A stretch of DNA of 32,000 bases from Candidatus Scalindua sp. Lineage in GTDB: Bacteria > Planctomycetota > Brocadiia > Brocadiales > Scalinduaceae. This document shows positions 1 to 32,000 of this stretch, piece after piece; positions within the stretch are counted from its first letter, which is position 1, and each line of letters begins with the position of its first letter. Position numbers and translations under genes: made by a program. A model generated the notes under the pieces. It did no database searches and was not told the DNA's origin. It worked only from the letters and a program-made list of their open reading frames with translations. The DNA lies in the NCBI GenBank assembly GCA_031316235.1, contig JALDRA010000001.1, forward strand, positions 240,001 to 272,000. Direction: 5' to 3'.

Positions 1-374
1 AAACCGCCGGTGACCATGGCGACCAGCCCGGAAAGGCCGATGATACGTCCGGCTCGCTCGGGATCGCTTCGGAAAAACTCAGCGACGTGTTTGGTGGCGG
101 TCAGACCAAGGCCGAACCCGGCGAAGACCCCGAACATGCCGACCGTGGACTGGATCATTCCCAGTTCGCCATAGCCCGTCTTGCCCAGCATTCGGGCCAC
201 GAGGACCGATGCGGCAAGCATCAGGCCGCGCGAGATTACCGCCCCGGCCATCGACCAGAACACGCCACGGGCCAAGCGCGACCCTACATCGGAAGCTTTG
301 ATCCTGTTGAGAAAAGGATGAACCACCGAAGGGCAGCAGGTGAATATGGCCTTCTTGACGCCCATATTCACCAT
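1..374 (-). CDS. Polysaccharide/O-antigen flippase (Wzx-type, MOP/PST family), N-terminal part; gene continues past the left edge
   Basis: Absent from the ORF track because it is truncated. My own minus-strand translation from ATG (374..372) gives MVNMGVKKAIF...SRLARGVFWSMAGAVISRGLMLAASVLVARMLGKTGYGELGMIQSTVGMFGVFAGFGLGLTATKHVAEFFRSDPERAGRIIGLSGLVAMVTGG. This matches the N-terminal helix pair typical of PST flippases. The listed + ORF 87..380 is its antisense shadow. The start is uncertain (ATG at 365 is also possible). Confidence 0.6.
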   Translation of the reverse strand, partial: MVNMGVKKAIFTCCPSVVHPFLNRIKASDVGSRLARGVFWSMAGAVISRGLMLAASVLVARMLGKTGYGELGMIQSTVGMFGVFAGFGLGLTATKHVAEFFRSDPERAGRIIGLSGLVAMVTGG

Positions 375-537
375 GAATGACTGTCCCTGATAAAGTGTAA
401 TGGGGTCAAACCTTCATTATTCAATTATTATTCCCTTCACTTTCTGACTATTTGTTTTTGCCACGAAGATGCTAAGACACAAAAGTTTCCTTACCACAGA
501 GACAGACAAAAAACAAATTCCAAATGACAATATTACA

Positions 538-749
538 GTGACTAAAGTTTTAAGTGAACTAAAGTAACTAAAGTTAATGGTCTACTTTGCTCCAATAGTT
601 ACAACCTCTAGGGTCAACCTCTAGGGTCAGACCTTGAAAGCAGAATAAGGTATTTGTCATTGGTCATGGCTCATAGTTGATACTCGATTCTGGATACTAA
701 AGAAAACATGTCGATTCGAGGGTATTCGATAATTTGTTGATTCGAATTT
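538..749. repeat. Block of short degenerate 'word' repeats (ctaaagt words, a 13-bp x2 tandem, and ttaattcg-type 8-mers), left flank of VapBC-like module
   Basis: 538-580 reads gtgactaaagttttaagtgaactaaagtaactaaagttaatgg. 602-627 is caacctctagggt x2, perfect. 679-749 holds gattcg/taattcg words. The 22-mer ctggatactaaagaaaacatgt (690-711) recurs identically at 1764-1785. Confidence 0.85.
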
Positions 750-951
750 AAATTTCTCTTGCCATAAAGAGGCGCGCCCAGTTACATATATCAAGCATTT
801 CACGGAATAGGCTTAAGTGCAAAGCTCAAATCTACTCTAATCTATCAATTACAACAGTCTCAATTATATCAAGCACATCGGTAAGTTTAACTGGTTTATT
901 TCCCTTCACACCCCCCTTTACAGGTCATCAGAAAAAAATATTTCAATGGCG

Positions 952-1338
952 TTAATCAAAAGGATTTGTAAATTCAAGTACTTCTATCGCTTTAAAATCA
1001 TTTACATTTCTTGTTTTCAGATTCAAATTATTGAGAACTGCTGTAGCTGCTATAATCGCATCTGCAAGCTTTATGTTTGTCCTTCTTTTTAATTCAATAG
1101 CTTTGTTGGCAATACCTTCATCTACAAGATAAGTATTTGCATATTCAAGCAGTCGTTTGCATTTTTCAATGCCATCAGGTGTGTGCTTATCCCATCCAAG
1201 AAATTCTATCTTTGTAATTACAGAAATATTAAAGGCTTTTTGAGAAATAATGCTGTCCATAAAAATTATACTCTTCTCTGATCCTTTGGTATGGTATATT
1301 AAAATATTCGTATCTATCAGATACTCAGTTGCAGGCAT
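952..1338 (-). CDS. vapC: PIN-domain toxin (VapC family)
   Basis: 128 aa. The N-terminus YLIDTNILIYH carries the first PIN acidic residue. Size is typical, and there is a 14-nt overlap with a small upstream ORF in TA architecture. Confidence 0.85.
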   Translation of the reverse strand: MPATEYLIDTNILIYHTKGSEKSIIFMDSIISQKAFNISVITKIEFLGWDKHTPDGIEKCKRLLEYANTYLVDEGIANKAIELKRRTNIKLADAIIAATAVLNNLNLKTRNVNDFKAIEVLEFTNPFD

Positions 1339-1567
1339 CTCGTTCCCAACTTTCTCTTAATTTTTTCGACTCCGCTTCAACATCTATATCTTTATATATT
1401 CCAGAAGTTTCTCTAACCATCTTTGTCACTTCTGCTTTTGAATAATATTGTTCTTCATTATCACAATCATAGATAAGATGAACCTTTATCATTCCGGCAG
1501 GCAGCGTATTATTAACATACTTTATCTGCCCGTTTTCTATTATTGCTTCAACAATTTTATGTCCCAT
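1325..1567 (-). CDS. Small antitoxin candidate (AF2212/DUF104-like) paired with VapC
   Basis: 80 aa and overlaps the vapC start. The N-terminus IVEAIIENGQIKYVNNTLPAGMIKVHLIY resembles the short beta-rich DUF104 antitoxins. SD GGAAAGGAGAG lies upstream of the ATG. A perfect TATAAT on the minus strand at 1647..1642 may act as a -10. Confidence 0.55.
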   Translation of the reverse strand: MGHKIVEAIIENGQIKYVNNTLPAGMIKVHLIYDCDNEEQYYSKAEVTKMVRETSGIYKDIDVEAESKKLRESWERDACN

Positions 1568-1621
1568 AGAATTCTCTCCTTTCCAGAAAGGGATCCGTTC
1601 TTGAGTAAAGCAAGCGCCTAA

Positions 1622-1810
1622 AGGTCAGACCTTGATTAGTGATTATATTAAGTGTGCTAAAGTGTAAAGTGAACTAAAGTACCTAAAGTTGATACTGGTT
1701 ACTTGATGCTGATTAAAGACCGTTAATTCGTTAATTAGTTGATTCGATAATTCGTGAAGCACGCTGGATACTAAAGAAAACATGTTGATTCGATGATTCG
1801 TGAAGCAAGC
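1622..1810. repeat. Second copy of the 'word' repeat block, right flank of VapBC-like module
   Basis: aggtcagaccttga (compare 628-640), ctaaagt words at 1651-1698, then four tandem degenerate 8-mers ttaattcg|ttaattag|ttgattcg|ataattcg. The 26-mer gatgctgattaaagaccgttaattcg (1705-1730) is identical to 3431-3456. Listed ORF 1643..1825 reads through these repeats and is probably spurious. Confidence 0.85.
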
Positions 1811-1825
1811 TTTCAAGTAACACAC

Positions 1826-1903
1826 TTAATCTTTTTCTTTCTGCTTTTTTGACGCCAAATACCGGATATAACCATTAAGAAGAAAAAATGACTTTTCAAT
1901 TTC
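1826..1903 (-). pseudogene. Orphan C-terminal tail of a four-helix-bundle (23S rRNA IVS-type) protein gene
   Basis: The minus strand translates to EIEKSFFLLNGYIRYLASKKQKEKD*, with stop codons immediately upstream. The 40-nt core (1841-1880) is identical to 3290-3329. Confidence 0.35.
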
Positions 1904-2012
1904 TTAAAAATGTTTAACCACGAAATAGGCGAAATACACTAAAGAAATTAAAAATACAAACAAATCTCTCAATATAGATTAGAAAAACCAATAAGAAATA
2001 GTGTTAATTTGT

Positions 2013-2178
2013 TATACTCATCTCATAATGGTTTACGGATAAAATCCGAGATAAAATTGAGCGACTAAAGTCCTCGGCGCCTTTTGTCCGGGGATAACTG
2101 CCCACCTGAACGACATGTCGGGCAGGCAACCAAGATTTGGTTTCCAGTAAAACCGGAAGCTAAATCGGTTTTAGTATA
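2013..2178. repeat. Modular intergenic repeat, copy 1 (long form), MITE-like or structured-RNA-like
   Basis: Starts tatactcatctcataatggtttacggataaaatccgagataaaattgagcga and ends aaatcggttttagtata. It shares these blocks with 12599-12710, 19278-19409 and 21721-21804, and carries a GC-rich internal insert (agtcctcggcg...gggcaggcaacc). Confidence 0.8.
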
Positions 2179-2207
2179 TACCTTCATAATTTCTCAGTAG
2201 CGTCGGG

Positions 2208-2355
2208 CCGGTTAGGTTTTTGCGTGTTTAATTTATTGCCCCAAAGCTGTCATTCCCGCATGTTTTTAGCGGGAATCTACGATGAAACGAGTCTCTGGAT
2301 ACCCGATAAAGGCGTTCGGGCATGACAAAAGCCGCCTTCGCAAAAACCTAACCGG
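2208..2355. repeat. Nested palindromic element (perfect 17-bp terminal inverted repeat enclosing two hairpins)
   Basis: ccggttaggtttttgcg (2208-2224) is the exact reverse complement of cgcaaaaacctaaccgg (2339-2355). The inner hairpin is attcccgc/gcgggaat (2252-2259 / 2269-2276). tgtcat (2248-2253) pairs with atgaca (2322-2327). Confidence 0.8.
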
Positions 2356-2412
2356 ACAATGATGATAATTTCTAAAGTTAATGTTTTTTCTAAGAATATT
2401 TATTCTTACGCA

Positions 2413-2440
2413 TTGACACGCACCAAATATGGTGTATTAT
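2413..2440 (+). promoter_or_regulatory. Sigma-70-type promoter with operator-like palindrome for the CopG/MazF module
   Basis: TTGACA (2413-2418), 16-nt spacer, TATTAT (2435-2440). The spacer contains the palindrome CACCA-aata-TGGTG (2421-2434). SD GGAGGTG lies 6 nt before ATG 2476. Confidence 0.55.
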
Positions 2441-2475
2441 AAATACATAATATAATCTATTTATGGAGGTGAATA

Positions 2476-2718
2476 ATGGATACGGTTCGTTTAAATGTTA
2501 CCCTTCCAAAAGAGCTGGTCCGACAGCTAGATAAGTTAGTTGGATCTAGAAAAAAGAGCCATTTTATCGCTGAGGCTTTAAAACAAAAGATTAAGAAAAT
2601 CCAGAATGAAGAACTTCAAAAACTTTTAAAAGAAGGCTATAAAGCTACCAAACAGGAGAGTCTTGGTATAGCAAAAGAGTTTGAACCCAATGACCTGGAA
2701 GGGTGGGATGAATATTAA
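2476..2718 (+). CDS. Ribbon-helix-helix (CopG/MazE-type) antitoxin
   Basis: 80 aa. The N-terminus VRLNVTLPKELVRQLDKLVGSRKKSHFIAEALKQ is a classic RHH beta-strand plus helix pattern. It overlaps the toxin start. Confidence 0.8.
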   Translation: MDTVRLNVTLPKELVRQLDKLVGSRKKSHFIAEALKQKIKKIQNEELQKLLKEGYKATKQESLGIAKEFEPNDLEGWDEY

Positions 2719-3052
2719 AAGGGGAGAAATATATCTTGCCATCCTCGATCCAGTTGTGGGAAAAGAGATTTCAAAGACCCGTCCAGTTGTCATTATTTCT
2801 AATGATAAAAACAACGAATTTTCAGGAACTGTTACTATTTTGCCTATCACCTCCAAAAATCTTCAAAAGACTTACCCCTTTGAGGTATTTTTGCCAGAAA
2901 GATCCGGAAATCTTCCCAAAAATTCTAAGGTTAAAGCCGACCAAATCCGTACACTTGATAAAGGTCGCATCGTTACCTTTTTAGGAAAACTTGAAAAGGA
3001 AAAAATGGATCAAATTGAAAAGGCCATAAAGATACATCTTGCATTGTCCTAA
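2708..3052 (+). CDS. mazF: MazF/PemK-family endoribonuclease toxin
   Basis: IKRGEIYLAILDPVVGKEISKTRPVVIISND...ILPITSK...KVKADQIRTLDKGRI is the MazF/PemK signature. I prefer ATG 2708 (MNIKRGE) over the track start 2681. It overlaps the antitoxin stop by 11 nt. Confidence 0.85.
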   Translation: MNIKRGEIYLAILDPVVGKEISKTRPVVIISNDKNNEFSGTVTILPITSKNLQKTYPFEVFLPERSGNLPKNSKVKADQIRTLDKGRIVTFLGKLEKEKMDQIEKAIKIHLALS

Positions 3053-3289
3053 CCCCACCAAAGATAAATGGCTATTGACTAATGTATACTGTCGACTGAT
3101 TACAACTATTCGTGGCTAAATTTTTTAAGTAATCTAAAAAGTGCAGGGCTTCACAAACATCTTATTTCTCTGCGCTGCACGCTAAATTCTTTGGCAAAGG
3201 GAAGTTTTTGTGTTTCCACCTTTATATCTCCTACAAAAGCCAGAAATCTCGGCAAACCATAGCCTGTCCTGTCCTATAATTTTTTTATT

Positions 3290-3329
3290 CTGCTTTTTTG
3301 ACGCCAAATACCGGATATAACCATTAAGA
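3290..3329. repeat. 40-nt exact duplicate of 1841-1880 (second orphan four-helix-bundle gene tail)
   Basis: ctgcttttttgacgccaaataccggatataaccattaaga is identical at both sites. On the minus strand it encodes LNGYIRYLASKKQ. Confidence 0.9.
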
Positions 3330-3426
3330 CTATTTCCCGAATTGTTTAAGCAAATCAATGACTCATACCCCTCTACCCAAATTAACGAATCAACTATCTT
3401 CGAGTGTTTTCTTGAGAGATCTCATA

Positions 3427-3486
3427 GCTGGATGCTGATTAAAGACCGTTAATTCGCTAATTTGTTAATTCGATAATTCGTTATCA
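3427..3486. repeat. Third copy of the ttaattcg-type 8-mer word array
   Basis: gctggatgctgattaaagaccgttaattcg|ctaatttg|ttaattcg|ataattcg|ttatc. It shares an identical 26-mer with 1705-1730. More ctaaagt words lie at 3681-3719, and inverted at 4048-4072. Confidence 0.85.
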
Positions 3487-3756
3487 AGTGACAGTGTTAA
3501 CAAATCAAGCTTTTTAACTATCTCTGCAGAAAAGACTCCTTGAAGAAAATCTACTACATTTTCTCGTATTAAAAAAGTTTCTTCGAAGAATTTATCATGC
3601 GGATTGTAGATTCCCATCATTTCGGAGATTAAATCTTAGCTCCCCAGTTAAATTAGGTACATGCTTCACTGGGCAAGCAAAGCTCAAAGGGTAAAGTGAG
3701 CTAAAGTATATTAAAGTCCTATGGCGGAGAGCGCAAAAAGCATGGCGTAAAGCGTA

Positions 3757-3930
3757 GAACGTCGTGTATTTTAAGATTTTTTGAAAATTAGTAACCTGAC
3801 GGCTTAAATAATCTAGTTTGTTTAAAAGTTTCTCTAAGGATTCTTTGTTTATTAGATCTCTCATTTCTAATAAAATTAATATGTTGGCGTTCTCCCTGAT
3901 GGAATATATAGATCCCACAGGGCATGGCAC
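3757..3930 (-). pseudogene. Truncated four-helix-bundle (23S rRNA intervening-sequence-type) protein gene
   Basis: ORF 3595..3930 contains IRENANILILLEMRDLINKESLEKLLNKLDYLSRQVTNFQKIL, which resembles the last helices of this family. The N-terminal half is missing, and the 3' part of the ORF runs into word repeats. Confidence 0.4.
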
Positions 3931-4072
3931 AATGATTTCAGGATTCCTCTAAGTAATTTTTTATTCTGCTTTTGATATATCTTTTTCCCCAGGTAGTCTT
4001 AAGGTACTTCTCCCTTTTCATAGCATCATTGCCAAGCGCTCTGCATTACACTTTAGTTCATTTTAGTCACTT

Positions 4073-4093
4073 AAAAAAATTTGGTGCAGACCA
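4073..4093 (-). terminator. Weak intrinsic terminator candidate after the Wzc-like gene
   Basis: The minus strand reads TGGT-ctgc-ACCA followed by AATTTTTTT directly after the stop codon. The stem is only 4 bp. Confidence 0.3.
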
Positions 4094-6700
4094 TTATTTA
4101 TAATAATATCCCTGTCCTTTCTTTGTCTGGTTCAGGACTGCTCCTATTATCTTGGTTTGAGACTCTTTTATGCAACTTACTGCTTCATTGATACCCTTGA
4201 TAGATACTTGCCCTGGTTTTATCACAAAGATAACTCCATCTACCAATGAAAGTAAGGGTTTAAAACTACCCATCGTCTCAAGTATGGGCGGGGCATCAAC
4301 AAGCACTACGTTAAAGTGTTGCTTCAGTATGTCCAAAAACTTTCCAAGGAGTGCGAAATATGATAGACCATCAGGTTTTACACCCACGGTGCCTGCCGGC
4401 AAGAGTGATAGATTTGGTTCATCCAGGGATTGTATGTTTGAGAGTACCTCTCTTTCCAGCAAGCGGCTCCCCCCCATTCGCCCCAAACGACTGATGATTG
4501 GTGCATAATCTTCCTCAAAATGTATTCTCTCATCTTTGAAGGACTCAATGCTGCCTGGTTCATATGTAAAGGTGCCCTGTTTCCAACTAAAAAGTTTCTG
4601 AAGGAGTTCCTCCATCTGCAGTTTAAGCGGACCCTGTAATTGTCCCTGATTAATGTATCCGGCATTGAGAAGGATATATCCTAGAGGCTGACCCGTGCGC
4701 TGGTTTCGATCAAGGGAATCCTTTAACTGATTCTCGGTAATGAAATTCCCATTAAGGAGCATGGTTCCTAATCGATTACGATAAGGGACATCACGGCTCT
4801 GCAATTGAAAGAGACCTCCTTTATCAAAGACAGCCGTCATTCCTTGAGTATCATTTGTGATCGTAAGCTTACCACTCTCTTTTTTTAAAGCAATGACGGA
4901 AAATAGATCATTCACACTGTATTCATCCAGTGTCCCCTGTTCTATTTTCTGGGATAGAACCTGAGTCATAGCCGGAATAAGACCTTTTTCCCCTACACCA
5001 TTTACACTGAACATGTTATGAAGGGATGGCCGCAGTACATCAGCATCTACCATGACCACACGCAGGCCTCCCCTCGCCAGGTTAAGGGCTGATCTTGCAA
5101 GCACTGTGCTCTTACCCTCCCCGGAGGTTGAACTCTCTATCAGAAGCACATGCCCGGACATCCCGGAATGCATCAATGGGAAGCTGGGAACAAGATTGGA
5201 TGAGAAATCATATTCATAATAACCTTGTGCACGTTTCTTCTTTTCATTATGAGGCTCGTCTTCTGGCAATGCAAGTATCTTGCCCCTTTTCAGAGATTCA
5301 TCATAGGGTATCATCCCCAGTACCGCCATCCCCAGAAGCCTCCTCACATCATCCGGGGTTCTCACAGAGTTGTCCACATACTCAAAGAGAAAGGCCAGTC
5401 CCAATGCCGTAAAGGCGCCAACCACAATACCGAGTGCAACATTTACCTTCTTTCGTGGTTTAACCGGACGATTCGGAATAATCGCCTCATCTATCACACT
5501 TATGCTGGCGATCTTTTGGCGATCCATTTCATCTGAAATACGGGCCTCCTCTAATTTTCCTATATAGATTTTGTAGTTATTCTCATTAATTATTTGCTCT
5601 CGTTCCAGATCTCTGAGTCCATCTTCCCAAAGGTCAAGTGTTTGAATCTCCTTATCTAACGCCTTCAATTGCTCTTTGAATTCAGTACTTATAGCCTCCT
5701 GGGATTGGAGCAATGCCATGGCCTTAAGCGCTTCCTGTTCTTTTAAAAAATCTTTTACAAACAGGATTTCTTTTCGTACGTCAGTAACCATGCGGGAATG
5801 GTCTTTATACTGTCTTGTCAGTTCTTTTTCCCTTTGCTGAAGGCCAAACAACCTGACCCTGGCGTTGTCGATTATGTCAGATCCATCTGTTTCAGTATAA
5901 AGCGGCACATCCTCTGCATTGATTTGTGTCTTTATATTCATGGAAGTGAGTTTTTGTCGTAATTCGCCAATCCGATTTTCAGCCATCTTTAATGAGGTGT
6001 CGAATTCAATCCGCTGCCCTAGGAGAAAATTTCTCTGCTCATCAAGAGAGGAAATCTTGTATTCTTGTTTAAAGGCCTCTAATCTGCCTTCCGATTCTTT
6101 CAATATCCTTCTATAGTTCTCCAGTTTTTCCTCCAAAAAAGGAGTTGACTTTGGGTTACTAAAGGTTTGAAGATGTTTCTCTTTGAAAAGCTCAACCAAT
6201 AGATTAACAGATCTGGCTGCAATTTGCGGGTCATAATGTCGGAAGGAAACCTTAATAATACCGGAACCTTTTACAATTTCGGCTGATAAATCACGCTGAA
6301 ATCTTAATACGGCTGATTCCAGAGGGTCCACATCTGCGGGATCAGTATTTATACTATCTGGATAAATAGTTTCTAGTCCTAGCGTAGTTACAGCTTTTTC
6401 AGCAAGGTCCCGGCTGGTAATAATTTCGATCTCTGAATTAAGCATTTCTGTGCGATCAGAAGTGATTATTGGAAGATTGTCATTGCCTACTTCAGGCTTA
6501 TATATATTCTCCCTTCCCGATTTGATAATCAACCTTGTCTCGGCTTCATATATGGGGGTTTGTAGAAAAGTGTAGAGTGCAACCGTAGTTACTACGCTGA
6601 GGAAAATAACAAGGATCTTGTACTTATGCTTGAATATAACTATCAGAAAATCCATGAGAGTAAAATCATGTTCGATAGTAACCGTTTTATCTGTTTCCAT
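4094..6700 (-). CDS. Polysaccharide co-polymerase / BY-type tyrosine kinase (Wzc/GumC-like) with a ~160-aa domain insertion in the kinase domain
   Basis: 868 aa.
- N-terminal Wzz-type TM segment, long coiled-coil periplasmic region, second TM (VNVALGIVVGAFTALGLAFLF).
- Walker A SGEGKST, Walker A' VVMVDADVLRPSLH, Walker B VVLVDAPP.
- C-terminal Tyr cluster GYYYK.
- A' and B are about 245 aa apart (usually about 100) because of an insertion at aa ~586-745.
- SD AGGTGA lies upstream of the ATG. Confidence 0.85.
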   Translation of the reverse strand: METDKTVTIEHDFTLMDFLIVIFKHKYKILVIFLSVVTTVALYTFLQTPIYEAETRLIIKSGRENIYKPEVGNDNLPIITSDRTEMLNSEIEIITSRDLAEKAVTTLGLETIYPDSINTDPADVDPLESAVLRFQRDLSAEIVKGSGIIKVSFRHYDPQIAARSVNLLVELFKEKHLQTFSNPKSTPFLEEKLENYRRILKESEGRLEAFKQEYKISSLDEQRNFLLGQRIEFDTSLKMAENRIGELRQKLTSMNIKTQINAEDVPLYTETDGSDIIDNARVRLFGLQQREKELTRQYKDHSRMVTDVRKEILFVKDFLKEQEALKAMALLQSQEAISTEFKEQLKALDKEIQTLDLWEDGLRDLEREQIINENNYKIYIGKLEEARISDEMDRQKIASISVIDEAIIPNRPVKPRKKVNVALGIVVGAFTALGLAFLFEYVDNSVRTPDDVRRLLGMAVLGMIPYDESLKRGKILALPEDEPHNEKKKRAQGYYEYDFSSNLVPSFPLMHSGMSGHVLLIESSTSGEGKSTVLARSALNLARGGLRVVMVDADVLRPSLHNMFSVNGVGEKGLIPAMTQVLSQKIEQGTLDEYSVNDLFSVIALKKESGKLTITNDTQGMTAVFDKGGLFQLQSRDVPYRNRLGTMLLNGNFITENQLKDSLDRNQRTGQPLGYILLNAGYINQGQLQGPLKLQMEELLQKLFSWKQGTFTYEPGSIESFKDERIHFEEDYAPIISRLGRMGGSRLLEREVLSNIQSLDEPNLSLLPAGTVGVKPDGLSYFALLGKFLDILKQHFNVVLVDAPPILETMGSFKPLLSLVDGVIFVIKPGQVSIKGINEAVSCIKESQTKIIGAVLNQTKKGQGYYYK

Positions 6701-6722
6701 ATTTAATTCACCTGTACTATAA

Positions 6723-7373
6723 TTAAAAATATGCCTCTTTCACATAGACAATATCATTAGGCACAAGATTAATGTCCTGAGTCAAGTCAGTACCATTTAT
6801 AACTTCTTTTATATTCACCGGGATGATTTGCCTTGTATTATCAACATTGCGGCGTATGACTATTACTTTGCTGTGTCTAGCTGCATCTTTAAAACCTCCT
6901 GCCTGTAAGATAGACTGCAATACCGTCATGGGGCCTTCCAAATTGATCATTTGTGGCTCCTCCACTTCGCCACCCACATAAACTTTTTGTTTGGAGCGAA
7001 GAACTATTACTGTAATATCAGGTTTTTCGAGTATTTGTGAATATTTTTCCTTTAGCAGGTTTGTAAATTCTTTTACCGTCATACCGGCGGCCATGACTCC
7101 CTGTACCAATTGCAGAGAAACACGACCATCAGGCAGAACTATTATCCCTTCTCCATTTATCCCTTCTTCATTTAAATTGGGGTTATAGAAAAATTTAATG
7201 CTTAGTTGATCTCCTGGTTGGAGTAAGTATTCATCATAATTCTGGTTGTTCTGTGTCTGATCTTCTGCGGAAGAAACGTTAGTGGCTTTTTCACCTACAG
7301 CTTCAAACAATGCTTGTAAAAGCATAATAGTAATGACCACAAAAACTAGAACTGTTTTTTTCAGCATTCGCAT
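6723..7373 (-). CDS. Polysaccharide export protein (Wza-like, Poly_export + SLBB)
   Basis: Motifs include LQPGDQLSIKFF...VLPDGRVSLQLVQGVMAAGMTVKEFTNLLKEKY...ITVIV...KVYVGGEV..P....EGPMTVLQSILQAGG. Track start 7454 is a TTG. I prefer ATG 7373 (MRMLKKTVLVFVVITIMLLQALF), which gives a signal peptide. Confidence 0.85.
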   Translation of the reverse strand: MRMLKKTVLVFVVITIMLLQALFEAVGEKATNVSSAEDQTQNNQNYDEYLLQPGDQLSIKFFYNPNLNEEGINGEGIIVLPDGRVSLQLVQGVMAAGMTVKEFTNLLKEKYSQILEKPDITVIVLRSKQKVYVGGEVEEPQMINLEGPMTVLQSILQAGGFKDAARHSKVIVIRRNVDNTRQIIPVNIKEVINGTDLTQDINLVPNDIVYVKEAYF

Positions 7374-7520
7374 AAATAGTTTTGTAAGTTTGAAGCCTGC
7401 CTGTAAGTAATCATTTGTTTGCTTGCCAGGCACGCAGACGGCTTGAATTCCCAACTATATTTAGTCATTTTGTGTAAAAACTTTGCCTTATATAGTGCAG
7501 ACACAGCTCCGCCCTCTCAG

Positions 7521-7679
7521 TTACAGAATACGTTTTGTTTGAAACGTATATGAACTTCCTCTTAAAACAAACTTTTCTATAGCTACACCTTGCACAATCA
7601 GGGAAATATCACCTTCATCTCCCCACATACATCCTTGTACGTTCAAAGACACGTCTATTTTGTGCCTCAAATCACCCAT
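7521..7679 (-). CDS. Unlisted 52-aa ORF between the transferase and wza-like genes (hypothetical)
   Basis: My own translation is MGDLRHKIDVSLNVQGCMWGDEGDISLIVQGVAIEKFVLRGSSYTFQTKRIL*. AAGGGAAG lies 4 nt before the ATG. It is below the track length cut-off and I recognise no family. Confidence 0.2.
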   Translation of the reverse strand: MGDLRHKIDVSLNVQGCMWGDEGDISLIVQGVAIEKFVLRGSSYTFQTKRIL

Positions 7680-7726
7680 GGCTTCCCTTGTCCATAAGGA
7701 TTCAATAACAGAACAAATCTGCTAAC

Positions 7727-9160
7727 TTACAAATAACATTTTAAAATGTCTCTCTGCTCTTTACCCATTTCTCTAAATTTAAACCCATATATGTACGAGC
7801 CATTATCCCTGTGCATCCACACAACTTCTGCAATCGTACTCAATCCTTTGACATTATTATTTTCAGGTAAGACTAAATTTATTTTGTGTTCACAGTTTGT
7901 CAAATATTCATCTGTCTTGGCCGCAAAACCATTAAAACTGATATTCATCAATTCGCTGGTATTGAACAGTTCCCTCTTATCAGTTTCTATCATGCATAAA
8001 ATCTTCGAACATCGGGTGTTACGCAAATAAATTCTTTTATTACTTATTTTAACCATCTTGTGCATGGGCTCCATGGGCGCTGTTTCAGTCTGCACATGAT
8101 GCCAACCTTTTTTACCCCTAACCTTAAATCTCAGTAACTTTTTTATACAAAGCGAAAAGGTAAAATGTACGATAAAAAATGCTAAAAAGATTGAAAACAG
8201 ATAATATTCGGGTATTCTGTAAATAGTACCTGCAATCCCCAGGGCCGAAAATATTGTTGTTGTTAAGGCAATAATCAAAACAACATATTTTTTCTTGAAG
8301 CCTAATCTTAATAAAATATGGTGGATATGCGACTTGTCAGCAGAGAAAGGATTTTTGCCGTTAATTATTCTCCTGAGAGAAACACTGGTAAGATCAGCTA
8401 TAGGAAAAGCGAGTATTAATAGAGGGACAAATGGCGGAACAACACTATTTTGTTTTTGACTTATAGCAATAGATAAAAAAGCCATAGAAAAGCCTAGCAA
8501 AAAGCTACCGGCATCGCCTAAGAATAATATTGATGGATTCCAGTTATATCTGAGAAAGGCAATAACACAACCGCTCAGTGCAATACTTAATAACAGATAC
8601 AAAGGCTGGTTGTTTATGTACGCAAGTATACCAAAAGATATAAAGGCAATAGTAGAAACTGTACCCACAAGCCCATCTACACCGTCAATCATATTGGTTG
8701 CGTTAATAACGCCTACAATATAAAGAATAGTCACCGGGACAGCGAAAATACCAAGATTAACTGGACCAAAAGAGAGAATATTACCAAAAGACAGCAGTAC
8801 AATTTTTCCAGAATGAATTACGATAATAGCCGTGATTATTTGCGCCAGTAATTTCCATTTGGGAGTTAGCTTTTTATAATCATCACAAAAACCTGTTAAG
8901 AGAACGATAAACATACCCACATAAAATGAGAAAATTTGTTTCGTTTCAATATACAAGAAACAACTGACAGAAAGGGATATCGCAATTGCAATGCCTCCAA
9001 TTAACGGCCTTCCAACTTTGTGAACTTTACGTTTGTTTGAATAATCCAATAAACCTATTTTATTAGCATACAAACACATTCTCGGAATTAAGATATACGT
9101 AATTACGAGAGACAACACAAAGATTTGGCAGCCACATATAACTGAAAATTGAATACCCAT
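7727..9160 (-). CDS. Polyprenyl-phosphate sugar-1-phosphate transferase (WecA/MraY, glycosyltransferase family 4) fused to a C-terminal PilZ domain
   Basis: 477 aa.
- Multi-TM N-terminal body with KIGLLDYSNKRKVH..PLIGG, NATNMIDGVDGL and GDAGS motifs.
- C-terminal ~106 aa (nt 7730-8047) carries the PilZ motifs RIYLR (RxxxR) and NISFNG ((D/N)xSxxG). Confidence 0.85.
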   Translation of the reverse strand: MGIQFSVICGCQIFVLSLVITYILIPRMCLYANKIGLLDYSNKRKVHKVGRPLIGGIAIAISLSVSCFLYIETKQIFSFYVGMFIVLLTGFCDDYKKLTPKWKLLAQIITAIIVIHSGKIVLLSFGNILSFGPVNLGIFAVPVTILYIVGVINATNMIDGVDGLVGTVSTIAFISFGILAYINNQPLYLLLSIALSGCVIAFLRYNWNPSILFLGDAGSFLLGFSMAFLSIAISQKQNSVVPPFVPLLILAFPIADLTSVSLRRIINGKNPFSADKSHIHHILLRLGFKKKYVVLIIALTTTIFSALGIAGTIYRIPEYYLFSIFLAFFIVHFTFSLCIKKLLRFKVRGKKGWHHVQTETAPMEPMHKMVKISNKRIYLRNTRCSKILCMIETDKRELFNTSELMNISFNGFAAKTDEYLTNCEHKINLVLPENNNVKGLSTIAEVVWMHRDNGSYIYGFKFREMGKEQRDILKCYL

Positions 9161-9472
9161 TATTTTTTTAAAGCTTATTTTAGAAAGTGACTATAGAGCA
9201 GAGCGTAAAGAACATGGCGCAAACATGCGCAACTCTTTCAAAATGACTACCTCTCCCCCACCAGAATGACTATCAACCGGCCTGTGCCGGTTTACAGGTA
9301 CTTTGTACCCGGACAACGTCATTCAGTCAAACGGACCGAGGCTTGAGATTGGATCGTAGACTGTAGTCAGGCCGGGCCCGTCCGAGAACGGATTCATACC
9401 GACGGGTAACTACATCCCTGTAATTGATCAGGGCTAACGCACAGAAAACATGATTTTGAAATTCCTCTGCAT

Positions 9473-10219
9473 TTAAACATTCCTATGCTTGCACACATAC
9501 TCACTGATCATCTCAATATGGGTTTGTTGCATATTCTTAAAACGTACACCTGCGTATTGCCCACTGTTCACACTAACCTCCCAAACACATTCTCCACTTG
9601 CCTCAATGAGCCTTGCCCCTGCGTTTAAGCTGAAATTAATATTACAGAGTTCCTTGCCAACCATTGCAGGCCCAGTAACACTCTCTTCTTTCTTGTTAAT
9701 ATTGGGATTAATTTGATCAATCAAGATTCCCCCTACACTAAGGTTCACAATAACTGCCCTATAAGTAATCTTACCTTTACCAGAGACGTGGCCTTTAAAC
9801 TCTGTTTTTAGAGACGTGTCAACCCTTCCAAAGCATCTCCTTTTAACGTCGGTCTTGAAAGGATTCATTTCTTCAAGAATTTCCTTTTCAAACAGCAATA
9901 CAGCCTCATTAGGCTCCCGGCAATTGTATAACTTAATAATGTCCTCTTTTCCTGATATCTTGAGTAGGTTTTGTATTTCTAACCCTACATTGAATAATTT
10001 AATACACATACCACGGTTTATAAAATGTTCCAAAACATTGAGACCCAACCCATCAGCTTTTTTCGTATGTTTCAGGTTTATTATTTTTATAAATCTGCCC
10101 TCATCCAGTGATGAATACAAAAACTCTTCAAGTTGAATGGCACCTCTGCCCGTTAATTCACCATTTATCTCAAGAATCTCTATCTCTGGGTTGCTATGGA
10201 AATAAGTTGAAATCTTCAC
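9473..10219 (-). CDS. STAS (anti-sigma-factor-antagonist-like) + PilZ two-domain protein
   Basis: 248 aa with a GTG start.
- aa 1-105 are STAS-like (EILEINGELTG...IINLKHTKKADGLGLNVLEHFI...CIKLFNV..EIQNLLKISG).
- aa ~122-240 are PilZ, with RCFGR (RxxxR) and NLSVGG ((D/N)xSxxG). Confidence 0.75.
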   Translation of the reverse strand: MKISTYFHSNPEIEILEINGELTGRGAIQLEEFLYSSLDEGRFIKIINLKHTKKADGLGLNVLEHFINRGMCIKLFNVGLEIQNLLKISGKEDIIKLYNCREPNEAVLLFEKEILEEMNPFKTDVKRRCFGRVDTSLKTEFKGHVSGKGKITYRAVIVNLSVGGILIDQINPNINKKEESVTGPAMVGKELCNINFSLNAGARLIEASGECVWEVSVNSGQYAGVRFKNMQQTHIEMISEYVCKHRNV

Positions 10220-10474
10220 TATTTTTTTGTTTTTGGTTTTATTTAGTCACTCTTCAGCAATAGCCTAATCACAAAAAGCATACCAATGGATAAAAATTAA
10301 TGAGATACTTCGTAAGTCTCTATTCATAAACGCACGAGAGTGCAAAAAGTCTGGCAAGAAGTTTTCACAAATAGAGATCAAGACGTTCGGTTTCGAACTC
10401 TTCTCCTTTAATTTCGCTTCAACATATTGACTAACCTCTTGTAATGCTTTCAGATAGCAAGCCGTTTAGGAACG

Positions 10475-10508
10475 CACACTAACCGTACGTATTCGTACGG
10501 TTAGTGTG
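10475..10508. other. Perfect 15-bp stem / 4-nt loop hairpin
   Basis: cacactaaccgtacg-tatt-cgtacggttagtgtg. No flanking T/A run on either strand, so it is not a canonical terminator. Confidence 0.9.
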
Positions 10509-11023
10509 GCAAGCTATGACTGGAGGTATTGACTCTTTAGTCCTCTGCCTGTTTAAGATTGTTTCAACGCTTCAACGTTATGCGGCTATTCAATGTTAAA
10601 GGATTAAATGCCTGGCGTGTCTTAACCGTTCACGGGTCCACCGAAAAATTTCGGAATTCAGATTGCGGATTGCAGAATAAAAGAGAGGAAATAATAGTTC
10701 ACCGCAAAGATACTAAAAAAGCCAAGGAAAGGGAAAGTATAAAAAAATGAAGTGAATTGTTAATATCCTTTGAAACTTAGCGGGCTTTACGCCCGTGGCA
10801 GATTCCAACAATATGAAAGTTTTTGAAATCCGAATTCTACATTCCGAAATTCGAAGTATCAGGGTAAGTGTAAACCGTGAACTGGCAGCAATGAACATTC
10901 ACGAATCATATGAGAAGCATTAATGAATATGGTCAGGAAGGAAGAGATTTCTTGTTTACAACCTTAGGCGGTGTAATTTCTTAGTGCAACCTGCACGTTT
11001 CTTTTGCTTGCAGGAAACGCTAC

Positions 11024-12568
11024 TTACGAAATTGCTTTTTTATAGATATTGTATTTTTCAATCCTACGGTTCAAGCTTGCACGGCTGATTCCCAATTCTC
11101 TAGCAGCTCTGGTTTTGTTCCATTTCTCCTTTTGAAGCATAAACCCAGTCATTTCCTTATCAGCAGTACTTATAACATCTTGGAGTTTTTTACTCTCGTT
11201 ATCGCCGCTTATAGATGGTTCCTTAAAAACCGCTTTTGTCGCTTCCAAGTAAAGGTGTTCGGGTTCGAGAGTCGGACTCCTTCTTGACATGGTAACCAGG
11301 CTTTCTACCGTATTTTTAAGTTCCCGAACATTACCCGGCCAATCATGTTCATTAATTATTTTGATCAGGTCCGGACTCAGCCTTTTCCCCCCAATATTTT
11401 TTTTATCCGTATAATATTCTAAAAAACTAAAGAAAAGAGGCTCGATATCTTCTCTCCTCCTTCTTAGCGGAGGCAATACAATTCGAAGAGTGTTAATTCG
11501 AAAGAGGAGATCTCTCCGGAATAATCCCGCTTCTACCATCTCTGATAAATCCTTATTAGTTGCAGTGATAACCCTTACATCTACCTCCCTTTCCTTAACA
11601 CCTCCTACCCTGTAAAAAGTTCCGTTTTCAAGCACTCTCAATAGCTTACCTTGTACATCGATACTTAAATCCCCTATTTCATCGAGGAACAAGGTACCAC
11701 CATCAGCCATTTCAAACAGCCCTTTTTTCTCCGTCACAGCACCGGTAAAAGCACCTTTTTCGTGTCCAAATAACTCTGAACTCAAGATCGTATCACTGAA
11801 CGAAGAGCAATTCTGTATAACAAATGCCTTATCTTTGCGAATACTGTTATAATGTACAGCAGTCGCTATGAGCTCTTTGCCTGTTCCAGTTTCTCCTAAA
11901 ATCAAAACCGGACTTTCGGAGTACTCAATCAGATCCAATTTATCAAAGATCTTTTCCATCGACATGCTTATACCAATTATGCCTTTATATTTTCCGTTAC
12001 GCCTCCTATCAATAAGGAGTGTCTGTTTCTTTATTATATTATCCTCATTAAACAAAGTTTCACAAAAAGATGAGACATCTTTTGCAACCATTTTCATAAG
12101 ACGAAGTACATACTCTTCCGTGTGACTATCAGATATCCGTATTTTATCATATCGATTCAGTACCTCAGTTTTAGAAAGACCAAGACTTGTCATTCTTCTT
12201 ATACTTTCTTCTCTTTGATCATTTGTTAATTGAAGTTGCATCCCGGAACACACCAAATAACCAAAACAATTACCCATTACAATTAATGGAACAGAAAAAA
12301 TCTTCATGTTTTCGCAATGTTTGCACACAAAGGTTTTTTGAGACCCATTTGATGCCTTGAGATTATGTGTTCGAAATACAATACACCCTTCTGCTGCTTT
12401 TTTATTTGAATGGATTAAGGAACAGAGAGGATTTTGTATTTGGGAATCATTAAATTGGCAGTTGCCAAATTCAACGTAAAAATGGGTATCAAGCCCCCAC
12501 CAATCACGGGCAATATTTCTAAATATCTTTACAACATGAGAATTAATTACCTTATTCCATTTTTCCAT
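11024..12568 (-). CDS. Sigma-54-dependent transcriptional activator (bEBP) with PocR-like Cys-rich N-terminal sensor and Fis-type HTH
   Basis: 514 aa.
- AAA+ core: GETGTGKE, the GAFTGA loop in [40 protein letters not shown].
- C-terminal HTH: [21 protein letters not shown].
- N-terminal ~170 aa (NPLCSLIHS...EGCIVFR...[30 protein letters not shown]) resemble PocR sensory domains. No receiver domain. Confidence 0.9.
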
Positions 12569-12598
12569 GGTCTTATTACACCATCAAGTTAAAAACAG

Positions 12599-12710
12599 TA
12601 TACTCATCTCGTAATGGTTTCCGGATAAAATCAGAGATAAAATTGAGCGAGTATACCTTCACCAAGATTTGATTTCCGGTAAAACCGAAAACCAAATCGG
12701 TTTTAGTATA
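12599..12710. repeat. Modular intergenic repeat, copy 2; begins 30 nt upstream of the bEBP start codon
   Basis: tatactcatctcgtaatggtttccggataaaatcagagataaaattgagcgagtataccttcaccaagatttgatttccggtaaaaccgaaaaccaaatcggttttagtata. Confidence 0.85.
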
Positions 12711-12810
12711 AAAGGAATACAAACTGCGGTTTTAGCTCCCTGTAATAATCTGTATGTACCAGCATCGCCAATAATTTTAAGAAGCTTGTCGCTCTATGAA
12801 GACTTTAGGT

Positions 12811-13247
12811 CAGAACTTTAGGTCAGAAAATCCGATGATCGTAATCGGTGCCTCCATTGGCCCGAGAAAAGGTGGATTTGCACTATTTACAGCCACGTGC
12901 TCCAACGGTATGAGCATTTCACCTGACCTCTCCTCTAATAATGATACAGCACGTAATGCATTACCGGTTGTTGATTTGAAAGCTGCCAGCGATCTTAAAC
13001 CTTCTCATTTTTTCACGTCAACAATATAGGCAGGAGCTTCTCGTACTCCTAATTTGTTTGATTCTTCAATACTGTTTCCAATTAAGGTTTTATATCTCCC
13101 TCTATCTTTAGAGGAGGCAAACTGATCAAGATCAAGACCTAATTGACTTACATATTCAGTGAGACGAGATACAACTATTCGACCATCGAAGGCTTTTTGT
13201 AGAGAACGAAAAAGTGCAGAGAAAAGATAGTACGAAGAATACTGCAA
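12811..13247 (-). pseudogene. DsbA/thioredoxin-fold gene remnants (C-terminal-like half followed in frame, after a stop, by an N-terminal-like piece)
   Basis: ORF 13005..13247 ends ...LTEYVSQLGLDLDQFASS...IEESNKLGVREAPAYIVDVKK*, which is DsbA C-terminal-like. My translation downstream is ...NPPFLGPMEAPITIIGFSDLKF*, which resembles the region preceding a CxxC but with the CxxC missing. A perfect 13-bp x2 tandem (actttaggtcaga, 12802-12827) sits at the break. Confidence 0.3.
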
Positions 13248-13315
13248 AAAAGGTTTTTTGCACTACTGCTTCCCATACGATGTCCAAGAATAACAATTAA
13301 GCATGAGATAATACC

Positions 13316-13365
13316 AGCTTGTCATAGCTTGTCATAGCTTGTCATAGCTTGTCATAGCTTGTCAT
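13316..13365. repeat. Perfect tandem repeat, 5 x 10 bp (agcttgtcat)
   Basis: Read directly from the sequence: five identical contiguous decamers, intergenic. Confidence 0.97.
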
Positions 13366-13559
13366 ACTAGAAAAAAATATCTGCTCTGTCAACAAAAAAT
13401 CAACATTGCTTACAAAGTTATTCAGCTATACTTTTCACAGTCTGAACAGATTGTATTTTGTGCCAAAAATGTTTTTTGCTCAAGGGAAAGCCAGAGTAGG
13501 TATCCGGGCGGGCTGACAAAACAATAACAACATGTTAGGAACTTTGGCGATGTAAGCTT

Positions 13560-13967
13560 CTATAGAGTCTCAATTTTCAGACCGGGTATCTTTTTAAAAT
13601 TATCGGCGTTGCCGGTCAGCACAGCAAAACTATGGGTTATCGCCATCGCTGCAATTTGTAGATCATGGACGTTGCCAAGAGACTTGCTCCGTGGCTTCAG
13701 AAAATAGGCATATAGCACGGCATAAGTTCTGGCTACCACTTCTGAAAAGTTGAGAACAGGCACCTTGGCGACAATACCCTCGACAAAGGAGGAGCGTTGT
13801 ATCCGTACATCAGGGGACTTGGCTACATGGACACCAGCAAGTAATTCTGAAAGAGTGATAGCTGAAATATAAGCTTCACCATAATGGGAAAAAGCTGCCA
13901 GATCATTCAGATCTAACCGATCATTTTCCGCGTCAATGAAGATATCCGCATCAACAATTAATCCCAT
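13560..13967 (-). CDS. vapC: PIN-domain toxin (VapC family)
   Basis: 135 aa. The N-terminus LIVDADIFIDAEN carries the PIN acidic residue. It overlaps the upstream antitoxin gene by 10 nt. Confidence 0.85.
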   Translation of the reverse strand: MGLIVDADIFIDAENDRLDLNDLAAFSHYGEAYISAITLSELLAGVHVAKSPDVRIQRSSFVEGIVAKVPVLNFSEVVARTYAVLYAYFLKPRSKSLGNVHDLQIAAMAITHSFAVLTGNADNFKKIPGLKIETL

Positions 13968-14239
13968 GGATTCTCCGGAAGTGTAGCAATTTTTCGAATG
14001 GCTTTCAGATCTTCGGCCATTGCTGTCCCCTCTTCCTCCAACCTTGGCAACGATCTGAGTAAATCGGCCAGCTTAGTAACAGGGTATCCCGCCTTGGGGG
14101 AAGGTCTTAACTCAGCCACGGTTTGGGAACCCTTGGTAATATACAAGCTACGTCCCGACATCCGCACTTTGTCAATCACAACCGATAGATTTCTTACCAT
14201 GTCGGTCGCAGTGATAGTTTCGTACACCTTGTTTTGCAT
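13958..14239 (-). CDS. Phd/YefM-type antitoxin
   Basis: 93 aa. ITATDMVRNLSVVIDKVRMSGRSLYITKGSQTVAELRP is a typical Phd/YefM N-terminal fold pattern. SD GAGGTGG lies 7 nt before the ATG. Confidence 0.8.
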   Translation of the reverse strand: MQNKVYETITATDMVRNLSVVIDKVRMSGRSLYITKGSQTVAELRPSPKAGYPVTKLADLLRSLPRLEEEGTAMAEDLKAIRKIATLPENPWD

Positions 14240-14271
14240 ATTGATCCACCTCAGGAATAAATTACCAGCGT

Positions 14272-14285
14272 CTTTCTTGAGAAAG
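14272..14285. promoter_or_regulatory. Candidate operator palindrome upstream of the Phd/VapC operon
   Basis: CTTTCT-tg-AGAAAG, 33-46 nt upstream of the antitoxin start. Confidence 0.3.
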
Positions 14286-14598
14286 GCACGTTAAGTTACA
14301 ATACCGCATTTTACCTATTTTATGTATATTATGTGATATATAAATATGCAGTAAAGGGGTCTCCCTCGCATTTACGCATATCCAATCGGTTAAAAGATAT
14401 GAGTGATTATACCTATATCGTTAATCTTGCACTTGCTTTTAAATATTTTTTTGTTCATAATACTTTCCTCACTTATTGGGTGATAGTTTGTGTTTTCTGG
14501 AAATGTATTATAACATATTGCTGGCGCCTTCCCTTTTAAGTGGGTTTTGAGGTTTTCAAGCAAATATAAATCACTCAACTTAGGTTATAATATCTCTC

Positions 14599-15159
14599 AT
14601 GAATTCAAAATACGCTGATAATAAGAGCGGGGAGACAGAGAAGGCCACCTTTGCGGGTGGATGTTTCTGGTGTATGCAGCATCCTTTTGATGAATTAGAG
14701 GGTGTTGTTTCAACTGCGGTAGGCTATACCGGAGGCCTAAAGGAGGAACCTACTTACGAAGAGGTTTGCGGAGGGGAGACAGGGCACACCGAGGCAATTG
14801 AGATTTTATATACCCCTTCACATATTTCCTACTCAAAATTATTAGATGTATTCTGGAGAAACATTGATCCCACAACACGTAACAGACAATTTGCAGATGA
14901 GGGAACACAGTACAGAACTGCCATTTTCTATCATAACGAAGAACAGAAACGATTAGCTGAAGCTTCAAAAAGTGCAATGGAAAAGTCAGGCAGGTATGAA
15001 AAATCAATCGTTACCGAAATAACAGCTGCAACACCATTTTATAAGGCCGAAGAGTACCACCAGAAATACTACGAAAAATGTCCCCTCAGATACAAGTCAT
15101 ACAAGACCGGTTCGGGTAGAGAACACTATCTGGAGGAGACTTGGAAAACCGACCCATAA
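14599..15159 (+). CDS. msrA: Peptide-methionine (S)-S-oxide reductase
   Basis: Active-site motif GGCFWC, plus GYTGG...PTYEEVC.G.TGH.E and YHQKY. Confidence 0.95.
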   Translation: MNSKYADNKSGETEKATFAGGCFWCMQHPFDELEGVVSTAVGYTGGLKEEPTYEEVCGGETGHTEAIEILYTPSHISYSKLLDVFWRNIDPTTRNRQFADEGTQYRTAIFYHNEEQKRLAEASKSAMEKSGRYEKSIVTEITAATPFYKAEEYHQKYYEKCPLRYKSYKTGSGREHYLEETWKTDP

Positions 15160-15175
15160 TAGTAAATAACGACAC

Positions 15176-15694
15176 ATGAATAAGCCACTTGACAAACGCC
15201 CTTCATGGGACGACTACTTTATGGAGGTCGCACATGCAATTTCAAAAAGAGCCACGTGTGACCGTGGGAAAAGCGGATGTGTGATTGCAAGAGACAGACA
15301 GCTTATCGTATCAGGATACGTAGGCTCTCCAACAGGCTTCCCGCATTGTGATGAAGTCGGACATCAGATTAAGAAGATAACACACGAGAATGGAGAAGTA
15401 ACCGAACATTGCATGCGCACGGTTCACGCCGAACAAAATGCTATCTGCCAGGCAGCGAAGATCGGTGTTTCAATCTCAGGTGCCACCATCTACACCAGGA
15501 TGACTCCATGCAGGACATGTGCAATGCTTATCATAAACTGCGGCATCAAGAGAGTGGTCTGCGAACGGAAATATCATGAGGGGGATGCTTCTGAAAAGAT
15601 GTTCCGGGAGGTTGGAATAGAGATCGTTTATAAGTACCATGAGCATCAACAGTATACCATAAATAACAATGAGATTAAAAATTTCAGCACTTAG
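15176..15694 (+). CDS. dCMP deaminase (ComEB/cytidine-deoxycytidylate deaminase family)
   Basis: Zinc motifs HAEQNAI and PCRTCAMLI (HAE...PCxxC), the N-terminal WDDYFM motif, and a size of 172 aa. Confidence 0.9.
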   Translation: MNKPLDKRPSWDDYFMEVAHAISKRATCDRGKSGCVIARDRQLIVSGYVGSPTGFPHCDEVGHQIKKITHENGEVTEHCMRTVHAEQNAICQAAKIGVSISGATIYTRMTPCRTCAMLIINCGIKRVVCERKYHEGDASEKMFREVGIEIVYKYHEHQQYTINNNEIKNFST

Positions 15695-16364
15695 CACAAG
15701 TCTAACCATTTTTGTCCTATTATCGTCCATACTCATCTCCGGCTGTTTAGAATCAAAGCCCCCTCAACAAATAGCCAGGTACTTCTGGGATGCTATAGAG
15801 GCAAAAGACACTGATACCGCTCATAAATATGCCACGGTAGCGTCTCAAGATAGAATTGATTTGCTGGAAGAGCGATTTAAGGTTACAGAAGTTACATTTG
15901 GTAAGATCCTGATTGATGGAGATACGACGACGATTGAGACCACGATCCAGATACTCAAGAGCGGTTCAGATGAAACAATGCCTTTGCAAACTGTTTTAGT
16001 AAAGGAAATGGGGCTGTGGAAAGTGGACTATATGCAAACAAAGAGTACTTTTTCCATTCATTTTTCTTTAGCAGAAATGTTAAACGCTATGCAGCTATTT
16101 GGAAACAGGTTCACGGAGGGCATCGATAAGTCCCTTGATGATTTAAAAGATAAGATGCCGGAAATAGAGAAAAAAATAAATGAATTGAGTGCAACTGCAT
16201 CAGAAAGAATTCGGGAAGCCTGGGAACAATTCCTTCCGGAAATAGAGAAAAAAGTTGAAGAATTTGGAAAGGCCCTTGAAAGGGCTTTAAAAAATGGAAG
16301 TGCAGGACACGATGACGCACCTGTTCAAAAAAATCAGCACTCTGATGATTCCATCACCTTTTGA
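15669..16364 (+). CDS. Lipoprotein, DUF4878-like N-terminal domain plus helical C-terminal region
   Basis: Signal peptide with lipobox LISGC. IARYFWDAIEAKDTDTAHKYA is typical of small NTF2-like lipoproteins. It overlaps the upstream gene by 26 nt. Confidence 0.5.
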   Translation: MRLKISALSTSLTIFVLLSSILISGCLESKPPQQIARYFWDAIEAKDTDTAHKYATVASQDRIDLLEERFKVTEVTFGKILIDGDTTTIETTIQILKSGSDETMPLQTVLVKEMGLWKVDYMQTKSTFSIHFSLAEMLNAMQLFGNRFTEGIDKSLDDLKDKMPEIEKKINELSATASERIREAWEQFLPEIEKKVEEFGKALERALKNGSAGHDDAPVQKNQHSDDSITF

Positions 16365-16438
16365 CATGCTGTTTCTCTTTACCGCTCATCCTGACAGGCA
16401 CTGATTATCAGAGCGTTGTGTAATAAAAACAATCACAA

Positions 16439-17581
16439 TCATGTTGAGGAATCTGCAGCCTGAGAACCGTCAAGGAGTTTCTTTTTGAGATAGGCCTCAT
16501 AAATACGGTAAAATGTCTCCATTGTCGAGATGTCAATCCACTCCTCTCTGGAATGTAATTCACCAACCACAGGCCTCGATACGATAACAGGAATATCATA
16601 TTTCCCAACAAAACGTGCATCACTCCCCCCGTCTTCCCTGCAAAGAGTTGTCGCTTCGCCCGTTAACGACTCAGTCACCTTTAGATATTCTGAGTCAGGT
16701 GAAAGATGGGTTGGTTCGGCACTGATAACAGTGCTGATGTCGATACCCTCTCCAAGCACCTCGCAAACTCGCCTCTTCATATCATTTACCGAATATGGTT
16801 TTGGAAACCGGATATCAAGGGTAGCTTCAGCTTCTGATGGAATACGGTTCAACGTCTGGTTGGAGGTACGTATAATCGTCACGGCACAAGTAGGATGCCA
16901 GTGATCATCTTCCTGTTTAAAAGACAATGCAAAATCCTGCCGAAGACGGGTTACCGAATCTACAATACGTTCCAGAGGATTATCACCCAGCCATGGGCGG
17001 GCGGCATGTGAAGAGTGTCCAGAACACTGGATTTTAAGATGAAGAATTCCTTTCTCCTCCACGATTACCTCATTCAGAGATCCTCCGTCCGGAATCATAG
17101 CCACATCACACCGAAGCCCAATCTCGTCAAAAAGAAACCGAATACCTGATTCTCCCCCTATCTCCTCATCAGACGTAATTACGAGCCCGAGCGAAGGATT
17201 ATCGTATCTCGTGTGAAAATTTCGAAAAATCTCAAGAAGGATTGCGAGCGGCCCTTTCATGTCAGCTGATCCCGGTCCGTAAATCCTGCCATCAGCAATA
17301 TGCGAACGATAATCCCGGGTGTCCGGATGAGTAATAACATCAAGATGCGCACAAAAAAGCACTCTGGGTTTTAAGACATTTCTGGGAAGGAGAACCATGG
17401 AGGGTGATTCTTTATGACAATATTTTTTTATTGTGATACCCCCCAGCGTTTCCACATGATTGCTCACAAATTCGAAACACCTTGAGATGTCATCTGGACG
17501 TGAGGCGTCACTTGGAATCAACATCAAGTCTCTTGTTAAGGCGACTAACCTCCTCTGCAATTCTGTTGATAATTTTTCCAT
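16439..17581 (-). CDS. M20-family metallohydrolase (ArgE/DapE/ACY1-like deacylase)
   Basis: Motifs AHLDVI, GPGSADMKG, SDEEIGG and VEEKG, with the dimerisation-domain layout. 380 aa. Confidence 0.85.
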   Translation of the reverse strand: MEKLSTELQRRLVALTRDLMLIPSDASRPDDISRCFEFVSNHVETLGGITIKKYCHKESPSMVLLPRNVLKPRVLFCAHLDVITHPDTRDYRSHIADGRIYGPGSADMKGPLAILLEIFRNFHTRYDNPSLGLVITSDEEIGGESGIRFLFDEIGLRCDVAMIPDGGSLNEVIVEEKGILHLKIQCSGHSSHAARPWLGDNPLERIVDSVTRLRQDFALSFKQEDDHWHPTCAVTIIRTSNQTLNRIPSEAEATLDIRFPKPYSVNDMKRRVCEVLGEGIDISTVISAEPTHLSPDSEYLKVTESLTGEATTLCREDGGSDARFVGKYDIPVIVSRPVVGELHSREEWIDISTMETFYRIYEAYLKKKLLDGSQAADSST

Positions 17582-17837
17582 TGTTATTTCCTTCTGTTAT
17601 ATTACAGCATCAGTAATGCCTGACACGAACAAGCCGGAAAAGGATTGCAAATCCACGAATTACGTTTTTTTGATCCTTTTAATGAAACACAGTATAAATG
17701 AACCCCTTCGCTTCTATAACCCGGGTCTTGAAGAGTCTCCTGCCCGCCAGAAGATCTTTGTCGCCCGCCCCTTCCGGTTCCTGCACTCACGGATGAATCC
17801 GTTCGGCCAGGCCCGACCCGGCCGTTCTTTTAAGCGC

Positions 17838-19202
17838 CTAGTCCCTGTCATAAAACCACCTGACAGGTAAAATCGATTCTATCTCTTTAAACAGCCTTAA
17901 ACAATCTTCCAGATCAGACCCCAGGCAGAGAAACTGACCCTTTTGTATACCACTCTTTTCATCAAGATTGAAATTTACCGGTATAATGCCTCTTTTGAAC
18001 CCACGGTGAAAAAGTTTGCCGGCCTCTTCCAGTCTTTCCAGAATACTCGTATCCCTAAGCGGCAATATGAACCTTAGATTTCGCATTACCCATGCACCAT
18101 GCGGCATAAAATGACGCGACAGAACTGAGGGGTAGGTAGCACCCGTTACCCGTGCATTGATTTCACATGCTCTTACTTCAAAGGCACCCAGGCGATCAAC
18201 TACAAGAAAATCGATACTTGCTGTCCCCCTGTATCCCTGGTCATGTAACCATGCCGCCGCAGACGTTGACTGTCTCAACAGTTCTTCGTAAATATAATCT
18301 CCTGGAGAAAAATAGGGTGGAGGTGAAAGGTTGCCTTCATGAATACTATCACCACTCAGAATCTGTTCCGTTATGTCATACAGAGTAACCGTTTCTTCAT
18401 CGAGAAACATCTGAACACTGGGAGAACCCAAATGACGTACATTTTCAGCAGTTCCGTCAAGCCACCCCTGCACCATGCAGGGACCTTCAAAAAAAATATG
18501 CTCCGGAATATCTTTTGTACGAAAAGAAGCGGTTGGAAGCTTGATCATACCGATACCTGAAGCACCGATCTGCGCCTTCACAACTACCTCCTTATAACCT
18601 TTATTACGAAGCAGAGTAACACACGAGGAAACATCACCGGGAGCAGATGCTGAAAATGTATCAAAGACGGGGTATCCTTTTTCAGACAAATAGCGATGGA
18701 GCAGGAATTTATTATTTCCCTTCCTGCTTCCTTCAAGACTGCTTATCGTCAGTTTATTCAGGGCTTTTGCAACCTGTATCAATACCGAATCGCTCACAAA
18801 ACCATCAATCCATTCTGCATCATGTCGGCAAATTGATGCCAGTGAAGAGTTGATCTCTTCCACGTCCATTTTGTCTACATTTGGCAGAATCGTAATGTAA
18901 TCAGAGTGAGGTACAATCACTATATCAGGAAGACTCAAACCAAGCACCTCCTGAAAATAGTTCATCAAGGTCTCATCAGGAGGTTTTTCCAGGACAAGCA
19001 AATTATTCTGACCCCGGAATAAAATATCAATAATCGGGATAAGCCTGCCTCCATACGTTTCCAACCCCTCAATCTCATTTTTGAGATTCTCAATTTCTCC
19101 GCAGTTTTCAAAAAAGATAGAGAGGACGTTGGCAAAGAAAATAATACTCCGGTCCCAGAAATCCGGCAATTGACCGGTTCTTTTTTTTACTACTACCGAC
19201 AT
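17838..19202 (-). CDS. ATP-grasp ligase with pre-ATP-grasp N-terminal domain (PGM1-like peptide-ligase family candidate)
   Basis: 454 aa. Motifs KEVVVKAQIGASGIGM, SIDFLVV and ACEINARVTGATYP (ExN motif). The subfamily call is from memory of the ECNLR..GTTHP pattern and is tentative. Confidence 0.6.
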   Translation of the reverse strand: MSVVVKKRTGQLPDFWDRSIIFFANVLSIFFENCGEIENLKNEIEGLETYGGRLIPIIDILFRGQNNLLVLEKPPDETLMNYFQEVLGLSLPDIVIVPHSDYITILPNVDKMDVEEINSSLASICRHDAEWIDGFVSDSVLIQVAKALNKLTISSLEGSRKGNNKFLLHRYLSEKGYPVFDTFSASAPGDVSSCVTLLRNKGYKEVVVKAQIGASGIGMIKLPTASFRTKDIPEHIFFEGPCMVQGWLDGTAENVRHLGSPSVQMFLDEETVTLYDITEQILSGDSIHEGNLSPPPYFSPGDYIYEELLRQSTSAAAWLHDQGYRGTASIDFLVVDRLGAFEVRACEINARVTGATYPSVLSRHFMPHGAWVMRNLRFILPLRDTSILERLEEAGKLFHRGFKRGIIPVNFNLDEKSGIQKGQFLCLGSDLEDCLRLFKEIESILPVRWFYDRD

Positions 19203-19277
19203 GATTTATTCCCCGGTTCGGTTAAAAAGATGTGCCCAAAGCCAAAAATTGGACACAAAAAAGATTTAATTCACCAT

Positions 19278-19409
19278 TATACTCAACTTATAATGGTTTT
19301 CGGATAAATCCGAGAAAAAACTGAGCGAGTACAAGTCCTCGGCGTCCGGGAATGACTGCAACCAGGCTTTGATTTTAGAAAAATTTAAAACCAAATCGGT
19401 TTTAGCATA
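19278..19409. repeat. Modular intergenic repeat, copy 3; begins 75 nt upstream of the ATP-grasp start codon
   Basis: tatactcaacttataatggttttcggataaatccgagaaaaaactgagcgagtacaagtcctcggcgtccggg...aaaccaaatcggttttagcata. Confidence 0.8.
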
Positions 19410-19432
19410 AATAGCGGCTGAACGAAAAACTA

Positions 19433-20467
19433 CTACATGCCAAGGTATTTTGCATATAAACTCTTTGCGGTATTCTTATCCTCTGTTCCTGTGATTATGG
19501 CCCTTCCATCAGGAAAGAGGGTAAAGCCAAAGTCGTTGACCTTAAACCTCAACATAAAATCATTGCAGCTGACGTCTCTGGCCAATCGCAATCTTTGTGC
19601 TAATTGTTGTATATTTGTCTTTCCAGCATTTCGATATGTCACCTGTATGGCATTTTTGCCACAGAGAAGTGTTGTCAGGACTCCCTCCTCTGCGTTCAAG
19701 AACTCATAATTGTTTAATCTGCAGGTCGGACAGTCGTTTAATTTTCTCAAGTCCTGAACATCCAGCTGCTTAAATTTTGTATTCCAGACATCTATATCAA
19801 ACAGTCTTTTGCTGGTAGATTCAAAATCCCTGATGAGGATCTTAAACGCCTCAGTTACTTGAATGGATGCTATAATGCTTGCAATAGGTCCGATAATTCC
19901 TGCCGTATTACAGGTAGGAAAGGTTCCTGCCTGAGGCAAAATGTCAAAAACACACCGCAAACAGGGAGACTCTGAAGGTATAATATTCATCGTCAATCCC
20001 TTGCTCCCTATACACGCCCCGTATATCCACGGAATATTATTCTTTACACAAACGTCATTTATGAGAAACCGGGTCTCGAAATTATCTGTACCATCCAGGA
20101 TGATGTCAGCACCTTTGACCAGGTCTTCAATGTTTGTGTGATTCACATCAACAACAATCCCCTCTATGGTAATGTCGGAATTTACCCGCTTCAATTTGTT
20201 CCGGGCGACAACTGCTTTGGGAAGATTACTGTTAATATCATCTTCATCAAAAAGTATCTGCCTCTGAAGGTTGCTCTCTTCTATGAAATCCCTGTCAAGT
20301 ATCCTGATATGACCGATACCTGCACGAACAAGATAGGATGCTGAAACGCTGCCAAGGGCACCGCATCCGACCACAACGGCATAACTCTGCATTAATCTCT
20401 TTTGATGATCTGTCCCTATAGGCTGAAACAGTGTTTGTTGAGAATATCTTGAAAGTAGTTCGAGCAT
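19433..20467 (-). CDS. ThiF/MoeB-type E1-like adenylyltransferase (long Bacillus-type form with C-terminal extension)
   Basis: Motifs RYSQQ, VVVGCGALGS, DRDFIEESNLQRQ, and two CxxC pairs (CLRC, CPTC). The C-terminal ...FPDGRAIITGTEDKNTAKSLYAKYLG resembles the long MoeB/ThiF-like proteins. Confidence 0.85.
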   Translation of the reverse strand: MLELLSRYSQQTLFQPIGTDHQKRLMQSYAVVVGCGALGSVSASYLVRAGIGHIRILDRDFIEESNLQRQILFDEDDINSNLPKAVVARNKLKRVNSDITIEGIVVDVNHTNIEDLVKGADIILDGTDNFETRFLINDVCVKNNIPWIYGACIGSKGLTMNIIPSESPCLRCVFDILPQAGTFPTCNTAGIIGPIASIIASIQVTEAFKILIRDFESTSKRLFDIDVWNTKFKQLDVQDLRKLNDCPTCRLNNYEFLNAEEGVLTTLLCGKNAIQVTYRNAGKTNIQQLAQRLRLARDVSCNDFMLRFKVNDFGFTLFPDGRAIITGTEDKNTAKSLYAKYLGM

Positions 20468-20611
20468 TCTTCGAATGGATTAAAAAAAGTAACTGCAATA
20501 AGGGATGTTTTCAGTTCCACCGTAACCACGGAAGCGGGAAGAATTCAGGATAATTCATCGTCCGTCCGGCATAACAGCTGTACTATTTTGTGCTTGAACA
20601 GAAACCCTGTG

Positions 20612-20750
20612 TTTGAATGACAACTGCCCACGTACAGGGCACGGAGTAATTGCGGAACCGGAGCGTACTCAAGTACGTGAGGATTACGGAATTATTACTG
20701 CAACGCAGAAGAGGGGAGTCTTCATTCAAACACTATTTTTGAATGACAAC
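20612..20750. repeat. 113-bp segment bracketed by a 13-bp direct repeat (tttgaatgacaac) at the 3' end of the L,D-transpeptidase gene
   Basis: Direct repeats at 20612-20624 and 20738-20750. The 11-bp inverted pair is tgtttgaatga (20610-20620) / tcattcaaaca (20722-20732). The bracketed DNA contains 'word'-like sequence and small hairpins. Confidence 0.7.
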
Positions 20751-21689
20751 CTTTGTCTTAGGCTCCACAAAGTCAAAAAGCTCCTCAACATCCTCATTCC
20801 TTAAACGAATGCATCCGTTAGACATTGCCTTGCCAATTGAGTCAGGTTCTGCGGTTCCATGAATTCCGTAACCATAAAGCCCCTCTTTTTCTACAAATCC
20901 AATCCAACGTGTCCCCAGAAGATTTTTCGGATGACCAAATGGAAATACTCCTTCAGGAGAATACCACACAGGATTCATTAATTTGTCTTTAACGTAGAAA
21001 ACCTCTTCAGGTGTTTTATCATACTTCCCTATACCGACAGGGAATTGTTTAATAAAGTGACCATTCAGTAACACCGTTAATGTAAAATCACTTTTGTCTA
21101 CCAGAAGTGAAATCTCACCTTTTAAAAGCTTTAATCTTTCTCCAACTCTAATCAACGTACGTCCTTTATGATTAATACGCATAATCAGCTTATGCGGAGT
21201 ATTAAATTCAGCGGCTATCTTAACCAGACTGTCACCTGGCTTAACCGTATACAGGAAAGAATCAGGATCCGGAACCTGAGAAAACACCAGCTCTTCATTT
21301 AAAATATCAAGCTGTTTCTTTATTTCTTCTCGTTTAGTATAAAAGGCATCAGTGAAATACAAGTCAGACAGCATATTTCTTGCTTCGTATTTTTTCCCTT
21401 GTTTAATATACCCTAACGCCAGATCAAGCGTACTTGGGCTCATCTCCTCATGAACCTTGATCTCCTTCTTTACAACCTTTCTCACGGCTTCACTCTTAAC
21501 ATCTTCATCCGGTATTTCCAGTATATCTTCTTCATAAATGAACCCCTTTTCTTCCGGGTCACCAGACGCATCAACTGTGATATTGGAAAAATTGTGACTG
21601 ACAAAACACAAAAGATTCACCAAGAAAAATGTCACTAGAAACGATTTCACAGAAACAATAGTTTTAACGGGTACATGTGAAATATCCAT
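20733..21689 (-). CDS. L,D-transpeptidase (LysM + YkuD domains)
   Basis: LysM: YTVKPGDSLVKIAAEF...INHKGRTLIRVGERLKL. YkuD: YGIHGT...SNGCIRLRNEDVEELF, with the catalytic His/Cys motif. N-terminal signal anchor. SD AAGGA lies upstream of the ATG. Confidence 0.9.
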   Translation of the reverse strand: MDISHVPVKTIVSVKSFLVTFFLVNLLCFVSHNFSNITVDASGDPEEKGFIYEEDILEIPDEDVKSEAVRKVVKKEIKVHEEMSPSTLDLALGYIKQGKKYEARNMLSDLYFTDAFYTKREEIKKQLDILNEELVFSQVPDPDSFLYTVKPGDSLVKIAAEFNTPHKLIMRINHKGRTLIRVGERLKLLKGEISLLVDKSDFTLTVLLNGHFIKQFPVGIGKYDKTPEEVFYVKDKLMNPVWYSPEGVFPFGHPKNLLGTRWIGFVEKEGLYGYGIHGTAEPDSIGKAMSNGCIRLRNEDVEELFDFVEPKTKVVIQK

Positions 21690-21720
21690 TTATTTCCTTT
21701 TTTCAAATTTTCAGTACGGT

Positions 21721-21804
21721 TATACTCATCTTACAATGGTTTTCGGATAAAATCCGAGATAAAATTGAGCGAGTATACCTTCACCAAGATTTGGTTTTAG
21801 TATA
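21721..21804. repeat. Modular intergenic repeat, copy 4 (minimal form); begins 31 nt upstream of the L,D-transpeptidase start codon
   Basis: tatactcatcttacaatggttttcggataaaatccgagataaaattgagcgagtataccttcaccaagatttggttttagtata. It has an internal TATACTC...GAGTATA inverted pair around the perfect hairpin TCGGAT-aaa-ATCCGA. Confidence 0.85.
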
Positions 21805-21975
21805 TTAACCTCAAATAAAAAAATTCTCGCTCTTTACAAATAAACTGCTAAACTCCATTACACAAAAATGAGAACATTGAGCTGAATTTCCACAAAACGC
21901 ATTTATTTGTAAAAACTCGAAAATAACACAGCAATATTTTTATGTCAAGTTAAAATGTACCCTGAAATAAAAATA

Positions 21976-22004
21976 TTGACAATATATGGTATCTATGATA
22001 TTAA
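21976..22004 (+). promoter_or_regulatory. Sigma-70-type promoter candidate for rplM-rpsI
   Basis: TTGACA (21976-21981), 17-nt spacer, TATTAA (21999-22004), about 130 nt upstream of the rplM ATG. Confidence 0.5.
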
Positions 22005-22134
22005 TAGACGCTTTATTCGTATGGAAATTACAGACTCCAATTCTGCCCCATCCTATGAGGGCACTATATGCATCCCGTACCAGCTGTTATTTTATAGATC
22101 ATTAACCAAATTTAGGAAAGCGTATTAGAATATC

Positions 22135-22566
22135 ATGCTTAAGACTTATATAGCTAAAACAGAAAAAGTAGAGAGAGATTGGTATCTGATTGATGCCAAA
22201 GATAAGGTTTTGGGAAGAATGGCCTGTAAAATCGCTATGATTCTACAGGGCAAAACGAAACCCGTATATACGCCACATGTTGATACGGGTGATTTTGTTA
22301 TTGTGATTAATGCCGAAAAGATAAAGCTGACAGGCAACAAAATGGAGAATAAGGCTTACTATTCTCATTCAGGTTATGCAGGTGGTTTCAAGAAACATCC
22401 TGTAAAAACCTGGTTGATCAAACATCCTGATATGGTTACAAAATTAGCAGTCAGAGGAATGCTGCCAAAGACAAAGCTTGGCAATGTTATGTTAAAAAAA
22501 TTAAAGGTTTACGCTGGAGCAGAGCATCCTCACGAAGCTCAGCAGCCAAAAATTCTGGAATTTTAA
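22135..22566 (+). CDS. rplM: 50S ribosomal protein L13
   Basis: [46 protein letters not shown]...K.Y..HSGY.GG is an unmistakable L13 pattern. The conserved rplM-rpsI pair is present. Confidence 0.97.
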
Positions 22567-22585
22567 TTAAAAGGTAAAGAGTATA

Positions 22586-22984
22586 ATGATTGATAAAGCA
22601 GGTTTTTATTGGGGTACAGGGAGACGTAAGACATCAGTAGCAAGAGTTCGTATCAGGGAAGGCACAGGAGCTATCCTTATAAACAAAAAAGGTATAGGCG
22701 ATTTCTTTCCCAGGGAGAGAGACAGGTTTGTTGTTTGTTTGCCTTTAAAGACGACGAAATGCCTTGAAAAGTATGACGTATTTGTAAATGTAAGGGGTGG
22801 CGGTATTACCGGACAGGCCGGTGCGGCATCTCTGGGTATTGCAAGAGCCCTGCTCAAATCTGATCAGACACTGGCAGAAAGCCTGAGGGGCGAGAGCCTT
22901 CTCACCCGTGACAGCAGAATGGTTGAGCGGAAAAAATATGGCCAAAAAGGTGCAAGAAAAAGCTTCCAGTGGACGAAAAGATAA
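22586..22984 (+). CDS. rpsI: 30S ribosomal protein S9
   Basis: GTGRRKTSVARVRI..G.G...IN, GGG.TGQAGA...GIARAL, and C-terminal LTRDSRMVERKKYG..GARK.FQ..KR. Confidence 0.97.
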   Translation: MIDKAGFYWGTGRRKTSVARVRIREGTGAILINKKGIGDFFPRERDRFVVCLPLKTTKCLEKYDVFVNVRGGGITGQAGAASLGIARALLKSDQTLAESLRGESLLTRDSRMVERKKYGQKGARKSFQWTKR

Positions 22985-23737
22985 TTTGTTCCCTGCTTTT
23001 GATCAGGTCCTTTTTTTCACAGAAAGAGTCTCGCCAGTGCGTCAGATCTGCGTATAGTTCTGAACACCTGAATTACAGCCGCTGAAGAAGGTTTTCTGGA
23101 ATTTCAGACAGAGAGTCTGCGTGAAATGATGATTTTCCGATTAAACCAAAACCAGAAATTGAGTAAAACTCGGCGAAGGATTTTCCCCGGATAAAAAGAC
23201 CGAGGATTTTTCGATTGAGAAAGAATCAGAGTCCGTGCGCAAGCTGGTTCCGAAAACCGAAAGAAAAGCAGTTTGAAACAGATATATCTTAAATGGCTGC
23301 CCGCATATTCAATTCCTTTTACTATGAGGAAGCCTTGATCTTAAAAAATGCAGGCTCAGCAAATCTCAAGAAGACGCTCCTCCATTTAAAAGCCTCTTGA
23401 AAGAAACACTTCTGTTCGTCATCCACGGCAGAGGGAGTCCGATACAGATCTGCATCGGACTGTAATGACCTCTCCGCTATCCACCATTCTGGTCTCTAAC
23501 CAGTTAAGTAATTAGAGAAAAACAGAAAAACGATTGAGCACCACCTGCATACCTGCGGGTAAGGAAGCAAACAAAGTGCATCATGGACCTGCCATGTGAG
23601 ATATCCTGCATGACAGCTCATTGCTTAAGGGCAGTTTTGTGGTCACCAGCCTCAAACGGGCTCTTCCGTTTCGTTCAGATGAGAGCAATATGTTTCACCG
23701 AAGTCAAGGCCCTCCCGAGTTAAATCTCAAACCAATA

Positions 23738-24244
23738 TTAATCCTTATCTCGATCCTTATAGAACCTCTCCATTGCAACACCATGGTCTGTTTCCTTATT
23801 AAAGACATCCAGCTCCTTGCGATATATAAGATGACAGGAGCGACAGGAACGTTTGACCACATCCAATTTTGCCCTGGCTGCTGTGAGTTCCTTCTCTCCG
23901 CAGACAAGAAGAAGCTTTGACATAGCATTATTAAATTCCTCTTTAAACTCAGAAAATCCCTCTGGAATTTCTGAACTTCCGAGATCTAACTGGTTGAAAG
24001 AGCTGCTTATTTTATTACATAAGCTTTTTGCATCCTCCCACTCTTCCCGCTTTATTTTGCCTGATAATGAGCGGGTATCCTTCCTCATTCCCTCCATCAC
24101 TTCTTTGAACCCCAGCTTGACAAACCATTCATCAGCATCAGTATCTTGTTCAACTTTTCCCTGACTACAAGAGATTAAAAAGATTATGCCAATAAACGAA
24201 AACCGTAAAAACTTTCTTAAAAAGCCATTATAATGTATTACCAT
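23738..24244 (-). CDS. Class II (cytochrome c'-like, four-helix-bundle) c-type cytochrome lipoprotein
   Basis: 168 aa. Signal peptide with lipobox LISC. Single heme motif CRSCH followed by LIYR near the C-terminus (the C-x-x-C-H-x-x-Y-R pattern of class II cytochromes c). Composition is predicted helical. Confidence 0.6.
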   Translation of the reverse strand: MVIHYNGFLRKFLRFSFIGIIFLISCSQGKVEQDTDADEWFVKLGFKEVMEGMRKDTRSLSGKIKREEWEDAKSLCNKISSSFNQLDLGSSEIPEGFSEFKEEFNNAMSKLLLVCGEKELTAARAKLDVVKRSCRSCHLIYRKELDVFNKETDHGVAMERFYKDRDKD

Positions 24245-24309
24245 AGTAAAGACGAAGTCCCTTCTCCCTTAAAAGCCAAACGATTTATATTTATAGAAAA
24301 CACCTATGC

Positions 24310-24343
24310 AAAAGGGATGAGAATTGGCTATTATCCTCACCCC
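24310..24343 (-). terminator. Intrinsic terminator candidate downstream of fhs
   Basis: The minus-strand RNA is GGGGUGAGGAUAAUAGCCAAUUCUCAUCCC followed by UUUU. The stem is GGG.UGAG/CUCA.CCC with one mismatch. Confidence 0.45.
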
Positions 24344-24414
24344 TTCCAGACTAACCTAATCGTTTAACTATAAATCAAACGTAAAAATATGCAATCAAAT
24401 TTTTGTGAAAAAAC

Positions 24415-26181
24415 CTAGAAAAGACCTTTTACCTTGCCTGTTTCCACATCCACATCCACTCGTCGGAAAGCGGGATCTGAACACGTCCCGGGCATGAGTT
24501 TGATAGTTCCTGCGATTGGCACGACAAATCCTGCACCTTTGAATGTCAATATATCCCTGATATTCAATCTCCACCCTTTCGGAGCGCCCTTAAGCTGAGG
24601 GTTGTCTGTAAGAGAAAGATGTGTTTTTACCATGCAGGTTCCCAACTTGGCAATTTCTGGATCTGATTCCATCGCTTTGGCCTTTGCTAATGCCTCCGGA
24701 GTGTAATCTACTCCGTCTGCACCGTAAACCTCCTGAGCAATCAACTCAATACGTTCCCTTAACGGGGTCTCTAATTCATAAAGGTACTTGAAGTTAGTTT
24801 CTTCGTTGCATGCGTCAATTACAGCATCAGCCAACTCCAGAGCTCCTTCGCCACCCTTTTCCCAGTGTCTGGAAAGAGCAACACGAGCACCTGCATCTTC
24901 TGCTACCTTACGGACTGCTTTGATTTCATTATCTGTATCTGTATAGAAATTGTTAATGCAAACCACCGGATTAATGCCAGCCTTCTTGACCACATTAACA
25001 AGGTGAAGGAGGTTTGTTTCTGCCCCTTTTACGGTCCATTCAACATTTTCTTCTTTATAAGATGGGTCGAGAGGTTGGCCAGGAACAGGAATAGGGGCGC
25101 CACCATGGCATTTGAGTGCCCTGATTGTGGCAACCAGAACAGCCGCATTGGGTTTATTTCCCGAAAAACGGCACTTCAGATTCCAAAACTTTTCAAATCC
25201 TATATCTGCACCAAAACCAGATTCGGTTACGTTATAATCACCAAGCTTCAGCCCTATCCTATCCGCAACAATTGATGATTGACCAATAGCAATGTTAGCA
25301 AAAGGTCCTGCATGTACTAAAACCGGCTGCCCCTCAATAGTCTGCATAAGGTTCGGATTAATGGCATCTACCATCCACGCGGTCATGGCACCATCAACTT
25401 CCAAATCAGCAGTAGTTACTGGTTTCCCGGACTTGTCATAAGCTAAAACAATCCGCCCCATGCGGTCGCGCATATCCTTTAAATCCTTTGCAACAGCAAG
25501 AATAGCCATGATCTCTGACGAAACAGCAATGGCGAATCCAGAACTCATCATGAATCCATCCATCTTTCCACCAATACCAATCGTAATATCACGAAGAGCC
25601 TGTGCACAGAAATCGATAATCCATTTAGATTCAACCCTGTTTGGATCAATATCAAGACGTTTCAAGTTTCTTTTGGACAGCTGATCATCATTGTAGTTAA
25701 ATTCATGCTGTAATCTTGATGTGAGGGCTACCATGCCAAGGTTGTGGGCGTTCATTATTGCATTAATGTCTCCTGTAAGTCCTAAAGAAAAAGGAGTCAA
25801 TGGGATACATTGTGAAAGCCCTCCACCTGCAGCAGATCCCTTTATATTCATCGTCGGCCCGCCGGATGGCTGTCGAATAGCACCAATAACCTTCTTGTTC
25901 CTCTTTCCCAGCCCCTGCACCAGACCCATAGTTGTAGTAGATTTCCCCTCTCCCAATGGGGTAGGTGTAATTGCAGTCACATCAACATATTTTCCATCCG
26001 GCTTATCGCCAAGCCGTTTCATAGCCTTATTAAAATCAATCTTAGCTACATAGTGCCCATGAGGAAGAAGTTCATCCTTTTCCAGGCCTAACTCTTCGGC
26101 TAATTGATAAACTCTTTTCATGCGAGCCTCTGCGTCTTCTGCTATTTCCCAGTCTGCATGTTTCGTAGGATCCAAAGCCAT
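24415..26181 (-). CDS. fhs: Formate--tetrahydrofolate ligase
   Basis: 588 aa. [13 protein letters not shown]-loop, with FTHFS-family similarity over the full length. A strong SD AAAGGAGG lies 7 nt before the ATG. Confidence 0.97.
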
Positions 26182-26487
26182 TGTATAGCCTCCTTTCGAT
26201 TAACTAATTTTTTAAAATAAAAGATTATTACCTTCCTGATATTCTGATATACAAACAGTACCAATACGAACAAGCTCCTTACATCGAAGTTTCTCAAAAG
26301 ACTGCTAAACGATAAACGTGCTGATTATAATAACAAATTCACAGAGGTCAAGAAAAATGATTTGATGAAAAATGGTTTGATTGTATTTTTTCGAATCGAA
26401 ACTCCTCTCCCATTATCAAGATCGCTATTACCAATGGCCAGATAGCTAACCTCAGAACCTGGATTATAGTTAGACTCCAAAAAACAA

Positions 26488-26516
26488 TTGACAAATCCGA
26501 CAAGAATGGTTCTAAT
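26488..26516 (+). promoter_or_regulatory. Sigma-70-type promoter candidate for the lipoprotein/DUF350 operon
   Basis: TTGACA (26488-26493), 17-nt spacer, TCTAAT (26511-26516), 48 nt before ATG 26564. Confidence 0.45.
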
Positions 26517-26563
26517 AAATCCATTACCCAGACCTTCTTGTCTCACCATCCACTATTCTTACT

Positions 26564-27265
26564 ATGAGCGTTACAAAAAATACAATCGGTGTTTGCGCTA
26601 TACTTTTCATGCTCTTGTCACTGCAGTCATGCGGTGCCAAACGTTCACCGGTAGAGCAATTAGCCGCTCGGCTGAATGATGTTCCGGAGTACACGATTAT
26701 TCTGGACGATATGCAAACCGGTGGTGCTATTTTCAAACAATATTACCACAAATATAAAGTCATTATTGGTGATAAGGCGAATTACACCGGATGGGAAAGA
26801 ACATCTGAACCTTTTTATCGTCAAAATGAAAATTATCTTGGCATGGCGCTCTTATCCAAGACCGAAGAGGGTTATGTCACCAAGTCCGCCTCCCCACCTG
26901 GATTTCAATACGTTGGAAACTCTCGCTACGGTGAATGGAGAACCGACAGCTCTGGCAACTCTTTCTGGGCATTTTACGGGCAATACATGTTCATGTCCCA
27001 CATGTTTGGTATGTTTAACAGACCTGTCTATCGTAACGATTATAATACTTATACCGAATACAGAAACAGTAACAGGCCATATTATGGCAGAAATAACCAA
27101 TTTGGAACAAATGGCACGATTACAAAACAAACACATAAGAATTTCTTTGAAAGAAAGATGGCAAAACAGAAGATGGCAAAGAGGAGTTTTAAAGATAAAG
27201 TCGGGCAGAGGATAGGAAGAAGCCGTAGCCCATTCCGAAGCAGAGGAGGAGGTTTTGGTAAATAA
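26564..27265 (+). CDS. Lipoprotein of unknown function (Y/N/R-rich, C-terminal RGGGFGK tail; possibly DUF4247/DUF1190-like)
   Basis: Signal peptide with lipobox LQSC. The low-complexity C-terminal half is YRNDYNTYTEYRNSNRPYYGRNNQFG...SRGGGFGK. The stop overlaps the next start (TAATG). The family assignment is from memory only. Confidence 0.5.
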   Translation: MSVTKNTIGVCAILFMLLSLQSCGAKRSPVEQLAARLNDVPEYTIILDDMQTGGAIFKQYYHKYKVIIGDKANYTGWERTSEPFYRQNENYLGMALLSKTEEGYVTKSASPPGFQYVGNSRYGEWRTDSSGNSFWAFYGQYMFMSHMFGMFNRPVYRNDYNTYTEYRNSNRPYYGRNNQFGTNGTITKQTHKNFFERKMAKQKMAKRSFKDKVGQRIGRSRSPFRSRGGGFGK

Positions 27266-28110
27266 TGATTTTTAACAATCTCATTTCAGCTTTTATCTAT
27301 CTGTTATGCTGCTATTTCCTTTTCTGGCTGGGAAAACTTGCATATAATCTCATACATCGGGACATCAATGTAAGCGATGAGTTGGTGACAAAGGACAATT
27401 GTGCATTCGCTCTCTCACTGGTCGGCTACTATCTGGGTTTGGTTTTTGCTATTGGCGGTGTAATCGTGGGAGAATCTGACGGCTTACTGGAAGACCTGAT
27501 AGATATTTTTATTTATGGCCCTATCGCTATTATCCTCATGAATGTCTCTACAGTTGTCAACGACAAACTGATATTGTATGGTTTTAATAACAAAAAAGAG
27601 ATCTTCAAGGATCAGAATGCTGGAACTGGTGCTGTTGAATTGGCCGTCTATCTGGCCACTGGAATGATTATCTTTGGTTCTATATCCGGCGAGGGAGGCG
27701 GTATTCTGACACTGCTTGCCTTCTGGGTTATTGGACAAGTGTCGCTTATTATCATTGGTTTTGCTTATAATTTCATCACTCCTTATTGTATTCACGAACA
27801 CATTGAAAAAGACAATGTAGCCGTCGGTATCAGTTACGCCGGCGCTATCGTAGGGGTCGCAAATATCGTGAGTCATTCTATCAGCGGAGACTTTTCCAGC
27901 TGGAGTGAAAGTCTTATCACGTATGCCGGGTATTTTATCTTAGGCATCATTTTGCTTCCTCTGATCCGTATATATACGGACAAGATCCTTTTACCAGGCA
28001 AAAAATTAACTGATGAGATTGTCAATCAAGAAAAACCAAACCTGGGAGCTGCGTTTATTGACGCATTTTCATATATAGGCTCTTCATTCCTCATAACATG
28101 GTGTATCTAA
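27265..28110 (+). CDS. Integral membrane protein with four DUF350-type repeats (double-length YjfL-like)
   Basis: 281 aa. An acidic-x-[IL]-x-x-x-N-x-A motif, each followed by a TM helix, occurs four times: DELVTKDNCAFALSLVGYYLG, KEIFKDQNAGTGAVELAVYLA, EHIEKDNVAVGISYAGAIVG, DEIVNQEKPNLGAAFIDAFSY. Confidence 0.7.
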   Translation: MIFNNLISAFIYLLCCYFLFWLGKLAYNLIHRDINVSDELVTKDNCAFALSLVGYYLGLVFAIGGVIVGESDGLLEDLIDIFIYGPIAIILMNVSTVVNDKLILYGFNNKKEIFKDQNAGTGAVELAVYLATGMIIFGSISGEGGGILTLLAFWVIGQVSLIIIGFAYNFITPYCIHEHIEKDNVAVGISYAGAIVGVANIVSHSISGDFSSWSESLITYAGYFILGIILLPLIRIYTDKILLPGKKLTDEIVNQEKPNLGAAFIDAFSYIGSSFLITWCI

Positions 28111-28256
28111 ATTCATGATAAGCACCACGTAATAACATTCTATCTTCCCTGTTAAAATTAAGAGGTTGCACTGACACTCTATGCAATACAAATTACTATC
28201 CCCGGGATCTGAGTCAGACAACACTGTTTTCAAAGGTTGATCTTCACGTATTTTAC

Positions 28257-29810
28257 ATGCCCAACCCACTTTTTATAACTCAAAGCAGAATACTCAAGAT
28301 ATGCATCTTCGCCACAGGTTGTGCCGGTATTGTAGCGGAGTTTGTACTCTCAACCCTGGCTAGCTATCTCCTGGGAAACCCTATCCTTCAGTGGACCATC
28401 ATAATGTCTTTGATGCTGTTTGCAATGGGACTCGGAAGCCGGGTAAGTAGATATTTACACAGCAATCTGCTTGACAAGTTCATTTTCCTGGAATTCGCAC
28501 TCTCAATCCTCTGTGCTATATCCGTAGCGCTTTGCTATTGGTTTTCAACATTCAGTATACATACAAGCCTGTTGATCTATTCCTTCAGTATATTAATCGG
28601 GATACTCATTGGTGCAGAAATACCCTTAGTCACCAGGATGAATGAGTCATATGAGGATTTGAAGGAAAATATCTCATCTGTCATGGAAAACGATTATTAT
28701 GGCTCTCTGGCGGGAGGACTTTTGTTCGCTTTTTTTGCTCTTCCCTATTTTGGCCTCACGTATACACCAATCGCCCTTGGAATAATAAATTTTATGGTAG
28801 CCTCTTTCCTTTTCTGGAGATTCAGACGTTTGATTTATTATAAACGCACCCTTCAGATCTCATTCTGGACAATTACCTCATGTTTCTTAATCTTCCTGTT
28901 TGCGGTTAAACCGATTGTTCTATTTAGCGAACAGAAAAAATATAAAGATAAAATTATCTACTCGAAGCAAACCGCATATCAGAAAATTGTAATAACTCAG
29001 TGGAAAGATAAATATTGGCTTTTTATTAACGGGAACGAACAATTCTCAACATTTGATGAAGAAAAATATCACGAACCTCTCATCCACCCGGCAATGTCTC
29101 TTTCTGAACAGAGAAAAAATATCTTAATTCTTGGCGGCGGTGAAGGCCTGGCAGCAAGGGAACTCCTGAAATATACTGATGTAGAAAGCATTACTATTGT
29201 TGACATCGATCCAGAGATGACAGAAATTGCTCAAAATCACCCTGTTATTACTGAGATCAATCAAAACTCAATGGTTGACTTGAAGGTACACGTCACAAAT
29301 CAGGATGCCTTTAAATTTGTGGAAAACAATAAGGAAATTTTTGATGTCATAATAGCTGACTTGCCTGACCCGAATTCAATCCATCTTGCAAGACTCTATT
29401 CAAAGGAATTCTATTCACTCTGTCTGAAGAGTCTGACCAGGTACGGGGTTTTCGTAACACAGGCAACCAGTCCCGTCCATTCGGTAAACTCATACCTGTG
29501 CATTATAAGTACGATGAAATCAGCAGGCTTTACCGTCCTGCCCTATCATAACAATATTCCAACTCTTGGAGAATGGGGTTGGTGCCTCGGGATGAGAGAA
29601 GAAACAATAACATTTGATATGTTGAAATCAAAAGTAATGAAAATCGATCTGGAAAATATTCCAACACAATTCCTGAACAATGAGGCAATAATTTCAATGA
29701 TTCATTTTGGCAAAGGGATTTTGAACAAGAAGGAAGCGGTAAAAATCAACACTATCTTAAATCCGGTTTTAGTACAGTACTATAAAAAAGGTGCCTGGGC
29801 TGTATATTAA
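28257..29810 (+). CDS. Spermidine-synthase-like aminopropyltransferase fold with N-terminal multi-TM domain (COG4262-type)
   Basis: 517 aa. There are about 7 predicted TM helices, followed by ILILGGGEGLAARELLKY...ITIVDIDPEMTEIA...NQDAFKFV...FDVIIADLPDP (SAM/dcSAM-binding Rossmann motifs of the SpeE family). Confidence 0.85.
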   Translation: MPNPLFITQSRILKICIFATGCAGIVAEFVLSTLASYLLGNPILQWTIIMSLMLFAMGLGSRVSRYLHSNLLDKFIFLEFALSILCAISVALCYWFSTFSIHTSLLIYSFSILIGILIGAEIPLVTRMNESYEDLKENISSVMENDYYGSLAGGLLFAFFALPYFGLTYTPIALGIINFMVASFLFWRFRRLIYYKRTLQISFWTITSCFLIFLFAVKPIVLFSEQKKYKDKIIYSKQTAYQKIVITQWKDKYWLFINGNEQFSTFDEEKYHEPLIHPAMSLSEQRKNILILGGGEGLAARELLKYTDVESITIVDIDPEMTEIAQNHPVITEINQNSMVDLKVHVTNQDAFKFVENNKEIFDVIIADLPDPNSIHLARLYSKEFYSLCLKSLTRYGVFVTQATSPVHSVNSYLCIISTMKSAGFTVLPYHNNIPTLGEWGWCLGMREETITFDMLKSKVMKIDLENIPTQFLNNEAIISMIHFGKGILNKKEAVKINTILNPVLVQYYKKGAWAVY

Positions 29811-29898
29811 TTATAATCTGAGAGATATACAATCACAGGCACCCATAAACAAAATGCAGGAAAATTGCTCATACCAATGAACGTCATAGAGGGCAATA

Positions 29899-29921
29899 CC
29901 TTATCAGATTGCCTGATAAGG
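29899..29921. terminator. Hairpin between convergent genes (possible bidirectional terminator)
   Basis: CCTTATCAG-attgc-CTGATAAGG, a 9-bp perfect stem. There is no clear U-run on either strand. Confidence 0.3.
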
Positions 29922-30078
29922 CCACATATTCTGTCGCCTTGGTCTCTACTTTTAATCGGAAGAGCTGAGAAAACCTGTTAACTGTACGTTACCCTTCGGC
30001 TCAATGGTAAGGATTTTCGTGTTTAGGGAAGCACCCTTATTAATTCCTGCCATTTGAATCATAAGGATATTCCCGAGT

Positions 30079-32000
30079 TCAATATCCGTAGTAGGTGGAG
30101 TCTTTTTTCGCCTGATTCAATATAGTGCCTACGACACGTGTATCAGACTCTTTCAGGAAATTGGCTGCTTGATTCACCATTTTGACAGAAGCATGTCCAG
30201 ACTTGACAACAAAGATTACGCCATCAACTAAAGGTAGCAATGGCCTCACACTGCCTAATGCTTCCAACAATGGCGGTGCATCTATAAGTACGATATCGAA
30301 GCGTTGTTTCAGGATATCCAATACCTTTGTAAGGAACGTAAAATACTGTGGACCTTCATTTCTCAATTCATCACTACCTGAAGTTAATAAAGAAAGGCTC
30401 AATCCCTCAATGGATTTAAGACATGAGAGAACTTCATTTTCAACCAATCTGCTGCCCACCATACGGCCCAAACGCTTGATAATGGATGAGTAATCTTCCT
30501 GGAAATGAATTCTTCTGTCCTCATAGGTCTCCACATGTCCTGGTTCGAAAGCATATTCACCCTGTTTCCAGCTGAACAACTTTTGAAGGTGTTCTTCCAT
30601 TTGAAGTTTTAAAGGGCCCTGTAATTGACTTTGATTAATATAGCCTGAGTTAATGAGAATATATCCCATAGGCAGACCGGTACGTTTGTTTCGATCCAGG
30701 GCATCTTTCAATTGATTCTCGTCAATAAATCCACCGCGAAGAAGCATTGTTCCCAACCGATTGGCAAAGGGAACTTCCTGGCTCTGGAGGTGAACCAGCC
30801 GGCCATTTTCAAAGACAACAGTCATAGCTTGAGAATCATCTTTTACCACAAGTTTTCCACTCTGCTTTTTCAAAGAAATAAGAAAGAACAGATCATCGAT
30901 ACTGCACGTATCTAAAGTCCCATGATCCAGGTTCTTTGACAGTATCTTTGTCATAATATTCAACAATCCATTCCGATTCCCATTATCTAAACCAAACTTG
31001 TTATGCAGAGACGGCCGTTGCAGATCTGCATCAACCATTGCTACACGCAGCCCGCCCTTTGCCAGATTTATGGCTGAATTTGCAAGTACTGTTGTCTTTC
31101 CTTCACCAACAGTTGCACTTTCGATCAAGAGTATTTGTCCAGACATCCCCGATTCCAGGAGAGGCAATCCGCATATCAGACTACTTGAAACATTATAATA
31201 TCTCCCACTTCTCACCTTGTCTTTCTTCTGCTCGTTAAGTTTCAACTGGGACCCATTCGTCGGTAAAACAAGCGACTCTGTCCTGTTCAGATACCTGTTA
31301 TATGGTAACATGCCTATAACAGGCAGTTCAAGATGCTGCATGATGTCCTCTGGAGTCCTGATCGTTTTGTCCATATATTCAATGAAAAAAGTAAATCCCA
31401 AACCAAAAAACAGCCCCATGACTACAGCCAGTGAAATATTAAAGATAACATTTGGTTTGACAGGCAGACGGGGAATAACCGCAGCATCAACGATGCTGAT
31501 GTTTTGGCTCTCCATATTGCCAGTAAGATTGATTTCTTTGGCTTGTTTCAGCAGGATATCATAAATTGCCTTATCACTTTCCGCCTCCAATTCCAACATA
31601 CCATAATTTGTAAACTTACCATCATACAAATCAGCCTGCGAATCCTTCTCCGCCAGAATCTGTGTTTCAGTGCCCACATCAACCACTGCTCGGTCTAATT
31701 CTATCCTCATCGACTCTTTTAACCGACCCGCTTCATCAACAATACTCTTTTCCAGCTGGCTTATGCTTGAATCAATCTCAATGATCTTTGGATGCTTAGG
31801 ACCATACTTGGTATTCAGCTCCATTTTATTCGTCCTTAGCTGAACTAATTGTCTGCGCAGATCCTGGATGACATAGTGGTCTTTCACTTCCGGCAACGCG
31901 AAAAAACTGTCACTATCCACTGGATGGAAATCAATCTCATTAAATTCAAATTCGCTGATTGAAAGGATAGACTTTGCAAGCTTAATTTTATGATCTCTCA
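30079..32000 (-). CDS. Second polysaccharide co-polymerase / BY-kinase paralogue with the same kinase-domain insertion; 5' end lies beyond the right edge
   Basis: The track starts it at a GTG (31920), but the frame stays open to nt 32000 (my translation ...RDHKIKLAKSILSISEFEFNEIDFHPVDSDS...).
- Walker A VGEGKTT, A' VAMVDADLQRPSLH, B IVLIDAPP, Tyr tail STYYGY.
- The insertion (aa ~332-492 of the listed ORF, nt 30445-30927) is collinear with that of 4094..6700. Confidence 0.85.
   Translation of the reverse strand, partial: RDHKIKLAKSILSISEFEFNEIDFHPVDSDSFFALPEVKDHYVIQDLRRQLVQLRTNKMELNTKYGPKHPKIIEIDSSISQLEKSIVDEAGRLKESMRIELDRAVVDVGTETQILAEKDSQADLYDGKFTNYGMLELEAESDKAIYDILLKQAKEINLTGNMESQNISIVDAAVIPRLPVKPNVIFNISLAVVMGLFFGLGFTFFIEYMDKTIRTPEDIMQHLELPVIGMLPYNRYLNRTESLVLPTNGSQLKLNEQKKDKVRSGRYYNVSSSLICGLPLLESGMSGQILLIESATVGEGKTTVLANSAINLAKGGLRVAMVDADLQRPSLHNKFGLDNGNRNGLLNIMTKILSKNLDHGTLDTCSIDDLFFLISLKKQSGKLVVKDDSQAMTVVFENGRLVHLQSQEVPFANRLGTMLLRGGFIDENQLKDALDRNKRTGLPMGYILINSGYINQSQLQGPLKLQMEEHLQKLFSWKQGEYAFEPGHVETYEDRRIHFQEDYSSIIKRLGRMVGSRLVENEVLSCLKSIEGLSLSLLTSGSDELRNEGPQYFTFLTKVLDILKQRFDIVLIDAPPLLEALGSVRPLLPLVDGVIFVVKSGHASVKMVNQAANFLKESDTRVVGTILNQAKKDSTYYGY

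Follow-up and report, generated by a model that had tools for sequence, protein, structure and literature searches.

Predicted c-di-GMP receptor modules on the initiation and export machinery of a surface-polysaccharide gene cluster in Candidatus Scalindua

Control of polysaccharide production by c-di-GMP is best documented for synthase-dependent systems, as the first-pass annotation of this DNA stated; a 2025 mBio paper treats it as established there but describes the post-translational control of Wzx/Wzy pathways as "incompletely understood." A gene cluster in a 32,000-nt stretch (here, the window) from the anammox planctomycete Candidatus Scalindua raises the question of whether a pathway of this type could be regulated through c-di-GMP receptors carried by its own proteins. 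We consider it reasonably probable, judging from sequence and predicted structure, that the cluster forms the core of a surface-polysaccharide pathway of the Wzx/Wzy type, serving its regulation, initiation, and export, and that it is under two-level control, with three predicted c-di-GMP receptor modules.

The gene cluster and its conservation

The cluster consists of five co-directional genes on the minus strand, and all five open reading frames proposed by the first-pass annotation were recovered, together with its flippase fragment, which lies downstream of the cluster, past toxin-antitoxin genes:

11024-12568, minus strand: PocR-sensor sigma54 enhancer-binding protein, 514 aa (Pfam)
9473-10219, minus strand: STAS-PilZ protein, 248 aa (Pfam; AlphaFold2 model and Foldseek)
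7727-9160, minus strand: WecA-family polyprenyl-phosphate HexNAc-1-P transferase with a C-terminal PilZ domain, 477 aa (Pfam)
6723-7454, minus strand: short OPX (Wza-like) protein (Poly_export, 67.7 bits; SLBB_2; SLBB)
4094-6700, minus strand: PCP-2a/Wzc-type co-polymerase and bacterial tyrosine kinase, 868 aa (Pfam, NCBIfam)
1-374, minus strand: N-terminal fragment of a Wzx-type flippase (Polysacc_synt, 48.3 bits)

Profile searches support the domain assignments, with both PilZ domains, DUF4388, and NF053729 scoring above their curated cutoffs. No Wzy polymerase turned up in the window, and the "Wzx/Wzy-type" label derives from three other components, namely, the OPX protein, the PCP-2a kinase, and the flippase fragment. 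In a related locus (L001), the kinase is followed by two Polysacc_synt genes, glycosyltransferases, sugar-modifying enzymes, and a sulfotransferase. Translation of the Wza-like protein probably begins at Met28 (nt 7373), for a product of about 216 aa that includes a signal peptide; the best NCBIfam matches of this protein, a PEP-CTERM export protein and EpsY, are both below the cutoff.

Co-conservation, on which the first-pass annotation had let its case depend, was found: the full five-gene cluster, including a sigma54-like promoter and two upstream palindromes, recurs in two other Scalindua genomes (L006 and L007). The order STAS-PilZ, Wza, and insert-bearing Wzc is present in further Scalindua and Brocadia loci (L001, L004, and L027), and another Brocadia locus (L020) has the activator and STAS-PilZ genes and an insert-bearing Wzc gene. 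In nearly all of the 41 related loci, the gene immediately upstream of the insert-bearing kinase encodes a Wza-like protein, and the kinase itself is found in Desulfobacterales and other lineages as well as in six named anammox genera. Since it is syntenic in other genomes, the cluster is not a product of chance but a real, conserved arrangement. The transferase is not a fixed component of the system, its place being taken by a Bac_transf transferase in paralogous or orthologous clusters; because of this exchange, and because the Desulfobacterales loci contain the kinase module only, the three-point design is lineage specific.

The PATAN insert of the Wzc-type kinase

The kinase combines Wzz, GNVR, and DUF4388 (65.9 bits) domains with a split ParA/CbiA/AAA_31 P-loop and has hydrophobic segments at residues ~18 to 48 and 418 to 443. 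Its family profile finds Wzc (7nhr; E = 1e-93) as well as CapAB, Etk, VpsO, and BceF in the PDB, and the AlphaFold2 model, insert included (pLDDT of 90), matches CapAB/Wzc in Foldseek (E ~1e-7). Walker A (527 to 532), Walker B (798 to 805), and a C-terminal YYY (865 to 867) are present, but the Walker A' variant DADVLR (552 to 557) reads DxDxxR and not DxDxR, which makes kinase competence uncertain. Between Walker A' and Walker B lies an insert, whose position corresponds to the junction of CapB residues 143 and 144 when the kinase is aligned with CapB1 (4jlv) by phmmer; kinase and insert occur as one contiguous stretch in 88 database sequences. A paralogous kinase lies at the other end of the window:

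4457-4972, minus strand: PATAN (DUF4388) insert, 172 residues (577-748)
4616-4774, minus strand: tandem MshEN_N-type motif, 53 residues (643-695), RLGTMLLNGNFITENQLKDSLDRN-QRTGQ-PLGYILLNAGYINQGQLQGPLKLQ (NF053729)
30079-32000, minus strand: second Wzc-type kinase with a like insert, ended by the window edge (DUF4388, 76.6 bits; GNVR; ParA/AAA_31)

The tandem MshEN-like motif reported in the first-pass annotation holds up, as the kinase passes the NCBIfam model NF053729 ("c-di-GMP motif, MshE-related"; 44.5 bits against a cutoff of 38), with a weak NfrB match in addition, and the spacing is exactly 24+5+24. A separate T2SSE_N domain was rejected: the motif is the alpha-helical portion of the PATAN insert, which is modeled as a beta part and four helices, with the helices at the motif. 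The family profile matches the c-di-GMP-binding stretch of Vibrio cholerae MshE (5htl, residues 7 to 63; E = 8e-13) and the c-di-GMP domains of Thermus thermophilus PilF (6f8l; E = 1e-23), and the single window sequence also finds 5htl (E = 2.5e-4). Eleven of the 14 key positions are kept, among them the equivalents of VcMshE L10, G11, L25, L29, L39, G40, G47, L54, L58, and Q61, while three depart from it (G18 to N, Q32 to N, and R38 to P). The N at G18 is common to the closest orthologues of the window kinase. The canonical GG of motif I is found in most relatives and in the paralogous kinase, which has an unaltered motif I (RLGTMLLRGGFI...) and a contiguous match to the C-terminal part of the first kinase.

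We give a rather low probability to a nucleotide-independent role for the insert. The PilZ domains alone would then sense c-di-GMP, and the PATAN/alpha-clip insert would serve as a docking module for partners such as the polymerase, the transferase, pilus-type machinery, or STAS-PilZ and would resemble MshEN through shared fold ancestry. PATAN domains are known as protein interaction modules, with PilB and PilC as the binding partners of those in cyanobacterial regulators, and the alpha-clip has been described as an interaction unit. Wang et al. (2016) cautioned that some MshEN-like proteins, e.g., XpsE, do not bind the nucleotide. The three substitutions in the window kinase fall at ligand-related positions, G18 of MshE is said to be required for the helix turn, and P in place of R opens motif II in about half of the family. 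However, the same authors found the hydrophobic residues and G11/G40 to be critical in MshE, while changes at R9, D12, and Q32 shifted affinity less than about fivefold, and under their relaxed motif, position 1 may be P and position 24 may be N. The conserved residues across 89 family members (L2, G3, G10, L17, L21, and Q24 of both repeats) are exactly the c-di-GMP contacts of VcMshE, the five-residue spacer is kept exactly, and a curated c-di-GMP-motif model is passed, all of which argues for ligand binding by the insert.

PilZ domains and the upstream region

Both PilZ domains pass the Pfam thresholds and retain RxxxR and NxSxxG, as the first-pass annotation had claimed. The transferase (Glycos_transf_4, 136 bits; PilZ, 32.1 bits; TIGR02380 wecA, 223.6 bits, under the cutoff of 326) has the catalytic motifs DD93-94, N156xxDGxDG, and H278IHH, and its PilZ domain (nt 7730 to 8053) carries R376IYLR380 and N406ISFNG411. 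Because motifs and hydropathy place two transmembrane segments after the HIHH loop, this domain is predicted to be cytoplasmic. About 40 clusters of such fusions exist in the protein database, one of them in a Nitrospirae MAG; the Scalindua clade retains NISxxG, while many distant relatives have G for S in the second PilZ motif.

In the STAS-PilZ protein, which is also found in Brocadia, STAS spans residues ~2 to 116 and PilZ (28.4 bits; cutoff, 22.5) residues ~127 to 245. The STAS match of 19.5 bits is slightly below the cutoff of 22.6, and the assignment is recovered because 19 of 38 homologues match PF01740 and the AlphaFold model (pLDDT of 82.8) resembles SpoIIAA and RsbV in Foldseek (TM of 0.72 to 0.77). 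Its C-terminal half matches the PilZ domains of Alg44, MotI, and PP4397, and the model resembles c-di-GMP-bound PilZ structures. The motifs R128CFGR132 and N159LSVGG164 are both kept in 36 of 38 family members, the two exceptions being short and probably partial. The first-pass annotation had proposed a STAS partner switch, of which the STAS domain stands; a classical phospho partner switch is ruled out by the invariant Gly (Gly57) at the phospho-Ser position in both the family and SpoIIAA alignments, and the window has no gene for a partner kinase or phosphatase. Given this Gly, c-di-GMP probably replaces phosphorylation as the switch.

Transcription would form the other level of control. The activator matches PocR (40.6 bits), Sigma54_activat (217.8 bits), AAA_lid_14, and a C-terminal HTH_8, with GAFTGA at residues 272 to 277 and Walker A at 225 to 232, and has orthologues at the equivalent position in L006, L007, L008, and the Brocadia locus L020. 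Three DNA elements lie upstream of the STAS-PilZ gene:

10475-10508: candidate distal enhancer UAS1, a perfect 34-bp palindrome containing GTACG-N4-CGTAC at 10485-10498
10385-10398: candidate proximal enhancer UAS2, GTTCG-N4-CGAAC, 100 bp from UAS1
10271-10285, minus strand: sigma54-like -24/-12 element TGGTATGCTTTTTGT, ~50 bp upstream of the STAS-PilZ start codon

UAS1 and UAS2 are the only exact matches to GTWCG-N4-CGWAC in the 32 kb, and shuffled sequence gave a mean of 1.10 matches with one mismatch permitted. The pair is kept in three related loci, within a conserved alignment block, and the UAS1 core lies at an equal distance in L006, L007, and L008, with no other copy in those loci. The promoter element, one of two TGGYAY-N5-TTGY matches in the window, is conserved as TGG(T/C)ATG(C/T)TTTTTGT in each of the four upstream regions that were aligned, but its -12 dinucleotide is GT and not the canonical GC, a point against the proposed control. 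We infer that the activator binds the two palindromes, ~110 and 210 bp upstream of the promoter. Transcription of STAS-PilZ, and probably of the three genes that follow it, would start from this promoter.

Proposed control and comparison with known systems

In the direct control that we favor, cytoplasmic c-di-GMP would be read by the three receptor modules on the machinery itself. The PilZ domain of the transferase would control entry into the pathway, whose first committed step is the transfer of HexNAc-1-P to undecaprenyl phosphate, and the MshEN_N four-helix unit in the PATAN insert would couple c-di-GMP to the oligomerization and autophosphorylation cycle of Wzc and, through this cycle and the adjoining Wza-like protein, to polymerization and export. 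In the soluble STAS-PilZ protein, c-di-GMP on PilZ would switch the protein-protein interaction of STAS, most likely with the transferase or the kinase. Regulation is presumably activation at high c-di-GMP.

It is unlikely that the modules bind c-di-GMP only to localize or assemble the machinery or to feed back on transcription, without gating enzyme activity, for example, through STAS-PilZ modulating the adjoining activator and not the biosynthetic proteins. The STAS-PilZ gene is the one most tightly linked to the activator (L006, L007, L008, and L020), it occurs without an adjoining transferase in L008 and as an orphan in L005, and c-di-GMP has little effect on the ATPase activity of MshE in vitro. 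However, SypA and All4160 act post-transcriptionally, and the covalent attachment of PilZ to the transferase and of MshEN_N to the kinase favors direct action on both. That the receptor-like domains are degenerate remnants in an ordinary, transcriptionally regulated capsule or exopolysaccharide locus is very improbable. In favor of this reading, the plausible genes of at least 100 aa scanned in the window gave no GGDEF, EAL, or HD-GYP domain, as the first-pass annotation had noted, the STAS match is subthreshold, and the S-to-G variants suggest relaxed constraint in distant transferases. Against it, purifying selection on the motifs is clear in STAS-PilZ, the Scalindua transferase clade, and the kinase family, and the architectures persist across the six anammox genera and other lineages.

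The first-pass annotation took such gating of a Wzx/Wzy pathway as not known to be described. The pairing of MshEN with a kinase is not wholly new, as the Methylobacillus EpsG chain-length kinase appears, on in silico grounds only, as "MshEN_N - AAA_31" in Supplementary Table 4 of Wang et al. (2016); in the literature we found no report that c-di-GMP binds Wzx/Wzy machinery. The predicted sensors on three proteins suggest direct control by this signal in a pathway type where none is known. A review cites c-di-GMP as a promoter of anammox aggregation. Parts of the design have counterparts elsewhere: NfrB is an MshEN-regulated glycosyltransferase, EpsZ is an initiating transferase activated by a small regulator, All4160 is an initiating transferase with a fused STAS domain, and the syp polysaccharide is under post-transcriptional STAS control by SypA, next to the sigma54 activator SypG.

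A five-gene exopolysaccharide cluster with predicted c-di-GMP receptor domains

The five minus-strand open reading frames (ORFs) that the first-pass annotation had described as an exopolysaccharide (EPS) initiation and export cluster are present between positions 4094 and 12568, and every domain assignment made for them is backed by profile searches. Homologues of 93 to 100% identity carry the annotation Candidatus Scalindua sp., which makes the host a marine anammox planctomycete, and the flippase gene that had been read at positions 1 to 374 is indeed a Polysacc_synt gene.

Genes of the cluster and associated polysaccharide genes, with window coordinates (PilZ is PF07238; its cut-off of 22.5 bits is the Pfam gathering threshold)
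1-374, minus strand: flippase fragment (Polysacc_synt)
4094-6700, minus strand: Wzc-type protein, 868 aa (Wzz, GNVR and a split P-loop kinase; DUF4388/PATAN, 65.9 bits, inside the kinase)
6723-7454, minus strand: short Wza-like exporter (Poly_export and SLBB)
7727-9160, minus strand: WecA-family transferase with a C-terminal PilZ domain (Glycos_transf_4, 136 bits; PilZ, 32.1 bits, cut-off 22.5)
9473-10219, minus strand: STAS-PilZ protein, 248 aa (PilZ, 28.4 bits, cut-off 22.5; N-terminal STAS, 19.5 against 22.6)
11024-12568, minus strand: PocR-sensor sigma54 enhancer-binding protein (Sigma54_activat, 217.8 bits; PocR, 40.6 bits; HTH_8; GAFTGA at 272-277)
30079-32000, minus strand, running past the window end: second, paralogous Wzc-type tyrosine kinase (shares the PATAN/MshEN insert; motif I, RGG, unaltered)

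As had been noted, no GGDEF, EAL or HD-GYP domain was found in a Pfam scan of the window ORFs of at least 100 aa that were judged plausible genes. Rfam and tRNA scans of the window gave no match. The cluster is bracketed by toxin-antitoxin modules (952-1567, 2476-3052 and 13560-14239) in which two of the toxins belong to the PIN type and the third is MazF; the small ORF next to each was taken as the antitoxin, and toxin-antitoxin genes stand between the kinase gene and the downstream flippase gene. Small genes of the PF05635 family ('23S rRNA intervening sequence protein') are dispersed among the EPS genes of related Scalindua loci (L001, L006 and L007), with as many as four copies in L006, and the window ORF at 3595-3930 gives a weak match to this family (E 0.084).

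Assignment to the XrtA/PEP-CTERM type of EPS locus was rejected, since all NCBIfam equivalog scores fell below their cut-offs (chain-length determinant, 134.8 versus 278.9; export protein, 122.9 versus 180; kinase, 59.7 versus 230.7; regulator, 284 versus 502.6) and no exosortase gene was found in the window. The Wza-like ORF as listed begins at a TTG, but because its homologues are 198 to 216 aa long, Met28 (nt 7373), which is followed by a hydrophobic, signal-peptide-like stretch, is the likelier start. E. coli Wza has 379 aa, and at ~216 aa the window protein is so short by comparison that it probably lacks the outer-membrane helix domain, like the EpsY/PEP-CTERM-type exporters. No gene for a partner beta-barrel was found in the window; in Desulfosarcina, a BBP2_2 porin gene adjoins the Wza gene.

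The PilZ domain of the transferase has both ligand motifs intact (R376IYLR380 and N406ISFNG411), as had been claimed. The enzyme itself keeps DD at 93-94, NxxDGxDG at 156-164 and HIHH at 278-281, positions close to those in E. coli WecA, and by its sequence it is a member of the WecA-type PNPT family; its score against TIGR02380, the WecA equivalog model, was 223.6 bits, under the cut-off of 326. Two hydrophobic segments come after the cytoplasmic HIHH loop, which would put the PilZ domain on the cytoplasmic side of the membrane. The fusion is more widespread than STAS-PilZ, with ~40 database clusters at down to 38% identity, including one from a Nitrospirae metagenome-assembled genome (MAG), and its gene lies among polysaccharide genes wherever a longer contig exists. 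The second PilZ motif often reads (D/N)xGxxG in distant relatives and is canonical in the Scalindua clade. A WecA-type transferase from another related locus (protein P0260; L051, 188-1822) is ~50% identical to the window enzyme and ends in a GGDEF domain where the latter has PilZ; its gene adjoins GDP-mannose pathway genes.

The PilZ motifs of STAS-PilZ are likewise intact (R128CFGR132 and N159LSVGG164). The family comprises 38 database clusters at 43 to 100% identity, the named members of which all belong to Scalindua, Brocadiaceae or Planctomycetes, and both motifs are kept in 36 of them, the other two being short and probably partial. In Foldseek searches with the AlphaFold model (pLDDT 82.8), the N-terminal half resembled SpoIIAA, RsbV and other anti-sigma antagonists with TM scores of 0.72 to 0.77 (4hyl, 1th8 and 6m36), and the C-terminal half resembled the c-di-GMP-bound PilZ domains of Alg44, MotI, PP4397 and YcgR. 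These matches settle the sub-threshold STAS call, and the AF2 model supports a beta-barrel PilZ fold. The DSSG loop of SpoIIAA corresponds to D56-G57-L-G, where Gly57, invariant in 31 relatives in the family alignment, aligns with the first Ser of the loop, the phosphorylated residue. No gene for an RsbW/SpoIIAB-type kinase or a PP2C phosphatase was found among the window ORFs scanned. The earlier suggestion that the protein works as a STAS partner switch therefore fails in its classical, phosphorylation-based form, and we reject that reading because the phospho-Ser is missing. If this non-phosphorylatable STAS domain does switch partners, the signal has to reach it through the PilZ domain to which it is fused.

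The PATAN/MshEN insert of the Wzc-type kinase

The kinase protein combines Wzz (13-106) and GNVR (374-438) domains and hydrophobic segments at ~18-48 and 418-443 with a fused kinase domain that has a Walker A motif (GEGKST, 527-532), a Walker B motif (VVLVDAPP, 798-805) and a C-terminal YYY (865-867). Its Walker A' motif reads VVMVDADVLRP, in which the Arg is one residue off compared with DGDMRKP of CapB (consensus hhhhDxDxR). The core fold matched CapAB in Foldseek searches (4jlv, E 4e-8), along with Wzc (3la6), Etk, BceF and VpsO, and an AlphaFold model of residues 500 to 868, built with 83 homologues, reached a pLDDT of 90 and a pTM of 0.88. A phmmer alignment with S. aureus CapB1 has a clean break between CapB residues 143 and 144, where the window protein has 172 additional residues (577-748). 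The site falls behind Walker A' and its following GL motif, ahead of the segment leading to Walker B.

In the model, the insert consists of a beta-rich part and four helices (model residues 141-151, 157-170, 174-180 and 186-205; block-mean pLDDT about 85 to 97). The helices make up a 53-residue stretch, RLGTMLLNGNFITENQLKDSLDRN-QRTGQ-PLGYILLNAGYINQGQLQGPLKLQ, laid out as a tandem motif of 24+5+24 residues (643-666, 667-671 and 672-695) with a 29-residue offset that is also found in relatives. This layout defines the c-di-GMP-binding MshEN_N unit (Wang et al. 2016). The NCBIfam model NF053729 ('cyclic di-GMP-binding domain, MshE-related') scored 44.5 bits on the kinase against a cut-off of 38, and the profile of the kinase family matched residues 7 to 63 of V. 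cholerae MshE (VcMshE; 5htl, E 8e-13) and the c-di-GMP domains of T. thermophilus PilF (6f8l, E 1e-23); an NfrB profile matched the insert weakly. The claim of an MshEN-like motif within the tyrosine kinase (BY-kinase) is borne out as far as the tandem motif is concerned, but the motif does not form a separate T2SSE_N domain. The PATAN domain is described in the literature as bearing a two-repeat alpha-helical insertion, the repeat of which also occurs N-terminally in type II secretion and type IV pilus ATPases, and on this description the insert is a PATAN domain with an MshEN_N-type clip.

Eleven of the 14 key VcMshE residues (R9, L10, G11, G18, L25, L29 and Q32 in motif I; R38, L39, G40, G47, L54, L58 and Q61 in motif II) are kept in the window kinase, the exceptions being G18 to N, Q32 to N and R38 to P. 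According to Wang et al. (2016), the hydrophobic residues and G11/G40 are decisive for binding, changes at R9, D12 and Q32 shift the affinity by less than ~five-fold, and a relaxed motif admits P as residue 1 and N as residue 24, whereas N in the place of G18 falls outside it. The equivalents of the decisive hydrophobic residues and of G11/G40 are all present in the window kinase. The change of G18 to N is common to its closest orthologues. Most relatives, like the paralogue at 30079-32000, carry GG at that site of motif I.

When 1.84 billion representatives were searched exhaustively with HMMER and the matches re-aligned locally, 88 sequences proved to match kinase and insert as one stretch, among them fused Wzc-type proteins of 850 to 950 aa and stand-alone kinases of ~400 aa, and the insert columns conserved across these sequences are the ligand-contact positions. 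The main rival to a receptor role is that the insert is a docking module that works independently of the nucleotide. The three motif substitutions in the window kinase and the known role of PATAN in interactions would fit such a module, but it would leave the selective conservation of the ligand-contact residues and the fixed length of the spacer without a reason, and we consider it unlikely, if still worth keeping in mind.

Candidate regulatory DNA and conservation of the cluster

Alignment of the region upstream of STAS-PilZ in the window and three related loci revealed a conserved element, TGG(T/C)ATG(C/T)TTTTTGT, at 10271-10285, ~50 bp ahead of the STAS-PilZ start codon. It is one of two matches to TGGYAY-N5-TTGY in the 32 kb, and its -12 dinucleotide is GT, compared with the canonical GC. 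This TGGYATG-N4-TTGT element came to light by the comparative alignment only: a search with the canonical TGGCAC-N5-TTGC at two mismatches was uninformative (20 matches versus 21.8 expected), and a promoter and terminator scan of the window stayed at background level. Further upstream, palindromes of the form GTWCG-N4-CGWAC at 10385-10398 and 10485-10498 are the sole exact matches in the window, the distal one lying within a perfect 34-bp palindrome (10475-10508). Spacings of N5 and N6 gave no match, and N4 is the correct spacing. The pair is also found in L006, L007 and L008, 100 to 103 bp apart, with no other copies in those loci. The PocR activator has an AAA+ domain with GAFTGA and an HTH, as for a sigma54 enhancer-binding protein, and the DNA is laid out as would be expected if this adjacent activator worked from enhancer sites on a sigma54 promoter, a function that we infer. 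The long intergenic stretch between the activator gene and the candidate enhancer sites also holds a 31-nt inverted repeat (10647-10677 and 10821-10851; 81% complementary, arms 143 nt apart) and repeated AATTTCGGAA-like words.

A scan of one genome per species, covering the close PLGY...GPLKLQ insert subfamily and leaving the ~400-aa stand-alone kinases with divergent inserts outside, returned 41 loci. They come from the anammox genera Scalindua, Brocadia (including B. pituitae and B. sapporoensis), Jettenia, Kuenenia, Anammoxibacter and Loosdrechtia, from the Desulfobacterales (Desulfosarcina variabilis, with a complete genome, Desulfatitalea and Desulfosudis), and from Nitrospirae, Deferribacteres and several further MAG lineages. 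The Wza-like gene lies immediately upstream of the insert-bearing kinase in nearly all of them. The gene neighbourhood is conserved in related genomes, and all five genes occur together again in L006 and L007, from two other Scalindua assemblies, where STAS-PilZ is just 58% identical to the window protein and the upstream housekeeping neighbours (YkuD, ThiF, a 454-aa protein and an M20 peptidase) are shared with the window.

Other related loci have parts of the arrangement. The order STAS-PilZ, (transferase), Wza and insert-bearing Wzc is found in L001, L004 and L027; L001 and L004 have a Bac_transf initiating enzyme in place of WecA-PilZ, located downstream of the kinase in L001, and in L027 nothing recognisable as a transferase gene was found in the stretch from STAS-PilZ to Wza. 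The Brocadia locus L020 has the PocR activator, STAS-PilZ, a sugar dehydratase and the insert-bearing Wzc, and Desulfosarcina has the kinase module alone, beside a beta-barrel porin, Wza and a small Bac_transf. The widespread element is the kinase module. STAS-PilZ, which Scalindua and Brocadia have, adjoins the PocR activator in every case where the latter is present, and the triple arrangement was found in Scalindua only. The closest relative in the genome scan, Ca. Scalindua RBC_AMX3 (L009), has a kinase 93% identical to that of the window, no STAS-PilZ gene detected within 3.6 kb upstream of WecA-PilZ and few long ORFs downstream of the kinase, so this locus is rearranged or degraded compared to the window. 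The Bac_transf enzymes of the sister Scalindua clusters (L004, 792-1991; L001, 5067-6308) carry an N-terminal domain of ~200 aa that had no Pfam match and whose best PDB match was the GGDEF diguanylate cyclase 6d9m (E 0.1); in this weak alignment, RKVD lines up with the RxxD I-site, and other residues stand where the GGDEF motif would be. The domain may be a PelD-like degenerate receptor, which we offer as a lead.

Proposed control of the pathway and relation to known systems

Our overall model, which we favor with moderate confidence and the steps of which are predictions for these proteins, combines transcriptional control with control by c-di-GMP at three points. The PocR activator would respond to a small-molecule signal and drive the operon from the sigma54 promoter, and c-di-GMP would then act at the protein level: on the priming transferase through its PilZ tail, on the tyrosine kinase through the PATAN/MshEN insert, and on STAS-PilZ, a soluble adaptor in which c-di-GMP would take over from phosphorylation as the switch of the STAS interaction. 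Since the insert lies within the P-loop fold, a ligand-induced movement could plausibly alter ring assembly or trans-phosphorylation. It is highly probable that at least one of the modules binds c-di-GMP, and doubtful, though well within possibility, that all three are working receptors. The modules might instead bind the nucleotide but leave catalysis alone and influence assembly or the activator, which we regard as improbable. That the receptor-like domains are degenerate remnants is very improbable and is contradicted by the conservation of their motifs.

The components of the cluster are all of known kinds, and it is not a categorically new system. The first-pass annotation had suggested that a Wzx/Wzy-type pathway may be gated post-translationally in this way and had not known this to be described. 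That reading is supported in part: the architecture and conservation stand, the function is a prediction, and there is a partial precedent in the MshEN_N-BY-kinase pairing tabulated in silico for Methylobacillus EpsG (2016), and the NCBI annotation already names both PilZ proteins 'PilZ domain-containing protein'. In the full-text literature other than the PilZ review of Galperin & Chou (2020), we found no paper reporting that any BY-kinase, WecA-type transferase or STAS-PilZ protein binds c-di-GMP. What is new is that PATAN/MshEN is inserted within the kinase, that PilZ is fused to a STAS domain lacking the phosphorylatable residue, and that both occur together with a PilZ-tailed priming transferase in one conserved, putatively sigma54-controlled cluster.

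Direct c-di-GMP control of exopolysaccharide is textbook knowledge for synthase-dependent systems (cellulose, alginate and Pel). The post-translational regulation of the very common Wzx/Wzy-dependent pathways has been called 'incompletely understood' (2025 mBio paper), and the cluster offers three conserved candidates for a direct link, the transferase, the tyrosine kinase/co-polymerase and the STAS adaptor, with mutable residues defined in each. If all three are receptors, this would be the first Wzx/Wzy-type polysaccharide pathway shown to be directly gated by c-di-GMP at the machinery itself: the insert would make a bacterial tyrosine kinase c-di-GMP dependent, a PilZ domain would act as a switch on an Und-P-priming transferase, and STAS-PilZ would be a partner switch of a new type, set by binding of a nucleotide where others depend on a phosphorylated serine. 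The kinase variant is present in Desulfobacterales and in six named anammox genera, and for this reason would also provide a molecular handle on c-di-GMP-driven anammox granulation. A link between c-di-GMP and aggregation in anammox has been reported, and the cluster could give it a molecular explanation of relevance to anammox biology and wastewater engineering. Desulfosarcina variabilis, which is in culture and has a complete genome, also possesses the variant, and the proteins of the cluster are all small enough for expression, making the hypothesis testable. The cluster is a well-defined, testable entry to c-di-GMP control of Wzx/Wzy-type pathways and anammox aggregation.

The nearest precedent is EpsF/EpsG of Methylobacillus sp. 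12S, which shares with the window an EPS BY-kinase-type P-loop ATPase and an MshEN_N tandem motif, listed as 'MshEN_N - AAA_31' by Wang et al. (2016, Supplementary Table 4) in silico; the link of EpsG to c-di-GMP was proposed from sequence alone. The listing for EpsG places the MshEN_N unit on the N-terminal side of the ATPase, in a kinase that is split, whereas in the window it sits in PATAN within the P-loop fold, between Walker A' and Walker B, of a fused PCP-2a protein, and the window kinase scored 49.9 bits against the TIGR03029 EpsG model (cut-off, 313.8). The E. coli Wza-Wzc group 1 capsule system, S. aureus CapAB and V. cholerae VpsO share with the window the Wzz/GNVR periplasmic domain, two hydrophobic membrane segments, Walker A and B, an A'-like motif, a C-terminal Tyr cluster and an adjacent outer-membrane exporter (OPX) gene. 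The window differs from them in the 172-residue insert, in the DxDxxR form of Walker A', in having only three C-terminal tyrosines and in its short OPX protein of ~216 aa.

The syp locus of Vibrio fischeri, like the window, combines a sigma54-dependent activator (SypG) and enhancer sites at a polysaccharide locus with a small STAS protein (SypA) encoded by the first gene, and SypA is required after transcription in that sigma54-controlled locus. SypA is switched through phosphorylation of Ser56 by the kinase/phosphatase SypE, whereas the window equivalent of this residue is the invariant Gly, no SypE-like gene was found among the window ORFs scanned, PilZ is fused to STAS instead, and the activator has a PocR sensor and no receiver domain. 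In Anabaena All4160 and Synechocystis XssP, which are STAS-Bac_transf initiating transferases, and in Myxococcus EpsW-EpsZ, where a small regulator activates the transferase, a small domain or protein likewise controls a Wzx/Wzy-type initiating phosphoglycosyl transferase post-translationally. These systems use phosphorylation, of a STAS Ser in one case and of a response-regulator aspartate in the other, whereas the window has c-di-GMP, read by PilZ, as its predicted input and a polytopic enzyme of the WecA type as its transferase.

The same receptor domains are found on polysaccharide-making proteins in BcsA and Alg44 (PilZ) and in E. coli NfrB (MshEN), a c-di-GMP-dependent exopolysaccharide synthase that is cited as an MshEN-type receptor. 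Those systems are synthase dependent, with the receptor on or beside a processive glycosyltransferase, whereas the partners in the window are an Und-P-priming transferase, a PCP/BY-kinase and a STAS adaptor. Cyanobacterial PatA, PixG and PixE have the same PATAN domain with a two-repeat alpha-helical insertion as the window kinase, but there it precedes a receiver domain and makes contact with the pilus motor, whereas in the window it is internal to a tyrosine kinase. The analogies with SypA, All4160, EpsW-EpsZ and NfrB make the proposed mechanism a reasonable one.

Follow-up and report, generated by a model that had tools for sequence, protein, structure and literature searches.

A PATAN domain with a nested MshEN_N motif, a predicted c-di-GMP switch, is spliced into the catalytic domain of a BY-type tyrosine autokinase of Candidatus Scalindua

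Introduction

A gene of Candidatus Scalindua sp. raises the question of what an extra segment does inside the catalytic domain of a BY-type tyrosine autokinase and whether it could bring a biofilm signal to polysaccharide export. To our knowledge, the signals that feed the ring cycle of BY-kinases are largely unknown, and the c-di-GMP receptors of anammox bacteria are uncharacterized. Synthase-dependent systems are under direct control by c-di-GMP (PilZ in BcsA and Alg44; PelD; PgaCD; NfrB), and the c-di-GMP inputs that we know of in Wzx/Wzy/Wzc-type pathways are mainly transcriptional. BY-kinases time polysaccharide polymerization and export by means of a ring assembly cycle that is coupled to phosphorylation (PMC9800525), and the aggregation and granulation of anammox bacteria, which are relevant to wastewater treatment, are linked to c-di-GMP (PMC13188143).

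The gene lies in the window analyzed here, a stretch of 32,000 nt (GCA_031316235.1, contig JALDRA010000001.1, forward-strand positions 240,001 to 272,000), and all features described below are on its minus strand. An earlier note, made from the letters of the window, had placed an insertion composed of a PATAN-like and a tandem MshEN-like part at 4466-4945. The sequences quoted there do occur in the ORF at 4094..6700, and 4466-4945 corresponds exactly to aa 586-745 of its product.

Results

The Scalindua gene encodes a PCP/BY-kinase with an intact kinase domain

The whole gene (4094..6700) encodes a protein of 868 aa that, as judged from the ORF and from Pfam and NCBIfam matches, is a Wzc-like PCP fused to a BY-type tyrosine autokinase. 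Pfam detects Wzz at aa 13-106, GNVR at aa 374-438, ParA/CbiA/AAA_31 in two stretches at aa 517-579 and 784-861, and DUF4388 at aa 588-719. The N-terminal PCP (Wzz/GNVR) region (aa 13-466, 5303..6664), which also matches TIGR01005, TIGR03007, and TIGR03017, is flanked by two hydrophobic segments, ILVIFLSVVTTVALYTFL and VNVALGIVVGAFTALGLAFLF, read from the translation. The first half of the kinase P-loop domain (aa 517-580, 4961..5152) gives phmmer matches to CapB, VpsO, Etk, and Wzc, contains the equivalents of α4 and α5, and ends in GLIPAMTQ; the second half (aa 749-868, 4097..4456) is defined by the translation, phmmer, and alignments. Walker A, GEGKS at aa 527-531 (SSTSGEGKST), fits GX5GK[ST], and its K530 aligns with Wzc K540. 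Both Asp residues of Walker A' (VVMVDADVLRP, aa 548-558) align with Wzc D562 and D564, and Walker B (VVLVDAPP, aa 798-805, nt 4286-4309) fits φ4-DX2P and aligns with VLIDTPP of Wzc. The Walker A Lys, both Walker A' Asp, and the Walker B Asp are present and conserved, and the protein ends in ...KKGQGYYYK, with Y865-Y867 (nt 4100-4108) forming a Tyr cluster of the BY-kinase kind.

Other features depart from the Wzc pattern and bear on whether the Scalindua protein is still a tyrosine autokinase or has become a MinD/ParA-like ATPase switch or a pseudokinase scaffold, in which case the insert would regulate ATP-dependent assembly and not phosphorylation. The EX2RX2R oligomerization motif (O-motif) of helix α2, the builder of the Wzc/CapB ring (PMC9800525), is absent from the Scalindua kinase, which has SSNLVPSFPLM where Wzc has EAIRSLR, and from its close relatives; however, it is present, together with rich Tyr clusters, in more distant insert-bearing members (e.g. 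P0083 and P0087). The Walker A' Arg stands one position later than in φ4-DXDXR (DADVLR compared with DCDMR in Wzc), a shift that the close family keeps (DADLQRP), and the tail has three Tyr, whereas insert-bearing relatives have a median of 4 and as many as 10 within their last 25 residues. The Walker Lys and Asp residues and the C-terminal YYY are all retained. No BY-kinase NCBIfam model reaches its curated cut-off (TIGR01007, 76.3 bits against 108.05, matched in two stretches); these low scores are explained by the 168-aa insert, which splits the domain. Further, the best structural matches, given below, are to BY-kinases and not to MinD/ParA. We consider a loss of kinase function quite unlikely. 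The kinase domain is intact, and autophosphorylation itself is predicted.

A PATAN domain with a nested MshEN_N motif lies between Walker A' and Walker B

Alignment to E. coli Wzc and to insert-free BY-kinases revealed one clean gap of ~168 columns. From the end of Walker A' to the start of Walker B, the Scalindua kinase has 243 aa, in agreement with the ~245 aa claimed earlier, compared with 72-74 aa in insert-free kinases and 240-247 aa in other insert-bearing relatives from the same homologue searches. The alignment gap delimits, and Pfam and AF2 support, a PATAN/DUF4388 module of ~168 aa with a nested MshEN_N (aa 581-748, 4457..4960), so that the earlier note had located the insert correctly but drawn its borders slightly too narrow. 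On the sequence of E. coli K-12 Wzc, the aligned insertion point falls after G588 and before Q589, at the α5/L-α5 junction.

The N-terminal part of the PATAN domain (aa 586-640, 4781..4945) has the order strand-helix-strand-strand-strand by DSSP on AF2 models, and the DUF4388 profile begins at aa 588. It is followed by the MshEN_N ("α-clip"), a 53-residue tandem motif (aa 643-695, 4616..4774) recognized from the translation, NF053729, the MshE alignment, and Foldseek, in which motif I (4703-4774), a 5-residue spacer (4688-4702), and motif II (4616-4687) read RLGTMLLNGNFITENQLKDSLDRN-QRTGQ-PLGYILLNAGYINQGQLQGPLKLQ; the motif had been noticed before, at a position (4619-4777) off by one codon. 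The C-terminal part of the PATAN domain (aa 696-748, 4457..4615) consists of the end of helix 4, where the signature EExLQKLFSWKxGxFxF is found, a strand, a low-confidence loop, and a helix, and alignment A1 is invariant at E198, E199, F205, and S206 (query numbering). When the insert is modeled with AF2, a strand (insert residues 44-50) is followed by four helices (55-119) and a further strand (125-130), as in an α-clip, and after helix 4 the chain re-enters a PATAN strand. The insert is a known composite unit, PATAN with an α-clip, the helices being nested in PATAN, and not PATAN followed by MshEN in series as first proposed, because a PATAN strand and helix come after the MshEN_N.

Profile searches bore out both proposed identities. 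DUF4388 (PF14332) scored 65.9 bits against a threshold of 25 (E=4.6e-18, aa 588-719), and the NCBIfam model NF053729 ("c-di-GMP_motif, MshE-related") reached 44.5 bits (E=1e-11), above its cut-off of 38; matches to NfrB were weak. Among PDB sequences, phmmer retrieved PilF (4e-8) and MshE (5HTL, 2.2e-4), both aligned in register. The other profile suggested for the insert, Pfam T2SSE_N (PF05157), had no match there at E≤1; the T2SSE_N1 subdomain is missing, and the insert falls in the "MshEN_N only" class.

Consistent with the suggestion that the insert folds as a lobe of its own, AF2 gave a confident independent fold for the insert alone (pLDDT 84.6) and a pLDDT of 84.5 with a pTM of 0.81 for the cytoplasmic domain, the kinase core of which still resembles known BY-kinases: the best Foldseek matches in the PDB were the kinase domains of Etk, CapAB, BceF, Wzc, and VpsO, with E-values of roughly 2e-7 to 3e-5 and target-normalized TM-scores of 0.54-0.71. 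The predicted helices superimpose on c-di-GMP-bound MshE (5htl_B) with an rmsd of 1.4 Å over 54 columns at 33% identity (Foldseek probability 1.0; the shortness of the match accounts for an E-value of just 0.18), and on PilF GSPIIA at 2.0 Å.

The same insertion point recurs in 34 species genomes

A survey of homologues, as the earlier note had advised, found the same insertion point in 34 species genomes of several phyla (anammox Brocadiales, Desulfobacterota, and others), two of which, Ca. Brocadia pituitae and Desulfosarcina variabilis, are complete, and the order kinase-insert-kinase in at least 75 protein clusters at 50% identity. When diverse members were tested, the DUF4388 and BY-kinase models were both matched in 39/39 and NF053729 in 31/39, with the remaining 8/39 falling short. 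Stand-alone PATAN proteins align with the insert only (query residues 89-250). The insert-bearing kinase family is concentrated in anammox bacteria.

The window itself holds a paralogous BY-kinase with a PATAN/MshEN_N insertion (30079..32000, its N-terminus beyond the window edge; Pfam GNVR, P-loop families, and DUF4388 at 1.9e-21), whose tandem motif reads RLGTMLLRGGFIDENQLKDALDRN-KRTGL-PMGYILINSGYINQSQLQGPLKLQ in translation. Metagenome-assembled genomes are the source of the window and of most close homologues, and the databases contain many fragmentary entries, which could raise the suspicion of an assembly or annotation artefact, or of a recently captured domain that is functionless and decaying. 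The reading frame, however, is open across all 868 codons, the insertion point is common to the genomes above, the insert occurs in fused and stand-alone kinase forms at 25-75% identity, it is the best-conserved part of the domain, and a paralogue carries it too. Such conservation already refutes an artefact or decaying capture, the probability of which is negligible, and this explanation was rejected.

The insert carries a predicted c-di-GMP site

The 24-residue motif RLGxx[LVI][LVI]xxG[LVI][LVI]xxxxLxxxLxxQ occurs twice in the insert with the exact 5-residue spacing, and 11/14 of the MshE key residues are identical in the Scalindua kinase. The three deviations are G18N (with a Gly directly before), Q32N, and R38P, as the earlier note had correctly listed them (a one-residue shift of the Gly, Q->N in copy 1, and R->P in copy 2). 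Wang et al. give a relaxed motif that permits P and N at the deviating positions, and E. coli NfrB, which binds c-di-GMP with a Kd of 1 µM (PMC8669469), likewise has P at motif position 1, a residue other than Gly at position 10, and one other than Gln at position 24. Among 38 relatives, the key residues are conserved as follows: G11 in 35/35, G40 in 38/38, L25 in 37/37, R9 in 33/34, and Q61 in 36/38. The MshEN_N is the most conserved segment, with a mean majority frequency of 0.84 compared with 0.63-0.69 elsewhere. In MshE, Asp108 of the C-terminal subdomain also touches the ligand, whereas this subdomain is missing in the Scalindua insert, and binding of c-di-GMP by any PATAN α-clip is not reported in the literature searched. 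A c-di-GMP site in the insert is predicted. The conserved Leu and Gly residues might instead serve packing or partner binding.

Alternatively, the insert could serve in protein-protein docking, recruiting a partner to the kinase, and not sense a nucleotide; the MshEN-like residues would then be kept for the fold or an interface. Partner binding is the sole experimentally described role of PATAN; in PixE, the PATAN domain on its own binds both PilB1 and PilC, and it switches phototaxis (bioRxiv 10.1101/2021.06.11.447907). Further, the strongest family-specific signature, EExLQKLFSWKxGxFxF, falls outside the c-di-GMP motif, and 8/39 wider family members stay below the motif model. On the other hand, the MshE contacts to c-di-GMP are near-invariant, including two Gly residues whose backbone amides read guanine, the MshEN_N is conserved above both the PATAN sheet and the kinase, and the profile score of the Scalindua insert exceeds the curated cut-off.

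Two PilZ proteins are encoded in the same gene group

The genes upstream of the kinase also bear on docking, since they encode candidate partners. Immediately upstream lies the gene for a short Wza-like protein of outer-membrane polysaccharide export (243 aa, 6723..7454; Pfam Poly_export, SLBB_2, SLBB). A Wza-like gene occupies this position in 20/34 related loci, although several of the 34 are not long enough for their flanks to be seen. Then come a GT4-family (WecA-like) priming glycosyl-phosphate transferase with a C-terminal PilZ (7727..9160; Glycos_transf_4 1.2e-39, PilZ 1.5e-7), whose translation has the canonical PilZ motifs RIYLR ... NISFNG and which has orthologues in loci L001 and L020, and a small STAS-like and PilZ protein (9473..10219; Pfam PilZ 2.2e-6, STAS 8.4e-4 and sub-threshold) with RCFGR ... 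NLSVGG, orthologues of which adjoin the kinase in L004, L015, L018, and L020. At the head of the group stands a sigma-54 enhancer-binding activator with a PocR sensory domain (11024..12568; Sigma54_activat 9.5e-65, PocR, HTH_8), with orthologues in L015, L018, and L020. These four genes share their orientation, and the arrangement recurs in L020, L015, L018, L004, and L035.

Because the operon encodes two PilZ receptors, c-di-GMP control of the export pathway is indicated, which argues against docking as the sole role of the insert. Diguanylate cyclase and phosphodiesterase genes, by contrast, were found in none of the 38 loci examined, and their absence nearby favors docking, for which the STAS-PilZ protein, the GT4-PilZ transferase, a phosphatase, and a small GTPase are candidate partners; an adjacent Wzb-type phosphatase was not recognized among ORFs of ≥120 aa. 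The two roles are compatible, as partner binding could depend on ligand. We regard a pure docking module as rather improbable and a c-di-GMP sensor as more likely.

Discussion

Overall, the gene encodes, in our reading, an inner-membrane PCP/BY-tyrosine-autokinase of Wza-Wzc-type exopolysaccharide export whose insert is predicted to act as a c-di-GMP switch, a reading to which we give an even chance. The domain identities, insertion point, conservation, and gene context are established by the data above; ligand binding and an effect on the kinase cycle are what we infer from them. The open and closed states of Wzc are distinguished by α4 and L-α5 (I592), elements that are coupled to α7-α9 (PMC11206214; PMC9800525). 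In the mechanism that we propose, the four-helix bundle would bind one c-di-GMP, and binding would alter the shape or position of the inserted module. In Wzc, L-α5 and α4 shift as a rigid body between an open state, which is monomer-like and allows nucleotide exchange, and a closed state, which is competent for ring formation and catalysis. Because these hinge motions are coupled to the α7-α9 oligomerization face, the ligand would bias the binding of nucleotide, the assembly of rings, and the trans-autophosphorylation of the short C-terminal Tyr tail. High c-di-GMP would in this way gate polymer export post-translationally; the PilZ domain of the priming transferase would act in parallel, as would the STAS-PilZ protein from the upstream gene. 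The coupling of a second messenger to oligomerization or autophosphorylation, which the earlier note had proposed, is thus plausible for c-di-GMP. Since EX2RX2R is missing, DADVLRP replaces DxDxR, and the tail has three Tyr, the Wzc ring cycle may not apply as such.

As the module is spliced into the mobile hinge of the catalytic domain, a biofilm signal may switch the kinase directly; a conserved c-di-GMP-type module at the open/closed hinge would offer a concrete route for the messenger onto the kinase itself and, if true, would be a natural example of how a sensor can be inserted at an allosteric hot spot of an enzyme. If the α-clip binds c-di-GMP here, many PATAN regulators of motility and development deserve re-examination. 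A bolder possibility, which we put forward tentatively and hold to be doubtful, is that these proteins form a distinct class of second-messenger-gated tyrosine kinases, in which c-di-GMP at the PATAN-nested MshEN_N in the L-α5 hinge would directly set the open or closed state, oligomerization, and autophosphorylation. Such kinases would provide a direct post-translational c-di-GMP input to Wzx/Wzy-type export and a c-di-GMP receptor behind aggregation in anammox and sulfate-reducing bacteria, and PATAN α-clips, those of PatA-type regulators among them, would generally be c-di-GMP receptors.

The components of this architecture are known. We found no paper on a PATAN/MshEN_N insertion in a BY-kinase, and a pairing of DUF4388 with a tyrosine kinase is missing from the literature searched, so that, within that literature, the insert is not an already characterized BY-kinase subdomain and its splicing into the catalytic domain is a new arrangement. 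With the canonical BY-kinases (E. coli Wzc/Etk, S. aureus CapAB, V. cholerae VpsO, and B. cepacia BceF), the Scalindua kinase shares the PCP-2a layout, in which a Wzz and GNVR part with two membrane segments is joined to a kinase in the cytoplasm, as well as Walker A and B, the two Asp of Walker A', a C-terminal Tyr tail, the fold, and an adjacent Wza-like gene. It differs from them in the 168-aa insert, the lack of EX2RX2R, the shifted Walker A' Arg, the three tail Tyr, and the lack of a recognized adjacent Wzb-type phosphatase.

The MshE/PilB/PilF ATPases and NfrB have, like the insert, a tandem 24-residue motif with a 5-residue spacer in a four-helix bundle. In NfrB, the motif allosterically switches a polysaccharide enzyme, and variants with P, non-Gly, and non-Gln still bind. 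The Scalindua insert, however, has the MshEN_N half only, and its host is a P-loop tyrosine kinase and not a secretion ATPase or a GT2 synthase. The PatA-type regulators (Anabaena PatA; Synechocystis PixE, PixG, and LsiR) combine PATAN and an α-clip as the insert does, the α-clip consisting of two helical-hairpin repeats that are also N-terminal in T2SS/T4P ATPases (bioRxiv 10.1101/2021.06.11.447907). In these soluble response regulators, PATAN is fused to REC and binds the pilus motor PilB1/PilC; in no case does it sit inside an enzyme domain or have a link to polysaccharide export, and c-di-GMP binding by them is not reported in the literature searched. The nearest precedent is found in the EpsG-type BY-kinases of Methylobacillus sp. 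12S, with the order MshEN_N - AAA_31 (Wang et al. 2016, Supplementary Table 4). Like the Scalindua kinase, EpsG combines an MshEN_N motif with the P-loop domain of a BY-kinase and belongs to an exopolysaccharide locus, and in both proteins the role of the ligand is predicted. In EpsG, however, the motif is an N-terminal extension without PATAN, whereas in the Scalindua kinase it lies within PATAN, which itself lies between Walker A' and Walker B.

A PATAN/MshEN_N module interrupts the kinase domain of a Wzc-like protein

The 868-aa PCP/BY-kinase ORF occupies window 4094..6700 on the minus strand (residue i corresponds to nt 6700-3(i-1)), and in Pfam its product matches Wzz (aa 13-106), GNVR (aa 374-438), and, in two separate pieces (aa 517-579 and 784-861), the P-loop families ParA, CbiA, and AAA_31. 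Between both P-loop pieces lies DUF4388/PATAN (aa 588-719; 65.9 bits, gathering score 25, E=4.6e-18), a match far beyond chance that bears out the identity proposed in the earlier note. The MshE-like c-di-GMP motif suspected there was likewise recovered by the NCBIfam model NF053729 ("cyclic di-GMP-binding domain, MshE-related"; aa 643-690), at 44.5 bits against a curated cut-off of 38. Weaker NCBIfam matches were to the c-di-GMP-activated glycosyltransferase NfrB, and the polysaccharide co-polymerase and BY-kinase models all scored under cut-off because the match is split by the insert. We considered whether the DUF4388 match is due only to the helical motif and rejected this because the profile match begins 55 residues ahead of the motif, the structural model contains the PATAN sheet, and proteins with PATAN alone can be aligned over query residues 89-250.

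To define the boundaries, we aligned the cytoplasmic domain with insert-free BY-kinases and E. coli K-12 Wzc (from NC_000913). One clean gap, about 168 columns long, separated the window protein from these kinases, flanked by GLIPAMTQ (aa 573-580) and EREVLSNIQSLDEPNLSLLPAG (aa 749 onward), which places the insert at about aa 581-748 (nt 4457-4960). In the window protein, Walker B begins 243 aa after Walker A' ends; other insert-bearing relatives have 240-247 aa in this interval, and ordinary kinases have 72-74 aa. In Wzc numbering, verified in the alignment on R490, K540, Y569, E572, I592, and D642, the insertion falls between G588 and Q589. Thus, the claim that the kinase is split between Walker A' and Walker B holds: the sequences quoted for it are present, and the interval 4466-4945 assigned to the insertion corresponds exactly to aa 586-745 of the ORF. 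The 53-residue tandem motif is also present, although it translates from nt 4616-4774, one codon away from where it had been placed. Together, these results establish both the insertion site and the identity of the module.

The helical repeats are predicted to be nested within the PATAN fold

An AlphaFold2 model of the cytoplasmic domain (38-sequence alignment) reached a mean pLDDT of 84.5 and a pTM of 0.81, and its best PDB matches were the kinase domains of Etk, CapAB, BceF, Wzc, and VpsO, which suggests that the kinase fold closes around the insert. Modeled alone, the insert reached a pLDDT of 84.6, consistent with its being a fold of its own. The predicted layout is a strand, a helix, and three strands, followed by four helices (insert residues 55-119), and then by one more strand, a loop of low confidence, and a closing helix. 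Because a further PATAN strand comes after the four helices, the helical bundle is predicted to be nested inside PATAN; of the earlier proposal of a PATAN module followed by MshEN-like repeats, both modules were found, but the model does not place them end to end. In Foldseek comparisons, the helical unit superimposed on c-di-GMP-bound MshE (5htl_B; 1.4 Å, 54 columns, 33% identity) and on the PilF GSPIIA domain (2.0 Å), and in the phmmer alignment MshE residues 6-62 match the motif in register. The PATAN sheet had no significant PDB relative in the Foldseek search of the insert (best E 0.12, actin-like subdomains, probability 0.44).

The putative c-di-GMP site is the most conserved part of the cytoplasmic domain

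As the reference set for the ligand site, we took the 14 residues that Wang et al. (PMC5013675) single out in MshE. Eleven of the 14 are identical in the window protein, the departures being G18 to Asn (with a Gly directly before it), Q32 to Asn, and R38 to Pro. Among 38 close relatives, the site is near-invariant at G11 (35/35), G40 (38/38), L25 (37/37), R9 (33/34), L39 (37/38), G47 (37/38), and Q61 (36/38); position G18 is Gly in 31 of 37, and the substituted N and P are shared by most relatives (29/38 and 36/38, respectively). The MshEN_N segment is the most conserved stretch of the whole cytoplasmic domain, with a mean majority frequency of 0.84, whereas the two halves of the kinase and the PATAN sheet have 0.63-0.69. 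Motif I of E. coli NfrB has P at position 1, Q at 10, and R at 24 (Wang supplement, PMC5013675), and the protein shows specific c-di-GMP binding, with a Kd of 1 µM (PMC8669469). Because NfrB binds the ligand despite comparable deviations from the MshE motif, c-di-GMP binding by the insert, as predicted from sequence and by this analogy, is likely.

Insert-bearing kinases are widespread and share one insertion point

A word-indexed protein search returned 37 close homologues, all with PF14332 and P-loop families, and a scan of one genome per species returned 34 loci. These lie in anammox Brocadiales (Scalindua, Brocadia, Jettenia, Kuenenia, Anammoxibacter, and Loosdrechtia), in Desulfobacterota (Desulfosarcina variabilis, from a complete genome, Desulfosudis oleivorans, and Desulfatitalea), and in Nitrospirae and Deferribacteres MAGs. 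The protein from Ca. Scalindua sp. RBC_AMX3 (locus L001) is 95% identical over the cytoplasmic domain and 93% over its whole length. Such conservation across genomes rules out a misassembly or fused-gene artefact.

Searched exhaustively with HMMER, 1.84 billion representatives yielded 33,381 matches at E<=1e-3. Of the best 150, 75 have the order kinase-insert-kinase, so that the survey for a common insertion point suggested in the earlier note finds it in at least 75 protein clusters at 50% identity. Thirty-three of these are fused (>=700 aa), 38 are stand-alone (<500 aa), and four are of intermediate length. The stand-alone forms are 21-35% identical over the aligned domain and have the same insertion point; their genes lie directly downstream of a Wzz/GNVR gene and a Poly_export gene. 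All 39 diverse members tested matched the DUF4388 and BY-kinase models, and 31 of them matched the c-di-GMP motif model. Against the word-indexed protein database, a profile search with alignment A2 mainly recovered ordinary BY-kinases. Because members share the insertion point, the distribution looks like an old, single capture of the insert that has diversified since.

Scalindua genomes carry two or three copies. The window itself holds a paralog of the main BY-kinase (30079-32000, minus strand; N-terminus cut by the window edge), which likewise has the PATAN/MshEN_N insertion and whose motif I has the canonical Gly (RLGTMLLRGGF), and two insert-bearing genes also lie about 25 kb apart on one Scalindua SCAELEC01 contig (L010, L020).

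The kinase gene lies in a locus with further predicted c-di-GMP receptors

Upstream of the kinase gene, all on the minus strand, are genes for a short Wza-like export protein (6723-7454; 243 aa, Poly_export and SLBB), a GT4 WecA-like priming glycosyl-phosphate transferase carrying PilZ at its C-terminus (7727-9160; orthologues in L001 and L020), a STAS-like and PilZ small protein (9473-10219), and a sigma-54 activator whose sensor domain is PocR (11024-12568). The RxxxR and [D/N]xSxxG motifs are intact in both PilZ domains (NxSxxG in the transferase), and with the insert these would give the locus three predicted c-di-GMP receptors. The PilZ fusion suggests c-di-GMP control of the initiating step, and the STAS-PilZ and activator pair may provide a c-di-GMP-responsive partner-switching input to transcription. 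The full four-gene set recurs in Scalindua L020, and the activator and STAS-PilZ pair recurs beside insert-bearing kinases in Brocadia (L015, L018); L004 has a STAS-PilZ gene, and in L035 a REC-PilZ gene and an activator gene lie ahead of a stand-alone kinase locus that has the insert. A crude regular-expression search for c-di-GMP turnover genes, covering GGDEF and HD-GYP ORFs, found none in the window or in 38 related loci. The sigma-54 promoter pattern TGGCAC-N5-TTGC had 20 matches compared with 21.8 expected, none convincing upstream of the operon.

The Wza-like protein has 243 aa, whereas E. coli Wza (L039, 6105-7244) has 379 aa, and the C-terminal portion of Wza is probably missing from it. 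Beside the export gene in L035 and L037, two loci with a stand-alone kinase, lies a separate gene for a BBP2_2 beta-barrel protein. Because no Wzx, Wzy, or further glycosyltransferase gene adjoins the kinase in the window, the kinase group looks like a regulatory/export core set apart from the rest of the pathway. Genes of toxin-antitoxin type lie on either side of the polysaccharide group (952-1338, 2681-3052, and 13560-13967) and encode two proteins with PIN domains and a MazF/PemK toxin, and G+C is 0.433 across the kinase gene (4001-6000) compared with 0.37-0.39 in neighboring 2-kb bins. ORFs 17838-19202 (minus strand, 454 aa) and 26564-27265 (plus strand, 233 aa) had no Pfam match at E<=0.01.

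The insertion site suggests ligand control of the kinase

The catalytic domains of Wzc form an octameric ring, in which EX2RX2R on alpha2 contacts alpha7 and alpha9 of the next subunit and which is dissolved by trans-phosphorylation of the Tyr cluster and restored by dephosphorylation (PMC9800525). Simulation and NMR indicate that alpha4 (Y569, E572) and L-alpha5 (I592) differ in position between open and closed states and that their displacement is coupled to alpha7-alpha9 (PMC11206214). The insert joins the chain three residues ahead of the I592 equivalent. Because it enters at this mobile site, we propose that c-di-GMP, on binding the nested bundle, would shift the open/closed balance of the kinase, which in turn would change nucleotide handling, oligomerization, and autophosphorylation; both the binding and its coupling to the kinase are what we infer from the module and its position. 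Alternatively, the PATAN/alpha-clip insert may be a docking domain, a role that PATAN has in PixE (bioRxiv 10.1101/2021.06.11.447907). This is compatible with ligand sensing, as docking could itself depend on the ligand.

The window protein reads SSNLVPSFPLM where Wzc reads EAIRSLR (window 5150-5240, aa about 487-517), and the EX2RX2R motif is absent from the Scalindua/anammox clade of insert-bearing kinases. Walker A' of the window clade is DADVLRP in place of DxDxR (aa 552-558), and only three tail tyrosines are present; more distant insert-bearing members keep the oligomerization motif, rich Tyr clusters, and the canonical DxDxR form. Because of these differences, the anammox proteins may assemble differently from the Wzc ring, possibly through the insert. 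A further reading is that the protein may be an ATPase switch instead of a kinase. For ligand control of the open/closed balance, the placement of the module is striking to a specialist, and the hypothesis is directly testable.

Comparison with known systems

According to the Synechocystis PATAN study (bioRxiv 10.1101/2021.06.11.447907, citing Makarova et al.), PATAN domains commonly hold two inserted helical-hairpin repeats, termed the "alpha-clip", which also occur N-terminally in type II secretion and type IV pilus ATPases. This element later received the name MshEN_N. Free PATAN proteins from the exhaustive HMMER search (e.g. P0165 and P0168) carry near-perfect MshEN motifs. It is the host enzyme and the position of the module that are unusual here, not the PATAN/MshEN_N module itself. 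Our literature search found no description of an MshEN/PATAN insert within a BY-kinase or Wzc and no paper combining DUF4388 with a tyrosine kinase, and the names given to them in databases are "DUF4388 domain-containing", "P-loop NTPase", or "Mrp family ATPase". Among described architectures, MshEN_N-AAA_31 in Methylobacillus EpsG (Wang et al. 2016, Supplementary Table 4; listed without experiments) comes closest, and a link between MshEN_N and BY-kinases had thus been hinted at before. In EpsG the motif is N-terminal and without PATAN, whereas in the window kinase it is nested in a PATAN domain that is itself inserted within the kinase domain. Both the sensor unit and the enzyme family are known; what is new here is the nested topology that combines them, at a site that is telling for the mechanism.

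Follow-up and report, generated by a model that had tools for sequence, protein, structure and literature searches.

A PilZ domain fused to a WecA/MraY-type phosphoglycosyl transferase in Candidatus Scalindua: a candidate c-di-GMP switch of polysaccharide initiation

We found that a single gene of Candidatus Scalindua encodes a protein, PGT-PilZ, in which a WecA/MraY-type phosphoglycosyl transferase (PGT) and a canonical PilZ domain are almost certainly joined in one polypeptide. The gene is located on the minus strand of the window, the whole 32,000-nt stretch of DNA that was analysed, and consists of one ORF of 477 aa plus stop without an internal stop codon, which bears out the original prediction that a single 477-aa frame connects both parts. 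The explanation that we favour, and regard as probable, is that the PilZ domain of this WecA-type enzyme switches polysaccharide initiation in response to c-di-GMP.

Domain architecture of PGT-PilZ

Over 448 aa, the PGT-PilZ ORF is 100% identical to a protein annotated at NCBI as 'PilZ domain-containing protein [Candidatus Scalindua sp.]'. The NCBI gene model (448 aa) differs from the 477-aa ORF at the N-terminus only, and we chose the 477-aa start because it restores the conserved TM1 of the homologues. The interval 7730-8047, in which the PilZ domain had been predicted, corresponds to the last 106 aa of the ORF, beginning ISNKRIYLRNT. The AF2 model of the protein (mean pLDDT 81, pTM 0.70) is laid out as an MraY-like core, a disordered linker carrying RxxxR, and a barrel plus helix.

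The N-terminal part (aa 1-345) is a WecA/MraY-type PGT with all catalytic motifs intact. In a 29-sequence alignment of homologues, D93/D94, N153/N156/D159/D162, D216 and H278/H280/H281 were invariant. The phmmer matches of this part in the PDB reached MraY with E-values down to 2e-15, and Foldseek matched the AF2 core, whose transmembrane helices were confidently modelled, to MraY and DPAGT1 with E ~4e-11 and a target-normalised TM-score (TMt) of ~0.8 (0.75-0.83 for the MraY matches). The profile match, the catalytic motifs and the polytopic helical fold place it in the PNPT superfamily. The TIGR02380 (WecA equivalog) score was 223.6 bits and thus below the cut-off of 326, suggesting that the transferase is WecA-like but not an ECA WecA orthologue. 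A Pfam search of PGT-PilZ found no GT2 domain, the domain by which a BcsA-type synthase would be recognised.

Hydropathy analysis predicted 11 TM segments in the transferase part, and 27 K/R residues were counted on the predicted cytoplasmic side versus 3 on the periplasmic side, in an N-out/C-in topology. PGT-PilZ, with its 11 predicted TM segments and cytoplasmic C-terminus, follows the plan of WecA, which also crosses the membrane 11 times and ends in the cytoplasm. Because of the 11 segments and the 27:3 positive-inside bias, the PilZ domain is predicted to be cytoplasmic and to share a face with the active site. Most of the linker between the two domains (aa 348-383) had an AF2 pLDDT below 50. 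Its length varied among homologues in the alignment, and in the homologue P0026 it was ~30 residues shorter, so short that the PilZ domain would be forced near the membrane face.

For the C-terminal part, the PF07238 score was 32.1 bits in the whole protein and 36.5 bits in the 106-aa tail alone, both above the cut-off of 22.5. In the AF2 model, the strands fall within residues 388-464 and residues 467-476 form a helix, at pLDDT 66-84. The best Foldseek match of this part was the Alg44 PilZ domain 4rt0 (E 8e-4, TMt 0.65), and other matches included 4xrn (PA PilZ), MotI 5vx6 and BcsA; the probability was 1.00 for 4rt0, 4xrn and 5vx6, and the matched Alg44 and PA PilZ structures are c-di-GMP-bound. 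Sequence identity to solved PilZ domains was only 16-20%. When the tail was shuffled 200,000 times, RxxxR and (D/N)xSxxG appeared in the same order and spacing in 0.14% of the shuffles. In Alg44 and YcgR, 22-27 residues lie between the two motifs, and the 25 residues of the window protein are close to that range. The threshold score, the motif pair at a spacing of 20-30 residues, and the barrel with its C-terminal helix identify a canonical PilZ domain, and from these sequence and model features it is likely that the domain binds c-di-GMP.

Both domain assignments of the original prediction were confirmed: a WecA/MraY-type N-terminal part, on which Pfam, PDB, NCBIfam and Foldseek agree, and a PilZ tail of ~106 aa, for which the profile threshold, for which a check had been asked, was passed, and both motifs and the predicted fold agree with it. 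The predicted motifs KRIYLR and NISFNG were also found, at a spacing of 25 residues from R380 to N406 and not the 24 originally counted, a trivial difference.

Table 1. Positions in the window of PGT-PilZ, its parts and its neighbours
Feature	Position	Strand	Evidence
Complete PGT-PilZ gene	7727..9160	-	Uninterrupted ORF; NCBI match; start set by TM1 of homologues
PNPT membrane core with 11 hydrophobic segments, aa 7-339	8144..9142	-	Hydropathy, K/R counts, AF2, Foldseek
Glycos_transf_4 (PF00953) match, aa 77-233	8462..8932	-	136.3 bits, cut-off 27
D93-D94, within PF00953 match	8879-8884	-	Invariant in 29-sequence alignment
N153xxN156xxD159GxD162G, within PF00953 match	8672-8704	-	Invariant in 29-sequence alignment
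H278-I-H-H281 (WecA-type 'HIHH'), fifth cytoplasmic loop	8318..8329	-	Alignment and topology
Linker, aa 346-388: basic juxtamembrane helix, then disordered tether with RxxxR	7997..8125	-	AF2, alignment
PilZ motif 1, R376-I-Y-L-R380 (RxxxR)	8021..8035	-	Located in translation
PilZ beta-barrel and C-terminal helix, aa 389-477	7730..7996	-	PF07238, AF2, Foldseek
PilZ motif 2, N406-I-S-F-N-G411 ((D/N)xSxxG)	7928..7945	-	Located in translation
Upstream neighbour: STAS and PilZ protein, 248 aa	9473..10219	-	Pfam, motifs from translation
PilZ of STAS-PilZ protein, RCFGR and NLSVGG motifs	~9494-9841	-	PilZ 28.4 bits, cut-off 22.5
Sigma-54-dependent activator with PocR sensor, upstream of module	11024..12568	-	Sigma54_activat 217.8 bits, PocR 40.6 bits, HTH_8
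Downstream neighbour: Wza-like outer-membrane polysaccharide export protein	6723..7454	-	Poly_export (67.7 bits), SLBB
Wzc-like co-polymerase / BY-kinase, 868 aa	4094..6700	-	Wzz, GNVR, P-loop, DUF4388 matches
DUF4388 insertion in Wzc-like kinase	4544-4939	-	Pfam
MshEN-type c-di-GMP motif in DUF4388 insertion	4631-4774	-	NF053729 'c-di-GMP_motif, MshE-related' 44.5 bits, cut-off 38

Distribution and genomic context of the fusion

ORFs of the same length, 477 aa, were found in the MAGs of two other Scalindua species (L006 with 96% and L007 with 73% identity). All nine full-length matches scanned (477-522 aa), which came from a profile search of 1.84 billion proteins, carried both domains. Of the top 120 clusters at 90% identity, at least 36 independent ones contained the PilZ fusion, with assemblies from NCBI, ENA, JGI and Logan. 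A scan of GTDB representatives with query-specific peptides detected two full-length fusions only, both in Scalindua, while the other 78 loci matched in the transferase domain only. Judged by protein-entry names only, the fusion extends to Brocadiaceae, Nitrospirota and metagenome bins. That an assembly or sequencing error near 8040-8110 fused two separate genes is extremely improbable: the same ORF runs on continuously in both other Scalindua species, the fusion recurs in dozens of clusters from the four databases down to 38% identity, and the linker can be aligned across homologues with the frame unchanged. As far as sequence comparison goes, the same continuous ORF in independent assemblies rules out an assembly artefact.

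Down to an identity of 38%, most fused homologues carried RxxxR and (D/N)x(S/G)xxG. At least 90% of sequences had R380, and almost every fused homologue kept the first Arg; G411 was invariant in the alignment, and the D/N of motif 2 was kept, with H in a few members. The serine of motif 2 was kept in the Scalindua clade and was often G elsewhere, and some family members had no clean RxxxR. Because of the change from S to G in many members outside Scalindua and the unclean RxxxR in a few, binding may not be universal in the family.

In a BLOSUM62 NJ tree of the PGT core, which is without support values, fused and unfused proteins were interleaved, so we dropped monophyly of the fused proteins; the PilZ domain would therefore be dispensable for the enzyme, and the tree gives a hint of repeated PilZ loss or gain among these PGTs. 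A sister PGT (P0041) has a GGDEF domain at the position of PilZ, with a degenerate active site (YESDK) and an intact RxxD I-site, which, read from these motifs, is a receptor-type configuration. The same PilZ subtype is also fused to a CapD-like sugar dehydratase.

In the window, a Wza-type exporter and a Wzc-type co-polymerase stand beside the PGT gene, as in a Wza-Wzc pathway. The best NCBIfam match of the Wza-like protein was the XrtA/PEP-CTERM export protein, under its cut-off. The Wzc-like kinase matched Wzc, PslE, CapAB and VpsO in PDB sequence searches, its residues 640-696 matched MshE 5htl and PilF 6f8l, and its translation ends in GYYYK. In the upstream neighbour, STAS scored 19.5 bits, just under the cut-off of 22.6; a STAS-PilZ neighbour was also found in Scalindua SCAELEC01. 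The whole STAS-PilZ, Wza-like and Wzc-like-MshEN context was kept in the relative with 73% identity. Among window ORFs of 100 aa or more, no gene for Wzx, Wzy or a further glycosyltransferase was found. Fusion relatives are located near genes for GT1/GT2, Wzy_C, WecG, WecB-like, sulfotransferase and deacetylase proteins, the Wzy_C gene lying in the cluster of the relative L087, and the fusions outside Scalindua have neither STAS-PilZ nor Wzc-MshEN beside them.

The sigma-54-dependent activator adjoins the module in L007 but not in L006, which makes its assignment to the system tentative. A search for the sigma-54 promoter consensus with at most two mismatches gave 17 sites in the window versus 13.7 expected, none of them convincing upstream of the genes, and the link to the adjacent activator therefore stays unproven. 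A c-di-GMP riboswitch, or any other known RNA, was likewise rejected, both for the 312-nt leader (9161-9472) and for other places: no part of the window matched Rfam at the gathering score, and 9100-11100 had no match at E<=1. The leader folds only marginally better than its shuffles (z = -1.66) and is poorly conserved in L006 and L007, except for ~70 nt beside the start codon.

Proposed mechanism and alternative functions

In the favoured explanation, PGT-PilZ would act as a polyprenyl-phosphate HexNAc-1-phosphate transferase, by which Und-P becomes committed to a polysaccharide repeat unit. From the final (11th) TM helix of the enzyme, the chain would run on into the flexible basic linker and then into the cytoplasmic PilZ domain. 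At high c-di-GMP, the linker bearing RxxxR would wrap the ligand onto the PilZ barrel, the tether would become shorter and ordered, and the position of the barrel would shift against the active-site cytoplasmic face of the transferase or of a dimer partner. This would turn on initiation of an exported polysaccharide handled by Wza/Wzc, and the most probable way is that auto-inhibition is relieved, as it is in BcsA. Binding of c-di-GMP, the direction of the control and its direct action on the transfer reaction are our inferences. Gating of the committed step by c-di-GMP is consistent with the predicted cytoplasmic PilZ domain, the conservation of its motifs, and the sister PGT with its I-site GGDEF domain. 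From the sequence, the chances that PilZ directly controls transferase activity appear evenly balanced. The motif changes in some family members, the interleaved tree and the absence of Wzx, Wzy and further glycosyltransferase genes from the window ORFs of 100 aa or more speak against the favoured explanation, as does the long disordered linker of Scalindua, which would also fit a PilZ domain acting on another partner.

Such a partner is the core of an alternative that we consider unlikely, in which PilZ binds c-di-GMP without gating catalysis and serves as a ligand-dependent docking or scaffolding module, either recruiting the PGT to STAS-PilZ, to the Wzc-MshEN kinase or to other pathway components, or controlling localisation or dimerisation. 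The tether of ~40 residues with low AF2 confidence would suit this role, the same conserved module encodes two more putative c-di-GMP receptor proteins, and the C-terminal helix of PilZ domains is a known protein–protein interaction surface (bioRxiv 10.1101/814665). However, the partner would have to be generic, since fusions outside Scalindua lack STAS-PilZ and Wzc-MshEN neighbours, and members with short linkers such as P0026 keep PilZ against the enzyme itself.

The C-terminal domain could also be a remnant of the PilZ fold that does not bind c-di-GMP and has a structural or ligand-independent role, for which PilZ proteins of Xanthomonas and P. aeruginosa PilZ are examples without c-di-GMP binding. 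We consider this quite improbable: the Pfam score of 32 bits is modest, the identity to solved domains is low (16-20%), G can replace S in motif 2, and motif 1 is not intact in every family member, but the window protein has both motifs complete at a 25-residue spacing, R380 is nearly invariant and G411 invariant across the family, the AF2 model contains the canonical C-terminal helix, and in the sister PGT this place is taken by another type of c-di-GMP receptor domain. Of these readings, switching of polysaccharide initiation by the PilZ domain is the one we carry forward.

Relation to known systems and significance

The PGT/Glycos_transf_4-PilZ architecture was not found in full-text searches of freely accessible papers, nor in the PilZ surveys 10.1101/814665 and 10.1101/2020.02.11.943704. 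PilZ control of polysaccharide synthesis is already known, and the placement at the PGT step appears to be new. With BcsA and Alg44, PGT-PilZ has a physical principle in common, a PilZ domain appended to a polysaccharide enzyme; the contention that its logic differs from theirs is nevertheless fair, as an Und-P-dependent initiating transferase beside Wza/Wzc is set against synthase-dependent systems. In the BcsA cellulose synthase (PDB 4p00), as in PGT-PilZ, a C-terminal cytoplasmic PilZ domain follows a membrane polysaccharide enzyme and RxxxR lies in the linker; Foldseek aligns the C-terminal part of PGT-PilZ to BcsA, and the likely common logic is relief of auto-inhibition. But BcsA is a processive GT2 synthase-translocase, whereas PGT-PilZ is a PNPT enzyme with a single sugar-1-P transfer to Und-P and an MraY-like core fold, so that BcsA serves as a working analogy only; we know of no gating loop of the BcsA kind in the PNPT enzyme class. 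Alg44 (PDB 4rt0), the best structural match of the PilZ part, is likewise a c-di-GMP receptor within an exopolysaccharide (EPS) machine, but Alg44 is non-catalytic, has its PilZ domain at the N-terminus together with an HlyD-like co-polymerase part, and acts in trans on the Alg8 synthase.

E. coli WecA, P. aeruginosa WbpL and TagO share with PGT-PilZ the fold, the 11-TM N-out/C-in topology, DD, NxxNxxDGxDG and HIHH, and relatives of PGT-PilZ occur in WecG/WecB-type contexts; PGT-PilZ stays, however, below the TIGR02380 cut-off (223.6 versus 326). To our knowledge, no characterised WecA/WbpL/TagO-type member has a C-terminal sensor domain. In Myxococcus, the response regulator EpsW activates the initiating PGT EpsZ (PMC12802240), and thus a signalling module controls a Wzx/Wzy-type pathway post-translationally at the PGT step there too, but EpsZ belongs to a different PGT superfamily (monotopic, WbaP-like) and is controlled by a phosphorylatable receiver on a separate protein rather than by a c-di-GMP receptor in the same chain. 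Caulobacter HfsJ, of the Wzy-type holdfast pathway, was reported to bind c-di-GMP (PMC11481889). In HfsJ, E. coli NfrB (GT2-MshEN) and PelD (degenerate GGDEF), c-di-GMP acts directly on polysaccharide biosynthesis proteins, and PelD-type reception at an I-site resembles the GGDEF-fused sister PGT; however, none of the three is an initiating PGT or has PilZ fused to a PNPT enzyme.

Und-P and nucleotide sugars, which the initiating PGT consumes, are scarce and shared. A good understanding of c-di-GMP control is limited to synthase-dependent systems, among them BcsA, Alg44, PelD and PgaCD. Post-transcriptional flux control of Wzx/Wzy- and ABC-dependent pathways is largely open, and PGT-PilZ speaks to it; few regulators of PGTs are known, and how these enzymes are regulated is treated as an open question in the literature (PMC12802240). 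A canonical c-di-GMP receptor fused to a WecA-type PGT offers a self-contained case in which gating of the committed step by a second messenger can be tested directly, and a compact construct for structural work on allosteric control of PNPT enzymes. MraY, WecA and DPAGT1 are targets of antibiotics and drugs, which makes such control relevant.

For marine anammox bacteria, we tentatively propose that a Wza/Wzc-type EPS pathway may be wired post-translationally to c-di-GMP at three checkpoints of one conserved module, namely initiation (PGT-PilZ), polymerisation/export (the BY-kinase with MshEN inserted in its ATPase domain) and a partner-switch-like STAS-PilZ adaptor. PGT-PilZ would then be the first PNPT enzyme in which the commitment of Und-P is gated directly by a second messenger, in a subfamily whose PGTs would have repeatedly recruited PilZ or a degenerate GGDEF. 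Anammox granules in wastewater reactors form by EPS-driven aggregation, and a molecular handle leading from c-di-GMP to EPS initiation would therefore be of applied interest.

Architecture of the PGT-PilZ protein

The original prediction of one uninterrupted frame was borne out by a 477-aa ORF on the minus strand (window 7727..9160), hereafter PGT-PilZ (PGT, phosphoglycosyl transferase), and positions 7730-8047 encode its last 106 residues. The NCBI gene model of the identical protein is 448 aa long and starts at M30, within the first transmembrane (TM) helix conserved in homologues. We therefore consider the 477-aa start better; it yields a WecA-like 11-TM topology.

Through Pfam searches, we found Glycos_transf_4 (PF00953) at aa 77-233 (136.3 bits, cut-off 27), and a sequence search against PDB chains returned only MraY proteins (best E 2e-15). 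WecA model TIGR02380 was the top NCBIfam match, but the 223.6 bits obtained fell short of its equivalog cut-off of 326 bits; therefore, the protein is WecA-like, and its identity as the ECA WecA orthologue was rejected. D93-D94, N153/N156/D159/D162, D216, and H278/H280/H281 were invariant in a 29-sequence alignment. Hydropathy analysis gave 11 hydrophobic segments, and an N-out/C-in model placed 27 loop Lys/Arg residues in the cytoplasm versus 3 in the periplasm, so that every catalytic loop, like the C-terminal tail, lies on the cytoplasmic side. We modeled the protein from the alignment with AlphaFold2 (mean pLDDT 81, pTM 0.70), and Foldseek matched the modeled core to MraY (E about 4e-11, target-normalised TM-score (TMt) 0.75-0.83) and also to human DPAGT1. 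By sequence, motifs, topology, and model fold, the predicted WecA/MraY-type transferase is thus a WecA-like enzyme of the MraY/WecA/DPAGT1 superfamily.

The tail, predicted to be a PilZ domain, matched PF07238 over aa 389-477 (32.1 bits, cut-off 22.5) and scored 36.5 bits when scanned alone. Both c-di-GMP contact motifs that had been proposed are real and lie 25 residues apart, and their order and spacing were reproduced in 0.14% of 200,000 tail shuffles. In the AlphaFold2 model, a short basic juxtamembrane helix (aa 339-349) is followed by a tether bearing RxxxR (aa 348-383, pLDDT below 50), β-barrel strands (388-464), and a closing terminal helix (467-476), which together form a canonical PilZ layout. 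In canonical PilZ domains, the RxxxR loop is flexible before ligand binding. Foldseek aligned the tail with the c-di-GMP-bound Alg44 PilZ domain 4rt0 (E 8e-4, TMt 0.65), a P. aeruginosa PilZ protein with c-di-GMP (4xrn), B. subtilis MotI (5vx6), and the BcsA PilZ region. These results indicate that PGT-PilZ is an intact initiating transferase carrying a canonical PilZ domain with intact ligand-contact motifs, tethered on the predicted active-site face, where TM11 ends in the cytoplasm.

Conservation of the fusion and parallel fusions

A search of 5.8 billion proteins returned the identical protein, annotated 'PilZ domain-containing protein [Candidatus Scalindua sp.]'. PF00953 and PF07238 occurred together in at least 36 clusters among the 120 matches listed (identity 85% to 38%), derived from NCBI, ENA, JGI, and Logan assemblies, with the named ones belonging to Scalindua, Brocadiaceae, and Nitrospirae. 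The 477-aa ORF is also present in two other Scalindua MAGs (96% and 73% identity). At the level of sequence comparison, an assembly artefact behind the fusion was excluded by this recurrence in other MAGs and in clusters from all four sources. We also ran a linker and PilZ profile on 1.84 billion 50%-identity representatives and obtained 6,343 PilZ relatives (E<=1e-3). Roughly a dozen full-length proteins (459-522 aa) in the top 150 matched C-terminally, and all nine that were scanned carried Glycos_transf_4 and PilZ. PGT-PilZ thus belongs to a genuine but small family, amounting to tens of 50%-identity clusters.

Most family members have RxxxR and (D/N)x(S/G)xxG spaced by 22-25 residues, with imperfect motifs in a few. 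G411 does not vary, and 90% or more of the sequences keep R380. The motif-2 serine, retained within the Scalindua clade, is frequently replaced by glycine in other members. A simple NJ tree built on the transferase core intermixes fused with unfused proteins, suggesting that the sensor domain was repeatedly lost or gained.

Two other proteins carry parallel fusions. P0041, from the same PGT subfamily, has a C-terminal GGDEF domain (113.9 bits) in place of PilZ, with YESDK at the GG(D/E)EF position (a degenerate active site) and the upstream RxxD I-site (RKTD) kept, a receptor-type arrangement like that of PelD. P0133 is a CapD/WbpM-like nucleotide-sugar 4,6-dehydratase (Polysacc_synt_2, 345 bits) that ends in the PilZ subtype of PGT-PilZ. 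Both fusions strengthen the c-di-GMP reading of PGT-PilZ. P0133 is also a second early polysaccharide step bearing a fused PilZ domain.

Gene neighbourhood and putative c-di-GMP receptors

Features of the window and of homologous loci (L numbers)
Feature	Position	Strand	Remark
RxxxR motif, R376-I-Y-L-R380	8021-8035	-	PGT-PilZ translation
(D/N)xSxxG motif, N406-I-S-F-N-G411	7928-7945	-	PGT-PilZ translation
Wzc-like co-polymerase/BY-kinase (first)	4094..6700	-	868 aa; flanks PGT-PilZ, same strand
DUF4388 (PF14332) insertion in first BY-kinase	4544-4939	-	MshE-related motif 4631-4774
Wza-like exporter	6723..7454	-	flanks PGT-PilZ, same strand
STAS-PilZ protein	9473..10219	-	248 aa; RCFGR and NLSVGG; directly upstream of PGT-PilZ
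Sigma-54 activator with PocR sensor	11024..12568	-	flanks PGT-PilZ, same strand
Second Wzc-like BY-kinase	30079-31920	-	MshE-related motif about 30616-30759
Toxin-antitoxin-type gene	952-1338	-	
Toxin-antitoxin-type gene	2681-3052	+	
Toxin-antitoxin-type gene	13560-13967	-	
PqqD-like/radical-SAM contexts	L002 8001-11995; L003; L087 6112-13033; L088 7012-9521		
P0041	L086 188-1822		adjoins ManC and epimerase genes

The five-gene order, including the STAS-PilZ arrangement, is shared with Scalindua SCAELEC01, and the module contains two further putative c-di-GMP receptors besides PGT-PilZ. The STAS-PilZ protein scored 28.4 bits for a C-terminal PilZ domain, and its N-terminal STAS-like domain, at 19.5 bits, narrowly missed the cut-off of 22.6; the protein may be a c-di-GMP-dependent partner-switching adaptor. 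In both BY-kinases of the window, a DUF4388 module splits the P-loop ATPase domain, separating Walker A/A' from Walker B, and matches the MshE-related c-di-GMP motif NF053729 (44.5 bits in the first, 49.1 in the second, cut-off 38), with weak sequence matches of the insertion to MshE 5htl and PilF 6f8l. Homologues bearing the insertion form only about 37 90%-identity clusters, with identity never below 47%; those few that have a name are labelled Scalinduaceae or Phycisphaerales. To our knowledge, a BY-kinase sensing c-di-GMP would be unusual in itself, and no description was found in the literature with the terms tried.

No Wzx, Wzy, or further glycosyltransferase genes were found among the ORFs of at least 100 aa in the 32,000-nt window. 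Rfam families, including c-di-GMP riboswitches, had no match in the window or leader regions, the PGT-PilZ leader was poorly conserved with an unexceptional fold, and no convincing sigma-54 promoter was found. Toxin-antitoxin-type genes, which encode a MazF/PemK toxin and a pair of PIN-domain proteins, lie on both sides of the EPS module.

Outside Scalindua, the fused PGT lies within larger polysaccharide gene clusters, one with GT1, GT2, and sulfotransferase genes, another with WecG, a WecB-like epimerase, and a dehydrogenase, and others with Wzy_C or a polysaccharide deacetylase. The fusion is evolutionarily retained, and in the window it is set among polysaccharide export genes. PqqD-like (RiPP recognition element) and radical-SAM/SPASM genes and 40-47 aa ORFs also repeatedly adjoin it there, and homologues P0033 and P0039 carry a fused PqqD domain C-terminal to PilZ, suggesting a link of the subfamily to peptide-modification systems. 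An NTP_transf_5 gene directly follows in L004 and L005.

Proposed mechanism and relation to known systems

We propose that c-di-GMP would bind the PilZ domain and order the RxxxR tether, that the barrel would then shift against the cytoplasmic loops of the transferase or a dimer partner, and that commitment of undecaprenyl phosphate (Und-P) would be switched on at high c-di-GMP. The linker ranges from ~10 residues (homologue P0026) to ~40 among fused homologues. The long, disordered Scalindua linker is compatible with PilZ acting as a scaffold toward the neighbouring putative receptors, which leaves room for that reading; the direct intramolecular mechanism is favoured because short-linker members must hold PilZ against the enzyme. 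Gating at the first step would be physiologically sensible, given that PGTs draw on substrates that are shared and in limited supply (PMC12802240).

BcsA, in which PilZ is likewise appended to a polysaccharide enzyme, offers the closest working analogy, but its defining GT2 domain is absent from PGT-PilZ according to Pfam. For control exerted at the PGT node, the closest precedent is Myxococcus EpsW-EpsZ, where the separate response regulator EpsW acts on EpsZ, a PGT from another superfamily (PMC12802240). In Caulobacter, c-di-GMP reportedly acts on the Wzy-type pathway enzyme HfsJ (PMC11481889), which, unlike PGT-PilZ, is not the initiating enzyme. The full-text literature searched and the PilZ surveys consulted, with subscription journals incompletely covered, contained no mention of the PGT-PilZ architecture.

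Within the reach of sequence analysis, the original prediction is supported, with direct c-di-GMP gating as its proposed consequence. PGT-PilZ appears to be an uncharacterised, conserved variant of PilZ-controlled polysaccharide synthesis, moved to the Und-P-committing PGT rather than categorically new, and it offers a clean, directly testable entry into post-translational PGT control.
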